Source: a virus
DNA: 21,233 nt
Reading direction: 5' to 3' (one strand)
Virus record (IMG/VR): IMGVR_UViG_3300006598_000430
Span: 1-21,233 of that record
The notes beneath the pieces were generated by a model. It worked only from the letters and a program-made list of their open reading frames with translations. It searched no databases and was not told the DNA's origin. Positions 1 to 21,233 of the stretch are shown piece by piece (the first letter of the stretch is position 1; each line of letters opens with the position of its first letter). A program made the position numbers and the translations under genes.

Positions 1-72
1 TGCAACTATTGTGAATATGCCTATATTTGTGACATGATTTACGATGATACAACCAAAGATGAATTCTCCTAA
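1..72 (+). CDS. 3' end of an upstream gene, possibly a Cas4-like/PD-(D/E)XK Fe-S exonuclease (partial)
   Basis: Frame 1 reads CNYCEYAYICDMIYDDTTKDEFS*. CxxCx5C resembles the C-terminal Fe-S cysteine cluster of Cas4-like nucleases. Only 23 residues are visible. Confidence 0.4.
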   Translation, partial: CNYCEYAYICDMIYDDTTKDEFS

Positions 73-81
73 ATAACAATC

Positions 82-89
82 TTTATAAA
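82..89 (+). promoter_or_regulatory. Putative archaeal TATA box upstream of the primase gene
   Basis: TTTATAAA lies in the intergenic gap, ending about 35 nt before the GTG at 124, preceded by an A-rich stretch. Confidence 0.45.
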
Positions 90-123
90 CTCTTTTTTAC
101 ATATGTAATAGTGGTGGAAGATT

Positions 124-1203
124 GTGTGCGTCACTATTCACAAGTTGCTTTACGATTCATTCCCGCGTCAAATTGCAATTCCTTACCGGATTACAACAAA
201 TACTTCTGAGGAATTTTACGAGCAGATAAACCGCTATAAATCATACAAGCGTGTATTTGCTACCATTTACAATTACACATCTTCAGAAGTGTATGACAAT
301 GCTTTCCTCAACGTAGATAAGATATTCTTTGATCTTGACGGTGAGAAATCATTTGTTGAAGCAGTAAAACTCTCAAATGAGTTTGGTAAACGTAACATGC
401 GCTACCTGATGCTATATTCTGGTGCAGGATTCCACTTCTACCTCTTCACTAAGAATTACGCGGAATTGAAGAATAAGAAAGCAGCACTTTTTAGCGCACA
501 TTCATTTTTTGTAAGGAAGTTCAAGTTGACTACGATGGATGAAAAGGTTATGGGTGATGTCGCGCGTGTTGCAACAATCCCAGGAACATTTAATAATCGT
601 CGTGGTAGATACTGTATTCCTCTTACAACAGATGATCTTGAACGTGGATTGAAGTTTATACAGCGTAAGGCCACACATCAGCCACATCCATGTGATTACA
701 CGGTTTATGGTAATAAATACCTAAACATGGAAATGTTTGATGTGGGTGGAAAATACTACAACAATCGCTACTCTTCAATCGACGCACAGGACTATAGATT
801 AGAGTATGATGATGCTATTTGTATGCAGATTTCGCATGATTCTCTGCTCAAATCTCTTCCACCATGCATTTCATCCTTACTGATAAACAGTATGTCAAAA
901 CGAGTAGGTTTTAGAGGGCGCTACTTGCTTATTTCCTATTTGCGTGATAGCGGTTTCCTCTACGGTGAGATCAAAGATATATTAGAAAAATACCTTGTAA
1001 GCACACGCAATGGACGCACAGAAGCGTATCATTGCATCGTTGAGGAGCGACAACTTGATAGACTATTTGATGTTTACAACCAACCTATTTTCCCGCGTTG
1101 TGAACTTGTCAAGCAGTATGGGTATTGTCCTCATTCTGGTTACTGTGACTTTACAAGAGAGTATGGCACGAAAGATAAACATTTAGTAAAAATATACAGG
1201 TGA
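124..1203 (+). CDS. Archaeo-eukaryotic primase: PriS-like catalytic domain fused to a PriL-CTD-like Cys-rich domain
   Basis: AEP motifs FFDLD, YSGAGFHFY and DVARVATIPGTFN. The C-terminal part has LPPC...FPRC...GYCPHSGYC, similar to the 4Fe-4S domain of PriL. Confidence 0.8.
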   Translation: MCVTIHKLLYDSFPRQIAIPYRITTNTSEEFYEQINRYKSYKRVFATIYNYTSSEVYDNAFLNVDKIFFDLDGEKSFVEAVKLSNEFGKRNMRYLMLYSGAGFHFYLFTKNYAELKNKKAALFSAHSFFVRKFKLTTMDEKVMGDVARVATIPGTFNNRRGRYCIPLTTDDLERGLKFIQRKATHQPHPCDYTVYGNKYLNMEMFDVGGKYYNNRYSSIDAQDYRLEYDDAICMQISHDSLLKSLPPCISSLLINSMSKRVGFRGRYLLISYLRDSGFLYGEIKDILEKYLVSTRNGRTEAYHCIVEERQLDRLFDVYNQPIFPRCELVKQYGYCPHSGYCDFTREYGTKDKHLVKIYR

Positions 1204-1207
1204 TAAC

Positions 1208-1852
1208 ATAGAATACTTAATTGTAGATACAAGAGAACCCAAAACTGTTCAAAATAAGATTGCTCGCATTGCAAAAACGTATAATGTTGAAGTCCGTTTT
1301 GAATGCATGGAATCAGGTGATTTTGCTTGGGTTATTGATGGTGAGAAGAAGATTGTCATTGAGCGTAAATCTGTAGCAGACTTTATTAATTCTGTGCGCG
1401 ATGGACGCTTAGAAACACAACTTACCAATCTTGAACAGTTTGATGAACCGTATCTTTTCATTCATGGTAATTTCAAGAGTCTTTATTATGTCCCTTACGC
1501 TAAACAGTGGAAAACTGCACATACAGTTGGTTCCCTCTGTTCTGTGGCAGCAAGGTATGATGTAAAGATGATTCAGTTTGATACTGCTCCTCAATTATAC
1601 CATGCAATTTTCAAGATCAAGGAAATGGTAGGAAAGGGTAAGAAAATAGAAAGTGTCAAGCATAAGAAAGTCAAGTCAAGTACAAATCCACTCTATGACA
1701 TTTATCTGTCCTTACCTGGTGTAGGTGACAGACGCGCACAGAAGTTACTAGAAGCGTATCCTAAACTTTCTGGTTTGATTACTGATTACAAGAATAATGC
1801 ACTGAAGATTAAACTCCCTAAAGATACATTAGAAGCACTCAACTTTTTATGA
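1208..1852 (+). CDS. ERCC4/XPF-family nuclease with a C-terminal helix-hairpin-helix; the start is probably upstream of the ORF-track ATG (1307)
   Basis: The in-frame upstream extension contains IVDTREP, followed by GDF, IERKSVADFINSVRDGRLETQL and the HhH LPGVGDRRAQKLL. An SD AGGTGA lies at 1198-1203 and the only suitably spaced in-frame candidate start is ATA at 1208. Confidence 0.85.
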   Translation: MEYLIVDTREPKTVQNKIARIAKTYNVEVRFECMESGDFAWVIDGEKKIVIERKSVADFINSVRDGRLETQLTNLEQFDEPYLFIHGNFKSLYYVPYAKQWKTAHTVGSLCSVAARYDVKMIQFDTAPQLYHAIFKIKEMVGKGKKIESVKHKKVKSSTNPLYDIYLSLPGVGDRRAQKLLEAYPKLSGLITDYKNNALKIKLPKDTLEALNFL

Positions 1853-1863
1853 GGTGTAAGAAT

Positions 1864-2460
1864 ATGATAATTAGTATTGAAGGTGTAGAGGGTAGTGGTA
1901 AAACCACTGTCCTCAACTATTTACGTGACAATCTGACTGACTTTGAAGATATTATCTATACGGCTGAACCTTACGCTGAAGATATGCGTGAATTGATTGA
2001 GAAACATAAGGATAACCCTGAGAAACAGTTACTTTTTACGCTACTCGATCATTATGACCATATTGATTCATTCATCACGCCTGCTCTCGAAGAGGGTAAG
2101 ATTGTGATTACCGATTCCTACCTGGATGAAATCATTGCGCGCTATGGAGTGGTCCTTACGCGCGACACAGAAGAGATTATGCGCTTCTTCGATGGAAACA
2201 CACTTTTTCCTAACATTACTATCTTCTTATATGGTAATCCATCTGTATTCGCTATGCGTAATGCTAAACGGCGTAAGATAAACAATATGTCAGAAGAAAT
2301 ACAGCGTTTACAAAAGATTCAGGATAATTATATAAAACTTGCAAAAGAAGGAAAACATCGTTATTTCATTCTTGATGCAAATGGTTCTATTGACAGCGTT
2401 TGTTTCAATGTTGAAAATACCCTTCGTTATTACCTGTATCGTTATTATCATCCTGAATAA
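1864..2460 (+). CDS. Thymidylate-kinase-like P-loop NMP kinase (divergent)
   Basis: MIISIEGVEGSGKTT P-loop, EP motif, and PALEEGKIVITD. GAGGTG at 1851-1856 favours the ATG at 1864 over 1849. Confidence 0.8.
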   Translation: MIISIEGVEGSGKTTVLNYLRDNLTDFEDIIYTAEPYAEDMRELIEKHKDNPEKQLLFTLLDHYDHIDSFITPALEEGKIVITDSYLDEIIARYGVVLTRDTEEIMRFFDGNTLFPNITIFLYGNPSVFAMRNAKRRKINNMSEEIQRLQKIQDNYIKLAKEGKHRYFILDANGSIDSVCFNVENTLRYYLYRYYHPE

Positions 2461-2473
2461 GTTTTGCACAATA

Positions 2474-2548
2474 ATGCGTGTAGAAACAATTCAAAACCCT
2501 TTTATACAACACCGTATAACTAATTGTATACAACATAGGTTGGTGTGA
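2474..2548 (+). CDS. Possible 24-aa micro-ORF
   Basis: ATG at 2474, MRVETIQNPFIQHRITNCIQHRLV*. Its TGA overlaps the next GTG start (GTGA). No clear SD. Confidence 0.2.
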   Translation: MRVETIQNPFIQHRITNCIQHRLV

Positions 2549-2796
2549 AAGTGGATTACAAGGTTTGTGGCGTCTTTGACGCGGAAAAGATCAAGGAAGA
2601 GAAGAAAGAAAAGTATTACTTCAAACTGACTGACTTTAAAGAGAGTGTTTCCCTTAATGCTGTTAATCAGTGTGGAATAACTGTAGCAAGTGTTTGTATC
2701 ATCAGTAAGAAGTCTGGTAAGATTACTCGCATTGGTGGTATTACGGATAAACTTGGATTTGATCTTGATAATTGTGGTAGAGTGAAGGTGGAGTAA
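2545..2796 (+). CDS. Hypothetical protein, paralog A of a tandem pair
   Basis: 83 aa. Aligns by eye with 2797-3042 (YFxLxD, KKSG, LGFxLDxxGRVxV). Confidence 0.7.
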   Translation: MKVDYKVCGVFDAEKIKEEKKEKYYFKLTDFKESVSLNAVNQCGITVASVCIISKKSGKITRIGGITDKLGFDLDNCGRVKVE

Positions 2797-3042
2797 ATGG
2801 GTGTTGAAGGAATTTATACTGGTGAAATTCAGGAGAAGAGTAAGGTTGAGAATGTCTATTTTAATCTTGTAGACAATGGTGAATTTGTTACTCTTGAACT
2901 TGTGGATGAGAATGGAAACCATGTGATATGTGGTAACATTTGCAACATTGGTAAAAAATCAGGTAGGATTGGTACATGCTGTAATGTTAATTGTGAACTT
3001 GGGTTTACTCTTGATTCTTATGGTCGTGTAATAGTAGACTAG
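2797..3042 (+). CDS. Hypothetical protein, paralog B of a tandem pair
   Basis: 81 aa. ATG directly follows the TAA of the previous gene, and it shares motifs with 2545-2796. Confidence 0.7.
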   Translation: MGVEGIYTGEIQEKSKVENVYFNLVDNGEFVTLELVDENGNHVICGNICNIGKKSGRIGTCCNVNCELGFTLDSYGRVIVD

Positions 3043-3076
3043 AATCAAAATATTACCCCCTAAACACATCAAAAAC

Positions 3077-3103
3077 ATAGGGAGTTTGACCCTATCTTTT
3101 TTT
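3077..3103 (+). terminator. Hairpin plus T-tract in the gap between the convergent modules
   Basis: ATAGGG-agtttga-CCCTAT (6-bp stem) then C and T7. An A5 run precedes it, so it may act in both directions. Confidence 0.55.
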
Positions 3104-3192
3104 AGATGAGTAAATATACCTCTTCAAAACAACATGCCAAAATAATACTGTTTTACTCAAAGAATTGAAGAGATTTAAAAAAGGTAAGAGGA

Positions 3193-3747
3193 TTATCCCC
3201 TTACAAACTTCCGCGTAAGGAAGTTATAGAAAAGTATCTGAAACTGCATAGAATGTTGGTATGCAGTTCTATTTCCGGTAAGAACATAATTAAACTGTGA
3301 TTCTAACCATTCTTCAAACTCTGGACTACGTAACATTGCATCGGAATCAATCTTCTGCGCATGAAGAAGTTCATGCCAAATACGTAATCCAAATCCTAGT
3401 TCATCAGTGTCCCAGGTGTTCTTTGTAACACCAACACTCTTTCCTGCACAACCACCCGCATACTTAGCACTACGGGCCTTACCATCGAAGATTACAACAG
3501 TATCATCCGCTTCAGGAATGAGAAATCCCTTCCACTCTCCTGTCATTACACGATACTTAGGTGCTTCAGTAAGGAAGTTGAACTTCCACAGTTGAGGAAT
3601 AAGGTAGAGGGAATCCTTCACAAATTCAGGATCAATGTTGTCCTCGATGTAAATATCAATTTCAATCGGTTTTACTCGCTGTGTTCCAAACACAGTAGCA
3701 ATTAAAGCAAGGAAATAGAGTTTAAACTTTTTAAAATCAAACTTCAT
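3193..3747 (-). CDS. Zincin-like metallopeptidase with an N-terminal basic/hydrophobic segment; candidate lysis enzyme
   Basis: HELLH (HEXXH) motif and N-terminus MKFDFKKFKLYFLALIATVFG. It is the last gene of the late operon, after a membrane protein. Confidence 0.65.
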   Translation of the reverse strand: MKFDFKKFKLYFLALIATVFGTQRVKPIEIDIYIEDNIDPEFVKDSLYLIPQLWKFNFLTEAPKYRVMTGEWKGFLIPEADDTVVIFDGKARSAKYAGGCAGKSVGVTKNTWDTDELGFGLRIWHELLHAQKIDSDAMLRSPEFEEWLESQFNYVLTGNRTAYQHSMQFQILFYNFLTRKFVRG

Positions 3748-3750
3748 ACA

Positions 3751-4017
3751 TCACCTCTTGATAATATTGAACAACCGGATATACCAATCTTGTCCGATTA
3801 CATCAGTAATCTCTTCATAAATCTTCTGCGCCTCTTCAGGACTAATGTAACCATCCTTGTAACTTTCATCCACAACTTTGATAATGTCCTGAATCTCTTT
3901 AAACGATACTCCTTTCCCTACAATGAATCCAATACCCACAGTAAGAAGAGTAGAAATAATCATGTAAAGAAGTCCACTATCAATTAAAAATTGTAATAAG
4001 TTATCCATGTAAATCAT
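3751..4017 (-). CDS. Small membrane protein, holin-like
   Basis: 88 aa with one clear hydrophobic segment (LLYMIISTLLTVGIGFIVG). Its position matches that of holins, after the fibre-associated genes. Confidence 0.5.
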   Translation of the reverse strand: MIYMDNLLQFLIDSGLLYMIISTLLTVGIGFIVGKGVSFKEIQDIIKVVDESYKDGYISPEEAQKIYEEITDVIGQDWYIRLFNIIKR

Positions 4018-4134
4018 TTATTCCAATTTACTTAATTCAATAATAACTTCATTACGATACTGTATAGGGACTTGTTTAATCGTCATACGTCCTGACTGAA
4101 TTGCAAATATACACATCATTACAAAAGGATTCAT
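4018..4134 (-). CDS. 38-aa CD1375/XkdX-like small phage protein (not in the ORF track)
   Basis: MNPFVMMCIFAIQSGRMTIKQVPIQYRNEVIIELSKLE*. It has a GGAGG SD, an ATGA overlap with the upstream gene and a stop abutting the next ATG. The pattern IxxGxxTIxxVPxxxRxEV resembles this family. Confidence 0.6.
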   Translation of the reverse strand: MNPFVMMCIFAIQSGRMTIKQVPIQYRNEVIIELSKLE

Positions 4135-4394
4135 AATGATTCCTCCAATGCTTCAACTTTTGTTTTGAGTTCATCAATTTCTTGCATTAAACCAGTTATA
4201 ATTAATGCAGTTATATCTACTGAATTTTTATCAGAGAGTGTGCTGATGTATTCGGGGATAGAAATGATTTCTTCATCATATTCCCATCCGCTAAACTCTT
4301 CCTCTTCAATATGTTCAACATTCGTTCTGATATAAACATTAGTTTTACCGATTTCAATAAACGGTATTGATTCTTGAGTTCCTCTAATTTTCAT
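4131..4394 (-). CDS. Small tail-fibre-associated protein (XkdW-like)
   Basis: 87 aa, acidic: VYIRTNVE...GWEYDE...EYI followed by a C-terminal coiled coil. The GGAGG SD lies in the end of the RT gene. Confidence 0.5.
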   Translation of the reverse strand: MKIRGTQESIPFIEIGKTNVYIRTNVEHIEEEEFSGWEYDEEIISIPEYISTLSDKNSVDITALIITGLMQEIDELKTKVEALEESL

Positions 4395-4397
4395 AAT

Positions 4398-5429
4398 TCA
4401 AACCTCCATTTGATAGTTGTTAATAAATGGTTGCAATGGTTTAATATATTTTTGTTCAAGTTTGTGATGATTACACCATTTAATCCAACCTCTATACGAA
4501 TTAATACTACAATATTCATTTAGAGTTAAATCTAAACCCGATTCACATGTTTTCTTTATTTTGGTCATTTTTGTTTTTAATGTTTTAGCAGTTGATTTTC
4601 TTAATAAAATGTTCTCATCGAAAAAACGATAACCAACATAATCAAGTCCACGTGAACGTGTTTTGAATACCTGTCGATCAGATTTTACTCTTAGTTTTAA
4701 ATTGCGGGCAAGATATTCTCGAATCTCATCATCAAGTTGATGAAGAAATCTTTTTGATTTATGGAATATAACGATATCATCCATATATCGGAAATAAAAC
4801 CGACATTTCTTTTCTTCCTTACACCAATGGTCAAAACCTGAAAGATATAAATTACCACTCCATTGAGAGAAATAATTGCCTATAGGTATACCGGAAGGCA
4901 CACTATCAATTATTTCATCAATTAACCATAAAACATCATTATCCTTTATTTTACGTCTATATATCTGTTTAAGAATGTCATGAGAAATAGATGGATAATA
5001 CTTATGAATATCAATCTTTAAACAATATTTTGTATCGTTCTTATGATACATTGCTTTGTTTATTCTCTTCCATGCCAGGTGAGGACCACGACCAGGAAGA
5101 GCAGAATATGTATCGTATATTAATGTTTTTATTAAAATTGGTTCAAGAATTTGCATAATTGCCCACTGACATATTCTATCTGGATAATAAGGTAATTTGT
5201 AAAGAGTTCTTACTTTTCGACCCTCTGTTTTCTCAAAGATAGTATATTCAGATGTTTTATATGTTTTATTGATAAGAGACATTTGCAAATCTTGAAGATA
5301 ATGTTCAACATCAGAGTCAACCATTTGAACTTCAACATATGAACCTTTATCTTTACGGGCATTAAGATGTGCTAATCTTAAATTGTCCATGTCATATATT
5401 TTATGATATATATTACCAATTCGTTTCAT
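4398..5429 (-). CDS. DGR-type reverse transcriptase
   Basis: 343 aa with MKRIGNIY..I...NL..A, PYYPDRICQ, LKIDIHKYYPSI, GIPIGNYFSQ (the SQ is typical of DGR RTs) and the catalytic RYMDD. It has no maturase or endonuclease extension and sits next to a TR. Confidence 0.95.
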   Translation of the reverse strand: MKRIGNIYHKIYDMDNLRLAHLNARKDKGSYVEVQMVDSDVEHYLQDLQMSLINKTYKTSEYTIFEKTEGRKVRTLYKLPYYPDRICQWAIMQILEPILIKTLIYDTYSALPGRGPHLAWKRINKAMYHKNDTKYCLKIDIHKYYPSISHDILKQIYRRKIKDNDVLWLIDEIIDSVPSGIPIGNYFSQWSGNLYLSGFDHWCKEEKKCRFYFRYMDDIVIFHKSKRFLHQLDDEIREYLARNLKLRVKSDRQVFKTRSRGLDYVGYRFFDENILLRKSTAKTLKTKMTKIKKTCESGLDLTLNEYCSINSYRGWIKWCNHHKLEQKYIKPLQPFINNYQMEV

Positions 5430-5551
5430 AATATTCTCTAAATGGATTAATCAGGTCAAGTTTTCGGTTTTACCCTACTAACATAACCGCTACACCCTAA
5501 TATTCCACCAAGAGGTGAGGACATAATTTTAACAATGCATATTTCCATTTT

Positions 5552-5682
5552 GGTGACTGCTGATATTCGAATTCGAATTCACAGGTGAATTGTTCAAATT
5601 CAGATTGAAAGGCTCTGCATTACCTGCATTAGTCCAATTCCTGCTGAAATTACCTAAGTAACCTGCTTGAAGATTCGTATAA
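5552..5682 (-). repeat. DGR template repeat (TR)
   Basis: 131-nt gap-free match to 5761-5891. All 27 mismatches are A in the minus-strand TR. It has 12 AAY codons in the VR reading frame. Confidence 0.95.
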
Positions 5683-5734
5683 AAAATCATTTATGCCCTT
5701 TTTGATAAAAAATATTTACTACATATATATCACC

Positions 5735-7126
5735 TCAACTTTGTTTTTTAATCCATGTTAGGCGACCGCCGATAATCGAATGCGAAAACACAGGCGAATA
5801 GCTCAAATTCAGATAGAAAGGCCCCGCATTACCCGCACTAGTCCAAGACCCGCCGAAACTACCCAAGAAACCCGCCTGAAGACACGCATAATCACAATAG
5901 TAGGTAGTTTCCGATCCACCATTATTGACTGTGACAAACCCGGTTTCGTTTGCTCCGTGAATATCCTTGATATACCCATCAACATTGCTGGCAAACCCAG
6001 TGCCATATTCTATATAATTATATGGTTTAGGATCAGCATCAACCCACATTTCACCGTCCTGCTGATAAGGAACAATATTAAACTCATCAGTTGCAATCCA
6101 CAACTTTCTAGCAGGATCAGTATTCGCCGTAGACCATATTCCATCTACCCAATAACGTATATTGCCCCAAAAATCTTCAATACCACAGAATTTAATCTGC
6201 TCGGTTCCATTAGTAGAACCATAAAACATACCAGAAGTATTACGTGCTCCTGTTATCTTTAAAACTGATGCGTCTACATTACCTCTACCAAGTGCAGTCT
6301 GCCCATCAAGGCTCTTGAAGAAAATAACATATAAAATCTGTAGTAACTGCATCTGATAGAATAGAAACTGCTCATATCCCTCACCATTTGCTTGTGCATA
6401 TGTTCTAAATGCAGCGTGTGTTTTGGAATTAGTAGGTGTTTTACCTGACAGGGAACGCATTTTACCATCAATTACAGCACCAGGATATGCACCAATATAA
6501 ATATTATCTTCGACATTTACACCGCGCGTATGAGCAAGACAAACAAACCCTTTACGCTCAACTCTGCTCATTTGGATGATTCTTTCAGTTCCATTTTCAC
6601 TGAATTTCCAAAACATTTTTGGAATTTCAATCATTACATCTCCATCAAGACCAGATGTAATATCAGCATTAGAACCATCAATCTTTTTTGTATAATCATT
6701 AGGATCAAGATAATAATTTACCGCATCATCCTTGAATACACAAGGACGAATACCTAATGATTTAAACGGCAATTCCCAAGAACCCCAATCAAAGTTACCA
6801 TCATTGCCCCGCATAGGGACAAATCCCGCTGCATCATCAGTATAGGTAACACTTGTTTCAGGATTCTGATTAATGGTATCAATCTTGACACCGTAGATAT
6901 TATTGCTTGAAACTGTTAAAACGTCATCTATTCTTTCATTTAACATTGTAATATCATTCTGGTTGGCGAATCTAACGATAGTATTCCAACCACTTGTTCC
7001 ATCACCTATTTTGAGTACACCTGTATCAGTTTCATACCCCAATTCGCCATTCTTAAGAACGGCACTTTCTGCTAACCAATTATTGCGCGTATCGCGTCTA
7101 ATCTGTATTGATGCTTTTCTAGGCAT
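5735..7126 (-). CDS. DGR target: Mtd-like tail fibre/receptor-binding protein with a C-terminal C-type-lectin-fold variable domain
   Basis: N-terminus IQIRRDT..NW....VLKNGELGYETDTGVLKIGDG..GWN resembles the Mtd N-terminal domain. Later come YIGAYPG, GIEDFWGNIRYWVDG and FGGSW...GPFYL...IGGRL, as in CLec-type DGR targets. It contains the VR. Confidence 0.9.
   Translation of the reverse strand: MPRKASIQIRRDTRNNWLAESAVLKNGELGYETDTGVLKIGDGTSGWNTIVRFANQNDITMLNERIDDVLTVSSNNIYGVKIDTINQNPETSVTYTDDAAGFVPMRGNDGNFDWGSWELPFKSLGIRPCVFKDDAVNYYLDPNDYTKKIDGSNADITSGLDGDVMIEIPKMFWKFSENGTERIIQMSRVERKGFVCLAHTRGVNVEDNIYIGAYPGAVIDGKMRSLSGKTPTNSKTHAAFRTYAQANGEGYEQFLFYQMQLLQILYVIFFKSLDGQTALGRGNVDASVLKITGARNTSGMFYGSTNGTEQIKFCGIEDFWGNIRYWVDGIWSTANTDPARKLWIATDEFNIVPYQQDGEMWVDADPKPYNYIEYGTGFASNVDGYIKDIHGANETGFVTVNNGGSETTYYCDYACLQAGFLGSFGGSWTSAGNAGPFYLNLSYSPVFSHSIIGGRLTWIKKQS
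5761..5891 (-). repeat. DGR variable repeat (VR) at the 3' end of the fibre gene
   Basis: Encodes YACLQAGFLGSFGGSWTSAGNAGPFYLNLSYSPVFSHSIIGGR and differs from TR only at TR adenines. Confidence 0.95.
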
Positions 7127-7299
7127 TAAGCGTCACCACCATCAATTACCGATAAATCATCACCAATCGCTAACAAATATTGCTGACGATTATCCTTGAA
7201 GATAGGAATAATATGTATAACAACCGTATTATCAATCAATTCAACAGCAGTTTCAAGTTCTGTTAATGTTTCATAAATAGTAACAATCCACTTAACCAT
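7126..7299 (-). CDS. 57-aa hypothetical protein (not in the ORF track)
   Basis: GGTGA SD then MVKWIVTIYETLTELETAVELIDNTVVIHIIPIFKDNRQQYLLAIGDDLSVIDGGDA*. Its TAA overlaps the ATG of the DGR target (TAATG). Confidence 0.65.
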   Translation of the reverse strand: MVKWIVTIYETLTELETAVELIDNTVVIHIIPIFKDNRQQYLLAIGDDLSVIDGGDA

Positions 7300-7300
7300 G

Positions 7301-7657
7301 TTATTTCACCTCAACTATATATTTATCAGAAGTATATTTCCACGTAACAGAATCAACCGTTTTATCGGTTGCCTCGCCAATCTTGAACTGGATTACATGC
7401 TTACCCATCTGCTTACGCTTGTAAGGATACCAGAACCAAATTGCAAGACTCTTATTTTTCTCTAGAATATTCGTGGTAAGCATCTGATCCAGAATATCAT
7501 CCACAAATACACCAATCGTTATTCTACCTATTTCTGTTCCCTTCACACTGAAGAATACTTTAAAATCCTTCAGGTAAGGAATCACCTTCAATGGACGAGG
7601 CGATTTAACAGAATTGCACCAAACCTTTTCAATATAAGCATTACCAAATTCATTCAT
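7301..7657 (-). CDS. Hypothetical beta-rich protein (possibly Ig-like)
   Basis: GGTGA SD 5 nt before the ATG at 7657. Alternating hydrophobic beta pattern with GKHVIQFKIG. Confidence 0.55.
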   Translation of the reverse strand: MNEFGNAYIEKVWCNSVKSPRPLKVIPYLKDFKVFFSVKGTEIGRITIGVFVDDILDQMLTTNILEKNKSLAIWFWYPYKRKQMGKHVIQFKIGEATDKTVDSVTWKYTSDKYIVEVK

Positions 7658-7671
7658 AATAATCACCTTAA

Positions 7672-9513
7672 TTATTTTACTTCAACTTTACATTTTTGCG
7701 AAAAATAAACAGCACTAAGAAAAGCCAAATCTTGTGAGTTAATTGTATTATTATCCTCAAGGGGAATAACAAAAGGAATTACATATGAATTACCCGTAAC
7801 ATTATTTGTTGTTTCAATAATACCATTATTAATCCCACTTACAAAATCATGAGATTTAATTAAACCACCAACAAAAGTTGGTTCAAATAATACAATAACA
7901 CCATTATCCTTTTCCATGATTAACTTGGAATTGGTTTCAATAGTATAATGATTTCTAAAATTACCAACAATGTCTTTTTTGATAATGAAATTAAATGGTG
8001 TAACTTCTACTGTGTCATATTCTTTTGCACTTGTAGACATTGAGGTTGCATTACCTGTGTCTAATTCGAAAGTAAACTTCAGGTAATTAGGTTTAATTTC
8101 TTTAAACTTGATTATAACACGATTATCACCAAACGCTTTATTGTAAAAAGAACCAACTTCAATTACATTGTTGTTTGTTATACTAAAGAGTTTAGCATTT
8201 TTCCAGGTAGTCTGTTTGATCACCCACCGCATTATAGGGTTCTGAACAACAATGTCACCTACAAAGTCATGTTCAGGATTATAAATCTGCTTCCATTCGG
8301 ATTCTTCAGAACCCGTAGTAATAGTATCAAATACCTTACACTCACTTACATTATATTCTCCTCCTATATCAAATGCAACACGTGCTCTCTTTTCGGGTAA
8401 GAGAAATCCATAGTTAACTGCAATATTAGATAAATCATCAGTTTCTTTTTGAACTTTGATTGTATACGTTAAACCCTTTTGTGTAATATTAAACGGTTTA
8501 GTTTTAACAACAGTCCACTCACCATTTATCGGTTGATTTCTTTTTTCATCAGTTATTAATATATGAGAATGTGAACTTTCTTCAAACAAAGTTGTTGCAC
8601 GTAAATTAACTGTATTGTCTAATGATGTTATTGTAGTTATAAGATCATACAATGATTCTTTAGTTGAAAACGTCCATTTTCCATCGTTTAAAACATCAGT
8701 TTCTTCATCATTGCCTTCAAAGGTATACAAATCATCTACCACAACATTATCCCCGCTTAAAACAACGATACGTACGTCTGATGCGATTATAGCATCACTC
8801 TTCATGCGTAAGACTACACGGTAAGAACCAAGAGGGACATCCACACCCGATACAAACGTGTAAGAAATATATTCATCTTTTGCATCGAGTAAGTTGTAAG
8901 TCAGTTTATACGCGGTAGCATCATACTGTGGAGTATCAGAATCCGAATGCGTAACATCACCAGGATAGAATGCAGGGAACGGTCTATAAATCGGTATGTC
9001 TCCTGCCATAAATGCAGGGGCAGACAACTTTACACTATCCTGTGAAGTCTTGACTCTTACATTTGTAGCGCCCACGGGAAGAGCAACATGCGGAGGGAAC
9101 TCAATGTTAAAATCATTATCCCGCATTTCAGTTTCTACTTCCACAATGCGCTCATACTTGCTTGCAGGAAGATACTTACCTTCCACTGAATAATTCCTTA
9201 CACCTAACTCTTCTGAAGTTTCAGGAGCATCAGCACCTTCAATCTCAATGAAACCATCTAAGTCTGCATATTTCGTGTAGCAATATCCAGCAGAACGATA
9301 CTGTAATGCTTCTACATCTTCCGCATACTGTTCATCAGTCTTTTCACCATCATTGTAAAGATAACCTTCAAGAGTAATAGGTTGCAGATTCCTACGAATA
9401 GAAACAGTTCTCGGTTCTTTAGCGTTAATACCTGCAATCTCTTTTGTTATCTTTGAGACAGATTTCTTATCAATGTTGGAAAGAATTGGTAAATAAATAT
9501 CACCTATATACAT
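7672..9513 (-). CDS. Tail/baseplate protein, paralog of 10282-13185
   Basis: 613 aa starting MYIGDIYLP and sharing several blocks with the 967-aa protein. Confidence 0.7.
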   Translation of the reverse strand: MYIGDIYLPILSNIDKKSVSKITKEIAGINAKEPRTVSIRRNLQPITLEGYLYNDGEKTDEQYAEDVEALQYRSAGYCYTKYADLDGFIEIEGADAPETSEELGVRNYSVEGKYLPASKYERIVEVETEMRDNDFNIEFPPHVALPVGATNVRVKTSQDSVKLSAPAFMAGDIPIYRPFPAFYPGDVTHSDSDTPQYDATAYKLTYNLLDAKDEYISYTFVSGVDVPLGSYRVVLRMKSDAIIASDVRIVVLSGDNVVVDDLYTFEGNDEETDVLNDGKWTFSTKESLYDLITTITSLDNTVNLRATTLFEESSHSHILITDEKRNQPINGEWTVVKTKPFNITQKGLTYTIKVQKETDDLSNIAVNYGFLLPEKRARVAFDIGGEYNVSECKVFDTITTGSEESEWKQIYNPEHDFVGDIVVQNPIMRWVIKQTTWKNAKLFSITNNNVIEVGSFYNKAFGDNRVIIKFKEIKPNYLKFTFELDTGNATSMSTSAKEYDTVEVTPFNFIIKKDIVGNFRNHYTIETNSKLIMEKDNGVIVLFEPTFVGGLIKSHDFVSGINNGIIETTNNVTGNSYVIPFVIPLEDNNTINSQDLAFLSAVYFSQKCKVEVK

Positions 9514-9618
9514 TGTAACACCTTTTTATTATTTTTTAGACGAATTATAATTTATATTAAGTAATTATATTTTTGGGGTCGGTCATGAAAGATAATTGGG
9601 GAGGGGTATTTATAAGGG

Positions 9619-10275
9619 TTACCATGCGCCTGCTTCGGAGAACACCTTGCACGCTACAATGTTGGTGGCTCGGGACGAGTAGATGTGGATCTCGGCCACG
9701 CTCGGCCCTCCCCCCGACGTACCTCCAGCGGATAGTTTTATATCCAACGTATCCCCAGCCTTAAATCCCCCCGTCGTGTTAAACGACATCCACTGGTAAA
9801 GATCATACCGCTCTCCGATTGGTGCAGACCCGATAGGTACGCCATTACAATAGACTGTTATTGTCCCTGCGTTGGGTATCGTCCTGGGATTGACCGCTTT
9901 AACGTGGAGAGTGCAATTTGATGCAATGGTGGAGCTATAGTTCGACGGAACAATAACCGACATTAATGTGACCGTCTGCCCTGGGCTGCACCCTATTGTC
10001 TCTATCTGGGATTTCCGGAGTGTCGTTAATCCAGCAACATCGACAAATTCTGATCTCGCCCCGACATTCCCAGCGAGCGTGTCGATCGCCCCGACATTCG
10101 TGATGTTCTTCCCGTTCCAGTCCTTGTCTGCGTCAATCGTCGTCCCACTTATTTTTAATGCTTTATCTAATTCAGTATCAATCTTATCCCAATTTTCATT
10201 AACCGGAATATGCCAATCAACATCACCGTTTGCCGGTTTTGCTAAATTTAATTTCGGAGTATAAGTATTTGCCAT
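9619..10275 (-). CDS. Second tail fibre/receptor-binding protein with a GC-rich C-terminal module
   Basis: N-terminus TPKLNLAKPANGDVDWHIPVNENWDKIDTEL is a typical fibre anchor motif. GGTGA SD. Confidence 0.7.
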   Translation of the reverse strand: MANTYTPKLNLAKPANGDVDWHIPVNENWDKIDTELDKALKISGTTIDADKDWNGKNITNVGAIDTLAGNVGARSEFVDVAGLTTLRKSQIETIGCSPGQTVTLMSVIVPSNYSSTIASNCTLHVKAVNPRTIPNAGTITVYCNGVPIGSAPIGERYDLYQWMSFNTTGGFKAGDTLDIKLSAGGTSGGGPSVAEIHIYSSRATNIVACKVFSEAGAW

Positions 10276-10281
10276 GTTTAA

Positions 10282-13185
10282 TCACCTGTATGATTTATAC
10301 TTTCTATTTAACAAGTTTGAACCAAATTCTTTAGGTTCAAGATTTCTATAATAGTTTTGTTCATTAAACGATGCAAAGGAGAGATTTGTTGGTGTTATAA
10401 TCTCACTACCTTCTGTATTTGATACAGGAATGAGTGCTGCATAAGTAATCAAGTTCAATGGGTAATACCCACTGATTGTTTTATTAATAGTAATAACAGC
10501 ATTATCACCAATATCAGACTCTTTCAGTTCAATAACATGGTTATATGACGTTAATACTGTATCACCGCCTATCATTACACTTTTTGCAGATGTATCAATG
10601 GCTAATGTTGTATCATCGGTCAAATTAACAAATGAAAATTCAAGTTCACTTGCTGCACTTGTAGAAATTGTCTGAACGGTTAAATTATAACGTCCAATAT
10701 CTATATCTGTTCCAATTATACCATCAAATATTGTTATTTTCTGTGATGCAGCCGCTCCGCCATGTGAAGTGCCGGTCATTACAGTAAACGGATAACCTAC
10801 ATTTTCATAAACCATTGAATCGGTTACTTCTAAATCATAGATTAAAACATTAATATTGCCTGCACCTGCTACTGAAGATCGAATAAATAAACCCGCATTA
10901 CCATATTCAAACATTTCATCGCCAGTATAGGTTATTAATGGTGTAGATGGTTTTGTGTCGGTTCCAAGGTAGAAATATATTTCAAATGTGCGGTTTTCAT
11001 TATTATACTCACATTCAAGGTAATACATTGTTGTTACATATGCCGTAACAGTTTCTATTGCAGCGACAACTTCACTACCATCTGCACCATAACCATATTC
11101 ACCATATCCATCTACACCATATGAACCTTCACTTCCTGCATTCTGATTAAACTTAAGCAATTTAACCTTTGATTTATTACCACCTGAAGATTGTGTTGCA
11201 TCAAGTTCTAAACAACAAACATAATAGGTATTATCATAAGTAGGATCACCGGCAATTATAATACCTGCTTCACGGGTAATGGTCTTTGCATTAAGAAATT
11301 CTAATCTGATTTTATAATTACCTGTTCCTAATTTGAAATTCTTTAATTTCTTGGTAATTAGTGCATCACTATCACTCGTTATCCAAACACCAACACCATA
11401 CTTATATGCATACGCTTCTGTAAATGCACTACCATTTTCTACATCATATTCAGCAGAAGAATCAACAGCAAAATTATCAAATATCCTATTAGACTGCACG
11501 TTTGATAATGTAACATCAGTAGTATTTTGGAATATATATTCAGAACCCTGGTAACCTGAAATCATGAAGAGTGTAAACATAAAATTGCCCGACTCAACAG
11601 TATTGTTTACATACATTCCACCTTCACCAAGCACTAATGCACTACTATTCTTTGATTTACAAATACCTGCAATACATTCATCAAATATTATTGTAAAGAT
11701 ACCATTCTCACTTGTATGTTCAGTGTTTGCTAACGATGATGTTACCATTAAATCAGAAGGCGCACTAATCGCCTTCCATGAGGGCATAGTGCTGAAATCA
11801 ACATGCCAATCCCATTTGAATGAACCATTACGGATTAATTCAAAGGTAACATACAACGGAGTGAAACGAGCAAGAACTATCTCTCTACAATCTTCTGCAC
11901 CTGCATCTGATTCACCATTAAACAGAGAAAACTCAATCTCTACAAGATCAGGACGAATCTCCTTTATAATGTAACTGACATCATTGTTTTTGAATGCACG
12001 CGGATATAATCTTCCTACCTGATTATTGATGAGATTGGTTAACTCACCTGTATTATCCCAAACCTCATTTGTATCCACATGCCAACGGAAGAATGAGTTT
12101 TGAATTACTATACCCGTAGAGAAGTCATGGTTGTAATTAAACACTTGTTTCCATTCAGATTCATTTGTAGAACCATTAGTGTCAAACACCTTGACATTAC
12201 CACAATCTACTTCAGTTTCATTCTCAAATACTACCTTTGCAGTATAGGTAGGAAGAATGAATCCGTAGTTCACTTCAATAGTGTTTGCAGTATCAGTCAG
12301 TTTCTTGATGTCTACGGTTAATGTCTCATGCGTAATAACTTCAAACTCTGATGTTTCAATCGTAACCCAATGAGTATCACCCGTAGTAAAGGTTTCATTA
12401 ATCAGTTCACCACTTACACTACCTGTTACGATTACACCAATATCATCTGTTACATTTAAATCTTGTAAGCGGAATACAATCTTATAACGTCCCTTTGGTA
12501 AATCTGTGCCTACAACGGTAGTCCATTCGGTTTTTTCATCCTGTGCATTGAGCACTGTTACATAACAACCGTAAGCAGACTCCATGTAAGTCTTATCACC
12601 TGTGGATGATGCTGTTACATAGTTATCAGAGTCAAAAATAGGGAACGGTTTAAAGATGGATATTTTACCATCACTACCAACAGTTCCATACCACTCATCA
12701 ATAAACATGATTTCCCAGGGTGACTTGATTCTGACATTGGTTGCACTTGTAGGAAGAGCAATGATTGGAGGGAACTGTATTGCAAGATCACTCTCAACAT
12801 AATCAGTCTCTACACGGTATGAACATTCATAACGAGTAGCAGGAAGGAACTTGCCTGTTCCACTAAACTCACGCGCATTCTGATTCTCTACCGTGTCAGG
12901 AATATCAACATCATTGAGGACAAAGTAACCCTTCTTATTATTATACTCAACAATATTGTAGGCAGAATTACGTATCAATACCGCTTCAAGATCATCAGCG
13001 TAATCATCCGAAGTCTTACTTCCATATGCTGCTGCAACACCCGCTATAGTAAGTTCTTTCAGTTTCGGTGCAGTCTCATCAAGATCAGCATCGCCAGAGA
13101 TGAAGTTAGTTTCCTTACTTTCTTTGGTGGTTTTATTTGCTGAAAATTCCGAAACATACGGAATATAAATATCTCCAATATACAT
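10282..13185 (-). CDS. Large tail/baseplate protein with a probable lectin-like beta-sandwich insertion
   Basis: 967 aa directly after the hub gene. Paralogous to 7672-9513, with extra C-terminal domains. Confidence 0.7.
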   Translation of the reverse strand: MYIGDIYIPYVSEFSANKTTKESKETNFISGDADLDETAPKLKELTIAGVAAAYGSKTSDDYADDLEAVLIRNSAYNIVEYNNKKGYFVLNDVDIPDTVENQNAREFSGTGKFLPATRYECSYRVETDYVESDLAIQFPPIIALPTSATNVRIKSPWEIMFIDEWYGTVGSDGKISIFKPFPIFDSDNYVTASSTGDKTYMESAYGCYVTVLNAQDEKTEWTTVVGTDLPKGRYKIVFRLQDLNVTDDIGVIVTGSVSGELINETFTTGDTHWVTIETSEFEVITHETLTVDIKKLTDTANTIEVNYGFILPTYTAKVVFENETEVDCGNVKVFDTNGSTNESEWKQVFNYNHDFSTGIVIQNSFFRWHVDTNEVWDNTGELTNLINNQVGRLYPRAFKNNDVSYIIKEIRPDLVEIEFSLFNGESDAGAEDCREIVLARFTPLYVTFELIRNGSFKWDWHVDFSTMPSWKAISAPSDLMVTSSLANTEHTSENGIFTIIFDECIAGICKSKNSSALVLGEGGMYVNNTVESGNFMFTLFMISGYQGSEYIFQNTTDVTLSNVQSNRIFDNFAVDSSAEYDVENGSAFTEAYAYKYGVGVWITSDSDALITKKLKNFKLGTGNYKIRLEFLNAKTITREAGIIIAGDPTYDNTYYVCCLELDATQSSGGNKSKVKLLKFNQNAGSEGSYGVDGYGEYGYGADGSEVVAAIETVTAYVTTMYYLECEYNNENRTFEIYFYLGTDTKPSTPLITYTGDEMFEYGNAGLFIRSSVAGAGNINVLIYDLEVTDSMVYENVGYPFTVMTGTSHGGAAASQKITIFDGIIGTDIDIGRYNLTVQTISTSAASELEFSFVNLTDDTTLAIDTSAKSVMIGGDTVLTSYNHVIELKESDIGDNAVITINKTISGYYPLNLITYAALIPVSNTEGSEIITPTNLSFASFNEQNYYRNLEPKEFGSNLLNRKYKSYR

Positions 13186-14235
13186 TTATCTCCACCTCTC
13201 AATTAAATTCATACGACGCTTCAAATCATCAAGTATAGTCTCTAATCGTTTCTTTGGTCTATCAAGGGTAATACTACACTTTTCATGAGTAATTTCCATT
13301 TCAATAATCTCATACGTGCCAGCGATGAATGCAGGTTCATTTATAGTAACGTGACAACCAAGTTCAATCACCTTTGAGTAGAACAAGTCGGGATCAACAT
13401 TAATCGTAAGTGATGCAAGTTTATTCTGTTTACTCAATTCATCCTTTGCACGTTTCTCACATGCTGCTGCATCCGCACAAGAATCATCTGTAATAACAAT
13501 AGTGGGACTAGTGCCTACACTTGCCTCACCAGTAATACCATTCTTACCGATTACAATAACCTTCTGTGTAGGATTGACATTAATCTCAATTTCGGGAATG
13601 TCGATGATTGCATTGGTTATATCGCATGTTTTCTTACTCCAAACATGACTTGACTTGTTACTACGGGTGCAACCATTTACACCAATGAAAACCTCACTTC
13701 CTACCGTCCACACATCACATGCAGTCTGTTCAGAGACAATGTTAGCAGAATCGGTTGTATACTTACCATTTGCATCCAGGCCACAAACACAATTCTCTGC
13801 AAGCAGACGTAACCATTCATAGCGATTGAGTTTGTCACCTTTTAATTCAGGAATAATCTGTATTGGCACGTAACCCACTGTAAACGCTGTATTAGCAAGG
13901 ATCTCTGACAAGATGATGTTAGAGGTGGTTGAGGTGTAAGTGATGTCAAAACTTGCATTTTTACTCATCAAATCATAGTCAAATGATAACTTGTAGGCAA
14001 GTTCATCCAGAGTAATGTTGTATTTATTGTTCAAGTAATCAAAATTGATTTTGTTGATTACGCCAGTGAATATTTCCATCCCATCAACAATCAACATCAA
14101 CTCTGACTCACTCTGAAGTGTGTAGTAGTCTTTTGCAGAGATGGTAACAATGCAATATTTCTTCTCATTGCTCTTCAGAGTAACCGTGTAAGAATTGACA
14201 TTATAATCACGTAGTCCACGGAGAACTGCCTTCAT
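13186..14235 (-). CDS. Baseplate hub/Tal-like tail protein
   Basis: 349 aa directly after the tape measure gene (ATGA overlap). It has FTGVINKI, KVIVIGKNG and C-terminal RRLETILDDLKRR-like features of hub proteins. Confidence 0.55.
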   Translation of the reverse strand: MKAVLRGLRDYNVNSYTVTLKSNEKKYCIVTISAKDYYTLQSESELMLIVDGMEIFTGVINKINFDYLNNKYNITLDELAYKLSFDYDLMSKNASFDITYTSTTSNIILSEILANTAFTVGYVPIQIIPELKGDKLNRYEWLRLLAENCVCGLDANGKYTTDSANIVSEQTACDVWTVGSEVFIGVNGCTRSNKSSHVWSKKTCDITNAIIDIPEIEINVNPTQKVIVIGKNGITGEASVGTSPTIVITDDSCADAAACEKRAKDELSKQNKLASLTINVDPDLFYSKVIELGCHVTINEPAFIAGTYEIIEMEITHEKCSITLDRPKKRLETILDDLKRRMNLIERWR

Positions 14236-17200
14236 GCTGTTAACCCCGCATTCCTACTAATACGTTCATACACGGCATCTGCAAGTTTATCTATGTCCTG
14301 CTCACTACGAATTATTGCATTATTAAGGTTTACATCAATGTCATAGTTATTCGTAGTGCCACTGCCCTGAAGTTGCGGTAAACCGTCGAAGTTAACCATT
14401 GCAGCAGACACATTATACGTAACACTAACAGGTGGTGCTTCTACACTGTCCAGAATACCATTCATCTGATTAACTGCCGCCTGAAGTGCGGGAATTGCCG
14501 CTAATATACCACTCGTGTAGGAATTGACAAATGTGTAACCAAGATCATACGCTTTCTCTGCAAGATTCAACTTTTCAAGGATTGATGATTTTACTGTATC
14601 TACTGTAGCGTCAAGTTCAGGTTTCTTCTCTTCTACACCTTTCTTGTAAGACTCAACTAATTCCTTGCCCTCGGTGTTAGAGTCAACCTTTACCTGTTCT
14701 TTCTTCTCCTCATCGATTGTAGGCGTGACAGTTGCATCAACAGTCTGTGTTACATTTGTATCATAATCATCTACGTTATAATCAGAATAATCAAATGTTT
14801 CTAATTTTGTAGAGGGATAAATCGATATAATTAATTCTTTATTCTCAATTGTAGTAGTAAAGTTCTCTGCAAACTCTTCTGCTGCCGCTTTACCTGTTTT
14901 CCCTGCATCTTCTACAGTCTTATCAATTTCACCATTTATAATCGCTTTAAGTCCTGCTGCACTCGTGTTACCTGAAAGAACATCGGCAAAGTTGTTATTA
15001 TACAGAATTGATGCTTCTTTTGCACTTTCTTCAACCTCTTCTGTTTCGTCCTCAATAACATTATCAGTAACAACTTCAATTTTAAGGGAAACTGTCTTGG
15101 TTATAGGTTTATCAATCAGTTTTTCCGTATCCTTCCACTTCTGATAGAAATCAGTCCACCATTCATCAAGCGGCTGTTCCATCTTCAGTTTAGTGTTTAA
15201 CGCATTTTGTAAATCTTCAGGTAACTTACCAGATTCGGATGCTACAGAATCAAGGAAAGCGATTAACTGTTTTTCTTCATCTTGGAGTCCATCTAAAAGA
15301 TTAATAAATGGATCTGCTGCCTTAAACCCTGTGCTCATCTTTTCCATTATAGTTCTGTCATAAGATGCCCACTCATAAAGAATCAAATCAAACTCTTTCC
15401 TAAACTCTTCATGGAAGGCAGCCCAGGGTTTCTGTTCCTTTACTTGTTCATCTATTTTCTTCTTTAATTTCTCTGGTATTTCACCACCATTTTTTTCAAT
15501 TAAAGTTTGTAATTCACCAATAAATTGTTTATCATCATCTGTTAATTCTGTTAAATCGACAACCTTTCTTGAAAGTTCAAGTGCCTTAAAATTATTTAAT
15601 TCATCTTCAGTAAGATTCTTAGTATCTAATTTACTGAACGTATCATTGAATTTCTGTTCAAAAATATTAGCACTCTTTACAGCACCATCTTCCATTGTTT
15701 TATAGACATCAGGTAAACCAGACTCTACACCATCATTTATGCCGTCTGTAACTGCCTTGCCTACAGGTTTAGCCTTCTCTTTGACATCAGGTGCTTTACC
15801 CATAATACCGTCGATGAAACCCTTTACAAATGCTGCACCTGCTTCTACAGCCGCTTTGATTGCACTGATAATGAAGTCCTGGATTCCACCATTTAAGATC
15901 CATTCAATAAGTGAAGAACCAACATTCGGTGCAGCATCAATGATTCCCTTACAGAAATCAACGATCATACGGAATCCAACCTCAAGCATCTTAAGAGGTA
16001 AACCACCAACTAACCTGATGATTCCACCAATAAGACCACCTAAAGCGTTGAATAATCCGTTTACATCACCATTAATAAATGCATCAAATAAATTAGAAAC
16101 ACTACCAAAGATTACACCAAACGTTTCACTAATAAAATCAGTAAGAATTTTAATATGATCCATTATGAACGTGATAGCATTGGCAGTAATATCTCTGATT
16201 CCAAACCAATTATTCTTCCAGGCAAACCAGAGTGCGGTAACTGCCGCTACAATTAAAACAATCCAACCAATCAAGGGTAACAATGCTGCAATAGCGCCCA
16301 TGATTGCAGGAATAGCGGCTGTGAATGCTCCACCTACACCTGTAATAGCACCATAAACTCCTGAAAGTCCACCTAAGAGTAACTTCTGAACTGCACCGCC
16401 AACACCAAGAGTTTTGAATGTCCCTACAAATGTTGCAATACCACTCTTAGCAACGGTTAAAGGACCATTCATGTTTAGTAATGAGGATGCAAACATTCCT
16501 ACTGAATCCTTGATATCCATTATGTTTTTACCAAAGATTACAGCGTCAGGATTGAGTGTAACCATCCCTGCACGTAAGATACCAATGCGCTCTATTACAA
16601 GTCCTATTCTACCGATAAGACCTACCATTGGTGAAAGTGTCCATAAAATAATACCAGTAAATAACATTAATGGAATGCCAATAAGTGTAAATGCAACACC
16701 CATTGCTGTTATTTTGGCAATAAGATTCTTTGTTCCTTCATCTAATCCATTAAACCATTCAACTACACCAATTACACGATTAGCAATATCTTGTAAGATA
16801 GGAACAAAGTTCTGTGCAACCATTATACAAAACTCTTTAATACCGTCAAAGTTCTCATTTAACGAATCAAATAATACTTTTAATGCAGGTGCTACGGATC
16901 TATAAATTTCACCCGCCGCCGATGTTATATGATTATTTAAAATAGTCCAACTTGCAGCAGTAGAAGCGGTAACAATATCAGATTGTCTTTGTGCTTCATT
17001 CACTTCACCTTCAGTATAAGTAACATACTCTAAAACTTCAGCATATTTTTCCTTATCTCTGGTGAGTTGCATCATTGCAGCATATGACTGTTTACCAAAA
17101 ACAGTAGAAAACTCACCTTCAGTCATGCCCGCTTCACGCGCTTTCCACAACTCATTGAGAATTTCAGCAGGTGCTTTCATTCCAGTAGCGGAGAAATCAT

Positions 17201-18329
17201 TAACTTGTTTTTCAAGGGCTTTTACTTTAGCAGTCTGTGTTTCTATTGCAGAATTAGATTTACTAACTTCATTCTTCATTACACGTTCTGCGTAAAGTGC
17301 TTCATCAAGTGCCTTCTTTAAACTCTTATATTGCTCAGATGATTTATCTAAACCTACCATCTGCCCTTGTAACTGAATAATAAAATCTTTATGTTTTTGT
17401 ATTTCTTCGTTAGATGCAGATGTATCACTCTTCATCTGTTCAAGTGCTTCAGATGCACTATAATACTCTGCAACTAAACCATTTATTTCTTCACTGTTGG
17501 TATAGACCGAAATACCCCACTTACGCATAATATTCATTGATTCAGCAGTAGGGGCAATTAAATCAGTAAATGCGTCACGTAAGATTCTTCCACCATTCTG
17601 ACCAGTGAAAGTCAAATCACGTAACATTGCAATCATTGTTAATCCTTCATTATAACTGTAACCAAGCGCAGCAAATGTAGGATTAATATATTTCATTGCA
17701 TACACTAAATCTTCAGCATCAAGCACCGATGCACTCATTGATGCTGCCATAGCGTGAGTTACATTTGTAGCATCAGAAGCATTTAATTTATATGCCTGCA
17801 ATGTTCCGTATAACATTTTAAAAGTAGTATCAAGATCCATGTTTTGTGCAGTTGCAAGGTTGATAACTTCAGGCATTAATGTATAAATATCTTCAACCTG
17901 CATACCTGCCTGAGCCATACCATACATAGACTCCATGATCTCATTTGCTGAGAACATTGTATTACCAGCAAGGGAAAAGGCAAAATCTTCTAAATCTTTC
18001 TTAACATCGTTTACATTACGTCCCATCAAATCAAAAACAGCGGTAGTTTTCTGCGACGTTGAATCAAGTTCACTACCGATTTCAAAAATGGAACCTGCAA
18101 TACGAGTAAGAGGATAGACCATTGCGACAGAAGCAGCACCCGTAGCACCTACAACAGTGTTGCCGGTTGTTTTGAGTGTTCTTTCAATAGAACCACCCAT
18201 ACGTCCTATTGTTCCTGCCATTGATGCACTAGTAGCGGCAGTAATACCTTGTGCCTGTGCCATCTTATTTTGAAAGTCAGTAATATTACCGCCGACATAA
18301 ATTACAATGTCATTATCTCCAAGTTGCAT
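14232..18329 (-). CDS. Tail tape measure protein
   Basis: About 1365 aa with a TP901-like core (FSANEIMESMYGMAQAG, LKYINP-like YAMKYINP, GQNGGRILR) and long amphipathic/hydrophobic repeats. It follows the chaperone genes. AGGTGA SD favours the ATG at 18329. Confidence 0.92.
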   Translation of the reverse strand: MQLGDNDIVIYVGGNITDFQNKMAQAQGITAATSASMAGTIGRMGGSIERTLKTTGNTVVGATGAASVAMVYPLTRIAGSIFEIGSELDSTSQKTTAVFDLMGRNVNDVKKDLEDFAFSLAGNTMFSANEIMESMYGMAQAGMQVEDIYTLMPEVINLATAQNMDLDTTFKMLYGTLQAYKLNASDATNVTHAMAASMSASVLDAEDLVYAMKYINPTFAALGYSYNEGLTMIAMLRDLTFTGQNGGRILRDAFTDLIAPTAESMNIMRKWGISVYTNSEEINGLVAEYYSASEALEQMKSDTSASNEEIQKHKDFIIQLQGQMVGLDKSSEQYKSLKKALDEALYAERVMKNEVSKSNSAIETQTAKVKALEKQVNDFSATGMKAPAEILNELWKAREAGMTEGEFSTVFGKQSYAAMMQLTRDKEKYAEVLEYVTYTEGEVNEAQRQSDIVTASTAASWTILNNHITSAAGEIYRSVAPALKVLFDSLNENFDGIKEFCIMVAQNFVPILQDIANRVIGVVEWFNGLDEGTKNLIAKITAMGVAFTLIGIPLMLFTGIILWTLSPMVGLIGRIGLVIERIGILRAGMVTLNPDAVIFGKNIMDIKDSVGMFASSLLNMNGPLTVAKSGIATFVGTFKTLGVGGAVQKLLLGGLSGVYGAITGVGGAFTAAIPAIMGAIAALLPLIGWIVLIVAAVTALWFAWKNNWFGIRDITANAITFIMDHIKILTDFISETFGVIFGSVSNLFDAFINGDVNGLFNALGGLIGGIIRLVGGLPLKMLEVGFRMIVDFCKGIIDAAPNVGSSLIEWILNGGIQDFIISAIKAAVEAGAAFVKGFIDGIMGKAPDVKEKAKPVGKAVTDGINDGVESGLPDVYKTMEDGAVKSANIFEQKFNDTFSKLDTKNLTEDELNNFKALELSRKVVDLTELTDDDKQFIGELQTLIEKNGGEIPEKLKKKIDEQVKEQKPWAAFHEEFRKEFDLILYEWASYDRTIMEKMSTGFKAADPFINLLDGLQDEEKQLIAFLDSVASESGKLPEDLQNALNTKLKMEQPLDEWWTDFYQKWKDTEKLIDKPITKTVSLKIEVVTDNVIEDETEEVEESAKEASILYNNNFADVLSGNTSAAGLKAIINGEIDKTVEDAGKTGKAAAEEFAENFTTTIENKELIISIYPSTKLETFDYSDYNVDDYDTNVTQTVDATVTPTIDEEKKEQVKVDSNTEGKELVESYKKGVEEKKPELDATVDTVKSSILEKLNLAEKAYDLGYTFVNSYTSGILAAIPALQAAVNQMNGILDSVEAPPVSVTYNVSAAMVNFDGLPQLQGSGTTNNYDIDVNLNNAIIRSEQDIDKLADAVYERISRNAGLTA

Positions 18330-18334
18330 CAATC

Positions 18335-18709
18335 TCACCTTTTCTTCTGCTTCTGTCGTTTAGCCTGCTTTGCTTCTTCAGCATTCTTTAAGGACAATAT
18401 TTTAGAAATAGCAAGATACTTCTGTTCCGGTAATTGATTCAGGTGTTCCCATGACCAACCAAAAGCATCAATTAATACAAAGTCTGCAAAATCTTCATCG
18501 TCAGAACCATTCCGTAAGGCATGTTTCCATCGCGCTATTTTTTTGTAATAAGTATCCTCTTCCAGAAGATTACGTAAGTATTTACGTTCTTTGAGTTTCT
18601 TACGCACTTCTGCTACTTTATTGTTTGAAAAAGAAAGTTGTCCTACTTCTTCTTCAACTTGAGTTCCTTCGGCGCTTCCTGTGTATTCGTCGCGTAACCT
18701 CTGAAAAAA
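18335..18709 (-). CDS. C-terminal (T) part of the G-T tail assembly chaperone, reached by -1 frameshift
   Basis: The -1 frame is open from the slippery site T TTT TTC (18709-18703) to the TGA at 18335 and includes the ORF-track ORF 18335-18607. It contains FGWSWEHLNQLP. Confidence 0.75.
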   Translation of the reverse strand, partial: FFQRLRDEYTGSAEGTQVEEEVGQLSFSNNKVAEVRKKLKERKYLRNLLEEDTYYKKIARWKHALRNGSDDEDFADFVLIDAFGWSWEHLNQLPEQKYLAISKILSLKNAEEAKQAKRQKQKKR

Positions 18710-19065
18710 CGGTTCACATCGCCGCCAAGAACATCCTTACACTGTTGGAAAATCTTATCCATTTCCCCAATAGGAACAGTGTCAAAGTCCTCTATATTCC
18801 ACATCTTATTTGTAGCGAGAGAAATCGTAGTAACCACAATGAAATCTTCTTCACGCTCAGAATATTCAATAATTTCATCGGGATGCTTGTTTGCAATCAT
18901 AGCAAGAGCATCTTCAATTTTCATACTATCGTCAAGTTCATCCTTGAACCTGGATAGAAGTTCAATAAGCATTGCTTTCTGCATCTTACGAACTTTACGC
19001 ACAATACCGTGGTAAGGTTCATCAGACAGTTCATATGTTTCATTGTTAATAATAACGTTAACCAT
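18643..19065 (-). CDS. Tail assembly chaperone (G)
   Basis: 140 aa between the tail tube and tape measure genes, with a slippery heptamer near its 3' end. Confidence 0.8.
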   Translation of the reverse strand: MVNVIINNETYELSDEPYHGIVRKVRKMQKAMLIELLSRFKDELDDSMKIEDALAMIANKHPDEIIEYSEREEDFIVVTTISLATNKMWNIEDFDTVPIGEMDKIFQQCKDVLGGDVNRFFRGYATNTQEAPKELKLKKK

Positions 19066-19088
19066 AATAATCAGTAAGAAAAAAATAT

Positions 19089-20012
19089 TTAGGCTATTGT
19101 AAGCCCGGTAACTTGCAGCGATTCCAATTTATCCCCAATAACCTCATCAGGCTTGACATCAAGGGGATACTCGGGGAACTGAACACCCGTAAGCGTGAAA
19201 GTCTTGCTATCACACGTAAACTTAAATCCACACTGTGTAAGTGCTCGAACCTGTGTAAGAAGATCAAGATCATCATAATACAGTTCAAGACCAAGTTTAA
19301 CGTCCTTACCCACGTTTACAACACCTGCAATATGAGTGCTGTTAGTAGAGGCAAGATCCTTGAGGTAGACATTCTTATTCGAGATAGACAACTCAATCTC
19401 ACGCACAATATCAGTAGCATTGACCCAGGAAGAACCATTGTCTGTGCTTAACTTAATGGCACTAATATCATCACACGTAAGCATTGCATCGGTGATCTCC
19501 GTTGCATTACTACCCGTTCCCTTGTAATCAGTAGCGGAAGGTGCGGCAGCATCAGCAGCAGTAAACTTAGCAGAACACTTCAGCACATCATCTTCAGGAA
19601 TGGTGAGCGTAAACTCATCAACTACACATCCCTCGTAGAGAAGATACTTATTCGTCCCACCTGTGATAATTGCACCAATCGTAACGGAATTAATACCATC
19701 TACAAGACCAGTGCAAGTAGTATCATCACCACCAAGCGCAAACCCAATGAAACCACTCATAATGTCCTGTGGCACATACTCAATTTCAATACCCGCTTCC
19801 ATTACAGTCTTAATGTGCTTGTAAGCAGCAGACTTCGGATTAGTGTAGGCAGCATCCGTAAAATACCGCGTGGAAAATGACTTTGGTTTATCCGTAAACT
19901 TAGCATCGGTAACAATACCAATCCAAGCCATTTTAGGATTCGTAGGTATTGTACCAAAAGTAGTTTCTTTAACATATTCAACAGTTGTAGTATAACCTGC
20001 GTTCTGTCCCAT
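19089..20012 (-). CDS. Major tail tube protein
   Basis: VEYVKETTFGTIPT N-terminal motif, YEGCVVDEFTLT, and gene position. AGGTGA SD favours the ATG at 20012. Confidence 0.85.
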   Translation of the reverse strand: MGQNAGYTTTVEYVKETTFGTIPTNPKMAWIGIVTDAKFTDKPKSFSTRYFTDAAYTNPKSAAYKHIKTVMEAGIEIEYVPQDIMSGFIGFALGGDDTTCTGLVDGINSVTIGAIITGGTNKYLLYEGCVVDEFTLTIPEDDVLKCSAKFTAADAAAPSATDYKGTGSNATEITDAMLTCDDISAIKLSTDNGSSWVNATDIVREIELSISNKNVYLKDLASTNSTHIAGVVNVGKDVKLGLELYYDDLDLLTQVRALTQCGFKFTCDSKTFTLTGVQFPEYPLDVKPDEVIGDKLESLQVTGLTIA

Positions 20013-20017
20013 AATTT

Positions 20018-20416
20018 TCACCTTCTCTTTCTAAATTCAATTACAACAATGTCTAATTCACGTTTCATTGCACTATTCTTTTCAACAAATGCAGGAGCAA
20101 CAGGAGAAATATAACTTACACCACCATAAATGCATAATGTAAGTTCCCGTCCATAATCCAGGAAAGCATCTGTAATCAATTTGAAAATGCGATTGATCTC
20201 ACTCTTCTTATCAGAAATGATTGCAATGCGCACTAATTCATGTGTCTTTGTTCCATCGATGATTAGGGTTTCTCTCCCCGCTACAATGTCTATTACAACG
20301 GTAGGGGGAGCGAATCTTTCCGATTCGGGATAAATGGTAGTAACTTTATTTTTAAGTTCTGGAACTTTATCTTCAATAAAATTTGCAAGTTCCTTTAAAA
20401 CACCATCTATATCCAT
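20018..20416 (-). CDS. Tail terminator-like protein
   Basis: 132 aa directly upstream of the tube gene, with the PPTVVI motif; mainly positional. Confidence 0.55.
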   Translation of the reverse strand: MDIDGVLKELANFIEDKVPELKNKVTTIYPESERFAPPTVVIDIVAGRETLIIDGTKTHELVRIAIISDKKSEINRIFKLITDAFLDYGRELTLCIYGGVSYISPVAPAFVEKNSAMKRELDIVVIEFRKRR

Positions 20417-20838
20417 TATAATCCCGCCAATGAAATATTTGCATTTAATAAATTCACACGTTTAATTAACTGACCAAGTTTAATACTATAGATAAACTTA
20501 ATCTGTCTTACATCATGGATAATACCACGTTCAGAATCAGGATATTTGTAGCGTGGTTCATTGGCAATCGGTTTGAATTTCTCTGTGCCAAACACAAGAA
20601 CCGTATTGTAAGGAACGTAAGAATTTTGACTTACGATTGCATACTTCAACGCTTCTTTACGTTCATAGAACCAAGAACTCATGTAGCGACCTGTATCATA
20701 TGGTGCAGAGTCCTTGATCTCCTTTGTCATATCAGCACTAAAGAGATCAAGCGTATTATCTACATTCTCCTGCACAGCAGCAAGAATCTGACTTAACTTT
20801 AGATTAGTTTCCTCTACACCTTGCACCATTATTTTCAT
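20416..20838 (-). CDS. HK97 gp10-like tail completion protein
   Basis: MKIMVQGVEE...APYDTGRYMSSW matches the gp10-like APxDTGxLxxS pattern. Confidence 0.7.
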   Translation of the reverse strand: MKIMVQGVEETNLKLSQILAAVQENVDNTLDLFSADMTKEIKDSAPYDTGRYMSSWFYERKEALKYAIVSQNSYVPYNTVLVFGTEKFKPIANEPRYKYPDSERGIIHDVRQIKFIYSIKLGQLIKRVNLLNANISLAGL

Positions 20839-21215
20839 AGTGCAGACTCCAGGTGTGCTTCAAGTAAGTAATATGATGTTCCAAAAATCTCTTTTCCTAC
20901 AATCTGGTATTTACCAACGTTATCAACGTAGTAATCACGGTTTAGAACAATGGTATCACCATCTTGAATATTGATAAAAATGTTGATGATACCAAATTGT
21001 TCAACTCCAGTGCGATCTAAACGTCCAAATACATTAGAATGTAAGTCATATGCGCGGGCAGGGAGAACAACAGCCCAATATTTTACTTCTTTATATGTGG
21101 TGGTTGATTCTTGATAAAAAGTGTCAGAGGGAGTTGTAGATTTCTGAATAAGAAAGGTGCAATAAGCGCCTAATTTCTTTAATATATTATTCATTTTAAA
21201 CCCACTCTGTTGCAT
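20835..21215 (-). CDS. Head-closure/head-tail adaptor protein
   Basis: 126 aa upstream of the gp10-like gene, with an AAGGTGG SD; positional assignment. Confidence 0.5.
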   Translation of the reverse strand: MQQSGFKMNNILKKLGAYCTFLIQKSTTPSDTFYQESTTTYKEVKYWAVVLPARAYDLHSNVFGRLDRTGVEQFGIINIFINIQDGDTIVLNRDYYVDNVGKYQIVGKEIFGTSYYLLEAHLESAL

Positions 21216-21233
21216 AAAACCACCTTAAAAAAA

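Follow-up and report, generated by a model that had tools for sequence, protein, structure and literature searches.

Closest described systems

Diversity-generating retroelements (DGRs) in archaeal viruses have been in print since 2015, when the DGR of ANMV-1, with AdtA as its target (KP703175), was described (Paul et al., 2015; PMC4372165), and a catalogue of 31,007 DGRs from metagenomes exists (PMC8144416). The paradigm for the mechanism is the mtd-avd-TR-brt system of Bordetella phage BPP-1, in which a template repeat (TR) is copied by a reverse transcriptase (RT) into a variable repeat (VR). Related RTs (40–43% identity) are found in two archaeal virus genomes, vir215 (NC_092586, Methanomassiliicoccales) and vir525 (BK063673, Methanosarcinales), and the closest cultured relative of the cassette described below is that of the Psychrobacillus phage Perkons (MT325768, ORF176-TR-ORF175 RT). 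The original prediction for this locus overrated the novelty of a DGR in an archaeal virus, given that ANMV-1 carries one of the same kind, that vir215 and vir525 have related RTs and that so large a catalogue is available. The general picture of DGRs is unchanged by our analysis, and most of the interest claimed for the locus hung on the domain of the host, which is probable only.

We analyzed a stretch of 21,233 nt, referred to as the window, which is the whole of a free linear contig. It comes from a long-tailed dsDNA virus, as seen from its tape-measure and tail-tube genes, whose lineage inhabits anaerobic digesters, landfills and sludge. We are confident that the region of interest is a complete DGR within an accessory tail-fiber cassette of this virus, a call that is supported by the type of RT, the adenine-specific TR/VR differences, a target with C-type-lectin and Mtd_N domains and the variation of the VR in populations. 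Its features are as follows.

4018..7299, minus strand: whole DGR-fiber cassette, 3.3 kb, with the 57-aa ORF, fiber, TR, RT and 87-aa ORF
7126..7299, minus strand: 57-aa ORF, upstream end of the cassette and found only with it
5735..7126, minus strand: DGR target, a tail fiber or receptor-binding protein of 463 aa, with N-terminal Mtd_N and a predicted C-terminal C-type-lectin fold
5761..5891, minus strand: VR, target residues about 413–455
5761..5770, minus strand: candidate IMH, GGCGGTCGCC, 3' end of the VR
5552..5682, minus strand: TR, with 42 adenines and 12 AAY codons
5552..5561, minus strand: candidate IMH*, AGCAGTCACC, TR counterpart of the candidate IMH
5430..5551, minus strand: TR-RT spacer, no significant fold (z = -1.3)
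4398..5429, minus strand: DGR-type RT of 343 aa (phrog_1423; PDB match to the BPP-1 RT)
4131..4394, minus strand: acidic 87-aa ORF directly after the RT (phrog_18126)

The locus resembles BPP-1 in the adenine-specific changes from TR to VR, in a VR at the 3' end of a tail-fiber gene, in a target with an Mtd_N domain and a C-type-lectin variable domain, in an RT that aligns to bRT (8ub7) with its IGxxxSQ and YMDD motifs, and in a GC-rich VR end that faces an A-containing TR end. It differs from BPP-1 in that neither an Avd nor a hairpin after the VR was detected in the cassette, in its order of target-TR-RT with only about 50 nt from the target stop to the TR, in a variable domain that is structurally nearer to TaqVP, and in an RT similarity that is modest (100 bits).

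The likeness to ANMV-1, likewise a putative tailed virus of archaea, from an anoxic habitat rich in methane, extends to the order target-TR-RT-small ORF, to a C-type-lectin fiber target with many AAY codons (9 in ANMV-1, 12 in the window), to an RT that is 34% identical and to the terminase of a sister genome, for which ANMV-1 is the best match. ANMV-1 is, however, a distinct virus with no further shared genes at the BLAST level, it encodes a TBP that the window lineage does not, and its authors drew the small ORF as Avd, whereas in the window the sole ORF between the target and the RT is the TR read as one. The Perkons cassette, with an RT that is 55% and a target that is 38% identical, has the same target-TR-RT order with no Avd and a TR/VR segment of 73 nt in which all 18 mismatches are at A, but Perkons infects a Bacillota host, has a 137-kb genome and has no backbone genes in common with the window. 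In its GenBank entry the RT is annotated and the target is a 'hypothetical protein'. The RT of vir215 is directly preceded by a related tail-protein gene, although identity is low (27% for the target) and the structural genes of vir215 and vir525 are without detectable similarity.

Adenine-specific differences between TR and VR

The TR (5552-5682) and the VR (5761-5891), both on the minus strand, are offset by 209 nt and give a gapless alignment of 131 nt. All 27 mismatches (17 A>G, 8 A>T and 2 A>C from TR to VR) involve an adenine of the TR, as read on the coding (minus) strand, such that 27 of 42 adenines and 0 of 89 other positions are changed (Fisher p = 1.3e-17), and the coordinates, length and substitution counts of the original prediction are reproduced exactly. 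An ordinary duplication or gene-conversion tract with an adenine bias by chance would have nothing in its favor except the presence of a direct repeat; against it stand the adjoining DGR-type RT, the AAY codons of the TR and Fisher p values of 1e-17 in the window and, independently, of 1e-16 to 1e-27 in five other contigs. We give such a duplication practically no credence, as the adenine-specific mismatch statistics in the window and in those five contigs exclude it.

There are 25 mutable codons in the TR, with a potential of about 10^21.6 protein variants, and the VR ends 8 codons before the stop codon of the target. A 53-aa ORF at 5529-5690 was considered as an accessory gene and rejected, as this ORF arises simply from reading the TR in the VR frame.

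At the 3' end of the VR, GGCGGTCGCC is the same in 6 of 6 VR copies and AGCAGTCACC is present in all TRs, and the TR/VR homology stops just past them. The three A-to-G differences in this segment are fixed across every VR, while adenine columns upstream vary. By analogy with BPP-1, the two segments are candidates for IMH and IMH*. No hairpin was found downstream of the VR and no inverted repeats of at least 8 nt near it. The spacer at 5430-5551 presumably belongs to the TR-RNA; the predicted RNA fold across the TR-spacer region is no better than that of shuffled sequences, and no Rfam family was found anywhere in the window.

The reverse transcriptase and the question of Avd

By its profile and structure-database scores and its motifs, the RT is assigned to the DGR type. 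It matches phrog_1423 (1.3e-116), and its best PDB match is the BPP-1 bRT 8ub7 (1.1e-27, 100 bits), ahead of group II intron RTs, which do not exceed 68 bits; a group II RT/maturase model gives 113 bits only, at a cut-off of 300. The GIPIGNYFSQ and YMDD motifs, already noted in the original prediction, line up with their counterparts in the BPP-1 RT. In tblastn searches, in which the Perkons RT is 55% identical, further matches include DGR RTs of a crAss-like phage, a Bordetella phage and the methanogen-virus records vir525 and vir215. Relatives of the RT in IMG/VR stand at 58–62%.

Avd is found in BPP-1 and in many, though not all, DGRs. No match to the Avd models PF05635, NF033474 and TIGR02436 was found in the window, in the sister genomes G001 and G002 or in the related records L034 and L007. 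The 87-aa ORF was rejected as an Avd or DGR helper, as it is acidic and its homologue (42% identity, 1e-24) accompanies the homologous fiber gene in a prophage that has no RT; it is best read as a partner of the fiber gene. This PBSX-like prophage of Metabacillus sp. B2-18 (CP088245.1) has a fiber that is 46% identical over nearly its full length, the VR-equivalent stretch included, and an 87-aa ORF after it that corresponds to window 4131-4394, but it differs from the window in having neither RT nor TR, in its contractile tail and in the holin and Amidase_2 endolysin that follow.

If the BPP-1 paradigm applies, the TR would be transcribed, probably with the spacer and the RT message, and the RT would make a cDNA of the TR, misincorporating opposite template adenines. 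This cDNA would then replace the VR at the 3' end of the fiber gene, with the direction set by the GC-rich IMH at the VR end versus the A-containing IMH* at the TR end. Priming and homing may differ in detail from BPP-1 because no Avd, no hairpin after the VR and no significant fold of the TR-spacer region were found. The locus is a clear-cut example of natural DGR diversification with no recognizable Avd, and it bears on the generality of the RT-Avd mechanism of BPP-1.

The target fiber protein

The target matches the tail-protein profile phrog_5302 (7e-70), and its N-terminus matches Pfam PF18454 Mtd_N (9.4e-15). A family profile of the target matches 5VF4 (1.2e-6), which is TaqVP, the variable protein of a Thermus aquaticus DGR (PMC6328139), with the C-terminal VR within the aligned part. 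A structural model of residues 76–463, built from an alignment of 112 sequences, reached a pLDDT of 97.3, and a full-length model from an 18-sequence alignment was discarded (pLDDT 36.8). With the retained model Foldseek places TaqVP first (7e-11), followed by Mtd, FGE, EgtB and TvpA. Hence the predicted fold of the variable domain is that of a C-type lectin, as had been expected for the C-terminus, and in the model it is nearer to TaqVP than to Mtd. The description of the fiber as Mtd-like thus holds for the N-terminal domain (9e-15) and not for the variable domain.

TaqVP is the best match of the variable domain in both structure and profile, and in both proteins the VR sits at the far C-terminal end and shows a GG.W ... 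IGxR-like pattern. It is, however, a cellular protein rather than a virion fiber, its identity is 16% and the TM-score is about 0.5. The VR makes up the last ~43 residues of the C-type-lectin domain (residues 413–455 of 463), and we show here that the ligand-binding face of the fiber is rewritten at up to 25 codons.

Variation in natural populations

The activity of the system was assessed with five related contigs from different metagenomes, that is, with contigs and not raw reads. Identity across the 156 nt of the TR region is 100% for L001, L007, L034 and L035 and 99% for L006, while the flanks of the TR-conserving contigs diverge by 4–12%. Across the related VRs, 29 of 42 adenine columns vary, versus 1 of 89 other columns. 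Within each contig the VR departs from the TR only at adenines, with 0–2 non-A exceptions, and pairs of VRs differ at 18–30 positions, nearly all of which are adenine columns. The VR polymorphism that the original prediction led one to expect opposite TR adenines is present in these contigs.

Variation is also seen within samples, as contig depth collapses over 5763-5944 in two metagenomes. Run X1 shows a drop in depth from 62–150 to 6.9 at the VR, with a clean contig of the TR that ends at 5772; in run X20, where the flanks stand at 200–235, nothing but contigs of depth 8.6 and 3.7 covers the VR. From these contigs, the DGR diversifies the VR in natural populations while the TR stays constant.

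Decay does occur in the lineage, as L034 and L035 have an internal RT deletion that removes YMDD, and one might thus regard the DGR of the window genome as a fossil in which homing has ended and the VR differences record past activity; the lack of an Avd and the use of contigs rather than reads would fit with this. We consider it very unlikely. The RT ORF of the window is intact with all of its motifs, the TR is perfectly conserved across contigs with 4–12% divergence in their flanks, the assembly collapse that marks VR heterogeneity within samples is limited to the VR, and the 18–30 pairwise VR differences are almost exclusively in adenine columns.

Presence and absence of the cassette

The cassette is carried by the window and by L034, L035, L006 and L007, and it is missing from the sister genomes G001 (L057) and G002 (L060), of which one is complete and one 93% complete. 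In these two genomes the flanks abut: window positions 1 to 3954/4016 and from 7273/7292 onward are 82–93% identical to them, with at most about 30 nt in between. No RT match was found in G001–G004, and homologues of the 57-aa ORF were found in L034 and L035 only, with none in G002. The whole 3.3-kb block is thus shown to be a presence/absence polymorphism among viruses that are 82–93% identical in its flanks. While the DGR system itself is well known, this polymorphism is the new point of our analysis, and near-identical viruses with and without the cassette in similar habitats offer a natural comparison for the benefit of a hypervariable fiber.

Virus lineage and host

A methanogenic or other anaerobic archaeon is the probable host, as gene kinship and habitat together suggest. 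Among 50,697 phage records, the primase matches archaeal viruses only and the ERCC4 gene matches only Methanobacterium virus PhiF1. The sole or best matches of the primase, ERCC4 and PD-(D/E)XK genes are in PhiF1, and their order, PD-(D/E)XK-primase-ERCC4, is that of PhiF1 ORF56-55-54. The TerL of the sister genome matches ANMV-1 at 182+104 bits and bacterial phages at 83 bits or less. ANMV-1 was also considered as the sole relative of TerL, which was rejected when a C-terminal extein query of the nuclease domain returned weaker matches to 130 bacterial phage records, with ANMV-1 still the best.

Two markers that appeared to be archaeal were withdrawn as specific evidence after tblastn searches. 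The RFC-like clamp loader is 36–39% identical to gp44 of T4-like cyanophages, which are also the best match of PolB, and the ThyA of the sister genome, for which the methanogen-type model TIGR03283 gives 167.6 bits, near the cut-off, also matches many bacterial phages at 25–29%. The search for clamp-loader homologues returned only viral-looking metagenome contigs. No TBP, PCNA or pseudomurein endopeptidase (PeiW) was found in the virus lineage, which counts against an archaeal host, and no peptidoglycan hydrolase domain in the complete sister genome, which counts in favor of one. The whole window gave no megablast match to phage records, and neither the tail tube nor the putative capsid protein of the sister genome had a tblastn match in them.

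The same DGR could reside in a virus of a bacterium, such as an anaerobic member of the Bacillota, in which case its replication and packaging genes would resemble those of archaeal viruses through deep or mosaic ancestry. A bacterial host is favored by the kinship of the cassette: the fiber and the 87-aa ORF are 46% and 42% identical to the pair in the Metabacillus PBSX-like prophage, further fiber homologues at 45–50% are from Heyndrickxia, Clostridium tyrobutyricum and Salinibacillus, and the RT is 55% identical to that of Perkons. The cassette is, however, an accessory insert and says little about the backbone. Of the backbone genes, the clamp loader and PolB are nearest to T4-like phages, but PhiF1 provides the sole or best matches of the primase, ERCC4 and PD-(D/E)XK genes in a shared gene order, and for TerL every bacterial phage is much more distant than ANMV-1. 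Terminator-like hairpins with T-runs, at the convergent junction of two transcription units (3077-3204), would also fit a bacterium, whereas the complete sister genome yielded no peptidoglycan hydrolase, in contrast to the Metabacillus prophage with its holin and Amidase_2 right behind the homologous genes. Finally, relatives are binned with bacteria, those of the primase sitting in metagenome-assembled genomes (MAGs) labelled Bacteroidetes, Bacillota, Acholeplasma and Ignavibacteriaceae. We set these labels aside as evidence on the host, since the four bins belong to four different phyla, a pattern that fits mis-binned contigs of a free virus. Overall, we find a bacterial host rather doubtful.

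A probable archaeal host was also the original assignment, and it is made plausible by the PhiF1-like replication block and the ANMV-1-like terminase and weakened by the T4-like clamp loader and PolB, the Bacillota-like cassette and the bacterial MAG bins. The window adds a well-documented and evidently active DGR to the short list of those tied to probable archaeal viruses. As a tentative extension, for which we would claim only a limited likelihood, the 3.3-kb block might be a self-contained, Avd-independent 'plug-in' receptor-binding module, made up of the fiber, its 87-aa partner, the TR and the RT, that moved from the phage and prophage pool of the Bacillota into a methanogen-virus backbone. 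Its programmable lectin tip would then allow a fiber derived from a bacterial phage to be retargeted to an archaeal surface, and carriers of the module would share digesters and landfills with sister viruses that lack it. When the supplements of Roux et al. (2021) were searched for the IDs of related metagenomes, a different DGR cluster turned up.

The Template, the Reverse Transcriptase and the Target

All of the testable features that define a DGR are found in the window, a linear IMG/VR virus record taken in full (21,233 nt, completeness estimate 31%), with the exception of the accessory protein Avd. Re-alignment and ORF calls bear out in every detail the repeat coordinates, the 27 adenine-only mismatches and the ORF limits of the original prediction. 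On the minus strand, the TR (5552-5682) and the VR (5761-5891) align over 131 nt with zero gaps, and the mismatches (17 A>G, 8 A>T and 2 A>C) all lie at TR adenines, with 27 of the 42 adenines changed versus none of the 89 other bases (Fisher p = 1.3e-17). The VR encodes residues ~413-455 of the target. In the same frame, the TR contains 12 AAY and 25 mutable codons, enough for ~10^21.6 protein variants. The relevant features are:

124-1203, 1307-1852 and 1849-2460, plus strand: primase-ERCC4-thymidylate kinase block, kept down to 41% primase identity
3193-3747, minus strand: 184-aa HELLH protein, end of the late operon
3751-4017, minus strand: 88-aa membrane-like protein, end of the late operon
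4398-5429, minus strand: RT, phage RT family phrog_1423 (1.3e-116)
5735-7126, minus strand: target, Pfam Mtd_N at residues 7-45 (9.4e-15), tail-protein family phrog_5302 (7e-70)
5761-5770, minus strand: 3' end of the VR, GGCGGTCGCC; corresponding TR stretch, AGCAGTCACC

The last two stretches look as an IMH/IMH* pair should, a function that we infer, and the three A-to-G differences at the VR 3' end are the same in all six VRs compared.

The RT has the predicted motifs GIPIGNYFSQ and YMDD, which align with GIPIGSLTSQ and YMDD of the Bordetella phage BPP-1 RT, and the latter (8ub7) is its best match among solved structures (1.1e-27, 100 bits), versus 68 bits for solved group II intron RTs and at most 64 bits for other RTs. 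The NCBI group II RT/maturase model gives 113 bits, well short of its cut-off (300), and the relatives recovered by tblastn are DGR RTs from Psychrobacillus phage Perkons (55%), crAss-like phages (40-48%), Methanosarcinales virus vir525 (43%), Methanomassiliicoccales virus vir215 (40%) and Bordetella phages. On these similarity scores the assignment to the DGR RTs holds.

An 18-member family profile of the target matches 5VF4 (1.2e-6), the DGR variable protein TaqVP (PMC6328139), and the second aligned stretch spans the C-terminal VR in both proteins. A model of residues 76-463 (mean pLDDT 97.3, 112-sequence alignment) has TaqVP as its top Foldseek match (7e-11, probability 1.0), followed by Mtd variants, formylglycine-generating enzymes (FGE), EgtB and Treponema TvpA. 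The C-type-lectin/FGE-like fold is common to all of these, with TaqVP, Mtd and TvpA being DGR variable proteins, and it is the fold anticipated for the target C-terminus. The description of the fibre as Mtd-like is appropriate for its N-terminal domain, but in structure TaqVP ranks ahead of Mtd.

Diversification in Natural Populations

A viral-contig scan with the RT gave 43 loci, five of which, from different metagenomes, contain both repeats (L001, L004, L006, L034 and L035). L001, L007, L034 and L035 carry a 156-nt TR region 100% identical to that of the window, L006 is 99% identical there, and the flanking DNA in related contigs reaches only 88-96% identity. Mismatches between each VR and its own TR number 25-37 at adenines and 0-2 elsewhere (p = 1e-16 to 1e-27). 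An invariant VR would have indicated an inactive element, but in a contig-based comparison of the five VRs whose TRs are the same or almost the same, 29 of 42 adenine columns are variable versus 1 of 89 others. Logan contigs (not raw reads) from four runs were also aligned on 4398-7126. In an anaerobic-digester run contig depth falls from 62-150 to 6.9 across 5763-5853, and a TR-covering contig without mismatches stops at 5772. Two contigs alone cover the VR in a landfill run (depths 8.6 and 3.7; 25 and 18 differences, respectively), where the flanks have depths of 200 and 235. At the contig level, this drop is the assembly signature of many VR variants co-existing within one sample.

The RT gene itself is not always intact. 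L034 (9412-9421) and L035 share a ~480-nt deletion with a 10-nt microhomology (window equivalent ~4550/4560-5034) that removes YMDD, and 20 positions still distinguish their VRs. Low-depth landfill contigs suggest further internal deletions (4797-4987, 4928-5139 and 5034-5140).

A DGR without a Recognizable Avd

Avd is not universal among DGRs, and models PF05635, NF033474 and TIGR02436 detected no Avd-type protein in the window, related records or the two near-complete sister genomes. Between the target and the RT lies a single ORF, rejected as an extra gene because it represents the TR in the VR frame. This layout is not unique because Perkons likewise has the order target-TR-RT without Avd, with 18 of 18 TR/VR segment mismatches at A. 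No hairpin was found 3' of the VR, and the TR-spacer RNA folds no better than shuffles. The target TGA stop overlaps a Shine-Dalgarno-like GAGGTGA followed by ATG-TAG-TAA (5722-5737, minus strand), an empty start at the place where BPP-1 carries avd.

An Optional Cassette

A scan with a primase alignment located two sister genomes, G001 (64.7 kb, 93% complete) and G002 (69.4 kb, complete with direct terminal repeats). Each matches the window at 82-93% identity on both flanks of a gap, lacking window positions ~4018-7299, a block comprising a 57-aa ORF, the fibre gene, the TR, the RT and an 87-aa ORF. At their junction, the start codon of the 88-aa gene directly follows the ribosome-binding site that in the window precedes the 57-aa ORF. 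A PBSX-like prophage of Metabacillus sp. B2-18 has an adjacent fibre (46% identity, including the VR-equivalent part) and 87-aa ORF homologue (42%, 1e-24), followed by a holin and an Amidase_2 endolysin. Its pairing with the fibre in this prophage, which has neither RT nor TR, marks the 87-aa ORF as a partner of the fibre and not a helper of the DGR. Heyndrickxia, Clostridium tyrobutyricum and Salinibacillus are the named sources of further fibre homologues (45-50%), and Bacillota phages hold the nearest named relatives of the cassette. The receptor-binding locus is a module-exchange hot spot, the DGR cassette aside.

Among described systems of this ecological kind, ANMV-1 is the closest. This putative archaeal virus has a C-type-lectin fibre target and a 114-bp TR/VR, with 9 AAY codons and >10^18 variants (PMC4372165). 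Related RTs occur in the methanogen-virus GenBank records vir215 and vir525, that of vir215 also adjoining a related tail-protein gene, and 31,007 metagenomic DGRs have been catalogued from the same IMG metagenome collection (PMC8144416). What goes beyond the textbook is the presence or absence of the cassette among near-identical viruses, a Bacillota-type fibre pair within a backbone of archaeal-virus affinities, and evident DGR activity without a recognizable Avd.

The Host and a Possible Wider Virus Group

Gene content and habitat point to an archaeon as the probable host. In a set of 50,697 phage records, Methanobacterium virus PhiF1 (29%, 6e-25) and Haloarcula tailed viruses are the sole matches of the primase, and PhiF1 is the sole match of the ERCC4 nuclease. 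The G002 order PD-(D/E)XK nuclease, primase, ERCC4 is that of PhiF1 ORF56-55-54, and the G002 dCTP deaminase (39%) and short ThyA (31%) also match PhiF1. The intein-bearing G002 terminase scores 182+104 bits with ANMV-1 versus at most 83 bits with any bacterial phage. Domain searches of ~50 proteins from G002 and the window detected no peptidoglycan hydrolase. Metagenomes in which the virus is present come from digesters, landfills, sludge and wastewater and span 24 studies. These features speak for the predicted archaeal affiliation, as does ThyA with 167.6 bits on TIGR03283, a methanogen-type model (cut-off 174.6). Others count against it or are neutral. The clamp loader is 36-39% identical to gp44 of T4-like cyanophages, PolB has its best matches in the same phages, and ThyA matches many bacterial phages as well. 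Searches for TBP, PCNA and pseudomurein endopeptidase found none. Terminator-like hairpins with T-runs lie at 3077-3204, the convergent junction of the replication and late transcription units; of the two sites there, one reads both ways. Primase relatives in species-representative genomes fall in MAGs labelled Bacteroidetes, Bacillota, Acholeplasma and Ignavibacteriaceae, a spread that looks like mis-binning.

The HELLH and 88-aa genes stand where a holin/lysin pair would be expected, but a dedicated lysis pair is doubtful because in the distant relative L044 the HELLH homologue (34%) is surrounded by replication genes and that of the 88-aa protein is in the structural module. The primase-ERCC4-thymidylate kinase block recurs in 35-75 kb contigs (L044, L045, L064 and L065) encoding PolB, RNR, clamp loader and SNF2 helicase, and these look like a broader undescribed virus group of engineered anoxic habitats. 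They have no DGR RT: the RT had no match in genomes G003 and G004, which hold L064 and L065.

The 613-aa (7672-9513) and 967-aa (10282-13185) tail proteins, both on the minus strand, have their N-terminal ~500 aa in common (30% identity). G002 (29481-36384) has a 1149-aa version in place of the 613-aa gene, then an HNH gene and two genes of 307 and 208 aa. This genome (L066-L069) also has LAGLIDADG inteins in ribonucleotide reductase and the large terminase (43903-47064 and 64676-67198), a free-standing LAGLIDADG ORF and an HNH ORF within the tail module.
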